NCBI RefSeq assembly: GCF_050920415.1
Contig: NZ_CP169309.1
Direction: 5' to 3' (one strand)
Origin: Escherichia coli
Lineage (GTDB): Bacteria > Pseudomonadota > Gammaproteobacteria > Enterobacterales > Enterobacteriaceae
DNA: 64,000 nucleotides
Part shown: in pieces, positions 1 to 64,000 of the stretch
How the letters are laid out: every line of letters starts with the position of its first letter
Position numbering within the stretch: the stretch's first letter is position 1
Notes under the pieces: generated by a model
The model's database searches: none
Told to the model about the DNA's origin: nothing
Seen by the model: only the letters and a program-made list of their open reading frames with translations
Position numbers and translations under genes: made by a program

Positions 1-582
1 TTTCAGCAAATCTTCCCGACCACTTTCCGCCAGCCCCAGCATGGTGAAATAGGAATCCCAGTAGTAGGTTTCGCTAAAACGGCCCCCTGGAACAATGTAA
101 GACTGTGGCAGCGCCAGCAGGGAAGACCACGGAATGTGATCTTGCGGTTCGCGGGTAAGCACCGGCCACAGCTGGTCGATATGTTCTTTCAGGGAATTTT
201 GCGGGTCCGATACATACTCGCTGGAGTAGGTCTCCGGCAGCCAGAAGTGATTTTCAACAAACTTGCGCAAGTCAAAATCACGATGACGGCGCACTTTACG
301 ATAGCGGATTAAAATATCCAGCGGGTCCATTTTGGGTGCGCAGTCGGGAAAGGTTTTACTGTCGGGGAAAATTTTCGCCGACTGAACATGCTCGAACAGT
401 TCGAGATAGCGATCGGCAGGCGTCAGCGCATCAGAGGCGGGCAGCCCTTCAATCATCTCGGGTTCTGGTTCTGCCTCGATCATCTCATCCAGTTTTAATT
501 CATACGGGTCCAGTTCATAGCAGAGATCGACCTCGATCATCAGTTCGTCTGGATTAGAGTTTTGAATTTTCTGATTGAGCAT
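1..582 (-). CDS. treF: Cytoplasmic trehalase TreF, N-terminal 194 codons; gene continues beyond window start
   Basis: Reverse-strand translation from ATG at 582 reads [33 protein letters not shown]..., recognised as TreF N-terminus; no stop in window. Confidence 0.9.
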
Positions 583-986
583 AAGGATCCGACCTCCGAA
601 ATTCGTCGCTAATTATCGGGCTTTTCTTTAAGGGTAGTCATTCGCTCCGCCTGGTGGGCGACAAAGCGTGCGGTGGATCACGTTTATTAACTTGTCAAAA
701 AATATAACGCACTAATATCAATAGAATTTATAAAAATACGGATTCCTTGTTGTTTTTCATTTTCAGAACATTCAATCCTGCTCTCGCCGCAATCATGATA
801 TGCCATTCCTGCTCTGTATAATAGGCGCAGGCTATCTTATTGATAGTTTATATTCATGTAATTGATTGATTCCTATCAAAAAGCGTATTTCCCTGTTTTT
901 TATGATGGCTTTGTCTCGCAGAGACGTTTGCAGCATTCTGGAAAATTTTCTGGGTCACAATAACTCACCACCGTGAGGGAAGAATA

Positions 987-2384
987 ATGAAAATGGTCTC
1001 ACGTATTACCGCGATCGGCCTGGCTGGCGTCGCGATTTGCTATTTAGGGTTATCTGGTTATGTGTGGTACCACGATAATAAACGCAGTAAACAGGCCGAT
1101 GTTCAGGCATCTGCTGTCAGTGAAAATAATCAGGTTTTAGGTTTTCTTCGCGAAAAAGGATGCGACTATTGTCATACGCCTTCGGCAGAATTACCCGCCT
1201 ATTATTATATTCCTGGCGCGAAACAGTTGATGGATTACGACATTAAGCTTGGATATAAATCTTTTAACCTCGAGGCCGTGCGTGCGGCTCTGTTGGCAGA
1301 TAAACCCGTTTCGCAAAGCGATCTGAATAAGATTGAATGGGTGATGCAGTATGAAACTATGCCGCCAACGCGTTACACCGCGCTACACTGGGCGGGTAAG
1401 GTGAGTGATGAAGAGCGGGCGGAAATACTTGCCTGGATTGCAAAACAGCGCGCGGAATATTACGCCAGTAATGATACTGCTCCGGAGCATCGCAATGAAC
1501 CGGTGCAGCCTATTCCGCAAAAACTACCTACCGATGCGCAAAAAGTGGCGTTGGGTTTTGCGCTGTATCATGATCCCCGTTTATCGGCTGATAGCACCAT
1601 TTCATGTGCACATTGCCATGCGTTAAATGCGGGTGGCGTTGATGGCAGAAAAACGTCGATTGGTGTTGGTGGTGCCGTTGGACCGATTAACGCACCGACG
1701 GTATTTAACTCAGTATTTAACGTTGAGCAGTTCTGGGATGGTCGTGCGGCAACATTGCAGGATCAGGCGGGTGGACCGCCGTTGAACCCGATTGAAATGG
1801 CGTCGAAATCCTGGGACGAAATTATTGCTAAGCTGGAAAAAGATCCGCAGCTTAAAGCGCAGTTCCTCGAAGTCTATCCGCAAGGTTTCAGTGGCGAAAA
1901 TATTACTGATGCTATTGCTGAATTTGAGAAAACATTAATTACGCCGGATTCCCCATTTGATAAATGGTTGCGTGGAGATGAGAATGCGCTGACGGTGCAA
2001 CAGAAAAAAGGCTATCAATTATTTAAAGATAATAAATGTGCAACTTGTCATGGTGGTATTATTCTCGGCGGACGTTCTTTCGAGCCGTTGGGGCTGAAAA
2101 AAGACTTTAACTTTGGGGAAATTACGGCGGCGGATATTGGTCGTATGAATGTTACTAAAGAAGAGCGTGATAAATTGCGTCAGAAAGTACCCGGTTTACG
2201 TAACGTTGCTTTAACGGCACCGTACTTCCATCGCGGTGACGTGCCGACGCTGGACGGGGCGGTAAAACTGATGCTGCGCTATCAGGTAGGCAAAGAGCTG
2301 CCGCAGGAGGATGTGGATGATATCGTAGCTTTCCTGCACAGTCTGAACGGGGTATACACGCCGTATATGCGGGATAAACAATAA
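987..2384 (+). CDS. yhjA: Di-haem cytochrome c peroxidase YhjA (Ccp), 465 aa
   Basis: ORF track 465 aa; three CxxCH haem-binding motifs (CDYCH, CAHCH, CATCH); recognised sequence. Confidence 0.95.
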   Translation: MKMVSRITAIGLAGVAICYLGLSGYVWYHDNKRSKQADVQASAVSENNQVLGFLREKGCDYCHTPSAELPAYYYIPGAKQLMDYDIKLGYKSFNLEAVRAALLADKPVSQSDLNKIEWVMQYETMPPTRYTALHWAGKVSDEERAEILAWIAKQRAEYYASNDTAPEHRNEPVQPIPQKLPTDAQKVALGFALYHDPRLSADSTISCAHCHALNAGGVDGRKTSIGVGGAVGPINAPTVFNSVFNVEQFWDGRAATLQDQAGGPPLNPIEMASKSWDEIIAKLEKDPQLKAQFLEVYPQGFSGENITDAIAEFEKTLITPDSPFDKWLRGDENALTVQQKKGYQLFKDNKCATCHGGIILGGRSFEPLGLKKDFNFGEITAADIGRMNVTKEERDKLRQKVPGLRNVALTAPYFHRGDVPTLDGAVKLMLRYQVGKELPQEDVDDIVAFLHSLNGVYTPYMRDKQ

Positions 2385-2391
2385 TTAATTT

Positions 2392-2426
2392 GATCGCCCG
2401 AACAGGAATGTTTGGGCGATTTTTAT
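2392..2426 (+). terminator. Rho-independent terminator downstream of yhjA
   Basis: GC stem atcgcccgaac / gtttgggcgat followed by TTTTT. Confidence 0.6.
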
Positions 2427-2495
2427 TACGACAATAAAGTCTGTTTTTAATATTATCATGTTAAATGTTTATATTATAAAAAGTCGTTTTTCTGC

Positions 2496-2515
2496 TTAGG
2501 ATTTTGTTATTTAAA
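2496..2515 (+). promoter_or_regulatory. GAD box (GadE/GadX/GadW binding site) upstream of gadA
   Basis: Exact 20-mer TTAGGATTTTGTTATTTAAA about 80 bp upstream of gadA start; established consensus for gadA/gadB promoters. Confidence 0.8.
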
Positions 2516-2594
2516 TTAAGCCTGTAATGCCTTGCTTCCATTGCGGATAAATCCTACTTTTTTATTGCCTTCAAATAAATTTAAGGAGTTCGAA

Positions 2595-3995
2595 ATGGAC
2601 CAGAAGCTGTTAACGGATTTCCGCTCAGAACTACTCGATTCACGTTTTGGCGCAAAGGCCATTTCTACTATCGCGGAGTCAAAACGATTTCCGCTGCACG
2701 AAATGCGCGATGATGTCGCATTCCAGATTATCAATGACGAATTATATCTTGATGGCAACGCTCGTCAGAACCTGGCCACTTTCTGCCAGACCTGGGACGA
2801 CGAAAACGTCCATAAATTGATGGATTTGTCGATCAACAAAAACTGGATCGACAAAGAAGAATATCCGCAATCTGCAGCTATCGACCTGCGTTGCGTAAAT
2901 ATGGTTGCTGACTTGTGGCATGCGCCTGCGCCGAAAAATGGTCAGGCCGTTGGCACCAACACCATTGGCTCTTCCGAGGCCTGTATGCTCGGCGGGATGG
3001 CGATGAAATGGCGTTGGCGCAAGCGTATGGAAGCCGCAGGCAAGCCAACGGATAAACCTAATCTGGTGTGCGGCCCGGTACAAATCTGCTGGCATAAATT
3101 CGCCCGTTACTGGGATGTGGAGCTGCGTGAAATCCCTATGCGTCCCGGTCAGTTGTTTATGGATCCGAAACGCATGATTGAAGCCTGCGACGAAAACACC
3201 ATCGGCGTGGTGCCGACTTTCGGTGTGACCTACACCGGTAACTATGAATTCCCGCAACCGCTGCACGATGCACTGGATAAATTCCAGGCCGACACCGGTA
3301 TCGACATCGACATGCACATCGACGCCGCCAGCGGTGGCTTCCTGGCACCGTTCGTCGCCCCGGATATCGTCTGGGACTTCCGCCTGCCTCGTGTGAAATC
3401 GATCAGTGCTTCAGGCCATAAATTCGGTCTGGCTCCGCTGGGCTGCGGCTGGGTTATCTGGCGTGATGAAGAAGCGCTGCCGCAGGAACTGGTGTTCAAC
3501 GTTGACTACCTCGGTGGTCAGATTGGGACTTTCGCCATCAACTTCTCCCGTCCGGCGGGCCAGGTGATTGCACAATACTATGAGTTTCTGCGCCTCGGTC
3601 GTGAAGGCTATACCAAAGTACAGAACGCTTCCTACCAGGTTGCCGCTTATCTGGCGGATGAAATCGCCAAACTGGGGCCGTATGAGTTCATCTGTACCGG
3701 TCGCCCGGACGAAGGCATCCCGGCGGTTTGCTTCAAACTGAAAGATGGTGAAGACCCGGGATACACCCTCTACGACCTCTCTGAACGTCTGCGCCTGCGC
3801 GGCTGGCAGGTTCCGGCCTTCACCCTCGGCGGTGAAGCGACCGATATCGTGGTGATGCGCATTATGTGCCGTCGCGGCTTCGAAATGGACTTTGCTGAAC
3901 TGTTACTGGAAGACTACAAAGCCTCCCTGAAATACCTCAGCGATCACCCGAAACTGCAGGGTATAGCCCAGCAGAACAGCTTTAAACATACCTAA
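2595..3995 (+). CDS. gadA: Glutamate decarboxylase alpha, 466 aa
   Basis: [19 protein letters not shown]... recognised; AAGGAG RBS at 2583-2588; ORF-track ORF begins 21 codons upstream at 2532 but the RBS-backed ATG is 2595. Confidence 0.96.
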
Positions 3996-4363
3996 TAACA
4001 TAATGTTGTAAAAACCGAATGCCCCGACCTTCAAAAACAGGTGGGGCATTCGGTTACTTATTAATGCAATAATATATTGGCTGTTTATTCATCGTGTTGA
4101 TAAGATATATGTTATATGAATGTTATTAAGGGTGGCGAGACCGTTTAATATCACAATAAGGGATTATTTGCTTACTAATAATTCCTCTGCGTTTTAAACG
4201 TCTTTTTTTGTATTATAAATCCAGTTATCCAGCCCGACTATCATCACACATCATCATCCTGTTTTCCCGCTTCGTTTAAATTTATTTATCAATCAATTTG
4301 ACTTAAGAGGGCGGCGTGCTACATTAATAAACAGTAATATGTTTATGTAATATTAAGCCGACT

Positions 4364-5188
4364 ATGCAATCACTACATGGTAATTGTCTAATTGCGTACG
4401 CAAGACATAAATATATTCTCACCATGGTTAATGGTGAATATCGCTATTTTAATGGCGGTGAACTGGTTTTTGCGGATGCAAGTCAAATTCAAGTGGATAA
4501 GTGTGTCGAGAATTTTGTATTAGTTTCAAGGGACACGCTTTCATTATTTCTCCCGATGCTCAAGGAGGAGGCATTAAATCTTCATGCACATAAAAAAGTT
4601 CCTTCGTTACTCGTTCATCACTGTACCAGAGATATTCCTGTTTTTCAGGAGGTTGCGCAACTATCGCAGAATAAGAATCTGCGCTATGCAGAAATGCTCC
4701 GTAAAAGAGCATTAATCTTTGCGTTGTTATCTGTTTTCCTGGAGGACGAGCAGTTTATACCGCTGCTTCTGAACGTTTTGCAACCGAACATGCGAACACG
4801 AGTTTGTACGGTCATCAATAATAATATCGCCCATGAGTGGACATTAGCCCAAATCGCCAGCGAGCTGTTGATGAGTTCAAGCCTGTTAAAGAAAAAATTG
4901 CGCGAAGAAGGTACGTCATATTCACAGTTGCTTACTGAGTGTAGAATGCAACGTGCTTTGCAACTTATTGTTATACATGGTTTTTCAATTAAGCGAGTTG
5001 CAGTGTCCTGTGGTTATCACAGCGTGTCGTATTTCATTTACGTTTTTCGAAATTATTATGGGATGACGCCCACAGAGTATCAGGAGCGATCAGCACAAGA
5101 ATTGCCGAACCGTGACTCGGTGGCAAGTATTGTTGCGCAAGGGAATTTTTACGGTACTAACTATTCTGCGGAAGAAATAAGATTATAG
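4364..5188 (+). CDS. gadX: AraC-family acid-resistance regulator GadX, 274 aa
   Basis: ORF track 274 aa, recognised sequence; AraC-type HTH C-terminus. Confidence 0.95.
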   Translation: MQSLHGNCLIAYARHKYILTMVNGEYRYFNGGELVFADASQIQVDKCVENFVLVSRDTLSLFLPMLKEEALNLHAHKKVPSLLVHHCTRDIPVFQEVAQLSQNKNLRYAEMLRKRALIFALLSVFLEDEQFIPLLLNVLQPNMRTRVCTVINNNIAHEWTLAQIASELLMSSSLLKKKLREEGTSYSQLLTECRMQRALQLIVIHGFSIKRVAVSCGYHSVSYFIYVFRNYYGMTPTEYQERSAQELPNRDSVASIVAQGNFYGTNYSAEEIRL

Positions 5189-5203
5189 TTTTTACCCAGA
5201 CAT

Positions 5204-5309
5204 AAAAAAAACCCGGCATAGGGGACCGGGAAGAGGATAGTCTGCCGTCTCCAGACTAATAAACCGTTATAACACTCCCTGTTGGCACGGGAAACTTTGT
5301 GCTCTCAGT
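5204..5309 (-). ncRNA. gadY: GadY small RNA, antisense to gadX 3' region
   Basis: Reverse complement reads ACTGAGAGCACAAAGTTTCCCGTGCCAACAGGG...CCCGGTCCCCTATGCCGGGTTTTTTTT: terminal hairpin plus U-run on minus strand; recognised GadY sequence; ends approximate. Confidence 0.8.
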
Positions 5310-5555
5310 AAGTTAAATATAACTTTTACTGGAGATAAGATCAGCCATTTTTTTATAAACATAAGCTATGCGCTGTGTGAAAATATATTCTTCTTGCATT
5401 TTCTTATTATCAATTAACTGTTATGTCAAACTACTTTTTGGATAACTTTTGGTCCTACCAAATATGGCAGTTTATGCACGAAGAAGCGGTCTGGCATCAT
5501 TTCATTAGTATACTGAAATTGAAATAATCGCAGTAATGAAATATAAGGGATAGTC

Positions 5556-6284
5556 ATGACTCATGTCTGCTCGGTGATCCTCGTTCGTCGTTCATTGGAT
5601 ATTCATCATGAACAGCAAAAAATATCGTTGCACAACGAAAGTATTCTACTGCTGGATAAAAATTTGGCAGACGATTTTGCGTTTTGTTCACCGGATACAC
5701 GACGACTGGATATCGATGAGCTGACAGTTTGCCATTACTTACAAAATATTCGTCAGTTACCGCGCAATTTAGGGTTACATAGCAAAGACCGTTTGTTAAT
5801 TAACCAGTCCCCGCCCATGCCTCTGGTGACGGCGATTTTTGATAGTTTCAATGAATCCGGAGTAAATTCGCCGATACTGAGCAATATGCTCTACCTTTCC
5901 TGTTTATCTATGTTTTCTCATAAGAAAGAACTAATCCCCTTACTTTTCAATAGTATCAGCACTGTTTCAGGAAAAGTTGAACGCCTTATTAGCTTTGATA
6001 TCGCTAAACGTTGGTATCTACGCGATATCGCGGAAAGAATGTATACCAGCGAGAGTCTCATCAAAAAAAAGTTGCAGGACGAAAATACCTGTTTCAGTAA
6101 AATATTACTCGCTTCCAGGATGTCGATGGCCAGACGATTACTCGAGTTACGTCAAATTCCTCTACATACTATTGCGGAAAAATGTGGGTATAGCAGTACG
6201 TCGTACTTTATAAACACATTTCGACAATATTATGGTGTAACGCCACATCAGTTTGCGCAACATTCGCCAGGTACCTTTTCCTGA
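5556..6284 (+). CDS. gadW: AraC-family regulator GadW, 242 aa
   Basis: ORF track 242 aa, recognised sequence. Confidence 0.95.
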   Translation: MTHVCSVILVRRSLDIHHEQQKISLHNESILLLDKNLADDFAFCSPDTRRLDIDELTVCHYLQNIRQLPRNLGLHSKDRLLINQSPPMPLVTAIFDSFNESGVNSPILSNMLYLSCLSMFSHKKELIPLLFNSISTVSGKVERLISFDIAKRWYLRDIAERMYTSESLIKKKLQDENTCFSKILLASRMSMARRLLELRQIPLHTIAEKCGYSSTSYFINTFRQYYGVTPHQFAQHSPGTFS

Positions 6285-6646
6285 CATATTTCGCATTTGA
6301 ATATTGGTCAGGATCTCACACGTGCTTCATGTGAAACTCTTCCCTGATGATTTCTGCCGGGCTACCGGCTAGTTCTCTTTCGCAGTATGCCAGGCGGTAT
6401 AGGTATTTTCAGGAGGAAAAGACTCGGCATGTTTGGGATTATTAAGCTGACAATTCATACGATTACGGGAATGTGGGTCAGTATTGTGCTGTTCAAATTG
6501 ATGACGAATGGCTGGAGTGGTTTTTACTTTCAGTGCTGTGTACTAAGCCTGGTATTCCTGACGGTTAGCTGGTTGTTGAGTGGTGAATGGTTAGCAGGAA
6601 AGAGTAAGGCTGAACCCTCACGTTCAACCTTACTCTCATTTACACG

Positions 6647-9600
6647 TTACGCTTTTTTAAAGCGGGCAAAGAGATGTTCCACTACAACGAAAAAGACTGG
6701 AACGAAGTAAATGGCCAGCACTGTTGCGGCAAACATCCCGCCCATCACGCCGGTACCTACCGCGTTTTGCGCGCCGGAACCGGCACCGTGGCTGATTACC
6801 AGCGGCAACACGCCGAGAATAAAGGCCAGAGAGGTCATCAGGATTGGGCGTAAACGCATCCGCGCCGCTTCGATGATTGCCTCTATCGGCGTTTTCCCTT
6901 CTTTCTGCATCATCTCAACGGCAAATTCGACGATCAGGATGGCGTTCTTGGCGGAAAGCCCGATGGTAGTCAGCAAACCAACCTGGAAGTAGACGTCATT
7001 ACTTAAGCCGCGCAGATCGGTGGCCAGTAATGCGCCAACGACACCTAACGGTACAACCAACATCACCGAGAACGGAATTGACCAGCTCTCATAAAGTGCG
7101 GCAAGGGCGAGGAACACCACGACCAGTGAAATGGCATACAGCGCGGGAGCCTGGTTTGAGGATAACGCTTCCTGATACGACAGTCCGGTCCACGAGTAGC
7201 CGACGCCTGCCGGAAGTTTAGCGACCAGGTCTGCCATAAATTTCATAGCGTCACCGGTACTTTTCCCGGCCGCCGCTTCACCTAAAATCTCCATTGACGG
7301 GATGCCGTTGTAGCGTTCCAGTCGCGGTGAACCATAGGTCCATTCGGTAGACGAATAGGCCGAAAGCGGTGCCATCGTGCCAGAGGCGTTGCGTACATAC
7401 CACTGGTTGATGTTATCCGGCAACATACGGAACGGCGTGCCTGCCTGGACATACACTTTTTTCACCCGCCCCTGGTTGAGGAAGTCGTTCACGTAGCTGC
7501 TGCCGAAGGCGGTGGAAATTGTCTGGTTGATATCAGACAGCGCCACACCCATTGCCTCGGCTTTCGCGGCGTTGACGTTCACTTTGAACATCGGCGTATC
7601 TTCCAGTCCGTTCGGGCGTACCCCGGTGACCTGATTCGGTGATTGCGCTGCCAGTGATAATAGCTCGTTTCGCGCCTGGGTCAGTTTTTCGTGCCCCAGG
7701 TTACCGTTGTCCAGCAGTTCCATATCAAAACCTGACGCGGTACCCAGTTCAGCCACCGCGGGTAAGTTGAACGGGAAGACGACGGCTTTATTGATACTGC
7801 TTAACGCAATCATTGCCCGCTGAATGATCGCGGTAACCGAGTTTTCCTCACCGACACGTTCAGACCACGGTTTGAGGCTGATAAACGCCAGACCGTTGTT
7901 TTGCCCCTGGCCACTGAAGCCAAAGCCGCCAACGGTAAACACCGACTGAACATTATCTTTCTCTTTTGTCAGATAATAATCAGTCACCTGTTGCAGCACT
8001 TTCTTGGTGTTAACCATGGTTGCACCGGAAGGTAACTGCGCGGTGGTCATAAATACCCCCTGATCCTCTTCTGGTAAGAAAGAGGTCGGCGTACGCAGGA
8101 ACAGCACCGCCATCCCGGCGCAAATCAGCAGGTAGACCACCATGTAGCGACCGGTACAACGCAACAGCGAGCGGGTGCTGTCGGTATAGTGATGAGTCGA
8201 TTTTTCAAACAGCGTGTTGAAGCGTGCGAACAGGGCGTTAGGTTTGTGACCGCCTTCCGGCGCGGCTTTCAGAATGGTGGCGCACAGGGCAGGGGTCAGG
8301 CTCATTGCCACAAATACTGAAAGCAGCATCGAGGAGATCAGCGTGATGGAGAACTGTCGGTAGATCTCCCCGGTTGCACCGCTCATAAAGGCCATCGGCA
8401 TAAACACTGCGGAAAGAACAACGGCAATCCCGACCAGCGCACGTTGGATCTGCCCCATCGATTTATGCGTCGCTTCCTTCGGCGGTAGTTTATCTTCCGC
8501 AATGACACGCTCGACGTTCTCCACCACCACGATGGCGTCATCCACCAGTAACCCTATCGCCAGCACCATCCCGAACATAGTTAACGTGTTGATGGTGAAA
8601 CCGACCGCCGACAAGATCGCAAACGTCCCGAGAATAACCACCGGTACGGCAATCGTCGGGATGATTGTGGCGCGGAAATTCTGCAAAAACAGATACATGA
8701 CCAGGAAGACGAGGATGATAGCCTCAACCAGCGTTTTGAAAACTTCCTGAATAGAAATTTTGATAAACGGTGTGGTGTCGTAAGGATAAACCGTCTTCAG
8801 GCTTGCGGGGAAATAAGCCGATAAACGGTTCAGCTCCTCTTTCACCGCTCGCGAGGTATCCAGGGCGTTTGCTCCGGTAGCCAGTTTGATGGCGATCCCG
8901 GCAGCAGGTTTGCCGTTATAGCGCGCCACGGTGGAATAATCTTCCGCCCCAAGTTCGACGCGGGCGACATCACGCAGCAGTACTTGCGAACCATCTTGCT
9001 GAACTTTCAACAGGATTTTGCCAAATTCTTCCGGCGTTTGCAGACGCGTCTGCACAATGATCGAGGCGTTCAGTTGCTGGTCTGCCGCCTGTGGCATGCC
9101 ACCCAGTTGACCACCAGAAATCTGGTTGTTTTGCACCTTAATCTGGGAAATAACATCGGAAGGTACCAGGTTGTATTTATTGAGTTTTTGCGGGTCCAGC
9201 CAGATACGCATGGCATACTCGGAACCAAAGAGTTGTACGCTACCAACGCCCGCGGTACGGCTTAGCGGGTCTTTGATATTAGACGCTACATAGTCCGCGA
9301 TATCGTACTGGTTGAGACTGCCGTTATCAGAAATAAACGCCGCTACCATCAGGATATTACTGCTCGACTTATCGACGCTAATACCCTGCTGCTGCACCGC
9401 TTCAGGTAATGAAGGCATAGCGAGTTGCAGTTTATTTTGCACCTGAACCTGCGCGATATCAGGCGATGTCCCCGTCTCGAAGGTCAGAGTGATGGAGGCA
9501 TTACCCGCCGCATCGCTGGTTGAAGACATGTACATCAGGCCATCAAGCCCATTCATATTTTGCTCAATCACCTGAGTGACCGAGTCTTCTACCGTTTGCG

Positions 9601-9760
9601 CATCGGCACCCGGATAGGTTGCGCTGACGGTAATGGTTGGTGGCGCAATCTGCGGATATTGCGCAACCGGTAAGTTCATGATCGCCAGACCACCTGCAAG
9701 CATCATAATAATGGCAAGTACCCAGGCAAAAACCGGGCGATCAATAAAATAGTTAGCCAT
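6647..9760 (-). CDS. mdtF: RND multidrug efflux pump MdtF, 1037 aa
   Basis: ORF track 1037 aa; AcrB-like sequence [24 protein letters not shown]... Confidence 0.96.
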
Positions 9761-9784
9761 GAAAGTCCCCTTAAGCCTGCAACG

Positions 9785-10942
9785 TTATTGTTTCGATTCG
9801 GTGCTGGCGTTTTCCTGGCTGGAGGAAATTGCACGTGCTTTGATACCCGGATGAATACGTTGCAAACCGGAAACGATCACCCGATCGCCAGCCTGCAAGC
9901 CAGAGGTGACAACCCACTGGTCACCGATGGCTTTGCTGGCTTCGATTTCGCGTAGCTGCACGACATCGTCTTTATCCAGAATGAGTGCCGTTGCTTTACC
10001 CTGGGCGTTGTGGGTGACGCCTTCCTGCGGCACCAGTAATACATTCTGGCGGCTACCTTCATCCACTAATGCCGTGACATACATACCTGGCAGCAAATCA
10101 CCATTGGGATTGGGGAAAATTGCCCGTAAGGTCACGGACCCCGTGGTTTCATCCACCGTCGGGTCGGAGAATTTCAGCGTGCCGGTCTGGCTGTAACGTT
10201 TACCATTTTCCAGATTGAGCTGTACTGGCGTACTGCCCTGAACCTGTTTGATTTGTCCACTGGCGACCTCTTCTTTCATGCGCAAAAAATCCTGCACCGA
10301 CTGCGTGAGATCGACATAAATCGGGTCCAGACGTTGCACGGTAACCAGTGAATCGGCTTGATTAGCGGTAACGAGTGCGCCGACGGTCACCGATGATTTT
10401 CCGCTGACGCCCGTAATCGGCGAGGTGACATTCGCGTATTGCAGGTTGATAGTCGCCTGTTCAACAGCCGCTTTGGCGACGGTGACATTGGCTTCTGCTT
10501 CATTCAGCTGGGTGCGTGCGGTGTCGTAATCCTGACGGCTAACGTAGTTGGTCTTCAGCAATGATGCCTGGCGGTTAAAGGTGATGCGGGCATTGCTGGC
10601 GGTTGAGAGTGCTTTCGCCAACGAGCCTTTGGCGGAGTTTAGATCGGCCTGTAAAGGCGCAGGATCAATCTGATACAGCGAATCGCCCTGGTTCACTTTA
10701 TCGCCTTCGATAAAGTTGCGTTTAATGATAATACCGCCCACCTGGGGGCGTATCTCGGCAACTTCATAAGGAACGGTTCTACCGGGCAATTCGCTCAACA
10801 CATTGACCGAACCGGGGGAGAGTGTGACGACACCGACCTCAGGCGTCATGGCGGCGGCGTTTTCCGTCGATTTGTCATCGCAGGCGGTGAGCATCGCGCC
10901 GCAGAATAACAACGGTATTAACAGTTTTCTTCTTCTGTTCAT
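9785..10942 (-). CDS. mdtE: RND membrane-fusion lipoprotein MdtE, 385 aa
   Basis: ORF track 385 aa; lipobox LTAC; recognised. Confidence 0.95.
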   Translation of the reverse strand: MNRRRKLLIPLLFCGAMLTACDDKSTENAAAMTPEVGVVTLSPGSVNVLSELPGRTVPYEVAEIRPQVGGIIIKRNFIEGDKVNQGDSLYQIDPAPLQADLNSAKGSLAKALSTASNARITFNRQASLLKTNYVSRQDYDTARTQLNEAEANVTVAKAAVEQATINLQYANVTSPITGVSGKSSVTVGALVTANQADSLVTVQRLDPIYVDLTQSVQDFLRMKEEVASGQIKQVQGSTPVQLNLENGKRYSQTGTLKFSDPTVDETTGSVTLRAIFPNPNGDLLPGMYVTALVDEGSRQNVLLVPQEGVTHNAQGKATALILDKDDVVQLREIEASKAIGDQWVVTSGLQAGDRVIVSGLQRIHPGIKARAISSSQENASTESKQ

Positions 10943-11280
10943 TTTAGTCCCTGAAAATTCTTGAGATATAACGGTTCTTTAAATTGCGCGCGAGGAGAGG
11001 TATGAGGGATTTACAGACCAGCGGCATAGTGGGGTTGTCAGCCAGTAAGATGGGATGCAAGCACAGTGATCGACATGGTGAGGTCAACGACAAAAAAAAT
11101 GTTGCCGTTCTGCCAACAGTTCCTGCCAGCATTCGGGCAACGAAGGGTTCTACTGGTGGATACACATACCAGGGGAATAAAGTCGTTTTCGCCTCTCCTT
11201 TAGTCATCACCGGGGATAATGAAATCAGCATCTGCATCCCTCTTCATGCCTGCCATCATTTTCAGTTAATTATGTCCTGA

Positions 11281-11808
11281 CTAAAAATAAGATGTGATAC
11301 CCAGGGTGACGATGTCGCTCATACGTCTTAGTTTCAGCTTGTACATAATGTTGAATTTCTGAATCTTTAATGTTTGTTGCGAAATATTGAGCGTTGACGT
11401 GATATTGCTTTCGTTTTTGTTTTTCAGAATTAGCTGCATAATTTTGAACTGATTATGTGAAAAACATAATTGTGAATTCTTATGAGGCAAGTGTTTACCA
11501 TAAGTAATCTCAAGAAGATTTTTGATACTTTCTTTGCGGCTGACAAAATAAATAGGCGCTTTAGCTTTTAGTTTACTGATGTGATAAGGTGCCAAAACAA
11601 TAATTCTCTCGGCGTCTAATTTCTCCAGAAATTTAATCGCTTCTTCATCAAGGATATGGTTGTGATAGGTATCAATGATAACCTTGAAGGGTTTATTACC
11701 TACTTTTTTGATCTCTGACAGGGAATTGATTTTTATCATTTCGTGATTATCTTTCAACTGCCAAAAGCCCTGTAAAAGAAAAGAATCTTTCGTCATGAGA
11801 AAAATCAT
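11281..11808 (-). CDS. gadE: LuxR-family acid-resistance activator GadE, 175 aa
   Basis: ORF track 175 aa; recognised; long AT-rich upstream regulatory region 11809-12606. Confidence 0.95.
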   Translation of the reverse strand: MIFLMTKDSFLLQGFWQLKDNHEMIKINSLSEIKKVGNKPFKVIIDTYHNHILDEEAIKFLEKLDAERIIVLAPYHISKLKAKAPIYFVSRKESIKNLLEITYGKHLPHKNSQLCFSHNQFKIMQLILKNKNESNITSTLNISQQTLKIQKFNIMYKLKLRRMSDIVTLGITSYF

Positions 11809-12606
11809 AACTTACTCCTTAGCCGTTATCGTTTCGAACATGTCATCCTTTTCATTATTTACATCCCTGTCCGAATCGTTGTTCAATATAGTAAACGCCT
11901 ATAAGAACCTTGCCCTTCGTGAACTAATACGTCTATTAACACTAATCAATACTTCAGATTTATCCATCACGCACTCCATATATTGATCCTAAGTAAAATT
12001 CCTGGTTGTTATCAGATTGTAAGCTGCAAACAAAAAATTAACGTTTGCGGATTACTGCCCAAGAATAAGTTATCAATAACCAGTTTGTGATCTCTGAAGA
12101 ATATTACTAAAGTTAAAATGTAATCCGATTTAAATATCGAGTCTCCTTGTTTCGACTTAAGCTGGCAATTGGATTGCCAGCTTTCTTTTAACGCATTGAA
12201 ATTACCTGAGTAAATAACTCATTCATGTCTTCAGGTTTTTATATAGCGTCTGGAGACACGGATATTTATGCAATGTAATCAACGCCAGTTGCAAAAAAAT
12301 GAACCCGGATTACTTATTTAACCGCCCATAGCATCAACGTTTACGGAACTCTTTGTTCACTTTCCCACAGCACTTTTAAAACATTAAACCTGACTACGGA
12401 AAATATCAGCCATGATAATGTTTGAAATGGCTAATTTGCCATGCAATGAAAAAAATCAGATAAAATTCAGTAGGTTGAAATACTCATCAGCAGGTAATTA
12501 TTTCAATGATAGCGCGCAATTGATCTAAAATGCTGTGTAGCGGAGAGAGTATTAATTGGATCATAGTCACATCAAGTGACTATGATCCAGGTGGCAATAG
12601 GGATAA

Positions 12607-13179
12607 TTATTGCTTTTTAACAAACAAACTGGCGAAGCTGAACAGGCTAGCGGCGCTAAATATCAGTTCAATTCCCACTAGTGTGGAAACCAGCGTTACA
12701 GAAACCATCGGCGTTGCACCAAGGAATATCCAGGCAATGACGATATCCAGCACACCAATAACGAGCTGTAGCCAACTGCCTTTCATTGAACGCTGACGAT
12801 ACCAACTCATCAGACGAATAACTCCTGCCACACAGAACAAACCGGCAATAAATGCCGCAATGGCAAAAATGCCCAGCTCCGGTGCGCGGATGAAGAAATA
12901 GCCGATCAATAAATAGGCGACTGCGACGAGGAAACCGGATAATACCGGCCAGAAATTATGACTGCGGTTGCTGAATAGCCCGACAATAAGCGCAATGCCC
13001 GAGCAGATTAATAATGCACCCACTACTGTGCTTAAAATGTCGCCAGAGACGAACGGAAAACTGATACACAGCAACCCGACGATAAACAGCAGCACGGCAA
13101 TAAACTGGATTGCTCTGCGATGTTTTTTAAGCATCTCCAGATCAAACTTCAAAATTGTTGCCTTATCTATATATAACAT
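12607..13179 (-). CDS. hdeD: Acid-resistance membrane protein HdeD, 190 aa
   Basis: ORF track 190 aa; recognised. Confidence 0.95.
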   Translation of the reverse strand: MLYIDKATILKFDLEMLKKHRRAIQFIAVLLFIVGLLCISFPFVSGDILSTVVGALLICSGIALIVGLFSNRSHNFWPVLSGFLVAVAYLLIGYFFIRAPELGIFAIAAFIAGLFCVAGVIRLMSWYRQRSMKGSWLQLVIGVLDIVIAWIFLGATPMVSVTLVSTLVGIELIFSAASLFSFASLFVKKQ

Positions 13180-13433
13180 AGAACCACCCTATAAAATTAA
13201 GAAGAAAATCCCCTGCTATCAATCTATGCCAAAAACGCGTCTAAGAATGCAGTCGATTTAATAAAAATTTCCTAATTACAGTATCTGATGCATCTGTAAC
13301 TTATTGTATTGAAATAAAAATATCTGATTTTGATATTTTCCATCAACATGACATATACAGAAAACCAGGTTATAACCTCAGTGTCGAAATTGATTCGTGA
13401 CGGCTCTTTCACTTTATAGTTGAGGATATTACG

Positions 13434-13766
13434 ATGAAAAAAGTATTAGGCGTTATTCTTGGTGGTCTGCTTCTTCTGCCAGTTGTGAGCAATGCAGCGG
13501 ATGCGCAAAAAGCAGCTGATAACAAAAAACCGGTCAACACCTGGACCTGTGAAGATTTTCTGGCTGTGGACGAATCCTTCCAGCCAACTGCAGTTGGTTT
13601 TGCTGAAGCACTGAACAATAAAGATAAACCAGAAGATGCGGTTTTAGATGTTCAGGGTATTGCAACCGTAACCCCAGCGATCGTTCAGGCTTGTACTCAG
13701 GATAAACAAGCCAACTTTAAAGATAAAGTTAAAAGCGAATGGGACAAAGTTAAGAAAGATATGTAA
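13434..13766 (+). CDS. hdeA: Periplasmic acid-stress chaperone HdeA, 110 aa
   Basis: ORF track; signal peptide MKKVLGVILGGLLLLPVVSNA; recognised. Confidence 0.96.
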   Translation: MKKVLGVILGGLLLLPVVSNAADAQKAADNKKPVNTWTCEDFLAVDESFQPTAVGFAEALNNKDKPEDAVLDVQGIATVTPAIVQACTQDKQANFKDKVKSEWDKVKKDM

Positions 13767-13881
13767 TTCCGGGAATACGTTACATCGTACTTCCTTGCAT
13801 ATTGAACAGGTAGGAATACCTTCTTCAAAAGCAGCTATTCCTTCTGTTCATATTTAATCTCTATATTGAATGGGTTACAAA

Positions 13882-14208
13882 ATGAATATTTCATCTCTCC
13901 GTAAAGCGTTTATTTTTATGGGCGCTGTAGCGGCTTTGTCACTGGTGAACGCACAATCTGCGCTGGCAGCCAATGAATCCGCTAAGGATATGACTTGCCA
14001 GGAATTTATTGATCTGAATCCAAAAGCAATGACACCGGTTGCGTGGTGGATGCTGCATGAAGAAACAGTTTATAAAGGTGGTGATACTGTTACTTTAAAT
14101 GAAACCGATCTTACTCAAATTCCTAAAGTGATCGAATACTGCAAAAAAAATCCGCAGAAAAATTTGTATACTTTCAAAAATCAAGCATCTAATGACTTGC
14201 CGAATTAA
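13882..14208 (+). CDS. hdeB: Periplasmic acid-stress chaperone HdeB, 108 aa
   Basis: Recognised sequence from MNISSLRKAF...; track ORF begins 4 codons upstream at 13870. Confidence 0.93.
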   Translation: MNISSLRKAFIFMGAVAALSLVNAQSALAANESAKDMTCQEFIDLNPKAMTPVAWWMLHEETVYKGGDTVTLNETDLTQIPKVIEYCKKNPQKNLYTFKNQASNDLPN

Positions 14209-14271
14209 TGGGGCACAAGTAAAAAGGAGTAGCAAGTTGAGCCATCTTGCTGCTCCTTTTTGCATTTTTAT

Positions 14272-14919
14272 ATGACAGCAGAATTTATTATACGTCTTAT
14301 ACTCGCGGCAATTGCCTGTGGCGCTATTGGCATGGAAAGGCAAATGCGCGGCAAAGGAGCAGGGTTACGCACACATGTATTAATTGGCATGGGAAGCGCC
14401 CTGTTTATGATTGTTTCGAAATATGGTTTTGCTGACGTGCTGTCTTTAGATCACGTCGGACTGGACCCCAGCCGTATTGCTGCTCAGGTAGTGACGGGTG
14501 TTGGGTTTATCGGTGCGGGTAACATTCTTGTTCGTAACCAAAATATTGTGGGTCTGACGACGGCAGCCGATATCTGGGTGACTGCCGCCATTGGTATGGT
14601 TATTGGTAGCGGTATGTACGAACTGGGTATTTATGGTTCAGTGATGACCTTGCTGGTGCTGGAAGTCTTTCATCAATTAACCTTCCGCCTGATGAATAAA
14701 AATTACCATTTACAGCTGACATTAGTGAACGGTAATACGGTATCAATGCTCGACTGGTTTAAGCAGCAAAAAATAAAAACGGATTTAGTTTCGTTGCAGG
14801 AAAATGAAGATCATGAAGTGGTCGCCATTGATATCCAGCTTCATGCCACGACGTCGATAGAAGATCTGTTGCGATTATTAAAAGGTATGGCAGGGGTGAA
14901 AGGCGTTTCAATTAGCTAA
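14272..14919 (+). CDS. yhiD: MgtC-family inner membrane protein YhiD, 215 aa
   Basis: Recognised from MTAEFIIRLILAAIACGAIGMERQ...; track ORF begins 4 codons upstream. Confidence 0.92.
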   Translation: MTAEFIIRLILAAIACGAIGMERQMRGKGAGLRTHVLIGMGSALFMIVSKYGFADVLSLDHVGLDPSRIAAQVVTGVGFIGAGNILVRNQNIVGLTTAADIWVTAAIGMVIGSGMYELGIYGSVMTLLVLEVFHQLTFRLMNKNYHLQLTLVNGNTVSMLDWFKQQKIKTDLVSLQENEDHEVVAIDIQLHATTSIEDLLRLLKGMAGVKGVSIS

Positions 14920-14961
14920 TCTGTGTGGTAGCGAAATCACACTCGCCACCCTACTGGAAAT

Positions 14962-15492
14962 TCACACCAGATAATCAATATGCTGATGGCGTACCAACTC
15001 ATTGATCCGCTTAAGATTGAGGATCATCATGATATTGTGTTTATGGCAGTAGAACGTTTTTAGCGATATTTTCAGTTTCTCCAGAATATCTTCCGTTGTC
15101 ATTTGATTCGCAATGCAGCTTAGAACCTGATGCTGCTTGCGCGAAAGGGACACATCCGCTTCAGGCACAGAGCAGTAACTGCCATTGATGAGTGCGACAA
15201 AGTCGATGATGGTGATAGTTCGCGGAACAAAGGTCACCGGTACTTTCCCCAGGCAGCGTTTAATATTAAAGGGAGAGAAAATAATCACATGGACAGGTTT
15301 TAATCGTTCAATCTGAGTGAGCAAATTAGAATGAAATACATTATTCATTAATGTATCAATAATGACGAAGGCATGCTGATGCAACATTACGTCGATCTCT
15401 TCTTCGTTCTGTATATGAACGACATTACCTTTGCTCAGAATGTTTTTCATCGCAGTGAAGAACATCGTATCCCTGGTAATTATAAGAAACAT
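14962..15492 (-). CDS. dctR: LuxR-family regulator DctR (YhiF), 176 aa
   Basis: ORF track 176 aa; recognised. Confidence 0.93.
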   Translation of the reverse strand: MFLIITRDTMFFTAMKNILSKGNVVHIQNEEEIDVMLHQHAFVIIDTLMNNVFHSNLLTQIERLKPVHVIIFSPFNIKRCLGKVPVTFVPRTITIIDFVALINGSYCSVPEADVSLSRKQHQVLSCIANQMTTEDILEKLKISLKTFYCHKHNIMMILNLKRINELVRHQHIDYLV

Positions 15493-15647
15493 AACCGACT
15501 CCTGGTGCGGACATTAACTTTATAATCAGTTTGCCAAAGGTAATTAACAGGACAGGGCTTATAATAATAATAGTTAGCTGGCTGTGTATTAATTTAATGT
15601 AATGCATGATGCAGATGCTGAGAAAGCATCTGCATCTCTCGGTGGTG

Positions 15648-16214
15648 TTATTTGACCAGCTCAGGTGTTACTTGACTCACCGCATTGGTGTAGTAAGGCG
15701 CGCCCCAGCCCGGTTCCGGCCAGAATGCACCATAGCCGTAATCCCACAGGTTATAGGTGGTATTAACCACTTCTCTCAAATGCCACACCTGGATTCCCTG
15801 CATATTCACTTCCAGGAAGTTATACGGGACTTTATTGATAAAGCCAGGTTGTTCACCCTGAATGGTACCGAGGATGGTAACAAAGTGATTACGATAGTTC
15901 ACTGGATCAAGGAAGCCGCTTTGTCTGGCGAGCAGTCGGCCCTGATAGTTGGCTTCAATATCAGGCTTCGCATAGCTATCCAACGGTAATACAGCGATTT
16001 CTAACAACGTATCCGTTTTGCCATTGATAACGTTGATAACCTTCCCGCCAAAGCGCGCTTGTTGACCAACATATAACCCCGGCTGGTTATGAACAGCAAC
16101 AAAACTTTTTTGAATATCAGGTTGGTTATTGCCTTTGATATTTTGCGGAATTGAACTACATGCGGCAAGCAAAAATGAAAGGCTGAGGATGAGTGCACCT
16201 TTTGTCATGTTCAT
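15648..16214 (-). CDS. slp: Outer membrane starvation lipoprotein Slp, 188 aa
   Basis: Recognised from MNMTKGALILSLSFLLAACSS (lipobox); track ORF extends further upstream to 16433. Confidence 0.93.
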   Translation of the reverse strand: MNMTKGALILSLSFLLAACSSIPQNIKGNNQPDIQKSFVAVHNQPGLYVGQQARFGGKVINVINGKTDTLLEIAVLPLDSYAKPDIEANYQGRLLARQSGFLDPVNYRNHFVTILGTIQGEQPGFINKVPYNFLEVNMQGIQVWHLREVVNTTYNLWDYGYGAFWPEPGWGAPYYTNAVSQVTPELVK

Positions 16215-16459
16215 GTTACTATCCTTATCAACAAATATTAAAACCATAATAGATATTTCTTTATAGTTTTCATCTGATTCTGAGGCGATATGCCTGATAG
16301 TAACGTAAACCTGTCTGATGTTTATATCCCTTCTGTTTAGTTTTATTCTGTTAATTTTGGGGCGTGACATGAGTATCCATCGCCCCATAAAATAGCCTTT
16401 TTTTAAAGGTACATAAAATCTATTTTTATTCAATACTTATAAAGCGCTAATGTTCAATA

Positions 16460-17683
16460 TTATGGGGTTATATTCTGGTAATGATTTGATAAGCGAATTC
16501 TTTTGCCAGTTGGTATTTCTATTTCCACCCCATAATTTATAGTTTTTTCATCAGGTAGCGATCTCTTTAAATAAGGTGCGTATGACATTTTTTTAGGATG
16601 AAACGTATCGTGTTGAAATATTTCGAATTGATATTCAGACATTTCTGCCCATGTTTGAATTTTATTGTATCGGGAGAGTGTCGTAAAGGCTTTAACTTGC
16701 TTATAACATTGTTTTTGGAATTCTTGCTGATATTTTATTATGTCGTTGTATGAAAGATTATTTACCCTGGTTTCTAATAATTCTATTATTGTCGAAGCAA
16801 TTTCCGCTTTTGCTCTTAAAGAGTTGTCATTAATGGTTAATAATGTTGAAAATAAACCATTGATTTGTTTGTCAACATATTGTTCATCTTTATGTAATTT
16901 TGTGATAGGGTTTTCCTTATGTGAAAAAATAGTATCAAATAAATTTGCGTCAGTGAAGTTTACATTAAGTAGATCTTCGAAATAAAACCTTGACAAGGTT
17001 AGAACGAACCCGGACAGGTCCTGTCCTGTCATATTGAAATCAATAAAGTTGGTTCCAGCAAAGACTTTCATCCTGTTTTCATTTTTACTGTGCTCAATAT
17101 ACAACCTTGTCATTTTTTGGTACAAGCGTTGAATATCTTTTATATCAGTTGGTAGATCAGTTCGTTGCCCAGAAAAATTTTTATTTTCGGAAGAAACGGT
17201 TTGGACACTGAATCTTACTGGTATTCCCTCTTCTACGAGAATTTTAGTTATGATTGGCTTATTGGGCTTAGGATTAAAGACAACAATGATTTTAGATTCA
17301 GAGTTTTTATTCTTTTCGTATCTAATGTTATTAATCTGATTAAGTATTGATTGTGTCTGTTGCGTAAGTGGTGTCGAACTTATCGTTTCAATGTTATTAA
17401 TAAGTTTTACAAGTTGAGCCACAACTTTTGAGTAGTCTGCATTTGTATATGTGGTGTTCGTGTGGCACGCATTAATTTGTTGGAGTTGTTGTTTCGCTAA
17501 ATCAAATTGTTCAGCGTTATATCCTTCTTCAGACAATGAAAAATTAACGGGTTGCTGTTCTTCCTGATTATCACAAGGCCACATCGGTGTGTTTGGTGTT
17601 TTAACATTGTCGGTATCTGTTGTGCGGTTATAAATATCGCCGTGATATGTGTTTATCATACCTGGGGTAAAGTCAATTGACAT
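16460..17683 (-). CDS. yhiS: YhiS, uncharacterised protein, 407 aa; intact here (IS5-disrupted pseudogene in K-12 MG1655)
   Basis: Single 407-aa ORF in a strongly AT-rich block; position between slp and ars genes matches yhiS; no IS5 sequence present. Confidence 0.8.
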
Positions 17684-18263
17684 AACATTCCTTATTGTTC
17701 ATCTATTTCGCTAAATTTTTGCAAATCGGAGAATTAGAACAGGAATGGATTTTCTTCTACGCGGAAATAAACACAATGCGTCATATCTTCCTGATATAAT
17801 TACCTTTAACTTCCCTTTCATTTCCACCCGGTAATATTTGTGTATAAAAAAAGGGCAGTGATAGTATCGTAAAGGAAAACATTAACAACTATCAAAAAGC
17901 GCTCATTTTAAAAAGTTATGATGTTCTCCGATAGTGTGTGAAGTGATATTTTTGTGATGTTTTAGATGTGTAATAATGAACCAGGTTGAAGTGTATTTAA
18001 AAATGTGTTGTATTGGCGACTGAAATCTGCCCTTTAAAAGGGGGGATAGCACTGAGACAAAGAGGCATTGCTTCTCCGATAAAATGTCAGAGAAGCATGA
18101 TTGCGTGGTGATTGTCGATTGATGACTTACTGACGGATCCGTCATCATTCTCAAAGCATTAGTTAAGTTATTTGTGATTTTTAAGGATTATCCTATCTAT
18201 GATTTTCTACTCAGAAGGATAAGACACTCACAATGCTCCTTATAGTTTACTGCTGGCATCTAT

Positions 18264-19277
18264 TTAAAATAGCATTTGAGTCAAATAGCCCATCAAGATA
18301 GCCATACCTAAGATAACCGTCAGGAATGCAACTATCATCGGTATTCTGAACATTGATTTAAGTAATATCACTTCCGTCAGGCTTGCTCCGGCACTGCCGA
18401 TGATTAATGCCATTAATGCTCCCGGACCCATTCCTTTTGTCATCAGAACAGATGCCAGAGGGATAACCGCCTCTGCCCGGATATACAGCGGGATTCCGAC
18501 AACGGCGCTCAATGGGATGGCGAAGGGATTATCTGCCCCTGCATGAGCGGCAATCCACTCTGAGGGAATAAAGCCATAAATAAAAGAGCCTATTAATACC
18601 CCTAACAAAAGATATGGCAGTACATCTTTAAACTGTTGCAACGCATCTTTGGTGGCTAGTTTTATGGGATTAATACTTACCACAGCTTTGGTACTGCAAC
18701 AGTTTACTACAGGTTTCTCAATGGCTTTAGCCGCTGGACTACAGCAACTCACTTTTATTGGCGTATAAGTCGTCCCCGGCGAAGTTTTGGCTGGAGAGCA
18801 ACAATTTGCTGATGAGCTTTTACTGGCAATGATATGACGTTCAAATCTCAGAGAATCCAGGATAATACTGGCAAGTACGGAGACGCCGGCGGCGATAATC
18901 GCGTACAACAAGGTAACTTTCCAACCAAAGGTCACCCACATTAACCCGACGATAATGGGATTAAGTAACGGTGAAACAAATAAAAAAGTGAGAGTCGGAC
19001 CAAACCCGGCTTTCGCTGACAACAATCCACGTAGCATGGGTATTGTCGAGCAACTACAGAACGGGGTAACGGCTCCCAACAGAGCAGCCAGGAGATAGCC
19101 TCTCCCTTTTCTGGCCCCCATCATCTGCTGGATTTTATGGTCTGGCACCTTTTGTCTTATCAGGCTGACACCGGCACTAATCACTATAAACAGCAAAGAA
19201 AGCTCGACGGCGAGAAACACAAACATCTCTGCGGCATCTTGCAGCATCGCAAGCCAACTACTCATAAGTAACCTCAT
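18264..19277 (-). CDS. ArsP-family (DUF318) permease, putative organoarsenical efflux permease, 337 aa
   Basis: Polytopic membrane protein with TPFCSCSTIP motif (ArsP signature TPFcSCSxxP) and Cys-rich central loop (CCSP...SCCSP...NCCS); not present at this position in K-12. Confidence 0.75.
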   Translation of the reverse strand: MRLLMSSWLAMLQDAAEMFVFLAVELSLLFIVISAGVSLIRQKVPDHKIQQMMGARKGRGYLLAALLGAVTPFCSCSTIPMLRGLLSAKAGFGPTLTFLFVSPLLNPIIVGLMWVTFGWKVTLLYAIIAAGVSVLASIILDSLRFERHIIASKSSSANCCSPAKTSPGTTYTPIKVSCCSPAAKAIEKPVVNCCSTKAVVSINPIKLATKDALQQFKDVLPYLLLGVLIGSFIYGFIPSEWIAAHAGADNPFAIPLSAVVGIPLYIRAEAVIPLASVLMTKGMGPGALMALIIGSAGASLTEVILLKSMFRIPMIVAFLTVILGMAILMGYLTQMLF

Positions 19278-19290
19278 TGAATAAAACTAT

Positions 19291-19347
19291 ATTTCCAGAA
19301 TAATCGAAATAAAGTTCAGATCAAGATATTTCTGGTATTATCGAAAT
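19291..19347. promoter_or_regulatory. Two similar 20-bp dyad sites (ATTTC-N10-GAAAT) in the divergent promoter region; candidate ArsR-family operators
   Basis: atttccagaataatcgaaat (19291-19310) and atttctggtattatcgaaat (19328-19347) between divergent genes. Confidence 0.45.
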
Positions 19348-19372
19348 ATCAACCAGACAGAGGGGGTGACAC

Positions 19373-19693
19373 ATGCAATTGGAAGAGGTCGCTAAGGCAC
19401 TGAAAGAGTTAGGTCATCCGACCCGTTTGTTCATATTTAAGCATCTGGTCAAAGCGGGGGAACAAGGTTTGCCGGTCGGTGAGTTGCAAAAGCAGCTTGG
19501 GATACCCGGCTCTACACTCAGTCACCATATTTCAGCACTGGTATCGGTAGGGTTGGTCAAACAAAACCGTGAGAGTCGGACGCTGATGTGTGTTTCGCAA
19601 TACGCAATGCTGGAAGCGATAATTGAATTCTTACGTGAGGAGTGCTGCGTAAACAGCAAAACAGATAGCGAAGGAGCCACGAAGAACAAATAA
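19373..19693 (+). CDS. ArsR/SmtB-family transcriptional regulator, 106 aa, with C-terminal vicinal cysteines (Cys91-Cys92)
   Basis: Winged-helix core (LSHHISALVSVGLV); lacks the helix ELCVC metalloid site of canonical ArsR; divergent from the ArsP-like gene. Confidence 0.75.
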   Translation: MQLEEVAKALKELGHPTRLFIFKHLVKAGEQGLPVGELQKQLGIPGSTLSHHISALVSVGLVKQNRESRTLMCVSQYAMLEAIIEFLREECCVNSKTDSEGATKNK

Positions 19694-19713
19694 GGGGGCA
19701 TATCCCCCTATAG

Positions 19714-20139
19714 TTATTTCAGGCGTTTACCCGCTTCATCAACCACTTTCTCGCCATCTTCCTTGGTGAACGCGCCTTGTTGCGCATCTGGCAGAATTTC
19801 CAGCACGACTTCTGAAGGGCGGCACAGGCGAGTTCCCAGCGGCGTCACCACAATCGGGCGATTAATCAGAATCGGGTGCTGAAGCATAAAGTCGATTAAC
19901 CGATCGTCAGTAAATTTATCTTCTGCAAGGCCCAGTTCCTCATACGGCTCGACGTTTTTACGCAACAGCGCGCGTACGGAAATCCCCATATCGGCAATGA
20001 GTTTGACCAGCTCATCGCGCGTTGGCGGTGTTTCCAGATAATAGATAATGGTCGGTTCTGTACCGCTGTTGCGGATCATCTCCAGCGTATTACGCGACGT
20101 GCCGCAGGCCGGGTTGTGATAAATAGTAATGTTGCTCAT
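19714..20139 (-). CDS. arsC: Arsenate reductase ArsC, 141 aa
   Basis: ORF track 141 aa; MSNITIYHNPACGTSRNTLEMIR... recognised. Confidence 0.96.
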   Translation of the reverse strand: MSNITIYHNPACGTSRNTLEMIRNSGTEPTIIYYLETPPTRDELVKLIADMGISVRALLRKNVEPYEELGLAEDKFTDDRLIDFMLQHPILINRPIVVTPLGTRLCRPSEVVLEILPDAQQGAFTKEDGEKVVDEAGKRLK

Positions 20140-20151
20140 ATCAGTATCTCA

Positions 20152-21441
20152 TTACGATGTGAAAGAGAGACGAAGCGCCAGCGCGGTAAGCGTCACAAAC
20201 AGCACCGGCAGGGTCATGATAATCCCTGTACGGAAGTAATATCCCCAGCTGATAGTCATATTCTTCTGCGAAAGTACGTGCAGCCATAGTAGCGTTGCCA
20301 GGCTACCAATCGGTGTAATTTTCGGCCCCAAATCGCAGCCAATCACGTTGGCATAAACCATCGCTTCTTTGATGACACCAGATGCCGTGCTGCCATCAAT
20401 GGACAACGCGCCAACCAGTACCGTCGGCATATTGTTCATAATAGAAGAGAGGAAGGCGGTGAGGAATCCGGTGCCGAGTGTCGCCGCCCACAGGCCGTGA
20501 TCCGCCAGCACGTTGAGTACTCCAGAAAGATATTCCGTTAGTCCGGCATTGCGCAGGCCATAAACCACCAGATACATGCCGAGCGAGAAGATGACAATCT
20601 GCCAGGGGGCACCGCGCAGCACTTTACCCGTATTAATCGCATGACCGCGTTTAGCGACGGCAAATAATATCAGCGCGCCCACTGCCGCAATGGCGCTTAC
20701 CGGAATGCCGAGCGGTTCCAGGACGAAAAATCCCACCAGCAGAAGCAGTAAAACAACCCAGCCAGTTTTGAAGGTGGCAGGATCTTTAACCGCTTCTACG
20801 GGAGATTTAAGCAGCGCCATGTCGTAGTTCTGCGGAATATCTTTGCGGAAATAGAGATGCAACATCACCAGGGTAGCCAGTATTGCAGCGATATCCACCG
20901 GCACCATCACCGAGGCGTATTCGCGAAAGCCGAGGCTAAAGAAATCTGCCGAAACGATATTCACCAGATTGGAGACAATAAGCGGCAGGCTGGCGGTATC
21001 GGCAATGAATCCGGCCGCCATAACAAACGCCAGCGTAGTGCCTTTGCTGAACCCTAAAGCCAGCAGCATGGCGATGACAATCGGCGTCAAAATAAGCGCC
21101 GCGCCATCATTGGCAAACAGGGCCGCAACGGTAGCACCGAGCAGGACAATCCAGGTAAACAGCAAGCGACCGCGCCCATTGCCCCAGCGTGAGACGTGCA
21201 GCGCCGCCCATTCAAAAAAGCCGGACTCATCCAGCAGCAGGCTGATGATAATGACGGCAATAAACGCAGCCGTCGCGTTCCAGACGATATTCCACACCAC
21301 CGGAATATCGCCCGGATGGACCACGCCAGTAACTAACGCCAGTACGGCGCCCAGTGTCGCACTCCAGCCGATGCCTAAACCTTTCGGCTGCCAGATAACC
21401 AATACGATGGTCAGGACAAAGATAGCGCCCGCCAGTAACAT
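20152..21441 (-). CDS. arsB: Arsenite efflux pump ArsB, 429 aa
   Basis: Recognised from [23 protein letters not shown]...; track ORF extends 7 codons upstream to 21462. Confidence 0.94.
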
Positions 21442-21495
21442 CATGCCTCCTGGATAAAACACATTCGAATATTCATATGTGTTTAGATAAATTTT

Positions 21496-21849
21496 TTAAC
21501 TACAAATATTCTTACTGTCTGCGGAACAATTTTGTCTGGCGAGGTTACGGACAATCACCTGAACCTTTTCCTGTTCGCATCGCCAGGCCTGCTCAATAAT
21601 TTTCGCCGCCCATGCTGGAATATGCGGCGATAAACGGTAATGAACCCACTTTCCTTGCTTGCGGTCCAGCAATAGCCCACTTTCACGCAGTAATGCCAGA
21701 TGGCGGGAGATCTTGGGCTGCGACTGATCGAGGGCAGTGCACAGATCGCAGACGCATAACTCTCCCAGTTCGCTGAGCAGTAAAACGATGCCCAGACGGG
21801 TTTCATCGGCAAGAATTTTGAAGAGTTGGATGGGTAACAGAAATGACAT
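21496..21849 (-). CDS. arsR: Arsenic-responsive repressor ArsR, 117 aa
   Basis: ORF track 117 aa; ELCVCDLC metalloid-binding motif; recognised. Confidence 0.95.
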   Translation of the reverse strand: MSFLLPIQLFKILADETRLGIVLLLSELGELCVCDLCTALDQSQPKISRHLALLRESGLLLDRKQGKWVHYRLSPHIPAWAAKIIEQAWRCEQEKVQVIVRNLARQNCSADSKNICS

Positions 21850-22002
21850 ATTGCGCTCCTGATTGTTGCACTTAGTGTCTCTCTTCGAAGCGGATAAGTC
21901 AAAAACATATATGTTTTAACGAATGCATAAGTGCAAAAGTAAGTAATAGGTGTGAATTTTGAGTTGGGTATTCATTTGAAAGGAAGGCTGAATCAGGATG
22001 TA

Positions 22003-22088
22003 AAAAAACCGACTTTGCGTCGGTTTTTTACTCTTCAGCCAGAGTTGGTGGCTCTGGCTGGAGTGAGAATGCCCACATCTAACGGTTC
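22003..22088 (-). ncRNA. agrA: AgrA small RNA (dinQ-antisense family); boundaries approximate
   Basis: First copy of a roughly 120-bp repeat; minus-strand intrinsic terminator hairpin ccgactttgcgtcgg plus U-run at 22002-22029. Confidence 0.55.
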
Positions 22089-22235
22089 AATACTATTAGC
22101 CAGTGGCTAACATTGCAAGCGTTAGCGATTTCTTCAGCTGGCGAAGGGACAGTTTGCTATACATGGTGGTGAAAGAGGATTGATATACTTTCATCGGGTC
22201 GCTGCCGTACCAAGCCTTGTCCGAATCCGGACGTA

Positions 22236-22321
22236 AAAAAACCGACTTACGTCGGTTTTTTTACTCTTCAGCCCTGAGTTGGTGGCCCTGGCTGGAGTGA
22301 GATAGCCATCATCTAACACAT
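22236..22321 (-). ncRNA. agrB: AgrB small RNA, antitoxin-type antisense regulator of dinQ; boundaries approximate
   Basis: Second repeat copy; minus-strand RNA is complementary to a segment in the dinQ 5' UTR (22483-22515); terminator hairpin 22238-22263. Confidence 0.55.
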
Positions 22322-22381
22322 CAATGCTAATACCATACTGAAACTATTGCAAGGACATGCTGGTTTTATAACCCGCAAGTA

Positions 22382-22397
22382 CTGTATGATTATCCAG
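22382..22397 (+). promoter_or_regulatory. LexA box upstream of dinQ
   Basis: CTGTATGATTATCCAG matches the CTGT-N8-ACAG SOS box. Confidence 0.7.
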
Positions 22398-22590
22398 TTG
22401 GCTCTGAGGCATTTTCACTCTGGCAATGCGCATAAACGCTTTCAAAGTCCTGATCAGTGGTACGGGTGGTGCCGTTAACTGATGCTCTGGCCGGAGTGAG
22501 ATAGTCGTCATCTAACAATGAGGCATGCGCCGTGACAGGCAGTGGATGAGTAAGCGGATGCATTCTCACTCCATCGCATGGAGAAAACGG

Positions 22591-22674
22591 GTGATTGATA
22601 AAGCAATCATCGTTCTTGGGGCGTTAATTGCGCTGCTGGAACTGATCCGCTTCCTGCTTCAGCTTCTGAACTGA
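22591..22674 (+). CDS. dinQ: DinQ, 27-aa damage-inducible membrane toxin peptide (type I toxin)
   Basis: GTG-initiated ORF encoding MIDKAIIVLGALIALLELIRFLLQLLN; LexA box upstream; agr antisense repeats adjacent. Confidence 0.75.
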   Translation: MIDKAIIVLGALIALLELIRFLLQLLN

Positions 22675-22727
22675 TAGCGGAAACGTAACTAAGGGCAAAG
22701 AGCACACCACTCTTTGCCCTTTAACAT

Positions 22728-24080
22728 TTAACGCATGGTAACGAACTCTTCTGCCGCCGTTGGGTGAATGGCGACGGTATTGTCGAAGTCTTTTTTGGTT
22801 GCGCCCATCTTCAGCGCCACTGCGAAGCCCTGCAACATTTCATCCATACCAAAGCCAATGCCATGAATACCGACAATCTTCTCTTCCGGTCCAACGCACA
22901 CCAGCTTCATGCGGCACGGCTGGCGGTGAGTGGTGACGGCGGTATACATCGCGGTGAAAGAGGATTTATACACTTTCACCTGATCGTCGCCGTATTGCTC
23001 GCGCGCCTGCGGTTCCGTTAAACCAACAGTCCCAATCGGCGGATGGCTGAAGACCACGGTCGGAATATTGCTGTAATCCAGATGCTCATCCGGCTTGTTA
23101 TTAAACAGGCGTTCAGAGAGGCGGCGGCCTGCTGCAACTGCCACCGGTGTCAGTTCCACTGCGCCCGTGTTATCGCCCACCGCGTAAATACCTTCAACGC
23201 TGGTATTTTGATATTTATCGACGACGATATAGCCTTTTTCGTTGGTTTTTACGCCAGCGGCTTCGAGGTTAATGTTGTCATTGGCAGGCTCGCGACCAAT
23301 CGCCCAAATCAGGCAATCCACCGTTTCACTGCGACCATCTTCCAGCTCCAGCGTCAGGCTGCCATCGGCATTTTTCACTACCGCTTTCGGGATGGCGTTG
23401 GTGTGCAACTGCGGACCTTCGGCGTTCATCACTTCGACCAGCGTTTCAGAGATCATCGGGTCGAAGCTGCGCAGCGGCGCATGTTTACGAACAAACAGAT
23501 GCGTTTTCGCGCCGAGGCCGTTAATCACGCCCGCCAGTTCAACGGCGATGTAACCCGCGCCAACAACCGCTACACGCTCTGGCAAAGCAGGAAGGGCGAA
23601 GAAGCCATCGGAATCAATACCGTATTCCACGCCCGGAATATCCGGGTGGCTCGGGCGACCGCCGGTGGCGATCAGGATATGATCGGCCGTGATGGTTTCG
23701 CCGTTTACTTCAATTGTTTTGGCATCAACGAAGCGGGCAAAGCCTTTGATTACATCAACGTTATTTTTACCGAGCACGTTTTCATAGGAGGTATGAATAC
23801 GGTCGATATAGGCGGTACGGCTGGCGATCAACGTTTCCCAGTTGAACTTATTGATGGTGGTATCGAAACCATAATCCGGGCCGTACATGTGGATCGCTTC
23901 ACGGATTTGCGCCGCGTGCCACATCACTTTTTTCGGCACGCAGCCAACATTCACGCAGGTGCCGCCCAGTTCTTTGGCTTCAATCAGCGCGCATTTCTGA
24001 CCGTACATAGCCGCGCGGTTGATGGAGGCGATACCGCCGCTGCCGCCGCCGATGGCGATGTAATCATAGTGTTTAGTCAT
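22728..24080 (-). CDS. gor: Glutathione reductase, 450 aa
   Basis: ORF track 450 aa; FAD motif GGGSGG and redox-active CVNVGC. Confidence 0.96.
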
Positions 24081-24151
24081 GACATATTGTCCTTATCGTT
24101 GATTACCGCGATTGTAGCGCGAGACGTAATAGGTGCCAGCGATGGCTGCAA

Positions 24152-24994
24152 TTACTCTGGCACGATCCAGCTTACGGTGGCATGCCCGGTGCCAGCCGGA
24201 ACCAGTTTGCTGTGCAACCACGGCAACACGTTATTCATCTGCTGTTCCAGTTTCCACGGCGGGTTAATCACAATCATGCCGGAAGCGGTCATGCCACGGC
24301 GATCGCTGTCTGGCAGTACCGCCAGTTCAATTTGCATAATCTTGCGAATACCGGTCGCTTCCAGCTCGTGGATCATGCGCTTGATTTGCTGACGCAGCAC
24401 CACTGGATACCACAGCGCGTAGACGCCTGTGGCAAAACGTTTATATCCCTCGTTAATGCCGCTGACCACCGCCTGATAGTCGGTTTTCATTTCATACGGC
24501 GGGTCGATAAGGATTAAACCACGGCGAGAAACCGGCGGCAGCTTGGCTTTAAGCTGCTGGAAACCGTCGGCTTTTTCCACACGCGCACGGCTGTCTTTCT
24601 GAAATTCAGCACGCAGCAACGGGTAATCGCTCGGGTGCAGCTCGGTCAGTTGCAGACTGTCCTGCTCGCGCAGTAGCTGGCGAGCAATCAACGGCGAACC
24701 TGGGTAGTAACGTAACTGCCCGCTACGGTTAAAATGTTCCACCACGCTGATGTACGGTTCCAGCTCCGCAGGCAGATCGTCCTGCTGCCAGATACGGGCG
24801 ATACCTTCGAGATATTCGCCGGTACGCTCGGCATGTTCACTGCCTAACTGATAACGCCCCGCACCCGCGTGGGTATCCAGATAGAGAAACGGTTTATCTT
24901 TCTCTTTCAGTGACTCGATGATCAGGCTCTGAACGGTATGTTTAAGGACGTCGGCGTGGTTGCCAGCGTGAAAGCTGTGGCGATAACTGAGCAT
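24152..24994 (-). CDS. rlmJ: 23S rRNA m6A2030 methyltransferase RlmJ (YhiR), 280 aa
   Basis: Recognised from MLSYRHSFHAGNHADVLKH...; track ORF extends 17 codons upstream. Confidence 0.9.
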   Translation of the reverse strand: MLSYRHSFHAGNHADVLKHTVQSLIIESLKEKDKPFLYLDTHAGAGRYQLGSEHAERTGEYLEGIARIWQQDDLPAELEPYISVVEHFNRSGQLRYYPGSPLIARQLLREQDSLQLTELHPSDYPLLRAEFQKDSRARVEKADGFQQLKAKLPPVSRRGLILIDPPYEMKTDYQAVVSGINEGYKRFATGVYALWYPVVLRQQIKRMIHELEATGIRKIMQIELAVLPDSDRRGMTASGMIVINPPWKLEQQMNNVLPWLHSKLVPAGTGHATVSWIVPE

Positions 24995-25196
24995 GGGTAA
25001 AGGTGTTCCGGTAAGTAAAAATCGGCCCGTATTCGGGGCGCACAAAAGCCTATCAGGACAGTATACCGAAAAGAGGCCGTCGCCGCGAAAGCGTAACGTT
25101 TCTCATTGAAATTCACTACACTTAACCCCATGCTACACACATTATGTAAAGCGCCTGTTGAGCGCTTCCTTAACCTCTTTAACCAGGACTGCGCTA

Positions 25197-27239
25197 ATGA
25201 CGAATCCGTTACTGACTCCCTTTGAATTGCCTCCGTTTTCTAAAATTCTCCCGGAACATGTCGTTCCAGCCGTGACGAAGGCATTGAATGACTGCCGCGA
25301 AAATGTGGAGCGCGTAGTAGCGCAAGGGGCACCGTACACCTGGGAAAATCTCTGCCAGCCGCTGGCGGAAGTAGACGATGTGCTGGGGCGTATCTTCTCC
25401 CCGGTCAGCCACCTGAACTCGGTGAAAAATAGCCCGGAACTGCGTGAAGCCTACGAACAAACCCTGCCACTGCTGTCGGAATATAGCACCTGGGTAGGGC
25501 AACATGAGGGGCTGTATAAAGCGTACCGCGACCTGCGCGATGGTGATCATTACGCCACGCTGAATACGGCGCAGAAGAAAGCGGTTGATAACGCCCTGCG
25601 TGATTTTGAACTCTCTGGCATCGGTCTGCCGAAAGAGAAACAGCAACGCTACGGCGAAATTGCTACCCGTCTTTCCGAGCTGGGCAACCAGTACAGCAAC
25701 AACGTCCTTGATGCGACGATGGGCTGGACCAAACTCGTTACCGACGAAGCGGAACTGGCGGGTATGCCAGAAAGCGCGCTGGCGGCGGCAAAAGCCCAGG
25801 CCGAAGCGAAAGAACTGGAGGGCTACTTGCTGACGCTGGATATCCCAAGCTATTTGCCGGTAATGACCTACTGCGACAACCAGGCCTTGCGTGAAGAGAT
25901 GTATCGCGCTTACAGCACTCGCGCTTCCGATCAAGGCCCGAACGCCGGTAAGTGGGATAACAGCAAGGTGATGGAAGAGATCCTCGCGCTGCGTCACGAA
26001 CTGGCGCAACTGCTGGGCTTTGAAAACTACGCCTTTAAATCCCTTGCCACTAAAATGGCAGAAAACCCGCAGCAGGTGCTTGATTTCTTAACCGATCTGG
26101 CAAAACGCGCCCGTCCGCAGGGTGAAAAAGAGCTGGCACAGCTGCGCACCTTCGCCAAAGCCGAATTTGGCGTCAATGAGTTGCAGCCGTGGGATATCGC
26201 TTACTACAGCGAAAAACAAAAACAGCACCTCTACAGCATCAGCGACGAACAGCTGCGTCCGTACTTCCCGGAAAACAAAGCGGTTAACGGCTTGTTTGAA
26301 GTGGTGAAACGTATTTACGGCATCACCGCCAAAGAGCGCAAAGATGTTGATGTCTGGCATCCGGATGTCCGTTTCTTCGAACTGTATGACGAGAACAACG
26401 AACTGCGCGGCAGCTTCTACCTCGACCTGTATGCCCGTGAAAACAAGCGTGGCGGGGCGTGGATGGATGACTGCGTAGGCCAGATGCGTAAAGCCGACGG
26501 TTCGCTGCAAAAACCGGTCGCGTACCTGACATGTAACTTCAACCGCCCGGTGAATGGTAAACCAGCGCTGTTTACCCATGACGAAGTAATCACGCTGTTC
26601 CACGAGTTCGGTCATGGTCTGCATCATATGCTGACCCGCATTGAAACCGCCGGTGTATCCGGGATCAGCGGGGTACCGTGGGATGCGGTCGAACTGCCGA
26701 GCCAGTTTATGGAAAACTGGTGCTGGGAGCCGGAGGCGCTGGCGTTTATCTCCGGTCACTATGAGACTGGCGAACCGCTGCCGAAAGAACTGTTGGATAA
26801 AATGCTGGCGGCGAAGAACTACCAGGCGGCGCTGTTTATTCTGCGTCAGCTGGAGTTCGGCCTGTTCGATTTCCGTCTACATGCAGAATTCCGTCCGGAT
26901 CAGGGGGCGAAAATCCTCGAAACTCTGGCAGAAATCAAGAAACTGGTTGCCGTGGTACCGTCTCCGTCCTGGGGCCGCTTCCCACATGCATTTAGCCACA
27001 TCTTTGCTGGTGGTTATGCGGCAGGTTACTACAGCTACCTGTGGGCCGATGTGCTGGCGGCAGATGCCTTCTCGCGTTTTGAGGAAGAGGGCATTTTCAA
27101 CCGTGAAACCGGACAGTCGTTCCTCGACAACATTCTGAGCCGTGGTGGTTCAGAAGAGCCGATGGATCTGTTCAAACGCTTCCGTGGTCGTGAACCACAA
27201 CTGGATGCGATGCTGGAGCACTACGGCATTAAGGGCTGA
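25197..27239 (+). CDS. prlC: Oligopeptidase A, 680 aa
   Basis: Recognised from [18 protein letters not shown]3 zinc motif HEFGH; track ORF begins 13 codons upstream. Confidence 0.94.
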
Positions 27240-27246
27240 TCATTCA

Positions 27247-27999
27247 GTGAAAATCTGCTTAATTGATGAAACAGGCACCGGAGACGGTGCCTTATCTGTT
27301 CTGGCGGCTCGCTGGGGGCTGGAACATGATGAAGACAACCTGATGGCGCTGGTGTTAACACCGGAGCATCTGGAACTGCGCAAGCGTGATGAGCCAAAAC
27401 TTGGCGGCATCTTTGTTGATTTTGTTGGCGGAACGATGGCGCACCGTCGCAAATTTGGCGGTGGACGCGGTGAGGCGGTGGCGAAAGCGGTGGGCATTAA
27501 AGGCGATTATTTGCCGGACGTAGTAGACGCTACCGCAGGACTGGGGCGCGATGCCTTTGTGCTGGCTTCGGTCGGCTGTCGTGTGCGGATGCTGGAGCGT
27601 AATCCAGTCGTTGCCGCGCTGCTCGACGACGGCCTGGCGCGTGGTTATGCGGATGCGGAAATCGGCGGCTGGTTGCAGGAGCGTTTGCAATTAATTCACG
27701 CCTCCAGCCTGACGGCGCTGACTGATATTACCCCACGCCCGCAGGTGGTCTATCTCGACCCGATGTTCCCGCATAAGCAGAAAAGCGCGCTGGTGAAAAA
27801 AGAGATGCGCGTGTTCCAGTCGCTGGTGGGGCCGGATCTCGACGCTGATGGATTGCTGGAGCCTGCACGCTTGCTGGCGACCAAACGCGTGGTGGTAAAG
27901 CGCCCGGACTACGCGCCGCCGCTGGCGAATGTCGCCACGCCAAACGCGGTTGTCACCAAAGGGCATCGCTTTGATATTTATGCAGGTACGCCGGTGTGA
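27247..27999 (+). CDS. rsmJ: 16S rRNA m2G1516 methyltransferase RsmJ (YhiQ), 250 aa, GTG start
   Basis: Recognised from (M)[26 protein letters not shown] at 27247 directly after prlC stop. Confidence 0.88.
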
Positions 28000-28047
28000 A
28001 AGTAAAGCAGGGTAGTGTTATTGCTACCCTGTGTTCTGCAAGAATAA

Positions 28048-29517
28048 TTAATGGCTTTCCGGCGTCTCAATCATGCGTTTCAGCCACGGCACCATCAACA
28101 GCATCACTACTGCAACGCCTAGCGTGACCAGACCAATCTTACCAAACACGTTGGTATAGACAGGCAACGTCTCAAGCGGATCGGTAATGTTGTCTGGTAC
28201 TGCGGTAAATGTTGCCACATAGCCGCCCAGCAAGAACGCGGCAGCTTGCGTCAGGAACCACATCCCGAGAATAAAGCCCATCAAATGCTGCGGCACCAGG
28301 GCAGCAATCATCGCCAGGCCAAGGGCACTAATAAACAGTTCACCTAAACTCTGGAATAAGTAAACCAGCACGATAAACCATGGCGATGTCAGCCCTTGTG
28401 CATCAGCAAACCACATTCCCGCAGCGGCGGCTGTAAGAAAGCCCAGCGAGCACATAAACATGCCGAGAGTAAATTTCATCGGCATCGAGAGGTCTTTGCC
28501 TTTGTTACCCAGATGCGTGTAAATGCCTGCCAGTATTGGGCTGGCGAGTACCACCCAGAACGGGTTAAGCGCCTGGAAGCTGACCGGGTTGATGGAAAAG
28601 CCGAGAATTTCATGATGCACGTTGTTGATGGCAAAGAAGTTCAGCGACGTTGGCATCTGGGCGTAGAGAATGTAAAACACCACCGCTTCGAGCATCAGAA
28701 CAAAGGCGACAAACATTTTATTACGCCCGGTTTTATCCAGCTTGAATGCCTGACGAAAGAAGATGATGGTGACGACGATGGAGAGAACAATCAGCACCAG
28801 ATTGGCGACTTCTACGTTGTGCATCAGCCATGCACAGACGAAGATCATCACCACGCTGCCAAGTAACACGTACAACAGTTTGCTGAAGCTCATCGGGCGG
28901 AAGTCGGGTTCAGAACCAATGTCTTTCACCATTCCACGACAGGCGATGTAAACCAGTAGCGCGATAATTAACCCCGCACCGCACAGGTTGTAGGTGACTG
29001 AATAGCCGAATCTATCAGCGATCACAGGGGCCAACGATAACGCTATCAACGAGCCGATATTGATCGACATATAGAACAGGGTGAATGCGCCATCAAGCCG
29101 CGGATCTTTCGGTGGATAGCACTTCGAAAGCAAGCTGGCAGGGTTAGCTTTAAACAGGCCGTTACCGACAGCGATAGTCCCCAGGGCGATGAAAATCAGG
29201 TCAGGCTTAAGTAGCGACATGCCGGTCATGAAGTAGCCAATCGCCAGCACAAGTGCTCCGAGAACAATGGTGCGTTTGGTCCCCAGCAGGTGGTCGCCGA
29301 CATAGCCGCCAATGGAAATGAGGCCATAGACCAGCGCAGCAAACGCACCAAAAGTGACAAAAGCCTGCTCTTGCGAGAATCCAAGCTGTTTAACGAAGAA
29401 AACCGCCAGTACGCCCTGCACGCCGTAGTAGCCGAATCGCTCCCATAACTCGACAAAAAAGATCATGAAAAATGGGCGAGGTTGCTGCAGCATCCCCATG
29501 GGTGTTGTTGTATTCAT
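28048..29517 (-). CDS. dtpB: Proton-dependent di/tripeptide permease DtpB (YhiP), 489 aa
   Basis: ORF track 489 aa; POT-family sequence. Confidence 0.95.
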
Positions 29518-29732
29518 ATTTATTAACCTTCCAATACCATCCTGAAAAGTATGAACGCGTAAGGGATAACGCGCGAAAAAGTTTACATCTGTCAGAGATT
29601 CTTAATATTGATGCGGTGAATAGATTAATACACTATTACAACAGAAAATAACCAGCTGATCACACTAATGATGGAAAATATGATGGTGTTAAATGTTGTA
29701 TTGGCTGGGGATTTTGATTGCGTACGCAGATC

Positions 29733-29765
29733 GTAGGCCAGATAAGGCGTATACGCTGCATCAGG
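29733..29765. repeat. REP-like extragenic palindrome
   Basis: gtaggccagataaggcgtatacgctgcatcagg resembles REP consensus. Confidence 0.5.
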
Positions 29766-29778
29766 TAACAAGGCGCGC

Positions 29779-29810
29779 CAAAAAGCAAAACGCCCGCATA
29801 TGCGGGCGTT
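29779..29810 (-). terminator. Rho-independent terminator of uspA
   Basis: Hairpin aacgcccgcatatgcgggcgtt followed by T-run on minus strand. Confidence 0.7.
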
Positions 29811-29834
29811 CAGGCACACGTCGTGGAGGGAAGA

Positions 29835-30269
29835 TTATTCTTCTTCGTCGCGCAGCGGAACAATCAGCATATCAACGTGAACGGTGTTGATCAGCTGACG
29901 TGCGGAAGACATCAGTTTGCTCCAGAAGTCCTGGTGGTGACCACAAACCACCAGATCCATATCGTATTTCTTGATTGCATCGACCAGAACCTGGCCCAGA
30001 TCGCCGCTGCCGCTCAGGGTTTCAGTGATTGGGTAGCCTGCATTAGTGGAAAGCTCGGTCAGCGCATGATGTGTCTCTTCAGAGATGCGTTTCTGCATAT
30101 CACCCAGATTCACATCAATAAGCCCGGTGTATAGGTCAGAGTAGTTTACATCTACGTGGATCAGAGAAACTTTCGCATTGTAGGGGCGAGCCATAGAGAC
30201 TGCTTTCTCTACCAGAACTTTGCTTTCCGGGGAGAGATCGACCGCGATGAGAATGTGTTTATAAGCCAT
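29835..30269 (-). CDS. uspA: Universal stress protein A, 144 aa
   Basis: ORF track 144 aa; recognised. Confidence 0.96.
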
Positions 30270-30659
30270 AGTGTTACTCCTTCCATAAAGTTGTCGATGA
30301 CTGGCCAGCTAGCGTTTCTTGTGCCGTTACGTCACCCGCGTCCTGCGAACTACGTGCGCGGGGCTAACCCAGCCGTAAAGATTCAGTGTTAAGACCATCC
30401 TTACCTTATAGCGACCCGGATGATCCGTCAATCCGCCTTGCTTACCCGTTAGATAAACAAATTTTCGGCATGAATATATTGATAGTGGTTAACCTTCTGG
30501 AAAAAAAACAACCTGATCTCCTACACTATCTATAGAGCCGCTCGGATGTTGGTCACCACAAAAGCGGTTTCTCCAGGACCTGGTGTTAACTGATTGGCAG
30601 CGTATCGGGAGCGGTAGCCCCGGGGTGGAACTCCGCGGGCAGGTCGCCGGGGAGGAGGT

Positions 30660-30995
30660 ATGATAAGCACCGTCGCATTATTTTGGGCTTTATGTGTCGT
30701 TTGCATTGTTAACATGGCGCGCTATTTCTCATCACTACGCGCGTTGTTAGTGGTACTGCGTAACTGCGATCCATTGCTCTATCAATATGTTGATGGAGGG
30801 GGCTTTTTTACCTCACATGGCCAACCCAACAAACAGGTGCGTCTCGTTTGGTATATCTATGCCCAACGTTATCGCGATCATCACGATGATGAGTTTATTC
30901 GCCGCTGTGAGCGGGTGCGTCGGCAGTTTATTCTGACCAGCGCATTGTGTGGTCTGGTGGTGGTCAGCCTGATTGCATTGATGATTTGGCATTAA
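30660..30995 (+). CDS. uspB: Universal stress protein B, 111 aa
   Basis: ORF track 111 aa; recognised. Confidence 0.95.
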
Positions 30996-31073
30996 GCACT
31001 TCAGCAAAAATAACGCATAAAAAAAGCGGGCCAGCAAACTGACCCGCTCGAGACTGATTACAAACGCAAAATT

Positions 31074-32321
<1,248 letters not shown>

Positions 32322-32351
32322 CATGCCTGCAATCTGGGAAACCAGGGTAGA

Positions 32352-32382
<31 letters not shown>

Positions 32383-32416
32383 TAATCTCTGCAATCTATT
32401 GAATTTGCATGTTTTT

Positions 32417-32451
32417 GTAGGCCGGATAAGGCGTTCACGCCGCATCCGGCA
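32417..32451. repeat. REP element, inverted orientation, on the other side of the IS
   Basis: gtaggccggataaggcgttcacgccgcatccggca matches REP consensus. Confidence 0.7.
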
Positions 32452-32518
32452 TGAACAAAGCGCACTATGTCAACAATCTGAAGCGGGCCAGCTGACCCGC
32501 TCGTTTTTGTGTGTGCGA

Positions 32519-34018
32519 TTACAGGAACTGCAAGGAGAGCCAGTACAGCCCGCCGGAAAGCAGTACCGCAGCCGGAAGGGTAAACACCCAGGCCATCAGA
32601 ATGCTGGTCACGGTTTTACGCTGTAAGCCGCCGCCATCTACCACCATCGTCCCCGCGACAGAAGAGGAGAGTACGTGGGTAGTGGAAACCGGCATCCCGG
32701 TATAACTCGCCAGGCCGATAGACACTGCCGCAGTCATCTGGGCAGACATCCCCTGAGCGTAGGTCATGCCTTTCTTACCGATTTTCTCACCGATAGTCGT
32801 TGCCACACGACGCCAGCCAATCATCGTACCGATACCTAACGCCAGCGCGACCGCCATGATGATCCACACCGGCGCATACTCGATGGTGCTAAGCATGTCG
32901 GACTTCAGTTTCTTCAACAGGCGCTGATCGTCAGCACTCACGCCTGGCATCTTCACCACTTTGTCGATAGTGTCAGAAACGCACAGCATAATGCGGCGCA
33001 TCTGGCTACGTTGATCAAGCGACAGCTTGTCGTAGCTTTCCACATCAGTAGTCAACATGCCTTTCAGGCGGTTGAGCGCGTTAATGGTATTCGACGGATG
33101 GCAATGGAACTCCGCAGGTTGCGTTGCGCCAGCTTCCGGAGCCGGTACTAACTGATCAGCACCGGTAGCCTGTTTCAGCAGCGCAGGGTGCTGCTCAAAG
33201 TAAGCTTCCACGTTGTTGATGGCATCACGGGTACGGGTGATTTCGTAGCCAGTGGCATTCATATTCACCACGAAGCCTGCTGGCGCGACGCCAATCAATA
33301 CCAACATAACCAGACCAATGCCTTTCTGACCATCGTTCGCGCCGTGCGAAAACGCCACGCCGATAGCGGAAAGGATCAGCGCAATACGCGTCCAGAACGG
33401 CGGCTTTTTCTTGCCGTCTTTCTTTTCACGCTCCGCTGGGGTCAGGTGGATACGGGCGCGTTTCTTGGTGCCGCTCCAGTAGCGGCGCAGCAAGAAAATC
33501 AGACCGCCAGCAAACACCAGGCCGACAATAGGGGAAACGATCAGAGAACCGAAAATACTTAATACTTTCGGGATATTGAGTGCATCCACCACTGACGTCC
33601 CGGTCATCAACGCATTGGTTAAACCAATCCCGATGATCGCGCCAATCAGCGTATGAGAGCTGGATGCAGGTAAACCAAAGTACCAGGTACCCAGGTTCCA
33701 GATAATCGCCGCTAATAACATAGAGAACACCATGGCAAGGCCATGAGACGATCCCATATTAAGCAGCAGATCCGTCGGCAGCATATGCACAATGGCATAG
33801 GCAACACTCAGACCACCCAGCAAAACACCCAAAAAGTTGAACACCGCCGCCATAACCACGGCGAGCTGAGAACGCATCGCGCGGGTATAGATAACGGTTG
33901 CCACGGCGTTGGCTGTGTCATGGAAACCATTGATGGCTTCGTAGAACAGCACAAAAGCCAGTGCAAGCAATAATAACAGCCCGGTATGCAAATCCAGGCC
34001 AGCAAACAAATGTAGCAT
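32519..34018 (-). CDS. pitA: Low-affinity inorganic phosphate transporter PitA, 499 aa
   Basis: ORF track 499 aa; recognised. Confidence 0.95.
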
Positions 34019-34249
34019 AGGACGTTACGCCATTTTGAGGACATGAACGCGGCGCATTATCAGTGACTTTCGCGGCGCGGGCAAAGTGAAATATAGACTT
34101 TTTTTGATTTGCCTCCTGTATGGATTTCACTCAAAAAATAATTATCTTATATAATTCAGGCAAATACTTCCTTTTAGTAATATTGATGCTGGTGCGACCA
34201 CTGAGGAATCTTTACAATTCACGCCCGTTTTTTCTTAGAGGAGCGCAAC

Positions 34250-35452
34250 GTGGAAAGGTTTGATGCCATTATTATAGGCGCTGGTGCGGCGGGTATGTTC
34301 TGTTCTGCGCTGGCAGGTCAGGCAGGACGCCGGGTTCTGCTGATCGATAATGGTAAAAAACCAGGGCGCAAAATCCTCATGTCTGGCGGTGGGCGCTGCA
34401 ACTTTACCAACCTTTATGTCGAACCGGGCGCTTATCTGAGCCAGAATCCGCATTTTTGTAAGTCTGCACTCGCGCGTTTTACCCAGTGGGATTTCATTGA
34501 TCTGGTCAATAAACACGGCATTGCCTGGCACGAGAAAACGTTAGGGCAACTCTTCTGTGATGACTCCGCGCAGCAGATTGTCGACATGCTGGTGGCTGAG
34601 TGCGAGAAGGGCAATGTGACCTTCAGATTGCGAAGCGAAGTGCTGAGTGTGGCGAAGGATGAAACAGGCTTCACGCTTGAACTGAATGGCATGACCGTCG
34701 GTAGCGAAAAAATGGTCATCGCGACCGGTGGGCTGTCAATGCCGGGGCTGGGGGCATCGCCGTTTGGTTATAAGATTGCCGAACAATTTGGCCTCAACGT
34801 GCTGCCGACCCGCGCGGGTCTGGTGCCATTCACTTTGCATAAACCGTTGCTCGAGGAGTTACAGGTGCTGGCGGGTGTGGCGGTACCTTCCGTGATTACA
34901 GCTGAAAACGGCACCGTTTTCCGTGAGAACTTACTCTTCACCCATCGCGGCTTGTCTGGACCGGCAGTGTTGCAGATTTCCAGCTACTGGCAACCGGGTG
35001 AATTTGTCAGCATTAATCTGCTACCGGATGTGGACCTCGAAACCTTCCTGAATGAACAGCGTAACGCACATCCGAATCAAAGCCTGAAAAACACACTGGC
35101 GGTTCATCTACCGAAGCGGTTGGTTGAACGCTTACAACAACTCGGGCAAATCCCGGATGTCTCGCTAAAACAGCTCAACGTACGTGACCAACAGGCACTG
35201 ATTAGCACATTGACCGACTGGCGTGTGCAGCCGAACGGCACTGAAGGCTATCGCACTGCCGAAGTGACGCTCGGCGGCGTGGATACCAACGAACTCTCTT
35301 CACGGACGATGGAAGCGCGTAAAGTGCCTGGGCTGTACTTCATCGGTGAAGTGATGGACGTCACTGGTTGGCTGGGAGGCTATAACTTCCAGTGGGCGTG
35401 GTCGAGTGCGTGGGCTTGTGCGCAGGATTTGATTGCAGCGAAGTCGTCCTGA
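34250..35452 (+). CDS. yhiN: FAD-dependent flavoprotein YhiN, 400 aa
   Basis: ORF track 400 aa; N-terminal Rossmann motif IIGAGAAG. Confidence 0.92.
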   Translation: MERFDAIIIGAGAAGMFCSALAGQAGRRVLLIDNGKKPGRKILMSGGGRCNFTNLYVEPGAYLSQNPHFCKSALARFTQWDFIDLVNKHGIAWHEKTLGQLFCDDSAQQIVDMLVAECEKGNVTFRLRSEVLSVAKDETGFTLELNGMTVGSEKMVIATGGLSMPGLGASPFGYKIAEQFGLNVLPTRAGLVPFTLHKPLLEELQVLAGVAVPSVITAENGTVFRENLLFTHRGLSGPAVLQISSYWQPGEFVSINLLPDVDLETFLNEQRNAHPNQSLKNTLAVHLPKRLVERLQQLGQIPDVSLKQLNVRDQQALISTLTDWRVQPNGTEGYRTAEVTLGGVDTNELSSRTMEARKVPGLYFIGEVMDVTGWLGGYNFQWAWSSAWACAQDLIAAKSS

Positions 35453-35758
35453 CCTATTACCTAAAGATGAAAATTATTAGAGCCGCATTAAAAATGAGCT
35501 AATTTTGATAGTGGCTATCTTGTGATTATTTTCTAATAAGCCCGTGAACTGAAACCCTCCATGCTTAAAATAAGGTGGGGGAATGGTGATTAAAAATCGA
35601 CCGAAGTCCAGATCTTTATAAAATATGAACAGGTTGAAAAAAGACAGTAACTTTACTGTTTTTTATACTTAACCATCAATGTTAAGTTATTTCATGATAC
35701 CTAAGAAAAACCAGCGTTACGCAATTGGTCGACGCTGGTTTTATCCGGTACGTTGCAA

Positions 35759-51368: not shown

Positions 51369-51413
51369 TGATAACCTGTTCTGGATCAATAGATGGGCAG
51401 TCGGATGGGCTGG

Positions 51414-52001
51414 TCAGTTAACTGAATCGATCCATTGCACACTGTCGGCGGTGAGCGTAAAGGGAGTAGGGGTGCAGATCGCCAGACTTAAATTTTCAAG
51501 CTGACAATGGCTGACTGACAGCGAGGACTGATAGGTGCTGTCTACGCTGACGATTTGCCAGGCGCTGCCGCCACGTTGTTTAACGATGGCTTCTTTGCGT
51601 GTCCAGATGCGCCAGAACATTTCCAGTTGCTGATCTGGATGCACGGCGTCCATCTCGGCATGTTCTCCGAGGCTGAACACTGCGTTCGCCAGCCAGCGCC
51701 AGTTGGCACGCGGGCGAATCACTTCGATATCGCAGCCGACTTCGCCTTCATCGCTCAACAGTAGGGCAATATCGTCACCGCTATGGCTTAAGTTGAACCA
51801 TAGCGGCGTTTCCGATGCGAATGCGGGTTTGCCTTGTTCACCGTAGATGATGTCCGGTAGTGGAGAAAGCGTGTGTGAAAGCAATGCACGCCCCGCCAGC
51901 CAGCGTTCGCGCCGTGGGCCTTGCGGTGCTTTATCGCGTAAAGCCGGTGGCAGTGGAGCTGCGCTTAAGGTCGAAACTTTCCCCAGAACTATCCGATACA
52001 T
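51414..52001 (-). CDS. acpT: Holo-ACP synthase / 4'-phosphopantetheinyl transferase AcpT, 195 aa
   Basis: ORF track 195 aa; recognised. Confidence 0.93.
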   Translation of the reverse strand: MYRIVLGKVSTLSAAPLPPALRDKAPQGPRRERWLAGRALLSHTLSPLPDIIYGEQGKPAFASETPLWFNLSHSGDDIALLLSDEGEVGCDIEVIRPRANWRWLANAVFSLGEHAEMDAVHPDQQLEMFWRIWTRKEAIVKQRGGSAWQIVSVDSTYQSSLSVSHCQLENLSLAICTPTPFTLTADSVQWIDSVN

Positions 52002-52055
52002 ATCAGGGCCAACGTTTAATGGAAAATGAAAGTGCGTATCGTATCACTTGTCGCC

Positions 52056-53105
52056 TCATCCCGGTAACCGACTTTTCGGTCTGCCCGGCCCCAGTAAGAT
52101 CGCCAGTTTGCTACCGCCTTTGGTGGTTTCCATCCAGATTTTACACACGCTGGTTAATGGTACCGAAAGTAGCATCCCTACCGGGCCGAGCAGCCATCCC
52201 CAAATTAACAATGAAAGAAATACCACCATGGTGGACATCCCCAGGCGATGGCCCATCATCCGTGGTTCTAAAATATTGCCGATGACCATATGGACCACTA
52301 AAAACAATGCGCCGACCAGAATACATTCGTAAACGCCATTAAACAGCAGCACCTGAATCATTGGCGGTACGGCGGAAATTACCGCGCCGATATTGGGGAC
52401 GTAGTTAAGCAAAAACGCCAGTACCGCCCACATCAGCGCAAACTGTACGCCCATAAGTTCCAGCCCCAGCCAGACGATAATGCCTGTCCATAAACTTAGC
52501 AGTGTTTTCAATGCCAGATAGTGCGAAACACCTTTTAAGGCGCGGTGTAGCCCGGCGATGTGAATCTGTGGATTATTCAACGCAAAACGCATTTTGTAGG
52601 GGACGTGGCGTACTTCAAACAGCATGAAAACTACGGTCATCACCAGCAAAAGTACGCTCGCCATTGCCCCGGAAAGCCCGGTCATTAGCGCCGTGGTGAA
52701 GGTAACCACTTTTTCCGAGTCCATCCGCTGCAGCATTCGCTCCGGCGACATATGCAAATTAAGAAAAGGCAACATCTCCTGCAATTTAAAAAGTTTGCGC
52801 GTCAGCTCCTTATTAAACTTCGGCAGCATAGAGATAAATTCGTTAAACGATGCCGCCAGTACGCCGACCAGCGCGGTTAGTGCGATCAGCATCACCACCA
52901 CCACAATCGTAATGGCAACGGGGCGTTGTACTCCGCGACGAATAAACCAGGTGACGAGCGGGTTGAGGACGATGGCAAAAAACAGCGCCAGTAACAGTTG
53001 CACAATGATATCTGCCGCTGCGTGAATGCCCGCGAGGATCACTACCAGCGAGGCCAGTTTAAGCAGAATGTGCATGCCCGTTTTATCGGGTTGAGGGGTT
53101 TCCAT
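52056..53105 (-). CDS. yhhT: AI-2E-family transporter YhhT, 349 aa
   Basis: Recognised from METPQPDKTGMHILLKLASL; track ORF extends 27 codons upstream. Confidence 0.88.
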   Translation of the reverse strand: METPQPDKTGMHILLKLASLVVILAGIHAAADIIVQLLLALFFAIVLNPLVTWFIRRGVQRPVAITIVVVVMLIALTALVGVLAASFNEFISMLPKFNKELTRKLFKLQEMLPFLNLHMSPERMLQRMDSEKVVTFTTALMTGLSGAMASVLLLVMTVVFMLFEVRHVPYKMRFALNNPQIHIAGLHRALKGVSHYLALKTLLSLWTGIIVWLGLELMGVQFALMWAVLAFLLNYVPNIGAVISAVPPMIQVLLFNGVYECILVGALFLVVHMVIGNILEPRMMGHRLGMSTMVVFLSLLIWGWLLGPVGMLLSVPLTSVCKIWMETTKGGSKLAILLGPGRPKSRLPG

Positions 53106-53236
53106 TGGGGCTTCCTTGTGACTTTTTGTATTAAGTGTAGCGGGAGTCACGCCAGCAATATTCTGATTCTTACTGCTGATTTTCACGTCAGCACGTGGTA
53201 AAAATGAAACACTGTTGTAAAAATGTGGTGATCCTC

Positions 53237-54454
53237 ATGCCCGAACCCGTAGCCGAACCCGCGCTAAACGGATTGCGCCTGAATTTGCGCATTGTCTCCA
53301 TTGTCATGTTTAACTTCGCCAGCTACCTCACCATCGGGTTGCCGCTCGCTGTATTACCGGGCTATGTCCATGATGTGATGGGCTTTAGCGCTTTCTGGGC
53401 AGGATTGGTTATCAGCCTGCAATATTTCGCCACCTTGCTGAGCCGCCCTCATGCCGGACGTTACGCCGATTTGCTGGGACCCAAAAAGATTGTCGTCTTC
53501 GGTTTATGCGGCTGCTTTTTGAGCGGTTTGGGGTATCTGACGGCAGGATTAACCGCCAGTCTGCCCGTCATCAGCCTGTTATTACTGTGCCTGGGGCGCG
53601 TGATCCTTGGGATTGGGCAAAGTTTTGCCGGAACGGGATCGACCCTATGGGGCGTTGGCGTGGTTGGTTCGCTGCATATCGGGCGGGTGATTTCGTGGAA
53701 CGGCATTGTCACTTACGGGGCGATGGCGATGGGTGCGCCGTTAGGTGTCGTGTTTTATCACTGGGGCGGCTTGCAGGCGTTAGCGTTAATCATTATGGGT
53801 GTGGCGCTGGTGGCCATTTTGTTAGCGATCCCGCGTCCGACGGTAAAAGCCAGTAAAGGCAAACCACTGCCGTTTCGCGCGGTGCTTGGGCGCGTCTGGT
53901 TATACGGCATGGCGCTGGCGTTGGCTTCTGCCGGATTTGGCGTTATCGCCACCTTTATCACATTGTTTTATGACGCTAAAGGCTGGGACGGTGCGGCTTT
54001 TGCGCTGACGCTGTTTAGCTGTGCATTTGTTGGAACGCGATTGTTATTCCCTAACGGCATAAATCGTATCGGCGGCTTAAATGTGGCGATGATTTGCTTT
54101 AGCGTTGAGATAATCGGCCTGCTACTGGTTGGCGTGGCGACTATGCCGTGGATGGCGAAAATCGGCGTCTTACTCGCGGGGGCGGGGTTTTCGCTGGTGT
54201 TCCCGGCATTGGGCGTAGTGGCGGTAAAAGCGGTTCCGCAGCAAAATCAGGGGGCGGCGCTGGCAACTTACACCGTATTTATGGATTTATCGCTTGGCGT
54301 GACCGGACCACTGGCTGGGCTGGTGATGAGTTGGGCGGGCGTCCCGGTGATTTATCTGGCGGCGGCGGGACTGGTCGCAATCGCGTTATTACTGACGTGG
54401 CGATTAAAAAAACGGCCTCCGGTGGAAGTACCTGAGGCCATCTCATCATCTTAA
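53237..54454 (+). CDS. yhhS: MFS transporter YhhS, 405 aa
   Basis: Recognised from MPEPVAEPALNGLRLNLRIV; track ORF begins 14 codons upstream. Confidence 0.9.
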   Translation: MPEPVAEPALNGLRLNLRIVSIVMFNFASYLTIGLPLAVLPGYVHDVMGFSAFWAGLVISLQYFATLLSRPHAGRYADLLGPKKIVVFGLCGCFLSGLGYLTAGLTASLPVISLLLLCLGRVILGIGQSFAGTGSTLWGVGVVGSLHIGRVISWNGIVTYGAMAMGAPLGVVFYHWGGLQALALIIMGVALVAILLAIPRPTVKASKGKPLPFRAVLGRVWLYGMALALASAGFGVIATFITLFYDAKGWDGAAFALTLFSCAFVGTRLLFPNGINRIGGLNVAMICFSVEIIGLLLVGVATMPWMAKIGVLLAGAGFSLVFPALGVVAVKAVPQQNQGAALATYTVFMDLSLGVTGPLAGLVMSWAGVPVIYLAAAGLVAIALLLTWRLKKRPPVEVPEAISSS

Positions 54455-54457
54455 AAC

Positions 54458-55015
54458 TTACTGAATAACCAGCGTATTAATGATGTTTTCTGCGGTGGTC
54501 TGTGCTTTTTGCTGATCGTCAGCTGGCAGCGTAATTTGCATGGTCAGCAGTTGATTACCCACATTACCCAGAATAACGGAAGAGTACGCCGTCTGGCCTT
54601 TCGCGGAGATAATGCTGTCTAACTGCTGCATTTTGTGACCTTTCAGCTCAATGGCTTTATTGGTTACCACTTGCAGCTGCGGATCGCGGCTACGTTGCTG
54701 ATCTTCCAGGCGCTTCGCCAGCACCGCCAGATCTTCTTTCGGATCATCGCCCATGATGACGATGACTGCTTTTTGCCCGGTGGCGTCGGACCAGACATGC
54801 ATGTTATTAGCCTGCGTTCCCAGCTTACCGCTCTGGTCGGTCATATCCGCTGGCAGCGAGAAACTTAACTTGCCATCAAGCAGGTTGACGGGATTCCCGG
54901 TAGCGTTACTTTCCGCGACCGAACCCTGCGCCGTAGCGTTAGTGTCTTTATCATCACAGGCCGCAAGCCCCATAACCAGCAGGCCAATTCCGACATATTT
55001 AACCAGATTGCGCAT
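54458..55015 (-). CDS. dcrB: Periplasmic lipoprotein DcrB, 185 aa
   Basis: Recognised from [20 protein letters not shown] (lipobox); track ORF extends upstream. Confidence 0.9.
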
Positions 55016-55087
55016 TGACTTCTTCCTTTCGATAAACGGCCATAACGGCTCATTCATCCATCTTATCACAACTCTGATAACGAACCT

Positions 55088-55753
55088 TTAACTCGCCTGC
55101 AAAGCGTTGATTTCGGATTTATCTGCCAGTCTTTTCAACAGCATATTGAGTAATACGCCATACATTGGCAGGAAGAAAACGATACTGATTAACACTTTGA
55201 AACAGTAATCGACCAGCGCGATTTCCATCCAGTGTTCGGCCATAAAGGCATCTGGGCTGCGCCAGAAGGCAATGAAGAAGAAGGCCAGCGTGTCGCTGAC
55301 GTTACCAAACAGGGTGGAAGCCGTCGGTGCCAGCCACCAGCGACGACTCTGACGCAGGCGGTTAAAAACGTGCACGTCGAGGATTTGCCCCAGCGCGTAG
55401 GCCATGAAACTGGCGGTGGCGATACGGGCGACAAACAGGTTGAAGTGGGCGAGCGCGCCGAATCCCTGCCAGGAACCCATATAGAACAGCGACGAGATGA
55501 CGTAGGAGATCAGTAACGCCGGGATCATCACCGCAAAGATGATACGACGGGCCAGCGGTGCGCCAAAAATACGCACAGTCAGGTCGGTAGCAAGGAAAAT
55601 AAACGGAAAGCTAAACGCGCCCCAGGTGGTATGGAAACCAAAAATGGATACGGGAAGCTGAACCAGATAGTTACTGGAGGTGATCACCAACAGATGAAAT
55701 AACGATAACCAGAACAACGCCTTATAGCGTTGAGTTTGCGAGAAAACGTTCAT
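55088..55753 (-). CDS. yhhQ: Queuosine-precursor transporter YhhQ, 221 aa
   Basis: ORF track 221 aa; recognised. Confidence 0.93.
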   Translation of the reverse strand: MNVFSQTQRYKALFWLSLFHLLVITSSNYLVQLPVSIFGFHTTWGAFSFPFIFLATDLTVRIFGAPLARRIIFAVMIPALLISYVISSLFYMGSWQGFGALAHFNLFVARIATASFMAYALGQILDVHVFNRLRQSRRWWLAPTASTLFGNVSDTLAFFFIAFWRSPDAFMAEHWMEIALVDYCFKVLISIVFFLPMYGVLLNMLLKRLADKSEINALQAS

Positions 55754-55973
55754 ATTGTACCTTTTTGATTAACCATTGGGGTGAGGGAACCCAATACGTA
55801 CGACACGTCTGTTACCTTAACATAATAACGTGCTGACCCTTTTTTCGAGCCGCCGCATGATACTGCTTTACGTTGACAATGCAATGGTTAATTTTCACGC
55901 AATCGTTAACCTGGTTTGCTTACGGACTCACAGGGCGTAAACTAGCGCCGTTTTTTTATGTGATGAGAAGAAA

Positions 55974-56219
55974 ATGACCGATCTCTTTTCCAGCCCTGAC
56001 CACACACTCGACGCACTTGGCCTGCGCTGCCCGGAACCAGTAATGATGGTGCGCAAAACTGTGCGCAATATGCAGCCAGGTGAAACGTTGCTGATTATTG
56101 CTGACGATCCGGCGACGACACGCGATATTCCTGGGTTTTGTACCTTTATGGAACACGAACTGGTTGCGAAAGAGACCGATGGACTGCCTTATCGTTATTT
56201 GATTCGCAAATCGGGGTAA
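55974..56219 (+). CDS. tusA: Sulfur carrier protein TusA, 81 aa
   Basis: ORF track 81 aa; CPEP active-site motif. Confidence 0.96.
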
Positions 56220-56273
56220 GGTGGATCAGGCTAGCGGACCGATCGCGCTCAATTTTGCGGCTTGCAACCGGTT

Positions 56274-56410
56274 TGTAGGACGGATAAAACGTTCAAGCTG
56301 CATCTGGCGATACGGTGCACAATGCCTGATGCGACGCTGTCGCGTCTTATCATGCCTACGAGTTCGATGCCCTGTGTAGGCCAGATAAGGCGTTTACGCC
56401 GCATCCGGCA
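56274..56410. repeat. Cluster of three REP elements (BIME) between tusA and zntA
   Basis: gtaggacggataaaacg..., gcctgatgcgacgctgtcgcgtcttatcatgcctac, gtaggccagataaggcgtttacgccgcatccggca. Confidence 0.7.
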
Positions 56411-56433
56411 CGCAAACGTAATGGAATGCACAA

Positions 56434-56742
56434 ATGGATTATTTAATTCCAGTTTGTCTGGTATTGCTGGGATTGCTCGCGATCTTCACCCCCAATTGGC
56501 TGATCCCTGTTTTTATCGTCGTGGGGGGATGGCTGGGGGTACTTGCCTGGGGTTGGCTCTGGCTAATGATTTTTTTACCTTTACTTAACGGTGTCGGGCT
56601 TGCTTATGCCCTGTGGTTGATGTTCAAAAGGCCATCCATAGCATCCCGCTTGGTTGCTGCATGCTGTGTTATCTCCGTCATTCTGATGTTAGCGCTTTAT
56701 TATGCTTTCCTGACTATGCCGCCGTTCCCGCCTCAGCACTAA
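56434..56742 (+). CDS. Hypothetical small membrane protein, 102 aa (candidate; unverified)
   Basis: ORF with three hydrophobic segments, Trp-rich; weak RBS; between the REP cluster and the zntA 3' end. Confidence 0.3.
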   Translation: MDYLIPVCLVLLGLLAIFTPNWLIPVFIVVGGWLGVLAWGWLWLMIFLPLLNGVGLAYALWLMFKRPSIASRLVAACCVISVILMLALYYAFLTMPPFPPQH

Positions 56743-56774
56743 GCCTGATAGCCAGAGGCTATCAGGCAACACTT

Positions 56775-58973
56775 TTACTTCCTGCGCAACAATCTTAACG
56801 CATTCGCTGTCACCAGCACCGTCGCACCCGTATCTGCCAGCACCGCCAGCCATAGTCCGGTCATCCCTAACAGCGTTGTGACGAGGAAGATCCCTTTCAG
56901 CCCCAGCGCAATGGTGATGTTCTGGCGGATATTGGCGTGAGTGGCGCGTGCCAGTTCAATCATCTGCGCCAGGCCGCGCAGGTGGTTATGGGTTAATGCT
57001 GCGTCGGCGGTTTCCAGCGCCACATCTGTGCCACTGCCCATTGCAATCCCTATGGCGGCAGCTTTCATGGCGGGCGCGTCGTTAATACCGTCACCGACCA
57101 TCGCCAGAGGCGCATGTTGATTCAGCTCGGTCACCGCTTTGACTTTATCTTCTGGTAATAGGCCCGCTTTAAATTCCAGCCCCAGTTCACCGGCGATTGC
57201 CGCCGCTGCGCGTGGATTATCGCCAGTGAGGATCACTCCTTTGACGCCCAGGGCGCTCAGTTCGCTGATGGCAGTTGCGGCGTCGGCGCGCAGGGTATCC
57301 TGCAATGCAATGACACCCAGCACTTCATCGTTACGCACCACCAGTACTACCGTTTGCCCGGCGCTTTCCAGTTCGTTAATTAAACCAGCAAATGCAACAA
57401 CCGGATGTTTTCCGGCAGCGCATATCAACACGCGCTCGCCGTTAATCAGTGCTTCAATACCAGACCCGACCAGCGCCCGCTGTGATTCGGCGGCAGGAAT
57501 GGTTAGCGCAGCGACCTGTGCTTCACGCACAATGGCCTGCGCCAGTGGATGCGTCGCGCCTTGTTCTACCGCCGCTGCCAGCGACAGCAGTTCAGATTCA
57601 CTAATCCCCGTTGCCGGATGAATCGCGGTAACGCGCGGTTTACCGACGGTCAGCGTACCGGTTTTATCAAACGCCACCTGGGTAACACGACCTAGTTGTT
57701 CCAGCGCCGCACCGCCTTTAATCAACGCCCCACGACGCGCTGCTGCCGCCAGCCCGGAGGTAATCGCCGCAGGTGTTGAGATCACCAGCGCACACGGGCA
57801 GCCAATCAGCAGCAGCGTCAGCCCTTTATAAATCCACTCTTGCCAGCTGGCGGCAAACAGCAGCGGCGGCACCAGAGTTACCAGCAGAGCGACCGCCATA
57901 ATCGCTGGCGTGTAAATACGGCTGAAACGGTCGATAAACCGCTCAATCGGCGCGCGGCGCTCTTCGGCTTCTTCGATCAGTTTCAGAATGCGGTCAATGG
58001 CGCTGGCACCCGGTTCTGACAACACTTCCAGGGTAACCAGACGGTCTACGCTGGTGGCGCCTGCAGGAACTTTATCACCCGTCGCGCGCTCCACCGGAAT
58101 GGATTCGCCGGTCAGGGCGCTTTCATCAAAACTGGCAAAGGGCGAGAGCAGTTTACCGTCGGCAGGTAAACGCCCACCTGCCGCAACTTCGATAACATCG
58201 CCCGGACGCAGGCTGTTAATTGCTACCTCTTCACGCTTGCCATTACGCAGGCGCGTGGCGGTTTCCGGTTTCAGCGCCATTAACGCGCTGACCCCTTGAC
58301 GTGCGCGGCTGGCGGCCCAGCCTTCCAGTCGTTCACCAATCAAAAATAGCAGCAACACCATCGCAGCTTCGGCGGTTGCGCCAATAAACAGCGCGCCAAT
58401 GGCGGCTACGCTCATTAACGTTTCAATGGCGAAGTAGCTGCCAGATTTGATCAGTCGTAATGCCTGGCGCGCAATCGGGTACAGCCCAACCAGCGTGGTC
58501 GCGATAAACGCCAGTTGCCCGAACGGATGATTAAACTGCTCCAGACCCCAGCTGATTGCCATCAACACGATTAGCGTAATCAGCGGCAGATTCTCTTTCA
58601 GGCGTGATTCTTGTTGTTCGTCGGCGGACTGTTCATCGCGCAGGGAATAGCCCGCTTTTTGCACCGCAGATTCAACCTGGGCACGGATGTCATTGTCGGC
58701 ATCCACCACCAGTTTTTCGGTGGCGAACAACACCTGCACCTGATTCACGCCTGCAAGCTGGCGCACGGCATTTTCTACCTTGCGCGCACAGGCGGCGCAG
58801 TCCATGCCGCTGACTTTCCAGCTATAGCGGGTGCCGGAGACGTTTTCAGAGAGCGTTGGCGTGCTGGAACATGCGCCGTCGCAGCAACAGTCGTTGGCGT
58901 TCTGAACCGTGGTTAGCGGTTTGAACGCGGCAAATTGAGGGGCTTTCTTGCCGTGATTGTCAGGAGTCGACAT
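56775..58973 (-). CDS. zntA: Zn/Cd/Pb-exporting P-type ATPase ZntA, 732 aa
   Basis: ORF track 732 aa; CPC and DKTGT motifs, N-terminal GMDCAAC metal-binding motif. Confidence 0.96.
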   Translation of the reverse strand: MSTPDNHGKKAPQFAAFKPLTTVQNANDCCCDGACSSTPTLSENVSGTRYSWKVSGMDCAACARKVENAVRQLAGVNQVQVLFATEKLVVDADNDIRAQVESAVQKAGYSLRDEQSADEQQESRLKENLPLITLIVLMAISWGLEQFNHPFGQLAFIATTLVGLYPIARQALRLIKSGSYFAIETLMSVAAIGALFIGATAEAAMVLLLFLIGERLEGWAASRARQGVSALMALKPETATRLRNGKREEVAINSLRPGDVIEVAAGGRLPADGKLLSPFASFDESALTGESIPVERATGDKVPAGATSVDRLVTLEVLSEPGASAIDRILKLIEEAEERRAPIERFIDRFSRIYTPAIMAVALLVTLVPPLLFAASWQEWIYKGLTLLLIGCPCALVISTPAAITSGLAAAARRGALIKGGAALEQLGRVTQVAFDKTGTLTVGKPRVTAIHPATGISESELLSLAAAVEQGATHPLAQAIVREAQVAALTIPAAESQRALVGSGIEALINGERVLICAAGKHPVVAFAGLINELESAGQTVVLVVRNDEVLGVIALQDTLRADAATAISELSALGVKGVILTGDNPRAAAAIAGELGLEFKAGLLPEDKVKAVTELNQHAPLAMVGDGINDAPAMKAAAIGIAMGSGTDVALETADAALTHNHLRGLAQMIELARATHANIRQNITIALGLKGIFLVTTLLGMTGLWLAVLADTGATVLVTANALRLLRRK

Positions 58974-59007
58974 GGCATCCTCCGGTTAAGTTTTTCTCAT
59001 TAACCGA

Positions 59008-59039
59008 AGGATACACTCTGGAGTCGACTCCAGAGTCAA
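59008..59039 (-). promoter_or_regulatory. zntA promoter with ZntR (MerR-type) operator: -35 TTGACT, 20-bp spacer, -10 TATCCT
   Basis: Minus strand cTTGACTctggagtcgactccagagtgTATCCT; palindrome actctggagtcgactccagagt in the 20-bp spacer. Confidence 0.8.
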
Positions 59040-59045
59040 GTTTTA

Positions 59046-59672
59046 TCAGAGATACAGCGAGCGGACGATGAGGAAGTGACCGGCAAAATAACAAGCGGCG
59101 GCAATCGCGTGGTCCGCACGGAAGCGTCGGCGATAGTGGCTACCCAGCCAGACAAAGTTACTGATAAACAGCAACGAAGCGCCGACAAATGCAGAAAGTG
59201 CCGGAGCGGTTGGACGGAAGAACCACAGTTCACCTGCCAGCCATACCATCACCAGCGTCATGCCGATAAACGTGCAGATAGGCCAACGATACTCTTCCAG
59301 ACGCGTCCAGATAATCGCCAGTAACAGCGCACCCAGCACCAGCAACACCAGCGGCAAAGGCCAGAAGAAAGAGAGCGTCATCTGGCTGGCGAAATAGATG
59401 GTGTACAGCAGGTGCGAGAGGAAAAATGCGCCGATGGCATACATCAGACGTTGACGTGGCAACAGGGTTAGCGCATCGCCCAGCAGTGAGGCGCACAATC
59501 CCGCCAGCACCAGATAGCTAATGGCGTCGAACATCGGCGCTTGCCAGGCCAGCAACAGCAGGAGAAGAAGGGTTAATGGTTTAAATACCCAGCGTTGCCA
59601 GGTTGGCCCACGATACGATGCATCCACAGATAGCCATGCGGAAAGACAGACAGCGATAAACGACCAAAGCAT
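59046..59672 (-). CDS. yhhN: Inner membrane protein YhhN, 208 aa
   Basis: ORF track 208 aa; recognised. Confidence 0.93.
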
Positions 59673-59812
59673 CTTAGTTCCTTGAATTCGTTATTTTTTC
59701 GTAAGCGGAATGCCTACGGTCTTGCTTCCAGTTTAGTGGCGAGGGTGGACGGATGACAACACCATAACTGGCAGGGTATGCTTAATTCCGCATTTTCCGA
59801 TGAGGGATAAAG

Positions 59813-60172
59813 ATGAGCAAACCACCTCTTTTCTTTATTGTTATCATTGGCTTAATTATCGTCGCCGCATCGTTTCGTTTTATGCAACAACGACGGGAAA
59901 AAGCTGATAATGATATAGCGCCACTCCAGCAAAAGTTGGTGGTGGTGAGCAATAAGCGGGAAAAACCGATTAACGATCGCCGTTCGCGCCAGCAGGAAGT
60001 GACACCGGCAGGTACCAGCATGCGCTATGAGGCGAGCTTCAAACCGCAAAGCGGAGGAATGGAACAGACCTTTCGCCTCGACGCCCAGCAGTACCATGCC
60101 CTGACAGTGGGCGATAAAGGTACGCTGAGCTATAAAGGAACGCGCTTTGTCAGCTTTGTTGGCGAACAATAA
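59813..60172 (+). CDS. yhhM: YhhM (DUF2500), 119 aa
   Basis: ORF track 119 aa; recognised. Confidence 0.92.
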   Translation: MSKPPLFFIVIIGLIIVAASFRFMQQRREKADNDIAPLQQKLVVVSNKREKPINDRRSRQQEVTPAGTSMRYEASFKPQSGGMEQTFRLDAQQYHALTVGDKGTLSYKGTRFVSFVGEQ

Positions 60173-60174
60173 GG

Positions 60175-60444
60175 TTATTTTTTAACTTTAAATTTCTTCT
60201 GCCAGACCAGCAGTTCAAACACGCCGAAAAGGAAAATGCGCACCTTTTCGGCGGTGGTCATCTGCGGGCCATCTTTCGGCAAAGTGGATTTCAATAGCGC
60301 CAGCTGCATACCATGCATCAGCACGGTAAAAATCAGCGCCACGTTAACGAAAATATTCAGCGGACGCGGGAAGGGATGCACCAGGTTGAGGATTAAAAAT
60401 CCCCAAACGCAGAGCATTAACAAACGTCCAATATTAATCAACAT
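60175..60444 (-). CDS. yhhL: Small inner membrane protein YhhL (DUF1145), 89 aa
   Basis: Recognised from MLINIGRLLMLCVWGFLILN; overlaps rsmD 3' end by 11 nt; track ORF extends upstream in frame. Confidence 0.85.
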   Translation of the reverse strand: MLINIGRLLMLCVWGFLILNLVHPFPRPLNIFVNVALIFTVLMHGMQLALLKSTLPKDGPQMTTAEKVRIFLFGVFELLVWQKKFKVKK

Positions 60445-61030
60445 CACTTTCTCCTTGTGCTTCGCGTTGATACAGCCGATAAGCCACCTGACCCGCCACT
60501 TTTTCCCGATGTAATGACCAGTTCGCCGGAACAGTGGGCAGACCGTTTTCGACTTCGCTTTCGACATAAATCAGGGCTTCGTCAGCCAGCCAGCCGTTAT
60601 CTTCCAGTAAATTTATCGTCTCTTCTAACAAGCCACGGCGGAACGGTGGATCGACAAACACGATATTATGCGGTGTGCCTTTTTGCGCCAGGAATGACAT
60701 CGCGTTGCTGTTCACCACGCGTGCATTGCCTGCTTTTAGTGTCGCCAGATTCTTAATTAACTGCTGAGAAACCGCGCGATCCATCTCAATCAACGTGGCC
60801 CCCGCAGCGTAGCGCGATAACGCTTCCAGCCCCAGCGCGCCGCTCCCGGCGAAGCAATCCAGACATTGGGCATCAACAATGACCGGAGCCAGCCAGTTAA
60901 ACAACGTTTCGCGTACGCGGTCTGTGGTGGGGCGCAGACCTGGGCTATCAGGAACCGGGAGTTTACGGCCTCGCCACTGCCCGCCAATAATGCGGATTTG
61001 GCCGCTGCCGGAATGATTCGGTTTTTTCAT
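60434..61030 (-). CDS. rsmD: 16S rRNA m2G966 methyltransferase RsmD (YhhF), 198 aa
   Basis: ORF track 198 aa; DPPF motif. Confidence 0.95.
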   Translation of the reverse strand: MKKPNHSGSGQIRIIGGQWRGRKLPVPDSPGLRPTTDRVRETLFNWLAPVIVDAQCLDCFAGSGALGLEALSRYAAGATLIEMDRAVSQQLIKNLATLKAGNARVVNSNAMSFLAQKGTPHNIVFVDPPFRRGLLEETINLLEDNGWLADEALIYVESEVENGLPTVPANWSLHREKVAGQVAYRLYQREAQGESDVD

Positions 61031-61179
61031 GATAAATTGCTCAATCCGCCATATAACACATACTTGCAGGCGGTGATGTGAATTAAGTTAAGTGATAGAC
61101 TATTTCATCATTTTTTTAGCTGCTATGTACATAGCGTTAACGCTGTGCCATGAAGCAACAGCGAGGAGTGTAGTCGCAA

Positions 61180-64000: not shown

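Follow-up and report, generated by a model that had tools for sequence, protein, structure and literature searches.

The AT-rich, H-NS-silenced ORFans of Escherichia coli are described through the concepts of xenogeneic silencing and of fast-evolving ORFans (Navarre 2006; Daubin & Ochman 2004). The yhiS gene resembles these ORFans in its G+C content of 33%, its restricted range, its raised dN/dS, and the binding of its K-12 locus by H-NS/StpA (PMC3661553; bioRxiv 10.64898/2026.02.10.705075). It differs from them in that it is not carried on a mobile element, in that the locus is found at one fixed chromosomal site in 5415 of 5426 genomes, and in that its within-species divergence of up to 23% in DNA is far above simple fast evolution. 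The literature treats yhiS only as a K-12 pseudogene and neutral reference locus; the K-12 copy (b3504, UniProt P37635) is annotated as an IS5-interrupted pseudogene and has served as a neutral reference pseudogene (bioRxiv 10.64898/2026.05.27.727350). Deletion of yhiS in K-12 left the chlorhexidine MIC unchanged (PMC8170033).

At the protein level, residues ~206-255 of YhiS have a period-5 pattern in common with pentapeptide-repeat proteins of family PF00805 such as Rfr32 (PDB 2F3L), TL15 (PDB 3N90), and QnrB1 (PDB 2XTW). Unlike these proteins, YhiS has only ~10 repeats, which are set between two orphan domains and score below the family's gathering threshold. Qnr and MfpA are all-repeat, dimeric DNA-mimic proteins, and mimics of the Qnr/MfpA/McbG type consist almost entirely of repeats over ~180-220 residues, a length sufficient for mimicking B-DNA. 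The repeats of YhiS are far shorter, covering ~50 of 407 residues, and DNA mimicry of the Qnr/MfpA type is ruled out because the repeat block is too short; the match to QnrB1 itself reached only E ~3.

In type III effectors such as EspX and PipB2, as in YhiS, a long N-terminal part free of repeats is followed by a short, degenerate repeat block and then by a C-terminal tail, and their genes are likewise AT-rich and lineage-restricted. YhiS has no detectable sequence relationship to them, and at least one LEE-positive strain, FWSEC0007 (O103:H2), carries a copy of its gene disrupted by a frameshift.

An intact gene at the site of a K-12 pseudogene

In the window, by which we mean the whole 64,000-nucleotide stretch of E. 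coli DNA analysed, the ORF listing places a single ORF of 407 codons plus stop on the minus strand at 16460-17683, with an ATG start 5 nt after a Shine-Dalgarno-like AAGGA (17689-17693, minus strand). Its neighbors are slp on one side and a permease/ArsR module on the other, and the gene order matches that of K-12 exactly (arsC ... yhiS-slp-dctR-yhiD). The yhiD and hdeB proteins of the window are identical to those of K-12, and slp differs by one residue. In K-12, a 1195-bp IS5 flanked by a CTAA target duplication lies inside the gene, and when IS5 and one CTAA copy are removed from that allele, an intact ORF of 407 codons results. The window contains no IS5, and in its yhiS the equivalent site (16939-16942, codons 248/249, placed by the IS5 ends in K-12 and local alignment) falls within the repeat segment and reads TTAT and not the TTAG (CTAA) target. 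The window ORF is the intact counterpart of the split K-12 gene, as the sequence-only reading had proposed for a single IS5-free 407-aa ORF at this position.

The two are the same gene at the same locus, but the window allele belongs to a different, rare allele group. It is 88.9% identical in DNA to the K-12 allele, the K-12-type protein clusters are ~78% identical to its product, and only one complete genome carries a copy at least 99% identical to it. A CDS labelled “hypothetical protein” in E. coli MFDS1022581 is 99.9% identical to the window yhiS.

The stop-free run at yhiS spans 412 codons, while first-order Markov simulation of this AT-rich block, run 2000 times, gave a mean of 86, a maximum of 207, and no ORF as long. 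Because this length is beyond chance, is kept across alleles, and is accompanied by dN/dS values of 0.25-0.65 between alleles, yhiS is a genuine protein-coding gene, and the window copy is intact. The CDS has a G+C of 0.33 and a GC3 of 0.30, within an AT-rich stretch where local G+C is 0.30-0.36 (16200-18200) against 0.44-0.55 in the flanks. The product contains 9.6% Asn, 9.1% Thr, and 7.1% Gln, which bears out the initial description of a strongly AT-rich gene for an Asn/Thr/Gln-rich protein. YhiS is hydrophilic (maximum Kyte-Doolittle 0.92, GRAVY -0.64), with no membrane segment by hydropathy and likewise no signal peptide.

Regulation and the acid-fitness island

The yhiS gene adjoins slp within the same low-G+C stretch. 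The acid-fitness island is usually defined as running from slp to gadA, and by this definition yhiS would fall just outside. The yhiS-slp intergenic region (16215-16459, minus strand) contains the slp promoter region and no terminator-like site, and the AT-rich region upstream of yhiS (17684-18263, minus strand) is, from its composition and divergence profiles, the presumed promoter region and lies within the hyperdivergent block described below. A promoter scan of the sequence upstream of yhiS returned no more sites than shuffled sequence, and no Rfam match was found at the locus. No GAD box within 3 mismatches occurs near yhiS; the sole such site in the window is upstream of gadA (2496-2515).

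In K-12, YdeO-binding sites lie upstream of yhiS and slp, among other genes, but yhiS was unaffected by YdeO overexpression, its copy there being split by IS5 (PMC4222967). The K-12 counterpart of the upstream region has been described as a “promoter island” and is marked for H-NS complex formation in a table (PMC3661553). K-12, with its IS5-split gene, is the source of all these regulatory data on yhiS. The proposed placement of yhiS inside the acid-fitness island next to slp needs qualifying: the gene lies at the island edge, and membership of the regulon is not demonstrable, with no GAD box and no YdeO effect.

A pentapeptide-repeat core between orphan regions

In YhiS, the first 30 residues are conserved and the N-terminal half is orphan; a repeat block follows at residues ~206-255, and then an orphan C-terminal part with a conserved tail. 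The first 30 codons (17594-17683, minus strand) have a dN/dS of 0.20 at a dS of 0.31 and are nearly invariant even in an allele that is 63% identical. The C-terminal tail (16463-16573, minus strand), seen in the allele alignments, contains the longest invariant DNA run and is missing from truncated alleles of 371 aa.

The repeat block (16919-17068, minus strand) holds ten tandem repeats of the pattern x(D/N)(L/F)xx that characterizes PF00805, and the center position is L/F/M/I/V in 10/10 repeats counted from residue 206 (shuffle P=0.0006). When a YhiS profile was compared with the PDB, the top matches at residues 203-255 were Rfr32, TL15, and QnrB1, all of them pentapeptide proteins. All ten distant matches tested were Pfam Pentapeptide proteins, each aligning only within residues ~178-328 including the repeat, and the repeat region is the only part of YhiS that matches anything outside Escherichia. 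Together with residues 271-300, the block also has the lowest dN/dS. PF00805 was matched by 18 of 19 alleles and was the one family so matched, with a best E of 0.037 and none at threshold; window YhiS scored 12.1 bits (E=0.15), below the Pfam gathering threshold of 20.2 bits. A 42-residue peptide that had been called, speculatively, loosely reminiscent of pentapeptide repeats lies at residues 208-249, and at the profile level this resemblance is now supported by the PDB matches, the distant matches, the sub-threshold allele matches, and the periodicity. AlphaFold2 models built on alignments of 19 and 119 sequences were unusable, with a mean pLDDT of 34 in both and 20-31 over the repeat region.

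Relatives and taxonomic range

Searches of Pfam, NCBIfam, PADLOC, and PHROGs found no curated family for YhiS at threshold, in line with the earlier statement that it has no recognizable domain; the best PADLOC match was spurious (Cmr5, E=0.26) and the best PHROGs match had E=8.2. Among 1.84 billion representatives, full-length relatives form one 50% cluster; for the N- and C-terminal parts, an exhaustive HMMER search of the same set returned only yhiS fragments and generic pentapeptide proteins. The organism names among the relatives are Escherichia and Shigella only. When 100,044 species representatives were scanned twice, the only match was a 409-bp contig of an Ensifer assembly, which has 99.6% identity to the K-12-type allele and represents contamination. 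A mobile-element origin was rejected, as the phage collection gave no match and the three matches in the plasmid collection were records of 4.8-4.9 Mb, evidently chromosomes filed as plasmids. The range of the gene is limited to E. coli, Shigella, and the Escherichia most closely related to them.

Repeated inactivation

The state of the gene in other strains was assessed by direct translation of 30 systematically sampled complete genomes, and PGAP pseudogene flags were set aside as unreliable; one copy (L016) is flagged “frameshifted” yet reads through 407 codons. By this census, yhiS is disrupted in 19 of the 30 genomes and intact in 11. The sequence-only reading had named disruption of the ORF in most strains as an outcome that would speak against it, and this is approximately what was found.

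At least ten different lesions account for the disrupted copies, comprising T7 to T6 slippage, loss in an A run, other indels, a nonsense codon, IS5, an ISKpn26-associated deletion, and a 900-bp deletion, and four alleles (L014, L020, L021, and L027) carry two lesions each. The commonest frameshift is slippage to T6 in a run that is T7 in K-12-type alleles and T6 in the window (16924-16929, minus strand); the T6-ACAT frameshift haplotype is matched exactly by no more than 1112 of 5426 genomes. Elsewhere, loss of one nucleotide from the A7 run (16588-16594, minus strand) leads to the 371-aa truncated product (clusters P0050, P0051, and P0102). The 900-bp deletion of ST131-type strains, delimited by BLAST of the window region against L003, corresponds to 16391-17290 and removes codons ~132 to the end; its 44%-coverage pattern was seen in 5 of the 30 sampled genomes. 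Across the larger set, locus coverage is below 80% in 1102 genomes. The gene has been inactivated independently many times.

Allelic divergence and selection

Alleles of yhiS differ from one another by up to 23% in DNA, and the flanks that bound them are 99-100% identical. Diversity is 0.08-0.12 in the yhiS block against 0.005 in slp, and dS between alleles reaches 0.6 against 0.01-0.04 in slp. Compared with the allele of one genome (L010), divergence is at most 1% at window position 16276 and 20-27% from ~16570 to 18000, and the non-coding flanks of the gene are as divergent as the coding part. The alleles are strongly mosaic (Rmin 46, PHI P<0.001). Their frequencies are skewed, with 260 of 5415 genomes at 95% identity or more to the window type and most in the 80-90% band. 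Few syntenic stretches in this region of the chromosome are as divergent as the locus, which is also repeatedly lost.

A 410-codon allele is 63% identical in protein, and alleles with 77-96% protein identity keep the length of 407 codons. Between the window and the 410-aa allele there are ~270 substitutions and no stop or frameshift, in DNA rich in stop codons. Within allele groups, the nonsynonymous to synonymous ratio is ~1.0-1.3 in four of the five groups with synonymous changes and 2.5 in the fifth, against a neutral expectation of 3.66. Sliding dN/dS has its minimum at residues 181-300 and rises to 0.6-1.4 at residues 31-105 and 331-375; the latter patch (~331-375; 16559-16693, minus strand) is the most variable, its values of 0.8-1.4 in windows of 30 codons being suggestive only. 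Overall, yhiS is under weak purifying selection, with deeply diverged, heavily recombined alleles.

A distant donor lineage was considered for the 410-aa allele and none was identified; in its “Escherichia sp.” carriers the flanking genes are 96-100% identical to those of the window. The extreme allelic divergence of yhiS had been missed by the sequence-only reading.

Discussion

The explanation we prefer, which has about an even chance of being correct, is that YhiS may be a silenced and dispensable accessory protein that uses its repeat as a binding scaffold, with a benefit that would be conditional and small. Judged from sequence alone, the repeat block would form roughly two and a half turns of right-handed beta-helix, and this helix, lying between the two orphan domains, would act as a rigid scaffold for binding proteins. 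YhiS would be made only once H-NS silencing is lifted, and a small conditional benefit would keep the gene in some lineages and let it be lost in most. The view that yhiS is dispensable is supported by its disruption in 19 of the 30 sampled genomes by at least ten lesions, by the unchanged MIC of the deletion mutant, and by its use as a neutral reference. Against this explanation, weak selection and silencing alone do not explain a divergence of 23% between nearly identical flanks.

It is also conceivable, although we consider it doubtful, that yhiS is a decaying relic without present function, whose intact alleles, the window's included, have not yet been hit and whose purifying signal is inherited from the past. 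The small intact fraction, the many independent lesions, the wide spread of the T6 haplotype, and the number of low-coverage genomes would all fit such a relic, as would the doubly hit alleles, which are expected of true pseudogenes, and a K-12 locus that is silent, bound by H-NS/StpA, and without effect on chlorhexidine MIC when knocked out (PMC3661553, PMC8170033). However, decay does not readily account for ~270 substitutions with zero stops or frameshifts, for a within-group ratio of about 1 where 3.66 would be neutral, or for the selective conservation of the N-terminus, the repeat core, and the C-terminal tail.

Another possibility, which we regard as improbable, is that yhiS is a conflict-type locus (e.g., anti-phage, anti-competitor, or immunity), with old and diverse alleles kept by balancing or frequency-dependent selection. 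With similarly low probability, the repeat scaffold would show variable surfaces to a fast-changing partner (a phage, a competitor's toxin, or a host factor) once H-NS silencing is lifted, and the gene would have been lost again and again because it is costly to keep when that partner is absent. The sharp bounds of the hyperdivergent block, the high dS, the strong mosaicism, the two stretches of raised dN/dS, and the failure to find a donor lineage outside E. coli sensu lato point in this direction. Yet the equally divergent non-coding flanks mean that diversifying selection on the protein is not required, the allele frequencies are very skewed, and frequent outright loss is hard to reconcile with balanced maintenance; moreover, PADLOC and PHROGs models gave no match and no partner gene is adjacent. 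Very improbable is a role as a secreted, type III effector-like pentapeptide protein that works on the principle of EspX or PipB2 via LEE or ETT2. EspX1 of O157 Sakai (473 aa) has a similar architecture, with a short run of repeats at 327-373 that likewise scores below the Pfam threshold, and the unusually conserved first 30 residues of YhiS followed by a variable region, its lack of a signal peptide or membrane segment, and its AT-rich, silenced, lineage-restricted gene would suit an effector. Membership of the EspX family was rejected, as hhalign of the allele alignment against EspX1 (ECs_0025) gave a probability of 1.2%; protein and structure searches found no effector family, and no chaperone gene is adjacent. 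In addition, the gene is frameshifted in the LEE-positive O103:H2 strain and sits at a single chromosomal site in practically every E. coli, irrespective of the secretion systems present.

The analysis shows that intact yhiS is a real, selectively constrained CDS with a pentapeptide-repeat core, and that it occurs only in E. coli and the closest relatives of that species. Annotation at the locus is inconsistent and calls for caution, as an intact ORF is flagged as frameshifted and a truncated one is accepted as normal. The gene offers a compact natural case of orphan gene birth, maintenance, and decay. If its divergence is not selected, yhiS would be an ordinary silenced ORFan; if it is kept by selection, yhiS would be a new conflict marker in the E. 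coli core genome.

The yhiS gene and its surroundings

The yhiS ORF occupies window positions 16460..17683 on the minus strand as a single ORF of 407 codons in the ORF list, with an ATG start and, read from the sequence, AAGGA five bases upstream of it. The window is E. coli chromosome with the gene order gadA-gadX-gadW-mdtFE-gadE-hdeD-hdeAB-yhiD-dctR-slp-yhiS-permease-ArsR-like-arsCBR-gorA. In K-12, the already catalogued yhiS (b3504) lies at the same position, interrupted by an IS5 of 1195 bp that is accompanied by a CTAA duplication; taking IS5 out in silico leaves an intact 407-codon ORF. The ORF list and the K-12 comparison confirm what the sequence-only reading had claimed, an intact 407-aa ORF in place of the IS5-split gene, and the strong AT-richness it described is seen in the CDS (33% G+C; third positions 30%) and in local G+C (0.30-0.36 vs 0.44-0.55 in the flanks). 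The product is likewise rich in Asn (9.6%), Thr (9.1%) and Gln (7.1%). The stop-free run in yhiS spans 412 codons; when its AT-rich block was simulated 2000 times with a first-order Markov model, such runs averaged 86 codons and never exceeded 207. The tetranucleotide targeted by IS5 in K-12, CTAA (coding strand TTAG), is TTAT in the window allele (16939-16942), which therefore lacks that particular target site.

The interval between yhiS and arsC (18264-19693) encodes a permease of 337 aa on the minus strand and a divergent 106-aa regulator of the ArsR/SmtB family. The arsC-yhiS interval differs between strains by the presence or absence of this module, which is missing from K-12, NCTC86, ST131-type strains and strains with a 410-residue yhiS allele. 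In MFDS1022581, the closest genome, IS2 interrupts the permease gene, and in strain 1919D62 the gene is cut short beside an IS5-like element.

The known GAD box upstream of gadA is present at 2496-2515 as an exact 20-bp sequence (TTAGGATTTTGTTATTTAAA); no second box within three mismatches occurs in the 64-kb window. Near yhiS, a promoter scan performed no better than shuffles, no terminator-like site followed the gene, and a scan of the region gave no Rfam match.

In all the papers found, yhiS figures as a K-12 pseudogene that is uncharacterised. A table of “promoter islands”, in which H-NS complex formation is marked, includes the intergenic regions arsC/yhiS and IS5/slp (PMC3661553), and yhiS is among the high-affinity StpA sites where StpA can keep chromatin structure without H-NS (bioRxiv 10.64898/2026.02.10.705075). 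It is also among the genes downstream of YdeO-binding sites, being unchanged by YdeO overexpression while slp-dctR is induced (PMC4222967). The Keio deletion and ASKA clone left the chlorhexidine MIC unaffected (PMC8170033), and fitness screens use yhiS as their neutral reference (bioRxiv 10.64898/2026.05.27.727350). Elsewhere yhiS comes up in passing, through IS5-mediated deletions or intergenic mutations (PMC7260982, PMC13034041, PMC6928379).

A pentapeptide-repeat core in an orphan protein

YhiS had no match at threshold in Pfam, NCBIfam, PADLOC or PHROGs, which at that level agrees with the earlier statement that no domain is recognisable. A word-indexed search of 5.8 billion proteins returned 136 relatives with 63%-98% identity; the source names displayed were all Escherichia coli or Shigella, and nearly all full-length relatives had exactly 407 residues. 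An exhaustive HMMER search of 1.84 billion representatives gave one full-length cluster plus fragments. The remaining matches were only long proteins aligning within roughly residues 178-328, mostly in several stretches, and all ten distant matches scanned were Pfam Pentapeptide proteins. The best PDB matches of the allele profile (residues 203-255) were the pentapeptide-repeat proteins Rfr32 (E=0.0055), then TL15 and QnrB1. The Pfam Pentapeptide family PF00805 was the one family matched by 18 of 19 yhiS alleles, below threshold every time, and from residue 208 onward every fifth position is L, F, M, I or V ten times in a row (shuffled-sequence P=0.0006). Because these lines of evidence converge on one stretch, the pentapeptide-repeat likeness first offered as speculation is real.

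YhiS stays below the Pfam threshold for the pentapeptide family but has the repeats that define it: about ten of them, degenerate and in one short block, whereas a classical member consists of repeats throughout. No relatives were detectable for residues 1-200 and 260-407 in the protein searches, and YhiS has a short pentapeptide-repeat core with orphan sequence on either side. By hydropathy it has no membrane segment (19-residue Kyte-Doolittle maximum 0.92, GRAVY -0.64), and AlphaFold2 gave a mean pLDDT of 34 with both 19-sequence and 119-sequence alignments.

EspX1 of O157 Sakai (annotated effector-like, comparison locus L028:8331-9752) has a sub-threshold Pfam match of its own (Pentapeptide_4, E=0.0027, residues 327-373); Pfam easily misses short, degenerate repeat blocks of this type. 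Membership of YhiS in the EspX family was rejected (hhalign probability 1.2%), as was membership in a catalogued defence family (no PADLOC match at threshold), and YhiS does not belong to the Qnr-type DNA mimics.

Distribution

The yhiS locus was matched in 5415 of 5426 complete E. coli genomes, chromosomal every time. The phage collection gave zero matches and the plasmid collection (PLSDB) only three (NZ_CP134663.1, NZ_CP141089.1 and NZ_OL790696.1), each 4.8-4.9 Mb long and, to judge by that size, evidently an E. coli chromosome misplaced among plasmids. Two scans that covered 100,044 species by a single genome each turned up nothing except a 409-bp contig of Ensifer sp. MPMI2T (NZ_SRXN01000179.1; coverage 0.77), 99.6% identical to the 3' end of K-12-type yhiS. 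This was rejected as a genuine carrier, being almost certainly E. coli contamination of the assembly. Members of the yhiS cluster are named E. coli, Shigella or “Escherichia sp.”, and yhiS is an orphan gene restricted to E. coli sensu lato.

Allele divergence and constraint

The window allele is rare among complete E. coli genomes, with one genome at ≥99% and 259 at 95-99% DNA identity, while most, K-12 included, have 80-90%. In contrast, strains do not differ at all in several proteins encoded nearby (YhiD, HdeB, GadE). Across eight strains, pairwise diversity averaged ~0.005 in slp vs 0.08-0.12 from ~16300 to 17900, non-coding flanks included. The 410-residue allele has 77% DNA and 63% protein identity to the window allele, and the strains carrying it are 99.6-99.8% identical to the window in slp and dctR and 96-99% in arsB. 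The boundary is sharp: divergence does not exceed 1% at 16276, is already 10% at 16376, and amounts to 20-27% as far as ~18000. The raised divergence seems to fade within arsC (19714-20139), which is 94-98% identical between these strains and the window; arsB and arsR beyond are mostly 96-99%. Separately, dctR (15100-15350) has two haplotypes (dS ~0.12-0.13) with a local divergence peak of 6%, adjacent slp being nearly invariant.

The alleles are mosaic, with a block pattern visible by eye in their alignment, a Hudson-Kaplan Rmin of 46 (194 informative sites) and P<0.001 in a PHI-type test; four deep groups separate at 6% divergence. These are deep, recombining alleles, and a donor lineage for the deepest one was sought and none found.

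Between alleles, yhiS had dS of 0.07-0.6 and dN/dS of 0.25-0.65, the corresponding values being 0.01-0.04 and about 0-0.1 for slp, and up to 0.13 and about 0.05-0.1 (diverged pairs) for dctR. Five allele groups contain synonymous changes; the nonsynonymous:synonymous ratio within them was about 1.0-1.3 for four and 2.5 for the fifth, the neutral expectation being 3.66. Constraint was strongest in residues 1-30 (dN/dS 0.20), residues 181-300, which comprise the repeat core and following helix (0.14-0.38), and the C-terminal tail, and weakest in residues 31-105 (0.6-0.86) and 331-375 (0.8-1.4). yhiS genuinely codes for a protein, and the purifying selection on it is weak.

Repeated inactivation

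The sequence-only reading had suggested comparing the locus across strains. Thirty genomes were taken at even steps down the search ranking and each locus was translated directly, because annotation flags are unreliable. yhiS was intact in 11. In seven, slippage from T7 to T6 had shifted the frame at CDS position 761, and two had lost one base at or beside an A-run near position 1089, one yielding a 371-aa product and the other also having an upstream frameshift. Another single-base deletion, a nonsense codon and an IS-associated deletion occurred once each, IS5 insertions twice, and a 900-bp deletion of the ST131 type, which takes out all codons from ~132 onward, five times. Four frameshifted alleles had a second lesion, and yhiS has been lost repeatedly and independently.

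Collection-wide counts agree with this sample: the T6 haplotype had exact matches in at most 1112 genomes and the intact-type T7 haplotype in at most 1367, and coverage of the locus was <80% in 1102 of 5426. yhiS is therefore broken in roughly 63% of complete genomes (rough binomial interval 44-80%, our own estimate). Disruption in most strains, which the sequence-only reading had named as telling against it, is approximately what was found; the window copy is nonetheless intact.

RefSeq annotation of the locus is inconsistent. In O145 RM8988-C1 (NZ_CP035770.1) yhiS reads through all 407 codons and is flagged “frameshifted”, and in strain 142 (NZ_CP028609.1) the frameshift-truncated 371-aa product is annotated as normal protein WP_001303709.1.

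Possible function

We give about even credence to yhiS being a silenced gene of conditional benefit whose repeat block serves as a beta-helix binding scaffold. The block would form about two and a half turns of beta-helix, a rigid surface for binding; the protein would be made only once silencing is relieved, and its benefit would be conditional and small. YhiS would then work most like a small pentapeptide-repeat scaffold protein, and genetically yhiS behaves like an H-NS-silenced ORFan. That the gene is a relic without present function would fit its lesion spectrum and is the next reading to consider, yet we think it rather unlikely, as it is at odds with the preserved reading frame and the nonsynonymous:synonymous ratios.

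The sharply bounded, hyperdivergent mosaic block would suit a conflict locus under balancing selection, a reading weakened by the equal divergence of the non-coding flanks, the skewed allele frequencies and the lack of a defence-family match, and which we regard as improbable. Slightly more doubtful still is the reading of YhiS as type III effector-like: in architecture it is similar to EspX1, the repeat of which is likewise sub-threshold in Pfam, but homology is absent at an hhalign probability of 1.2%, and yhiS is frameshifted in a LEE-positive O103:H2 strain.

As far as the literature was searched, three findings are new: that YhiS has a repeat core, how far and how abruptly its sequence diverges within the species, and how often and in how many ways the gene is inactivated. 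Among these features of yhiS, divergence is the one that could raise its significance.

What the first reader, a model, noticed from the sequence alone, without database searches (positions are those of the whole stretch)
18264..19693. Two-gene module absent from K-12: ArsP-like permease with its own ArsR-family regulator, next to arsRBC
Between yhiS and arsC lie a 337-aa polytopic membrane protein with the motif TPFCSCSTIP and a Cys-rich loop, and a divergent 106-aa ArsR/SmtB-family regulator. The TPFcSCSxxP motif is the signature of ArsP methylarsenite/organoarsenical efflux permeases. The regulator lacks the helix ELCVC site of the canonical ArsR (present in arsR at 21496-21849) and instead has vicinal Cys91-Cys92 near the C-terminus, as in ArsR repressors reported to be selective for trivalent organoarsenicals. 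This suggests a second, organoarsenical-specific resistance circuit beside the inorganic arsRBC operon. AT content and absence from K-12 suggest horizontal acquisition or loss in the K-12 lineage.
Basis: partly seen in the sequence, partly recalled or inferred. Interest (0 to 1): 0.6.

Follow-up and report, generated by a model that had tools for sequence, protein, structure and literature searches.

The report
Organoarsenical sensor-and-pump gene pair
Next to the ordinary arsenic-resistance genes, this E. coli strain carries an unnamed two-gene unit that closely matches a known methylarsenite sensor and a known organoarsenical pump; about 41% of E. coli genomes have it and K-12 has deleted it.

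Summary
Window 18264-19277 (-) encodes a PF03773 permease with TPFCSCSTIP and three Cys-Cys pairs in a disordered central loop. Window 19373-19693 (+) encodes a 106-aa ArsR/SmtB regulator with Cys91-Cys92 and no ELCVC site.

- The regulator is 58% identical, without gaps, to SpArsR of Shewanella putrefaciens 200, the published MAs(III)-selective repressor. The recognition helix is identical and all three cysteines align.
- The 95-bp divergent control region holds two ATATTTC-N10-GAAATA palindromes. One shares 22 of 22 bases with the S. putrefaciens arsP promoter.
- The permease is 37% identical over its full length to Campylobacter jejuni ArsP, with the two essential cysteines aligned.
- Orthologous pairs sit beside ars genes in other genera and plasmids: arsH, arsDA, acr3, arsEFG or arsRBC.

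K-12 keeps a decayed remnant of the regulator's 3' end, so it lost the module by deletion. Of 5426 complete genomes, 2221 carry the module and 3169 carry the K-12-type junction. [quoted passage not shown]

Verdict: a new, unannotated member of a known kind. Substrate selectivity is untested. Unexplained: an invariant third cysteine in the regulator and a hypervariable Cys-rich loop in the permease.

The parts
18264..19277 (-). ArsP-type permease gene. The longest ORF is 337 aa; the likely start is Met5 at 19265, giving 333 aa.
   Evidence: ORF list. PF03773, E 6.6e-53. 37% identity over 335 aa to C. jejuni ArsP, E 2e-71. AlphaFold model with pLDDT 85 and pTM 0.79.
19038..19067 (-). Codons for TPFCSCSTIP (residues 71-80). 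Cys74 and Cys76 are the putative substrate-binding thiols, at a break in the second membrane helix.
   Evidence: Sequence. C74, S75, C76 and P80 are invariant in 37 homologues. They align with CjArsP Cys65/Cys67. The model shows a helix break at residues 71-74.
18669..18830 (-). Disordered, hypervariable Cys-rich central loop (about residues 150-203) with three Cys-Cys pairs.
   Evidence: pLDDT below 50 for residues 156-197. In orthologues the loop is 38-113 aa, always Cys-rich, and often built of tandem CC-containing repeats.
19278..19372 (.). Divergent control region shared by the permease and regulator genes.
   Evidence: Sequence. Promoter-like hexamers on both strands.
19289..19311 (.). 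Operator-like palindrome O1, ATATTTC-N10-GAAATA. It overlaps the promoter-like site that faces the regulator gene.
   Evidence: Conserved in orthologous loci.
19326..19349 (.). Operator-like palindrome O2. Window 19324-19345 is identical, 22 of 22 bases, to the S. putrefaciens 200 arsP promoter. O2 overlaps the promoter-like site that faces the permease gene.
   Evidence: A perfect or near-perfect copy is present in most orthologous loci.
19373..19693 (+). SpArsR-type ArsR/SmtB repressor gene (106 aa).
   Evidence: 58% identity to SpArsR. Best solved relative is AfArsR, 6J05. AlphaFold model with pLDDT 90 and the canonical winged-helix fold.
19643..19648 (+). Codons for Cys91 and Cys92, the vicinal pair at the C-terminal end of helix alpha5 and the putative MAs(III) site.
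   Evidence: Invariant in 26 aligned sequences, including SpArsR and AfArsR. Helix alpha5 spans residues 77-91 in the model.
19589..19591 (+). Codon for Cys73, in wing strand beta2. It is invariant in the SpArsR clade and its role is unexplained.
   Evidence: Strand 70-75 in the model.
19693..19709 (.). GC-rich hairpin between the convergent regulator and arsC genes, terminator-like on both strands.
19714..21849 (-). Context: the canonical arsR-arsB-arsC operon for inorganic arsenic, convergent with the regulator gene.

Best explanation
The module is a self-contained sensor and efflux circuit for trivalent organoarsenicals, such as methylarsenite and probably reduced phenyl or roxarsone-type arsenicals.

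1. The 106-aa regulator is an SpArsR-type homodimeric repressor. It binds the two ATATTTC-N10-GAAATA palindromes in the 95-bp spacer, and these overlap both divergent promoters.
2. A trivalent organoarsenical, R-As(OH)2, bonds to the two thiolates of Cys91 and Cys92 at the end of helix alpha5. This distorts the dimer and releases the DNA, so both genes are derepressed.
3. The permease is an ArsP-type secondary carrier built of two four-helix repeats. It binds the arsenical between Cys74 and Cys76, at the break in the second membrane helix, and expels it using the proton-motive force.
4. Inorganic arsenite, which needs three thiolates, is left to the neighbouring arsRBC operon.

What is shown here: homology, motif and cysteine conservation, operator conservation and gene context. 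What is inferred from the characterised homologues SpArsR and CjArsP: ligand selectivity, energy coupling and repression.

The module is ancestral in Escherichia and was deleted in the lineage that includes K-12.
For: Regulator:
- It is 58% identical over 92 aa, without gaps, to SpArsR (E 5e-41). The recognition helix IPGSTLSHHISAL is identical. Cys73/91/92 correspond to SpArsR Cys83/101/102.
- SpArsR is described as MAs(III)-selective because it lacks AfArsR Cys102 (PMC11868830; PMC13236881). [quoted passage not shown]
- The best solved relative is AfArsR (6J05), with the CC pair aligned to Cys95/96.

Operator:
- 22 of 22 bases are shared with the S. putrefaciens arsP promoter.
- Both palindromes lie in the spacer and no other match occurs in the 64-kb window: 4 matches, counting both strands, against 0.17 expected by chance.
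- They overlap promoter-like hexamers and are conserved in about 30 orthologous loci.

Permease:
- PF03773.
- 37% identity over the full length to a protein that NCBI names organoarsenical efflux permease ArsP of C. jejuni. TPFCSCSTIP is identical and Cys65/67 align.
- In a neighbour-joining tree CjArsP is sister to this clade, and the second permeases that sit in the same loci fall outside.

Pairing and context:
- The regulator and permease travel together in more than 60 loci.
- Aeromonas: next to arsR-arsD-arsA-acr3-arsC.
- Fusobacterium: next to arsE-arsF-arsG.
- Crenobacter and Endozoicomonas: next to arsA and acr3.
- Salmonella Infantis pESI-like plasmid: permease divergent from regulator-arsH-sigma factor-arsD-arsA. 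[quoted passage not shown]

Loss in K-12: a scar remains, and genome counts are 2221 with the module against 3169 with the K-12 junction.
Against: - No transport or induction data exist for this protein pair.
- Identity to CjArsP is only 37%. The CSC motif is shared with Cu/Zn exporters of the same Pfam family. The permease scores somewhat higher on the SO_0444 model than CjArsP does, 116 against 86 bits.
- The regulator clade keeps an invariant third cysteine, Cys73. It could complete a three-thiolate site between subunits and allow As(III) or Sb(III) sensing.
- In Crenobacter and Endozoicomonas the orthologue follows arsA directly. ArsA partners normally move inorganic As(III).
- The SpArsR sequence was rebuilt from a machine-read PDF that had lost about two bases, so residues 27-33 are inferred.
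- I could not read the primary SpArsR and ArsP papers.
- About 58% of E. coli genomes have lost the module, and the closest relative of this window has IS2 inserted in the permease gene. Selection for the module is therefore not universal.
Confidence: 0.7

Rival explanations
1. The pair is a general trivalent-metalloid system for As(III), Sb(III) and organoarsenicals alike, not an organoarsenical-specific one. The invariant Cys73 of one subunit would complete a three-thiolate site with Cys91 and Cys92 of the other subunit. The permease, with its Cys-rich loop, would export inorganic As(III), in some hosts as the membrane partner of ArsA.
For: - Cys73 is invariant in all SpArsR-type orthologues but absent from AfArsR-type proteins.
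- It lies in strand beta2, just before alpha5. In ArsR/SmtB dimers the start of one alpha5 lies near the end of the other, as in the alpha5 sites of SmtB and CzrA (established knowledge).
- The orthologues in Crenobacter and Endozoicomonas sit immediately after arsA.
- About 40% of the ArsP homologues in ars operons are the only transporter encoded there (PMC4435449).
Against: - SpArsR has the same three cysteines, yet is reported as unresponsive to As(III).
- CjArsP did not transport As(III) (PMC6205960).
- E. coli already has ArsB next door.
- Aeromonas keeps a separate AfArsR-type three-Cys regulator for its arsDA-acr3-arsC genes, right beside the SpArsR-type pair. That suggests a division of labour.
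Confidence: 0.15
2. The permease exports a thiophilic metal such as Cu, Zn, Cd, Hg or Ag, as SO_0444 of Shewanella oneidensis does. Its position next to ars genes would then be incidental.
For: - The only NCBIfam hits of the permease are the SO_0444 Cu/Zn exporter and SaoE models.
- CSC is the motif shared by those families.
- SO_0444 mutants are sensitive to Zn and Cu (PMC3219624).
- A related pair on an ISL3 element sits next to the sil genes on one E. coli plasmid.
Against: - The score of 116 bits is far below the 300-bit cut-off, and CjArsP itself gives the same kind of sub-threshold hit.
- SO_0444 is paired with a ZntR/MerR-type regulator, not an ArsR.
- The regulator here is orthologous to an arsenical sensor.
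- Independent neighbourhoods in at least six genera and on plasmids are arsenical.
- The ISL3 element is mobile, so its neighbours say nothing about function.
Confidence: 0.05
3. In E. coli the module is a decaying relic with no current function: a fragment of a larger arsP|arsR-arsH-...-arsDA island that has lost its downstream genes.
For: - 58% of complete genomes carry the deletion scar.
- IS2 disrupts the permease gene in the closest relative.
- The chromosomal copy lacks arsH, arsD and arsA, which follow the regulator on plasmids.
Against: - In this window both ORFs are intact.
- All invariant family residues and both operators are kept.
- The same two-gene arrangement beside arsRBC is kept in E. 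whittamii, Citrobacter gillenii and Buttiauxella.
- The regulator is 96% identical between E. coli and E. whittamii.
Confidence: 0.07

Closest known systems
SpArsR and arsP of Shewanella putrefaciens 200 (Sput200_1227 and Sput200_1226), the MAs(III)-selective repressor and its target permease gene
   Same: - The regulator is 58% identical, without gaps.
- The recognition helix is identical.
- The same three cysteines are present (83/101/102 against 73/91/92).
- There is no cysteine in the tail.
- A 22-nt stretch of the promoter is identical, and the palindrome type is the same.
- The regulator gene is adjacent to an ArsP-type permease gene.

   Different: - The host and genomic setting differ. 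Here the pair stands alone and is convergent with arsRBC.
- According to my memory of the abstract of Chen et al. 2017, SpArsR orthologues also control arsH. arsH is absent here, although it is present in the plasmid version.
- The C-terminal tail is longer here (VNSKTDSEGATKNK against SGQ).
- I could not obtain the Sput200_1226 protein, so permease orthology to it is untested.
ArsP of Campylobacter jejuni (TC 2.A.119.1.1), the methylarsenite and roxarsone(III) efflux permease
   Same: - Both belong to Pfam family PF03773.
- They align over the full length at 37% identity.
- The TPFCSCSTIP motif is identical and the two essential cysteines align.
- Both are built as 4+4 helices with a central loop, and even CjArsP has one Cys-Cys pair in that loop.

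   Different: - CjArsP is regulated by a canonical ELCVC-type ArsR within an arsP-arsR-arsC-acr3 operon. Here the regulator is SpArsR-type and divergent.
- The loop here has three Cys-Cys pairs and is hypervariable across orthologues.
[quoted passage not shown]
   Same: - The permease is 75-80% identical and the regulator 92% identical.
- The divergent arrangement and the operators are the same.

   Different: - The chromosomal module has only the first two genes.
- On many plasmids the cluster is likewise cut down to the pair, by IS26 or IS1.
AfArsR of Acidithiobacillus ferrooxidans (PDB 6J05), the type 2 As(III)-responsive ArsR
   Same: It is the best solved relative (E 2.7e-10), with the vicinal cysteine pair at the end of alpha5 aligned.
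   Different: - Identity is only 32%.
- AfArsR has a third cysteine (Cys102) in the tail that gives three-coordinate As(III) binding. The window protein has none there, and instead has Cys73 in beta2.
SO_0444 family Cu/Zn efflux transporter (TC 2.A.119.1.6)
   Same: It belongs to the same Pfam family and TC subfamily and has the same CSC motif.
   Different: - The score is 116 bits against a curated cut-off of 300.
- It is regulated by a ZntR-like protein.
- Its phenotype is a metal phenotype.

Membership tests
ArsP / PF03773 permease family (TC 2.A.119) | Full-length match to the PF03773 profile | tested here: met
   E 6.6e-53, residues 13-334 against model positions 3-293 of 294.
ArsP / PF03773 permease family (TC 2.A.119) | [quoted passage not shown] | tested here: met
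   AlphaFold model with pTM 0.79: helices up to residue 148, disordered loop 150-203, helices 204-336, with matching breaks in the second helix of each half. Family description in PMC7176098.
Organoarsenical efflux permease ArsP (CjArsP-type) | Conserved C(S/T)C cysteine pair (CjArsP Cys65/Cys67) in the membrane domain | tested here: met
   Cys74/Cys76 align with Cys65/Cys67 and TPFCSCSTIP is identical. The residues are invariant in 37 homologues. The motif is also present in Cu/Zn exporters, so it is necessary but not sufficient.
Organoarsenical efflux permease ArsP (CjArsP-type) | Closer to CjArsP than to other PF03773 subfamilies | tested here: inconclusive
   37% identity. A neighbour-joining tree places CjArsP as sister to the clade, with two co-resident paralogues outside. 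No SO_0444 or SaoE sequence was available to include, and no bootstrap was done.
Organoarsenical efflux permease ArsP (CjArsP-type) | Encoded with ars genes and under an ArsR-family repressor | tested here: met
   A divergent ArsR-family gene is adjacent to arsRBC here. Orthologues lie beside arsH, arsDA, acr3 or arsEFG.
Organoarsenical efflux permease ArsP (CjArsP-type) | Transports MAs(III) and Rox(III) but not As(III) | not testable with these tools
   This needs MIC, accumulation or everted-vesicle assays.
SpArsR-type MAs(III)-selective ArsR | Vicinal cysteine pair at the C-terminal end of alpha5 (SpArsR Cys101/Cys102) | tested here: met
   Cys91/Cys92 align with it. The alpha5 helix ends at residue 91 in the model.
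SpArsR-type MAs(III)-selective ArsR | No third cysteine in the C-terminal tail (AfArsR Cys102 equivalent) | tested here: met
   The tail VNSKTDSEGATKNK has no cysteine. A few orthologues in other genera do have one.
SpArsR-type MAs(III)-selective ArsR | Orthology to SpArsR | tested here: met
   58% identity over 92 aa, no gaps, E 5e-41, identical recognition helix. The SpArsR sequence was rebuilt from a supplement with about two bases lost.
SpArsR-type MAs(III)-selective ArsR | Same operator DNA as the SpArsR-controlled arsP promoter | tested here: met
   A 22 of 22 base match, plus a second site at 20 of 22. The palindromes are conserved across orthologous loci. I do not know the actual SpArsR footprint.
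SpArsR-type MAs(III)-selective ArsR | Derepression by MAs(III) and not by As(III) | not testable with these tools
   This needs a reporter fusion, or EMSA or fluorescence binding with the purified protein.
Canonical R773/E. coli-type ArsR (type 1 site) | ELCVCDLC cysteine triad in the DNA-binding domain | tested here: not met
   The corresponding region, GLPVGELQKQLG, has no cysteine. The protein does not reach the PRK10141 model, which the neighbouring arsR hits at 232 bits.
SO_0444 family Cu/Zn efflux transporter (NF033936) | Score at or above the curated equivalog cut-off | tested here: not met
   115.8 bits against a cut-off of 300.

The most novel reading that the evidence does not exclude
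The published two-cysteine picture of this sensor clade may be incomplete. Cys73 is invariant across the whole SpArsR clade (47-100% identity) and could form an inter-subunit site, or a redox switch, with Cys91 and Cys92. That would broaden or gate what the repressor senses. In parallel, the permease's hypervariable loop of repeated Cys-Cys units could act as a built-in, fast-evolving metallochaperone, ArsD-like, that captures arsenicals in the cytoplasm and hands them to the Cys74/Cys76 site. Together they would make a tunable capture, sense and export device. This device has been mobilised on conjugative plasmids, many of them from food-animal isolates, and on an ISL3 insertion sequence, where organoarsenical feed additives could co-select antibiotic-resistance plasmids.
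Probability: 0.2. Interest if true: 0.6.

Novelty: new member of a known kind. Interest (0 to 1): 0.42.

Why it matters
Methylarsenite and reduced aromatic arsenicals are far more toxic than arsenite. Gut and soil microbes produce them, and so does the breakdown of the feed additives roxarsone and nitarsone.

- If the prediction holds, about four in ten E. coli strains carry a dedicated sensor and pump for these compounds that is not named in current annotation. RefSeq calls the two proteins "permease" and "ArsR/SmtB family transcription factor". The laboratory reference strain K-12 has deleted the pair.
- Several hundred conjugative Enterobacteriaceae plasmids carry a close copy. They include pESI-like Salmonella Infantis megaplasmids with blaCTX-M-65 and APEC ColV plasmids.
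- This bears on how arsenic-biosensor and resistance experiments done in K-12 hosts are interpreted, on possible co-selection of multidrug-resistance plasmids by organoarsenicals, and on naming.
- It also yields a compact native E. coli promoter and repressor pair that could serve as an MAs(III) biosensor.

Tried and rejected
Dead ends:
- The primary papers on ArsP (Chen 2015) and SpArsR (Chen 2017) are not held. I used secondary descriptions and a supplement instead.
- A literature search for Cys65, Cys67 and CjArsP returned nothing relevant.
- The supplement of PMC13236881 held no ArsR sequences.
- The permease has no solved relative by sequence or by fold: Foldseek against the PDB gave no match with E at or below 0.001. 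No structural mechanism could therefore be borrowed.

Considered and rejected:
- TPFCSCS as a specific signature of organoarsenical ArsP. The CSC motif spans the whole family, including Cu/Zn exporters.
- Horizontal acquisition inferred from AT content. The module is 46-48% GC against 49.5% for the window, and K-12 carries a deletion scar.
- Adjacency to arsRBC as the main functional argument. On some plasmids the pair stands alone, with no ars genes beside it. The stronger evidence is the recurrence of ars neighbours in independent lineages.
- Membership of the SO_0444 family, because the score is below the cut-off.

Not resolved:
- On which side of the membrane the Cys-rich loop lies. Simple hydropathy with the positive-inside rule, counting four full membrane crossings, would put it in the periplasm. 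A re-entrant reading of the broken second helix would put it in the cytoplasm. I only assume the cytoplasm, because free thiols are needed.
Full report
**1. Observation**

The ORF scan and the raw sequence show a 337-aa ORF at 18264-19277 on the minus strand. A 106-aa ORF lies at 19373-19693 on the plus strand. The two diverge across a 95-bp spacer, between yhiS (16460-17683) and arsC (19714-20139).

- The permease contains TPFCSCSTIP at residues 71-80. It has Cys-Cys pairs at 159/160, 178/179 and 193/194.
- The regulator has no ELCVC motif. The neighbouring arsR (21496-21849) has GELCVCDLC. The regulator's cysteines are at 73, 91 and 92.
- Pfam gives a full-length PF03773 (ArsP_1) match for the permease, E 6.6e-53. 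It gives HTH_20 and HTH_5 for the regulator.
- NCBIfam places the regulator in the ArsR/SmtB subfamily, 61.7 bits against a cut-off of 55. For the permease it gives only sub-threshold hits: SO_0444 Cu/Zn exporter at 116 bits against 300, and SaoE at 90 against 325.
- The permease probably starts at Met5 (19265), which is preceded by GAGG. RefSeq annotates 333 aa in orthologues.

**2. Distribution and history in E. coli**

A megablast of window 17700-19720 against 5426 complete E. coli genomes finds the module in 2221 of them, at the same yhiS|arsC slot. RefSeq names the products only "permease" and "ArsR/SmtB family transcription factor". K-12 and O157:H7 match only the left flank.

K-12 nevertheless retains a decayed remnant of the last 60 nt or so of the regulator gene. 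L002 4388-4449 matches window 19600-19661 at 80.6% identity, and REP-like repeats follow it. That K-12-type junction is present in 3169 genomes. The species is therefore dimorphic at this locus, and K-12 descends from a deletion rather than the window strain from an insertion.

- E. whittamii, Citrobacter gillenii and Buttiauxella also have the pair beside arsRBC.
- GC content is 46-48% for the module, 49.5% for the window and 33% for yhiS. The composition argument for foreign origin is weak.
- The closest relative of the window (99.9% identity) has IS2 inserted in the permease gene.

**3. The regulator is an SpArsR orthologue**

Its best solved relative is AfArsR (6J05, E 2.7e-10). There FLREECCVNSK aligns with YLTENCCHGTR, so Cys91/92 correspond to AfArsR Cys95/96.

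The literature describes SpArsR of Shewanella putrefaciens 200 as AfArsR-like but lacking the third cysteine. It is therefore described as responsive to MAs(III) and not to As(III) (PMC11868830; PMC13236881).

A biosensor paper gives the locus tags: arsR is Sput200_1227 and arsP is Sput200_1226. Its supplement gives the construct sequence (PMC12124457). Translating it, and repairing a loss of about two bases in the machine-read text, gives a 105-aa protein whose cysteines fall at 83, 101 and 102. That agrees with the published numbering.

- The window regulator is 58% identical to it over 92 residues, without a gap (E 5e-41).
- The recognition helix IPGSTLSHHISAL is identical.
- The AlphaFold model has pLDDT 90. 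It shows the canonical winged helix, with Cys73 in strand beta2 (residues 70-75), alpha5 spanning 77-91, and a disordered tail.

**4. The operator is shared**

The spacer holds two 23-24-nt palindromes of the form ATATTTC-N10-GAAATA, at 19289-19311 and 19326-19349, with starts 37 bp apart. The pattern finds no site anywhere else in the 64-kb window: 4 matches, counting both strands, against 0.17 expected by chance. Each overlaps a sigma-70-like hexamer pair, one facing each gene.

Window 19324-19345 is identical at 22 of 22 positions to the S. putrefaciens arsP promoter fragment used as the SpArsR-controlled element. A second site in that fragment matches at 20 of 22.

The palindrome, usually in two copies, recurs upstream of the regulator gene in about 30 orthologous loci, from Aeromonas to Halomonas and Xenorhabdus.

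**5. The permease is an ArsP relative**

I recovered the C. jejuni ars operon from a metagenome contig using a published arsP primer. Its 315-aa product is, by exact sequence, what NCBI names "organoarsenical efflux permease ArsP [Campylobacter jejuni]".

- The window permease aligns with it end to end: 37% identity, E 2e-71. TPFCSCSTIP is identical and Cys65/Cys67 fall on Cys74/Cys76.
- According to PMC6205960, CjArsP exports MAs(III) and Rox(III) but not As(III) or pentavalent arsenicals.
- The motif by itself is not diagnostic. C(S/T)C is universal in ArsP homologues (PMC4435449). It is also the most conserved motif shared with the SO_0444 Cu/Zn exporters and with SaoE. CjArsP gives the same kind of sub-threshold SO_0444 and SaoE hits as the window protein.
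- In a neighbour-joining tree on 317 columns, CjArsP is sister to the clade that holds the window protein. Two second permeases from the Alistipes and Fusobacterium loci lie outside. There was no bootstrap, and no SO_0444 sequence was available.
- The AlphaFold model (pLDDT 85, pTM 0.79) shows two helical halves. Breaks occur in the second helix of each half, at residues 71-74 and 265-267. The central loop, residues 150-203, is disordered.
- Nothing similar has been solved.

**6. Gene neighbourhood elsewhere**

A scan of one genome per species returned 80 loci. Wherever the permease is at least 47% identical, a regulator at least 47% identical is almost always next to it. The neighbours are as follows.

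| Source | Arrangement |
|---|---|
| Aeromonas piscicola | pair, then an AfArsR-type arsR (CCAGHPEAC), arsD, arsA, acr3, arsC |
| Crenobacter | arsR, arsC, arsA, permease, then one unidentified ORF, then acr3 |
| Endozoicomonas | arsA, permease, regulator |
| Fusobacterium | arsG, arsF, arsE divergent from permease, arsR, a second permease |
| Salmonella Infantis pESI-like plasmid with blaCTX-M-65 | permease divergent from regulator, arsH, sigma factor, arsD, arsA |
| Other plasmids (pDETEC21, APEC ColV) | the pair alone, cut off by IS26 or IS1 |

- NCBI names arsG an aromatic aminobenzylarsenical efflux permease and arsF a nitrophenyl compound nitroreductase subunit.
- A tblastn search of PLSDB finds 1001 plasmids with a homologue, 628 of them in the 60-80% identity band. 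Most are conjugative plasmids of Escherichia and Salmonella.
- Among the 60 records listed, many come from chicken, turkey or swine isolates. This was not tested against sampling bias.

**7. Mechanism proposed**

What is shown here is homology, conserved residues, conserved operators and context. What is inferred comes from the characterised homologues.

1. The dimeric repressor occupies O1 and O2 and blocks both promoters.
2. A trivalent organoarsenical bonds to Cys91 and Cys92 at the end of alpha5 and releases the repressor.
3. The permease binds the arsenical between Cys74 and Cys76, at the break in its second membrane helix, and extrudes it at the expense of the proton gradient.
4. Inorganic arsenite is handled by arsRBC.

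My confidence is about 0.9 that the module is arsenical, and about 0.7 that it is selective for organoarsenicals.

**8. What does not fit neatly**

- Cys73 (SpArsR Cys83) is invariant in all 38 distinct orthologues. It is absent from AfArsR-type proteins. Summaries of SpArsR mention only two conserved cysteines. Its position, just before alpha5, would allow an inter-subunit site with the Cys-Cys pair of the partner subunit.
- A few orthologues have an additional tail cysteine, for example CCVNSNC and CCVNDITHC.
- The permease loop ranges from 38 to 113 residues, is always Cys-rich, and is often built of tandem CC-containing repeats.
- Orthologues placed directly after arsA hint that some clade members move inorganic As(III).

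These points sustain the main rival, a general trivalent-metalloid system (0.15). The metal-exporter rival (0.05) and the relic rival (0.07) are weaker.

**9. Novelty**

The kind of system, an SpArsR-type repressor with an ArsP permease, is known, and the plasmid cluster has been labelled arsP-arsR in print. My searches found no paper that describes the following points:

- the chromosomal two-gene version beside arsRBC in about 41% of E. coli genomes;
- the deletion scar in K-12;
- the shared operator;
- the generic public annotation of both genes.

I rate it a new member of a known kind, of moderate interest.

Noticed in passing
L047 5392-8377 (Pseudomonas bharatica CSV86); also L040, L043, L046, L075 and L084 2700-5460: A 2,986-bp ISL3-family insertion sequence carries a 47%-identical paralogue of the pair as passenger genes: a 108-aa SpArsR-like regulator, a 344-aa ArsP-like permease and a 425-aa ISL3 transposase. 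At least 22 loci with identical match statistics came from one P. bharatica genome, and the 8 of them compared by BLAST are 99.9-100% identical. The same element, 99.6-100% identical, is in Shewanella, Sphingopyxis, Novosphingobium and Acinetobacter. Paracoccus halophilus (L077) carries the same gene pair by tblastn statistics but was not compared at DNA level. An E. coli IncF plasmid has the same three-gene arrangement next to silE/silS.
   Followed up: partly
L087 20565-22902 (NZ_CP169399.1), equivalent to window 18264-19277: The closest relative of the window (99.9% identity) has an IS2 element inserted in the permease gene, splitting it into two pseudogene fragments.
   Followed up: no
L002 4270-4600 (K-12), equivalent to window 17981-19713: K-12 keeps a decayed remnant, about 60 nt, of the regulator's 3' end, followed by REP-like repeats. 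3169 of 5426 complete genomes share this junction.
   Followed up: yes
window 19589-19591; alignment A3: Cys73 of the regulator is invariant across the whole SpArsR-type clade but absent from AfArsR-type proteins. The summaries I could read name only two conserved cysteines.
   Followed up: partly
L011 5598-5894, L022 5606-5905, L025 5571-5876, L082 5548-5889: Some orthologous regulators have an extra cysteine a few residues after the Cys-Cys pair (CCVNSNC, CCVNDITHC, CCIDGNPHC). It might restore three-coordinate As(III) sensing, as reported for engineered SpArsR.
   Followed up: no
window 18669-18830; L018 6001-7020; L016 6001-7152: The permease's central loop is hypervariable in length (38-113 aa) and made of tandem CC-containing repeats in some species. 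Crenobacter has four repeats of about 11 aa, and Aeromonas simiae has six Cys-Cys pairs. Protein length also varies among E. coli copies (322-358 aa).
   Followed up: partly
L008 5142-5525 (Aeromonas piscicola): Aeromonas has an AfArsR-type three-cysteine regulator heading arsD-arsA-acr3-arsC, immediately next to the SpArsR-type pair. Two sensor types sit side by side there, as in E. coli.
   Followed up: partly
window 16460-17683: yhiS is an intact 407-aa ORF of only 33% GC with no NCBIfam match. In K-12 it is a pseudogene split by IS5.
   Followed up: no
window 22000-22082 and 22233-22316 (-): Two copies of the AgrB antisense RNA (Rfam RF02891, 90 and 84 bits) lie between arsR and gor. This is the known dinQ/agrAB locus.
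   Followed up: no
L082 7107-7421 (Xenorhabdus yunnanensis): A 104-aa ORF just downstream of the orthologous permease matches only the middle of arsenite methyltransferase ArsM. It may be a fragment or a frameshifted gene.
   Followed up: no

Follow-up and report, generated by a model that had tools for sequence, protein, structure and literature searches.

Paired inverted repeats between divergent genes for an ArsP-family permease and an ArsR/SmtB-family regulator in Escherichia coli: candidate operators of a widespread cassette

Introduction

Operators of the SmtB/CzrA type, described as 12-2-12 operators, are imperfect hyphenated inverted repeats of about 26 bp that lie over core promoter elements. 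In the divergent smtA-smtB region there is more than one such repeat between the regulator gene and its target, and repression is relieved by a ligand that binds at helix α5 or nearby.

Among the arsenic-responsive members of this family, AfArsR of Acidithiobacillus ferrooxidans (PDB 6j05) represents the type 2 As(III) site, in which a vicinal cysteine pair at the end of α5 is joined by a third cysteine, Cys102, to complete an S3 site. SpArsR of Shewanella putrefaciens 200 is described (PMC11868830, PMC13236881) as keeping only the pair Cys101/102 of the AfArsR site and as answering methylarsenite (MAs(III)) and not arsenite. On the efflux side, the closest described systems are ArsP, the organoarsenical efflux permease of Campylobacter jejuni (TC 2.A.119), and SO_0444, which serves Cu/Zn efflux in Shewanella; both belong to PF03773, as does the permease described here. 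Permeases of the SO_0444 type are needed for tolerance of Zn/Cu and are induced by Cd/Cu (PMC3219624; bioRxiv 10.1101/072470; PMC10092412).

Here we analyse a 64-kb stretch of Escherichia coli DNA (64,000 nucleotides, "the window") in which an ArsP-family permease gene and an ArsR/SmtB-family regulator gene diverge from a short intergenic region containing two inverted repeats, and we ask how this arrangement compares with the systems above.

Results

The cassette and its genomic setting

The window spans the Escherichia acid-fitness/ars region, with dctR, slp, a yhiS-like ORF, the permease and regulator genes, arsC-arsB-arsR, the AgrB sRNAs and gor. Rfam matches at gathering score to GadY, ES205 and two copies of AgrB (5199-5312, 11092-11163, 22000-22082 and 22233-22316) confirm this gad/ars/gor chromosomal context. 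The neighbouring arsR, at 21496-21849 next to arsC/arsB, is of the canonical kind and carries the ELCVCDLC motif; the regulator studied here is a separate protein, encoded beside the permease gene and near this canonical arsR. The yhiS-like ORF is intact (407 aa, 16460-17683, minus strand) and has no match in Pfam or NCBIfam, and the approximately 580 bp between it and the permease stop codon contain no ORF longer than 83 aa.

Between arsC and the yhiS-like gene, the permease and regulator genes together make up an indel of about 1.7 kb (approximately 18000-19713). Of 5,426 complete E. coli genomes, about 2,220 (about 41%) have it; K-12-like genomes do not. A copy of the cassette with about 84% identity, including both dyads, is carried at loci L001 and L089 of our survey and by at least 636 plasmids in PLSDB. 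Most carriers are conjugative plasmids of Escherichia and Salmonella, many are from pigs and chickens, and the cassette copy is often flanked by IS26, IS1 or Tn3 remnants near resistance genes such as mph(A). On the Citrobacter freundii plasmid p1_140542 (L090), the cassette lies between arsR-arsC-arsD and a set of molybdopterin/4Fe-4S genes that look like the remnant of a respiratory arsenate reductase, with Aeromonas-type IS elements around it. In Yersinia frederiksenii (L085, 648-1151), a GNAT acetyltransferase gene stands between arsC and the permease gene; its product could be an ArsN-like arsinothricin-resistance enzyme.

The permease translation matches Pfam ArsP_1 at 180.4 bits over residues 13-334 (cut-off 32), placing it in that family, and contains a CSC motif (VTPFCSCS) and three CC pairs (NCCS, SCCS, NCCS) in its central loop. 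Its scores against the NCBIfam models for SO_0444 (NF033936; 115.8 bits, cut-off 300) and SaoE (90.1 bits, cut-off 325) are too low for membership of either. RefSeq names the gene simply "permease" and annotates the 1002-nt form, which begins at the ATG at 19265. This start, preceded by GAGG, is conserved across 13 aligned loci; the start of the longest ORF, the ATG at 19277 (ORF 18264-19277), is not conserved in the same alignment and was rejected. The intergenic region is therefore 19266-19372. At the other end of the cassette, the GC-rich hairpin between the convergent regulator and arsC genes is likely a bidirectional terminator. Features are collected in Table 1.

Table 1. Features of the cassette and its intergenic region (window coordinates)
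Feature	Position	Strand	Basis
Permease gene, PF03773 (ArsP_1), 333 aa	18264..19265	-	ORF, Pfam, conserved ATG
Shine-Dalgarno GAGG of permease gene	19272..19275	-	6 nt before ATG 19265; purine-rich block conserved
Dyad 1, permease-proximal predicted operator	19291..19310	.	Motif, extended arms, conservation
Predicted -10 TATTCT of permease promoter, positions 9-14 of dyad 1 read toward the permease gene	19297..19302	-	Layout read by eye
Predicted -35 TTGATC of permease promoter, 3 nt from dyad 2	19319..19324	-	Near-invariant TCAA
Dyad 2, regulator-proximal (autoregulatory) predicted operator	19328..19347	.	Motif, perfect arms, conservation
Predicted extended -10 TGGTATTAT of regulator promoter, inside dyad 2	19333..19341	+	Conserved site positions
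Shine-Dalgarno GAGGGGG of regulator gene	19360..19366	+	Read from sequence; GAGG conserved in alignment
ArsR/SmtB-family regulator gene, 106 aa	19373..19693	+	Pfam, NCBIfam, PDB match, AF2 model
GC-rich hairpin AGGGGGCATATCCCCCT between convergent regulator and arsC genes	19693..19709	.	Terminator-like score on both strands

The regulator is an ArsR/SmtB protein with three invariant cysteines

The flanking regulator is a true ArsR/SmtB protein. It scores above the cut-off against Pfam HTH_20 (PF12840; 53.8 bits, cut-off 27) and HTH_5 (PF01022; 29.4 bits, cut-off 22) and against NCBIfam HTH_metalloreg (NF033788; 61.7 bits, cut-off 55). An AF2 model (pLDDT 90.3) places helices at residues 3-13, 16-31, 35-42, 46-58 and 77-91 and strands at 62-67 and 70-75, giving the order α1-α2-α3-α4-β1-β2-α5 of the ArsR/SmtB fold, and the top Foldseek matches of this model are all ArsR/SmtB proteins.

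For a comparative survey we scanned one genome per species with an alignment of the regulator, which gave 80 loci (L003-L082) from Escherichia, Aeromonas, Vibrio, Photobacterium, Shewanella, Endozoicomonas, Thalassotalea, Pseudovibrio, Desulfobulbus and others; nine further loci, the window included, brought the screened set to 89. Throughout this set, Cys73 in strand β2, Cys91 and Cys92 at the end of helix α5, and the sequence STLSHH in the recognition helix are invariant (89 of 89 in each case). None of the 89 family members has a cysteine between residues 21 and 72, which excludes a type 1 site of the kind found in the R773 and E. coli chromosomal ArsR proteins (Cys32/34/37, CVC(D)LC in α3). 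A persulfide sensor of the BigR/SqrR type was likewise rejected, on a score of 38.3 bits against NF040642 (cut-off 155) and the want of a conserved cysteine in α2, where residue 20 is cysteine in only three of the 89. A further cysteine follows the CC pair within 10 residues in 38 of 89 relatives, most often as CC-x4-C. The tail of the window regulator, VNSKTDSEGATKNK, contains no cysteine, and this protein is therefore without a third C-terminal one. NCBIfam also returned a weak match of the regulator to CmtR.

Two dyads stand alone in the window

The sequence-only reading of this DNA had picked out two 20-mers with ATTTC-N10-GAAAT symmetry, centred 37 bp apart between divergent genes. Both are present where it placed them: dyad 1 (atttccagaataatcgaaat / ATTTCCAGAATAATCGAAAT) on the permease side and dyad 2 (atttctggtattatcgaaat / ATTTCTGGTATTATCGAAAT) on the regulator side. 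The distance between their centres agrees with the sequence, and the genes on either side, permease on the minus strand and regulator on the plus strand, are indeed divergent, with both dyads inside the 107-bp intergenic region. The motif has exactly two matches on both strands of the 64-kb window, compared with a mean of 0.20 in 100 dinucleotide-preserving shuffles of the window, none of which contained two or more. No third copy was found in the window even when 2 mismatches were allowed, and control of the arsRBC operon by these operators was rejected on this ground.

The symmetry of both elements extends past the 20 bp recognised earlier. Dyad 1 has arms of 11 nt (19285-19295 and 19306-19316) with 91% complementarity, and dyad 2 has perfect arms of 8 nt, GATATTTC at 19325-19332 and GAAATATC at 19343-19350. 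The two units can also be read as a 23-nt direct repeat with 83% identity, spaced 37 bp.

The motif follows the regulator gene across Proteobacteria

Across the 80 scanned loci, we counted 81 exact copies of ATTTC-N10-GAAAT in the 18.4 kb that lie no more than 230 bp upstream of a regulator ATG and 9 in the remaining 600 kb, an enrichment upstream of the regulator of about 290-fold. Even among the nine stray copies, seven are directly upstream of a co-directional permease gene (L026, L040, L049, L068, L069) or of a glutathione-synthase gene (L082). The site proximal to the regulator starts 38-60 nt (mostly 41-46) before its ATG in 67 of the 89 loci, including loci that have no permease gene. 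Since the distance is nearly fixed, and is kept in the absence of the permease, the proximal site follows the regulator gene. This linkage holds in gamma-, alpha- and deltaproteobacterial loci whose neighbouring genes are unrelated.

Loci lacking a nearby permease gene generally have one site only. A second site accompanies the divergent permease gene, with equivalents of dyad 1 in about 45 loci, and is also seen when the permease gene sits elsewhere in the locus. Most loci that fail the strict pattern retain a recognisable degenerate copy in which the right half, TATCGAA, is kept; a recognisable site is absent in about five of the 89. In the alignment of 13 intergenic regions from enterics, Aeromonas and Desulfobulbus, mean column identity is 0.90 for dyad 1, 0.97 for dyad 2 and 1.00 for the arms of dyad 2, compared with 0.70 for the spacer and 0.55-0.62 for the outer flanks. 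A frequency matrix built from 57 unique proximal sites reads AT-ATTTC-TRN-TAWTAT-CGAAAT-ATA. The spacing between dyads varies among taxa (37, 39, 48-52, 25 and 63 bp). A distribution of this kind marks a cis-element evolving together with the regulator and the presumed permease promoter, and the shuffles together with the conservation across genera rule out chance or a low-complexity artefact as the origin of the dyads.

Several loci differ in layout from the window. The Vibrio loci (L017-L023, L033, L081) have intergenic regions of about 230 bp with three sites, one about 39 nt before the regulator ATG and a pair 50 bp apart beside the permease gene, whose -10 is a perfect TATAAT and whose leader is long, at about 58-66 nt to the permease start. 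In Moritella sp. PE36 (L082, 4455-4590), a gene for a eukaryotic-type glutathione synthase (PF03917/PF03199) is preceded by the same operator pair at a spacing of 50 bp, and TTGACA-17-TATATT runs between the two sites and overlaps them. This enzyme is also encoded divergently from the regulator gene in L043 and L053; on the E. coli plasmid L001 its gene is found 3 kb away from the cassette. Apart from this recurrent glutathione synthase, the neighbours in the approximately 30 permease-less loci are heterogeneous and uninformative.

Each dyad is predicted to contain a -10 element

Both promoter assignments given here were made from conservation, and both score below the threshold of a consensus scan. 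For the regulator, an extended -10 is predicted inside dyad 2, composed of TG at 19333-19334 and TATTAT at 19336-19341, with transcription predicted to start near 19348. Read in the direction of the regulator gene, T9, A10 and T14 are present in 56 of the 57 unique proximal sites, and on the opposite strand in none of the 57. As these are the best-conserved positions of a -10 element, the site appears to have a -10 signature, TAnnnT, embedded in the direction of transcription only. A TTGCAn hexamer is found 17 bp upstream in Vibrio loci with a single site; the -35 of the window's own regulator promoter is weak.

For the permease, the layout is TTGATC-16-TATTCT (score 8/12), with a predicted start of transcription near 19290. 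The -10 is found in the same register as TATACT in Serratia, Yersinia and Salmonella and as TATTCT in Citrobacter. The TCAA of the -35 (read as TTGA on the permease strand) hardly varies, with identity across the 13 loci in three of its four columns, and TTGAC or TTGAT follows the upstream operator by 3-6 nt in nearly all of 56 paired-site modules. Toward the permease, the order in such modules is upstream operator, 3-6 nt, TTGAC/TTGAT, spacer, downstream operator. Where the operators are spaced by 48-52 bp, the -10 is formed as TAT+ATT or TAT+AAT at the edge of the downstream operator, and where they are spaced by 37-39 bp, as in the window, it falls at the operator centre.

The intergenic region is thereby predicted to be pseudo-symmetric about 19319, with two back-to-back promoters that each have their -10 inside their own dyad, and with leaders of about 25 nt that each contain a GAGG ribosome-binding site. 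Two other pairs returned by the consensus scan, TTGAAT-16-AATAAT (plus strand) and TTGATA-18-TATCTT (minus strand), are not conserved outside Escherichia and were set aside as the main promoters; they are possible secondary promoters.

Discussion

Probable operators of the adjacent repressor

The comparative pattern supports the proposal of the sequence-only reading that the dyads serve as ArsR-family autoregulatory operators for both genes, because the motif tracks the regulator at a nearly fixed offset, recurs with the permease promoter and overlaps both predicted -10 elements. On these comparisons, the repressor encoded at 19373-19693 very probably has its cognate operators in the two dyads. 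Each dyad would be bound over about 22-26 bp by a single dimer, which would recognise the core ATTTC-N10-GAAAT with TATATTTCGATA as the ideal half-site. With the extended -10 of the regulator's own promoter in dyad 2, the -10 of the divergent permease promoter in dyad 1 and the permease -35 in the 17-bp spacer adjoining dyad 2, occupation of both sites would exclude RNA polymerase from both back-to-back promoters; that each dyad overlaps a predicted -10 is the reason to expect binding to block both. The predicted outcome is autorepression together with repression of the efflux permease, until a thiol-seeking ligand at Cys91/Cys92 (the end of α5) and Cys73 (β2) relieves it.

The spacing between the dyads varies among taxa while the sites themselves are constant, so the 37-bp distance is not functionally constrained and cooperativity is not implied. 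A model of strict 37-bp phasing or cooperative looping was rejected on this evidence, which argues for two operators that would be bound independently over a phase-dependent cooperative complex.

Could the dyads belong to some other factor, or act in RNA? AT-rich promoter dyads can serve several proteins, and these might be bound by a global regulator or another transcription factor whose gene lies elsewhere, while the adjacent ArsR-type protein recognises another sequence. We regard this as very unlikely. The motif keeps its fixed distance to the regulator ATG in proteobacterial loci whose neighbours are unrelated, its enrichment upstream of that gene is about 290-fold, the invariant recognition helix is matched by invariant arms, and the 64-kb window has no other copies of the motif. 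Still less credible is the idea that the dyads form hairpins in the 5' leaders, as attenuators or stability elements, or are merely a duplicated promoter sequence to which no protein binds. The minus-strand transcript does fold somewhat better than shuffled sequences (z = -2.3), but the plus strand does not (z = -0.38), the dyad region has no match in Rfam, and from the predicted starts most of each dyad would be upstream of or at +1. Moreover, the arms are invariant and do not covary, and what would be the loop is conserved at the centre as a -10 hexamer.

The inducer

For the repressor that is proposed to bind the dyads, a trivalent arsenical, possibly an organoarsenical, is the leading candidate for the ligand, although that the inducer is an arsenical at all seems to us to fall a little short of probable. 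The CC pair (Cys91/92) aligns with Cys95/96 of AfArsR, and the extra cysteine that follows the pair in 38 of 89 relatives recalls the three-cysteine site of that protein. The cassette also adjoins ars genes in three arrangements: they stand on its regulator side in Escherichia and Citrobacter and on its permease side in Yersinia and Salmonella, and on the C. freundii plasmid it is upstream of arsR-arsC-arsD and beside arr-like genes. Next door, arsRBC is already under a canonical ArsR with ELCVCDLC, so that it would be reasonable for a second sensor to serve organoarsenicals. The permease is of the ArsP Pfam family, and its place beside ars genes makes it a candidate organoarsenical exporter.

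Other findings point away from an arsenical. No ars genes lie within 4-8 kb of the marine and Aeromonas chromosomal loci, the distance being 8 kb for Aeromonas, Shewanella and Vibrio, and when the loci were searched by tblastn with E. coli ArsB, ArsC and ArsR, only the enteric ones proved to have ars genes. The absence of ars genes from marine loci, the relationship of the permease to a Cu/Zn exporter and the glutathione synthase of Moritella would fit any thiol-seeking toxicant. We take seriously, as a possibility that is well short of probable, that the inducer is another thiol-seeking metal (Cd(II), Zn(II), Cu(I), Pb(II) or Hg(II)) or thiol-reactive stress, and that the cassette works as an efflux module for soft metals in general. 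Among curated families, those nearest to the permease are SO_0444 (Cu/Zn efflux) and SaoE, most marine loci are without nearby ars genes, the same operator pair precedes the eukaryotic-type glutathione synthase gene in Moritella, and the three invariant cysteines could make up a CmtR-like S3 site, CmtR being also the weak NCBIfam match of the regulator. Many of the 636 cassette plasmids, moreover, come from pigs and chickens, which are given Cu/Zn feed supplements. Against a soft metal, the best match of the regulator in both sequence and structure is the As(III) sensor AfArsR with its CC pair aligned, many relatives have CC-x4-C, the cassette stands beside ars genes in three arrangements, and the characterised SO_0444 systems use regulators of the MerR type and not of the ArsR type.

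Rather unlikely as a whole, in our estimation, is a more far-reaching proposal: that Cys73 in wing strand β2 of one subunit and Cys91-Cys92 at the end of α5, possibly across the dimer interface, make up a sensing-site layout not previously described in ArsR/SmtB proteins; that the repressor commands a small regulon of the ArsP-family permease and, in some taxa, a eukaryotic-type glutathione synthase; and that the two-gene cassette, now present on hundreds of conjugative plasmids of livestock-associated Enterobacteriaceae, is a possible unrecognised determinant of organoarsenical or soft-metal resistance, co-selected with antibiotic resistance.

Implications

If the repressor binds the dyads as predicted, the analysis provides a precise operator consensus, TAT-ATTTC-N10-GAAAT-ATA, and a map of the promoters. 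It also defines, for a very widespread ArsR/SmtB subfamily that is uncharacterised, a regulon open to testing and a shortlist of three cysteines for work on the ligand. Because 41% of complete E. coli genomes have it, as do at least 636 plasmids, many of them of pig or poultry origin, the cassette may be a neglected arsenical or metal resistance module with relevance to the co-selection of antibiotic resistance. The compact repressor/operator pair could also serve in biosensors.

Comparison with known systems

Of the described regulators, AfArsR comes nearest, as both the best sequence match (E = 2.7e-10) and the best fold match (TM 0.82-0.90), at an identity of only 29-30%. It is a homodimeric winged-helix repressor that regulates its own gene, as we propose for the window regulator, and its vicinal cysteine pair at the end of α5 has its counterpart in Cys91/92. 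However, Cys102 of AfArsR has no equivalent in the window regulator, and where Cys73 is invariant in β2 AfArsR has a tyrosine.

The likeness to SmtB/CzrA-type systems lies in the DNA. Here too, imperfect inverted repeats overlap predicted promoter elements in a divergent intergenic region, but the half-sites of SmtB/CzrA operators are of the TGAA type, whereas those found here correspond to TATATTTCGATA, and sensing in those proteins relies on His, Asp and Glu residues, whereas the candidate residues here are all cysteines.

The window regulator resembles SpArsR, as that protein is described, in having the CC pair without a third C-terminal cysteine. The two were compared by description, with cysteine numbering 10 residues apart, and the window family differs in the additional invariant Cys73, which could act as a third ligand. 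The site of ArArsR (Cys41/80/82; PMC11868830) has a layout different from that of the window regulator and was rejected as a model for it.

ArsP, SO_0444 and the window permease have in common a CSC motif, discussed in bioRxiv 10.1101/2022.07.06.499078, and each is a one-gene efflux module that has a metal(loid) regulator of its own. The regulator of SO_0444 is of the MerR/ZntR type (PMC3219624), whereas the one adjoining the window permease is of the ArsR type.

On sequence criteria, then, the regulator is placed outside type 1 ArsR and BigR and the permease outside SO_0444 and SaoE, and the definition of the AfArsR site applies to the regulator only in part. In the searchable literature, neither a report of the operator sequence together with ArsR nor an experimental characterisation of this subfamily was found. 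The module itself is of the usual ArsR/SmtB repressor-operator design, an ordinary type of metal(loid) switch that challenges no current concept.

Follow-up and report, generated by a model that had tools for sequence, protein, structure and literature searches.

The dinQ-agrAB locus of Escherichia coli carries, between its two antitoxin sRNA genes, a decayed piece of the 3' coding region of the neighbouring glutathione reductase gene gor. In the 64,000-nt stretch of E. coli DNA that was analysed (contig NZ_CP169309.1 of assembly GCF_050920415.1, hereafter the window), the piece occupies 22137..22209 on the minus strand. This gor relic is a feature of a known kind, a duplication scar or pseudogene fragment, and it supports and sharpens the existing presumption of a tandem duplication at the locus. 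It probably goes back to a tandem duplication of about 0.8 kb, with a unit of agr, dinQ and the 3' 270 nt of gor, that preceded the split of E. coli and E. albertii and was followed by a deletion of about 0.55 kb, which left agrB and the relic. We infer a single duplication event, its timing and the loss of a second dinQ from the comparisons described below.

The gor-derived segment and its surroundings

The relic lies in the 878-nt spacer that separates arsR (21496-21849, minus strand) from gor (gorA), the intact gene of the 450-aa glutathione reductase (22728..24080, minus strand). Feature annotation is that of RefSeq for E. coli strain MFDS1022581, which is 100% identical across the arsR-gor region; dinQ and gor are also present in the list of open reading frames (ORFs) of the window. 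The minus strand of the spacer bears two agr repeat units, each composed of a terminator, an sRNA body and a promoter up to the -35 element. As in the K-12 reference, the arsR-proximal sRNA is named agrB (unit at 21990..22122) and the dinQ-proximal sRNA agrA (unit at 22223..22356). Both match the Rfam family AgrB (RF02891), at 22000-22082 and 22233-22316 on the minus strand, respectively. These matches flank the relic, as was claimed in an earlier reading of the window made from its letters alone (the sequence-only reading), which had placed a gor-like segment between the two agr copies. The positions between the agrB promoter and the relic (22123..22136) are a presumed deletion scar and resemble neither the dinQ region nor gor to a significant degree. 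On the other side, 22210..22222 (ccaagccttgtcc) joins the relic to the distal flank of the agrA unit; E. albertii has this flank beside its single agr as well, and Citrobacter has it in a diverged form. By alignment, a third copy of the agr repeat is located within the 5' UTR of dinQ (22462..22520, plus strand), where it is the target of the antisense RNAs according to PMC3567139. The dinQ coding sequence (22591..22674, plus strand) encodes a type I toxin of 27 aa. The K-12 reference has no annotated feature in the 149 nt that separate agrA and agrB, and RefSeq likewise has none at the relic.

The single outstanding match to gor in the whole arsR-gor spacer, as found by local alignment, is 22158-22209, the core of the relic. 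It aligns without gaps to gor at 22943-22994 on the same strand, with 43 of 52 positions identical (82.7%) and a score of 59. When the spacer is shuffled 300 times with its dinucleotides preserved and compared with gor on both strands, the best scores have a mean of 23.5 (sd 2.4) and a maximum of 35, and a Gumbel fit assigns p ~5e-9 to the observed score. A segment about 83% identical to gor and in the same orientation had been proposed at 22157-22210, and this is confirmed; the proposed gor partner (about 22933-22986) holds for orientation and identity, while its coordinates are 8-10 nt too low and should read 22941-22994. The gapped homology covers 22137-22209 of the spacer and 22919-22994 of gor (minus strand), the parental segment within the intact gene. 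A similarity of 22132-22152 to the end of the dinQ ORF (71% over 21 nt) is not significant and is better read as the left extension of the relic. The K-12 relic (NC_000913.3, 3648170-3648239) matches gor at 3647385-3647460 with p ~6e-8.

The relic corresponds to gor nucleotides ~1087-1162, or codons ~363-387 of 450, in the dimerisation domain. About 75 of the 1,353 nt of gor survive in it, and relic and gor are 75-79% identical over a 56-nt core. The minus-strand translation of the relic in the gor frame is YGSDPMKVYQSSFTTMY, 12 residues of which are identical to the 17-residue segment of Gor. This parental Gor segment matches the Pfam family Pyr_redox_dim; the relic translation, which is too short and decayed, has no Pfam match. 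Nor is the relic a member of the AgrB family. Against the covariance model of RF02891, with its gathering score of 40 bits, the two sRNAs on either side obtain 90 and 83.6 bits; the sole match that overlaps the relic is on the plus strand, reaches 26.5 bits (E 0.19) and is explained by a palindromic terminator. Judged by these scores, the gor relic is part of neither flanking sRNA.

From the arsR side, the elements of the locus run agrB, relic, agrA, dinQ, gor; relic and gor share one orientation, and so do the two agr copies. This order and orientation are as predicted by a tandem duplication of a unit composed of agr, dinQ and the 3' end of gor. The spacings are unequal, with 785 nt from relic to gor versus 233-234 nt from agrB to agrA (a difference of ~552 nt), such that the two pairs of repeats do not share one period and a later deletion of about 0.55 kb has to be invoked.

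Variation and constraint among E. coli genomes

A BLAST search of 5,426 complete E. coli genomes finds the relic spacer in 3,839 (71%), and in all of the relic-bearing genomes gor is an independent second match. Another 1,586 of the 5,426 match the spacer query at gor alone and, thus, lack the relic (~29%). The similarity to gor is neither below chance nor missing from other strains, either of which would have spoken against the sequence-only reading. The relic occurs as two haplotypes. One, here called W, is that of the window, O157:H7 and KKa019; it is found in ~810 genomes at 95% identity or more to the window. The other, K, is that of K-12, M9, GN06156 and E69; it is found in ~3,026 genomes at 74-77% identity to the window and is marked by a 4-nt deletion. 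The W and K haplotypes are identical at only 36 of 52 positions (~69%), and at 53 of the 56 core positions the gor base is retained by W, by K or by both. The 3 remaining core positions are derived changes common to W and K. This complementary retention, together with the common derived changes, speaks for one origin and for decay that was independent thereafter; such a pattern would follow if a single gor copy, still ~95% gor-like when W and K split, decayed separately in the two lineages. The reconstructed W/K ancestor matches the window's own gor at 53 of 56 positions and the gor of the two nearest other Escherichia at 51 of 56, so that it appears nominally nearest to Escherichia gor. A foreign donor of the relic was also considered; the gor segment is too conserved across the Enterobacteriaceae to discriminate well, and Escherichia gor is nominally the closest.

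In an alignment of eight strains, no stretch of the arsR-gor spacer varies more than the relic, whose pairwise identity averages 0.82 and falls to 0.66 at the lowest; the adjoining agr promoters are conserved at 0.96-0.99. Indels of 3-4 nt in the relic differ between the haplotypes, and no ORF is conserved. The window haplotype has an ATG-initiated ORF of 32 aa on the minus strand (22194-22096 in the ORF list). Selection may be imagined to maintain the relic as an upstream or spacing element of the agrB promoter, as this 32-aa ORF or as an RNA that pairs with the gor mRNA, and some features lean that way: the relic is located ~55-125 nt upstream of the agrB start (taken as the 5' end of the Rfam match, 22082), the agrA-agrB spacer is of similar length in K-12 (149 nt) and the window (150 nt between the Rfam matches), and the ORF is in frame with its ATG in the window haplotype. 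Such a role is nevertheless highly improbable, as conservation in the spacer is lowest in the relic, which is missing from 29% of E. coli genomes and gives no Rfam or Pfam signal, while the ORF is destroyed by the 4-nt deletion of the K haplotype. Orientation also speaks against pairing, since the relic is in the sense direction relative to gor and an agrA read-through transcript could not pair with the gor mRNA. From the pattern of variation, the relic is best described as a piece of gor 3' coding sequence that has no function and decays neutrally, and no evidence of function is seen.

The agr copies that enclose the relic are themselves of mixed divergence. The promoter-proximal (5') halves of agrA and agrB are ~65% identical and copy-specific. 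The terminator-proximal (3') halves (21990-22050 and 22223-22284) are 90-96% identical within a strain, and strain-specific variants are common to both copies (ACTTTCCAG in K-12 and ACTCTTCAG in the window); this co-variation and high identity within strains indicate ongoing gene conversion of the 3' halves. Past the terminators, the distal flanks of the two units lose their similarity after a few bases. In contrast to the 65% between the promoter-proximal halves, agrA is 100% identical to the agr of E. albertii and 81% identical to that of Citrobacter. The agrB promoter region would either have changed fast after the duplication or have another origin. A plasmid origin of agrB finds no support, as the agr-like RNAs associated with plasmid dqlB have the sRNA body and not the agrB-type promoter.

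Structural variants of the locus also occur in E. coli. Strains Res13 and 536 have one agr copy and lack the relic. The single-copy alleles of E. coli combine an agrB-type distal flank with an agrA-type promoter; with this hybrid structure, the single-agr strains are deletion recombinants of the two-copy form and not ancestral. In THO-006 (3774-4244; compare window 22273-22490), an agr repeat is fused to the repeat of the dinQ 5' UTR, and the agr and dinQ/LexA promoters are deleted. The dinQ gene is probably silent in agr/dinQ-fusion strains such as THO-006. The same fusion is apparently present in a sizeable class of genomes whose match begins only at window position 22484. The agr/dinQ repeat includes a variable core of ~10 nt (GAGTGAGA-N10-ATCTAAC), present at 22051-22084, 22285-22318 and 22484-22517. 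This core co-varies between dinQ and one of the agr copies, and the matching copy differs by strain. In K-12 the dinQ core is exactly that of the agrB copy; in M9, DETEC and Res13 it is that of the copy at the agrA position; and in the window it comes nearest, with 2 mismatches, to the copy at the agrA position and is far from that at the agrB position. On these patterns, the role of cognate antitoxin may pass from one sRNA gene to the other.

The surroundings of the spacer vary as well. Strains 536 and THO-006 (B2-type) have lost arsR and arsB, and arsC adjoins the agr/dinQ region; GN06156 has an operon of the arsR-arsD-arsA type at the same place. In O157:H7 SS17, KKa019 and others, a second chromosomal place matches the arsR-gor spacer query and may be a dinQ-like paralogue. 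Within 16928-19265 of the window, an IS2 element (transposase ~17609-18837) interrupts a permease gene, as taken from the RefSeq annotation of the identical genome with coordinates shifted by an offset of 14349. The window is unusually distant from K-12 over 21496-25045, with identities of 92.9% for arsR, 96.2% for gor and 92.8% for rlmJ; gor is itself rather polymorphic among bona fide E. coli, at ~97% identity. Either old haplotypes seem to be combined in a mosaic over arsR-gor-rlmJ, or the strain seems to belong to a divergent Escherichia lineage that is classified as E. coli.

Relatives outside E. coli and the origin of the relic

Species-representative genomes scanned with Gor provide 80 enterobacterial gor loci for comparison. 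Downstream of gor, dinQ-agr is found in E. albertii, Citrobacter youngae and Citrobacter sp. On2M, each with a single agr. In Kosakonia sacchari a dinQ-like module, again with a single agr, is located 750 nt downstream of gor. In Citrobacter, a convergent gene, which we take from its C-terminal translation to be the cytochrome c peroxidase gene yhjA, has its stop codon no more than 15 nt past the agr terminator. Gor-like sequence downstream of gor is confined, among the 80 loci, to those of E. coli and E. albertii; none is detected at the 78 non-Escherichia loci, which include the dinQ-agr-bearing C. youngae, Citrobacter sp. On2M and K. sacchari. Among the non-coli Escherichia, E. albertii is the one species compared with an intact dinQ-agr region, the locus of Escherichia sp. 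MOD1-EC7003 being truncated.

The E. albertii locus has three colinear gor patches, at 250-269, 92-112 and 0-30 nt from the stop codon (combined p ~1e-6), and the last of these includes the gor stop codon itself. Thus, the original gor copy was at least 270 nt long and ran to the stop codon. The agr/gor junction of E. albertii is exactly that of E. coli (...CCGTACT / AAATTTTGTCC GAATC..., the slash marking the junction), which indicates that the gor copy was joined to the agr flank before the two species split. Past the pseudo-gor stop codon, the DNA is 96.5% identical to a phage-plasmid of E. coli (NZ_JBWKMP010000003.1); the original continuation is thus lost in E. albertii. In strain NBRC 107761 (6935-8630), this phage-plasmid DNA abuts the pseudo-gor stop codon and includes a truncated tail gene and the toxin-antitoxin pair higB/higA. 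A hairpin and T-run after the stop codon were considered as a native gor terminator and rejected, as they lie inside the truncated phage tail gene. No ars operon is present at the gor-downstream locus of E. albertii.

Relatives of the module are not restricted to chromosomes. Kristiansen et al. 2016 (PMC5066626) describe dinQ-like (dql) genes on chromosomes and plasmids. Sequences resembling the agr sRNA body and terminator are present on more than 900 plasmids, mostly conjugative, of Escherichia, Salmonella and Klebsiella; in Salmonella pATCC10720, the one plasmid read, such a sequence (701-798) adjoins the annotated DinQ-like gene dqlB (1082-1177). The sequence-only reading had suggested local duplication as the process by which the dinQ/agrAB locus arose or expanded, with gor 3' sequence taken along. 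Expansion finds support in the order and orientation of the elements and in the E. albertii junction. An origin of the locus by this route does not, because the dinQ-agr module occurs without a gor relic in Citrobacter and Kosakonia and has relatives on plasmids.

The history proposed for the locus begins with an Escherichia ancestor that would have had gor, dinQ and a single agr, as C. youngae has today. After the split from Citrobacter and before that of E. coli and E. albertii, a tandem duplication of ~0.79 kb is proposed, with a unit that would extend from just past the agr terminator, across agr and dinQ, into the last ~270 nt of gor. The product would be agr(1), dinQ', a 270-nt pseudo-gor, agr(2), dinQ and intact gor. 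In the E. coli line, a deletion of ~0.55 kb would then have taken dinQ' with its promoter and terminator, together with the last ~190 nt of pseudo-gor, leaving agr(1) as agrB, ~75 nt of pseudo-gor and agr(2) as agrA. In E. albertii, internal deletions would have shrunk pseudo-gor, and phage-plasmid DNA would have replaced everything past its stop codon. Finally, the relic has gone missing from ~29% of E. coli genomes; in the strains read, it was removed by recombination of agr with agr or of agr with the dinQ repeat. The predicted size of the duplicated block (~0.79 kb) matches the 785 nt that separate relic and gor today. The age of the relic, placed between the Citrobacter and E. albertii splits, fits a raw divergence of 21-25% as judged by typical neutral divergences. 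Alignments detect nothing left of a second dinQ, either in the interval from the agrB promoter to the relic or past the pseudo-gor stop codon of E. albertii. The divergence of agrB stands against the model: its 5' half (65% identity to agrA) differs far more than simple one-step duplication predicts, and with clock-like change the agrB copy would predate the relic, unless this half was remodelled or came from elsewhere. The early loss of similarity between the distal flanks of the two agr units is a further point against it.

A different account, which is unlikely, starts from the insertion of a cassette. A circular molecule of ~270 nt of gor 3' end, dinQ and agr would enter by a single crossover in gor, such that gor is rebuilt and its native 3' end is displaced past agr; agrB would be added later by a separate duplication of an agr unit. 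This account explains why E. albertii has a single agr followed by a gor fragment that runs to the stop codon with no dinQ' after it, and it draws on the mobility of dinQ/agr-like modules in practice, as they are sporadic in Citrobacter, shifted in Kosakonia and carried by the >900 mostly conjugative plasmids (PMC5066626). The 878-nt spacer, however, holds only dinQ and the two sRNAs between its neighbours arsR and gor, with no integrase or att-like feature, and a separate unexplained event is needed to set agrB exactly beyond the fragment. The account predicts that the displaced fragment continues into native sequence from downstream of gor; this part is deleted in E. coli, and in E. albertii phage-plasmid DNA takes its place from the stop codon on. 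In Escherichia, the 3' 300 nt of present gor are not unusually divergent when set against the other parts of the gene, and a comparison of Citrobacter with and without dinQ gives only a slight drop (94.0% vs 96.1% identity). Somewhat less probable still is the reading that dinQ-agr is a small mobile cassette that entered Escherichia without an integrase, by recombination at the gor 3' end and with a gor end of its own; on this reading the relic would be the original gor end and agrB a later or independently acquired antitoxin. A two-step amplification is doubtful to the same degree. In it, a pseudo-gor already present past agr would recombine with gor by unequal crossing-over and duplicate the dinQ-agr block, after which deletions would take dinQ' and the outer pseudo-gor. 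Direct repeats of ~270 nt are good substrates for unequal crossing-over, and repeat-mediated rearrangement is visibly active at the locus, as seen in the single-agr and agr/dinQ-fusion alleles and in the concerted 3' halves of agr. The two-step scheme, however, needs more events than one-step duplication, and the second gor remnant that it predicts on the arsR side of agrB is undetectable. A candidate for this remnant suspected by eye (TCAT.TT.AA...) is no better than shuffles when compared with the relic, the junction and gor (z -0.6 to 0.6).

A patch of 50-80 nt of gor may be copied during the repair of a break or junction, as filler DNA or by short-tract gene conversion, in an event unrelated to the duplication of agr. 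Only ~75 nt are recognisable in E. coli, with no further gor-derived sequence in the spacer, as such a patch would leave; yet it is a very improbable source, as the three colinear patches of E. albertii extend over 270 nt to the stop codon from the same junction, which shows the insert to have been long originally, and the orientation and placement fit a segmental duplication. Chance similarity has the short length of the match in its favour and nothing else. It is practically dismissed by the shuffling tests for the window, K-12 and E. albertii (p ~5e-9, 6e-8 and 1e-6, respectively), by the reading frame, which is the same as that of gor, and by the way in which W and K complement each other in the gor bases that they retain.

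The proposed tandem duplication and comparable systems

A duplication at this locus has been presumed before. In Weel-Sneve et al. 2013 (PMC3567139), where dinQ-agrAB is characterised, the sRNAs are described as "presumably" tandemly duplicated, with agrA partly degenerated. The duplication proposed here is of the same locus. It differs from that description in that the duplicated unit is larger than the sRNA gene and is dated before the E. coli/E. albertii split. As the unit reached ~270 nt into gor, it must have included dinQ. A gor fragment at dinQ-agrAB is not mentioned in the available portions of PMC3567139 or PMC5066626, and a full-text search of the literature found no gor pseudogene at the dinQ locus.

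The relic provides a physical record of how a well-studied toxin-antitoxin locus, induced by the SOS response, has evolved. With it, the duplicated block would be ~0.8 kb and include the toxin gene and the end of gor, not the antitoxin sRNA alone. A second toxin copy would have been lost with its antitoxin kept, such that agrB, the functional antitoxin of K-12, would be the orphan of the lost copy. The relic is also usable as a neutral internal clock and as a population marker, with two deep haplotypes and repeat-mediated loss in ~29% of genomes. It has no practical consequence for the function of gor or dinQ and is a minor evolutionary footnote that introduces no new mechanism.

Remnants of gene ends are known from the integration of elements into the 3' end of genes, as exemplified by icdC beside the e14 prophage in E. 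coli icd. Like icd/e14, the dinQ locus has an intact gene, an inserted block and then a displaced or duplicated 3' fragment in direct orientation. Unlike icd/e14, the block is small (~0.5 kb, dinQ and agr) and has no integrase, att sites or prophage, and a second agr copy lies past the fragment, which integration alone does not explain. Another parallel is the local tandem multiplication and subsequent decay of type I toxin/antisense RNA modules of E. coli, such as ldr/rdl, ibs/sib and hok/sok. The dinQ locus is distinguished from these by what is left of the second unit, of which only the antitoxin remains as an orphan copy, and by the piece of a neighbouring housekeeping gene that was dragged along and marks the boundaries of the duplication.

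Follow-up and report, generated by a model that had tools for sequence, protein, structure and literature searches.

A 102-codon open reading frame between tusA and zntA of Escherichia coli, here called X, is probably (at a probability of about 0.7) a real gene under weak constraint, whose product is a small polytopic inner-membrane protein, and sequence comparisons suggest a dispensable accessory protein that was ancestrally linked to tusA. The frame lies in the window, i.e. the whole 64,000-nt stretch of DNA that was analysed. An earlier note, made from the letters of the window, had proposed a candidate small membrane protein at this position and had left open whether the frame is unannotated, strain-specific or non-coding; the membrane-protein reading is supported by both the substitution pattern of X and homologues in other genera. 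The features of the locus are as follows.

55974..56219, + strand: tusA (sulfur carrier), upstream of and co-oriented with X, constant neighbour of X in every genus
56237..56275, + strand: tusA-proximal hairpin region, strong in K-12, weakened by a 7-nt insertion in the window
56275..56309, no strand: REP unit a, degenerate, inverted orientation, weak fold (-7.2)
56324..56359, no strand: REP unit b, forward orientation, stem of -14.8 kcal/mol
56376..56410, no strand: REP unit c, inverted orientation, stem of -14.7 kcal/mol, ending 9 nt before the SD-like motif
56420..56429, + strand: weak SD-like motif AATGGAATGC, counterpart of AAAGGAA(T/G)GC-N5-ATG in other genera
56434..56742, + strand: X, encoding a 102-aa very hydrophobic protein with four predicted TM helices (WP_000385061.1)
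56440..56493, + strand: tandem copy 1, codons 3-20, TM1, 30/54 nt identical to copy 2
56497..56550, + strand: tandem copy 2, codons 22-39, TM2, 30/54 nt identical to copy 1
56560..56739, + strand: conserved core, codons 43-102, comprising TM3, the loop KRPSxxSR, TM4 and the tail, with cross-genus homology
56743..56767, no strand: perfect 11-bp inverted repeat (-20.6 kcal/mol) between the stop codons of X and zntA
56775..58973, - strand: zntA, convergent downstream neighbour

X is an annotated, hydrophobic open reading frame

X runs on the + strand from an ATG at 56434 to a TAA that ends at 56742. The Trp-rich character ascribed to the 102-aa product is evident from its composition, with 22 Leu, 6 Trp (5.9%) and a GRAVY score of 1.47, and the sole charged or ionisable residues are D2, K65, R66, R72 and H102. 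The codon usage of X is poor: its CAI of 0.563 is lower than in any of the window's 25 long ORFs (mean 0.706, minimum 0.591), and the rare codons that had been remarked on are present, including CTA, AGG and four CTT. The strand opposite X contains no long ORF. In another frame of the + strand, a 108-codon ORF (56262-56588) overlaps X, remains open across its N-terminal half, and has a notable ATG at 56421.

X is already in public annotation as a hypothetical protein, so that the option of an unannotated gene falls away. Specifically, RefSeq carries it as the PGAP hypothetical protein WP_000385061.1 in the tusA–zntA interval of a genome that is 100% identical over the stretch, the same PGAP call was found in every genome inspected, and the 309-bp coding sequence is intact and annotated in SMS-3-5, an O145 strain, GF4-3, STN0717-11 and strain 300444. 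Literature searches with the accessions and with the tusA/zntA context returned nothing relevant to X.

X has been deleted at least twice within E. coli

We surveyed the locus in 5,426 complete E. coli genomes, of which 5,419 fall into three classes.

X present: 317 genomes, always one chromosomal copy
K-12-type junction: 4,572 genomes
NC101-type junction: 530 genomes

X is lacking from ~94% of E. coli, K-12 included, and never occurs on plasmids in the complete genomes; of the options that had been left open, strain specificity therefore holds, in the sense that X is strain-variable and absent from K-12 by deletion. The spacing of zntA and tusA, which is 555 bp in the window, is merely 101 bp in K-12, in agreement with the remark that K-12 is not known to have an annotated gene here. 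In the alignment with K-12, the tusA-proximal hairpin is kept and is followed by the zntA stop region, while the REPs, X and the 56743-56767 hairpin are gone; the 3′ end of the 56237-56275 hairpin region marks the start of the K-12-type deletion. In NC101 (phylogroup B2), the three REPs and one arm of the 56743-56767 hairpin are kept and X is gone. The endpoints of the two junctions differ, indicating that at least two independent deletions have occurred.

Several small differences surround the hairpin after tusA. The 7-nt insertion relative to K-12 is GCTTGCA, and the C-terminus of TusA (56205-56219) reads ...IRKSG in the window versus ...IRKGG in K-12; E. albertii has both the insertion and the ...IRKSG end. 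K-12 carries an extra palindrome, CCCTCTCCCC/GGGGCGAGGGG, placed between tusA and the hairpin of the 56237-56275 type.

Orthologues and distant homologues of X follow tusA

A GTDB scan of one genome per species showed that E. albertii, E. whittamii, two cryptic-clade Escherichia and a divergent E. coli carry an intact 102-codon orthologue in the same position between tusA and zntA. Protein searches added E. marmotae (an orthologue at the protein level only) and other cryptic clades, and gave no match above 40% identity beyond the genus Escherichia. When 1.84 billion representative proteins were searched exhaustively with the Escherichia profile (HMMER), only nine matches came up, among which P0039 and P0042 (83 and 84 aa) are distant full-length homologues, and a second search added the homologue P0045. 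All three are encoded 36-49 bp after tusA on the same strand, in the gene order yhhS-dcrB-yhhQ-tusA-X. These short homologues (81–86 aa) belong to Huaxiibacter chinensis, Lelliottia sp. WAP21 and a contig that has a TusA grouping with Superficieibacter; a search of Leclercia and Superficieibacter genomes for a remnant of X after tusA found none.

X shares 31-39% identity with the 81-86-aa homologues. Alignment of the Escherichia and non-Escherichia families by hhalign gives a probability of 98.3% (E = 1.7e-14) over residues 43-102 (60 columns), and cross-genus conservation is highest at P25, G32-W33, N52-G53-x-G55, R72, S81 and M85. In every genus where X was found, the gene upstream of it is a co-oriented tusA. 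X thus seems to define an old, patchily retained, tusA-linked family that is in no curated library. Together, the same-locus orthologues in Escherichia and the tusA-linked homologues in other genera indicate that X is ancestral and was lost in K-12, not gained in the window strain.

The interval between tusA and zntA carries other genes in some of these genomes. Between X and zntA, a further accessory gene, encoding ~162-165 aa, is present in E. albertii, Escherichia sp. MOD1-EC7003, E. coli GF4-3 and 6EVA, and the Superficieibacter-like contig. Its copies, all on the - strand and outside the window, are at 4369-4866 of locus L005, 4378-4872 of L006, 688-1176 of L008 and 1079-1573 of L026. The gene is 65% identical across genera and is kept in 2/5,426 E. 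coli; PGAP names the product a DUF2004 domain protein, and a Pfam scan gave no match at E <= 0.1. In Huaxiibacter, Lelliottia sp. and Leclercia (loci L009, L010, L012, L013 and L015-L020), and not in Escherichia, zntA is separated from tusA (or tusA-X) by a dctPQM TRAP transporter operon; its presence and absence between genera suggest that, across Enterobacteriaceae, the tusA–zntA interval is a hotspot where genes come and go. zntA appears to adjoin X in this lineage only through the loss of intervening genes.

Purifying selection is detectable in the C-terminal half of X

We compared ten alleles, six from E. coli (the window, locus L004, SMS-3-5, O145 95-3192, GF4-3 and STN0717-11) and one each from E. 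albertii, E. whittamii and two cryptic-clade Escherichia. The frame is intact and free of indels in 10/10 alleles, which represent six Escherichia lineages and up to 10% nucleotide divergence, unlike the neighbouring intergenic DNA, which is rich in indels. Variable sites are distributed over the three codon positions as 23/16/39 (chi-square p = 0.005). Counted at the minimum, the changes comprise 38 synonymous and 43 nonsynonymous ones, a synonymous share above the 0.286 expected under neutrality (binomial p = 3.7e-4). The comparison that the earlier note had suggested, of frame conservation and synonymous versus nonsynonymous change among relatives, thus comes out in favour of coding.

The mean dN/dS of the X frame over the six Escherichia lineages is 0.36, compared with 0.7-1.6 for four control frames. 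One antisense frame gives 0.38, which is the expected artefact of shared third positions; a reading of the antisense strand, which has no long ORF here, was rejected. The signal is unevenly distributed within X. Codons 47-102 show a synonymous excess at p = 1.7e-4 and a dN/dS of 0.23, while no departure from neutrality is seen in codons 1-46 (p = 0.17, dN/dS 0.59), and the conserved core of codons 43-102 appears to be the sole part under clear purifying selection. At the same loci, dN/dS is 0.040 for tusA, 0.044 for zntA and 0.015 for yhhQ, so that the constraint on X is ~10x weaker than that on tusA or zntA. The caution that had been urged about X is therefore warranted by its weak constraint and by its N-terminal half, which cannot be told from neutral sequence.

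The main rival to a functional gene is a relic, once real (or still so elsewhere), that is drifting to loss in Escherichia and whose frame is open for lack of time. The dN/dS values of the whole of X and of its N-terminal half would suit such a relic, as would the absence of X from ~94% of E. coli through at least two independent deletions, the retention of the neighbouring DUF2004-like gene in so few genomes, the weak SD and the low CAI. The survival of the open frame by chance is just mildly improbable, the probability of no stop after 76 random substitutions in X being 0.07, and frameshifted or truncated database alleles are known (P0023, P0026, P0027, P0030, P0035 and P0038). However, the C-terminal half has a significant synonymous excess, all ten alleles are free of indels next to indel-rich intergenic DNA, and the commonest two intact alleles are represented by 410 and at least 1,000 contigs, versus 1-12 contigs for each frameshifted allele. 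We consider a functionless relic unlikely, and a weakly constrained functional gene the better reading.

Four of the frameshifted alleles (P0023, P0026, P0027 and P0030, beginning MECTNGLFNSS...) start in the frame of the ATG at 56421 and shift back into the conserved C-terminal half of X. In E. albertii, the type-strain allele (L005 4001-4309) has GEPW at residues 40-43, where all others have GWLW, and some entries are annotated from M45 only (58 aa, P0031) or cut short by a frameshift (P0044); these alleles suggest decay of the N-terminal half in E. albertii. The Huaxiibacter-type pair shows no synonymous excess, with 6 synonymous-only versus 14 amino-acid-changing codons, and has a C-terminal frameshift.

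We also weighed the possibility that the region is non-coding and conserved at the RNA level, as a tusA 3′ UTR, an antisense to the zntA terminator region or a REP-associated RNA, in which case the ORF would be accidental. The site lies between convergent genes, beside REPs and a strong hairpin, and the dS of X is 0.21, about half of that of tusA (0.42) and zntA (0.44) in the same genomes (loci L003-L007), which could mean constraint on silent sites; recombination history or small-sample noise are other possible causes of the low value. Against this reading, variation gathers at the third positions of the X frame, the similarity across genera is at the protein level, with homologues after tusA elsewhere, the opposite strand is devoid of long ORFs, and an Rfam scan finds no family inside X except the edge of a REP-derived match. 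We regard a non-coding origin as very improbable and discard that option of the earlier note.

X is predicted to form four helices, the first of which arose by duplication

In an AlphaFold model based on the family alignment, helices span residues 4-18, 21-39, 41-65 and 69-94 (mean pLDDT 78, pTM 0.63). The earlier expectation of membrane helices is thus borne out at the level of prediction, but their number is four in the model, not about three.

The first two helices are encoded by the two tandem copies. Their 30 identical nucleotides exceed the expectation from shuffled codons (15.8 +/- 3.3; 0/5,000 shuffles reached 30, P < 0.0002), and the second-best in-frame offset gives 24 identical nucleotides. 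Furthermore, ~19 N-terminal residues of Escherichia X are absent from the homologues of other genera. Taken together, the identity of the copies and the residues missing elsewhere indicate that a 57-nt segment encoding the first helix was duplicated in tandem in Escherichia.

K65, R66 and R72 form the sole basic cluster of X and lie in the loop between TM3 and TM4, as expected for a cytoplasmic loop under the positive-inside rule. The N-terminus is MK or MR in the three-helix homologues and MD in the four-helix Escherichia form. The positive-inside rule accordingly predicts an ancestral N-in/C-out topology and an N-out/C-out topology in Escherichia. C78 is the only semi-conserved cysteine, being Ser in many Escherichia alleles, and no cysteine is invariant in the family.

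REP elements and a weak SD-like motif precede X

The three REP elements that had been noted upstream of X were mapped to units a, b and c. These ~35-nt imperfect palindromes fit the REP consensus and alternate as inverted/forward/inverted, which is the arrangement of a REP/BIME cluster. The Rfam family naRNA4 (REP-derived) matches 56278-56356 and 56379-56413 with E = 2.5e-8 and 5e-4, below the gathering score, and the REP part has multi-copy matches in >5,300 genomes.

The RBS had been described as weak, and the duplex of AATGGAATGC with the anti-SD is indeed worth -3.3 kcal/mol, compared with -9.5 kcal/mol for zntA. In Escherichia, AATGGAATGC-N4-ATG comes directly after the last REP, while the other genera have AAAGGAA(T/G)GC-N5-ATG in common, and their tusA-X pair is free of REPs and has a spacer of 36-49 bp. 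The short RBS-bearing spacer of the other genera, combined with the position of the Escherichia SD right after the last REP, suggests that the REPs were inserted into a former operon spacer.

Downstream, X converges on the 3′ end of zntA as had been stated, with a gap of 32 bp that holds the 56743-56767 hairpin; this hairpin is probably a shared terminator or an RNA-stabilising hairpin. Upstream of tusA, within the yhhQ-tusA divergent intergenic region, a terminator-like hairpin at 55934-55949 (+ strand) consists of GGCGTAAACTAGCGCC then GTTTTTTTAT, ~25 nt before the tusA start codon; an attenuator or leader function is possible, as is a coincidental match. A scan of both strands of 55700-56900 for sigma-70-like promoters found none, not even for tusA, so that the scan is uninformative on the transcription of X.

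Known families do not account for X

Scans of X and its homologues against Pfam, NCBIfam, PHROGs and PADLOC yielded nothing significant, a profile search against PDB sequences gave none below E = 1, and fold searches with the X model returned only non-significant or generic helical matches.

The only recurrent weak signal points to subunit F of Mrp-type cation/proton antiporters, of which X would be a diverged MrpF/MnhF-like member. NCBIfam NF009243 matches residues 45-91 at E = 0.0069, 13 of the 17 alignment members match the same model, the top PDB sequence match is 6u8y_B, and the loop F-[KR]-x-P-[ST]-x-x-[SD]-R-L-V-A is similar. However, the NF009243 score of 17.1 bits falls far short of the curated cut-off (95), the PDB match has an E-value of 1.3, the Pfam model MrpF_PhaF is matched neither by X at E <= 10 nor by the 17 members at E <= 1, and the distant homologues P0039, P0042, P0045 and P0058 go unmatched even at E <= 10. 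In addition, the genomic context lacks an mrp/mnh/pha operon, the neighbours being tusA, zntA, dctPQM or the DUF2004-like gene, and fold searches give merely generic helical arrays. Membership of MrpF/MnhF is effectively refuted by score, Pfam, distant homologues and context.

It is equally hard to credit X as a hydrophobic type I toxin of a toxin-antitoxin pair or as a phage- or defence-related element: although X is small, very hydrophobic, strain-variable and, by predicted signals, poorly translated, its 102 aa and four helices exceed typical type I toxins, it occupies a fixed syntenic chromosomal locus in one copy per genome and is never plasmid-borne, PADLOC gives no match and PHROGs nothing significant, and no antisense promoter or repeat structure was seen, with no promoter-like site on either strand of 55700-56900.

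Proposed history and function of X

Our reading of X as a weakly constrained accessory gene suggests the following history. Ancestral X would have encoded ~83 aa with three TM helices, 36-49 bp after tusA on the same strand, and given this spacing it was most likely transcribed together with tusA, as the second gene. In Escherichia, the 57-nt tandem duplication would have added a fourth, N-terminal helix and thereby placed the N-terminus outside, with the single cytoplasmic loop marked by K65/R66/R72. Three REPs would have entered between tusA and the RBS of X, and the SD would have weakened from AAGGA to ATGGA; with both changes, expression of X is probably low and reliant on read-through from tusA. 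X itself would be dispensable. The independent deletions have cleared it from most E. coli, and in the surviving copies detectable purifying selection appears confined to the C-terminal TM3-loop-TM4 core.

By analogy with known small membrane proteins, X would, if it acts at all, most probably work as a non-enzymatic accessory subunit, binding a larger membrane or membrane-associated partner and modulating it through the conserved helix pair and the short cytoplasmic loop. TusA is the only candidate partner with consistent genomic linkage, a lead that we infer from gene order. A more specific proposal is that X is a dedicated membrane partner of TusA, whose KRPSxxSR loop and TM3-TM4 would tether or couple sulfur relay to the inner membrane, e.g. 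linking it to the transport or delivery of sulfur compounds, and that the pair is an ancestral enterobacterial module that the majority of lineages have since lost, K-12 among them. The one piece of evidence for this proposal is the invariant tusA-X order in at least three genera, and we consider it improbable.

The deletion of an ancestral Escherichia gene from K-12 would explain why a plausible gene is found where K-12 has none, and X would define a tiny uncurated family that is always linked to tusA. The locus may also record stepwise decay at a single site, with REPs in an operon spacer, a weaker RBS, a helix duplication predicted to flip the N-terminal topology, and at least two independent deletions. 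If X is functional, its linkage to TusA is a lead; otherwise X is an ordinary accessory hypothetical gene.

Comparison with known systems

The MrpF/MnhF subunit (NF009243; 6u8y_B) resembles X in its similar length, its helix-loop-helix arrangement and its similar basic loop motif, but differs from it in that scores are far under thresholds, Pfam and distant homologues lend no support, and the genomic context is wrong. In YeeE/YeeD (TsuA/TsuB) and other pairings of a TusA-family protein with a membrane protein, as in tusA-X, the TusA-family gene is directly beside a co-oriented membrane-protein gene. YeeE, however, is a ~350-aa transporter of the Sulf_transp family with essential cysteines, whereas X and its homologues have 81-102 aa, no Pfam (Sulf_transp) match and no invariant Cys. 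Membership of X in YeeE/YedE (Sulf_transp) was rejected on domain, size and cysteines, the adjacency to TusA being shared.

REP/BIME elements are known inside operons, e.g. between malE and malF, where they stabilise the mRNA on their upstream side and reduce expression of the gene that follows. The cluster described here resembles malE–malF in that REP palindromes lie between two co-oriented genes (tusA and X), and differs in that co-transcription of tusA and X is a deduction from gene spacing and that the tusA-X pairs of other genera have short, REP-free spacers.

KdpF, AcrZ, CydX and MgtS are small inner-membrane accessory proteins, mostly of a single helix and <50 aa. X differs from them in having three or four helices and no sequence homology to any of them. 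It resembles them in its small size, in its nearly all-hydrophobic helices without enzymatic motifs, in its weak constraint outside the helix-packing core, and in being probably dispensable under laboratory-like conditions.
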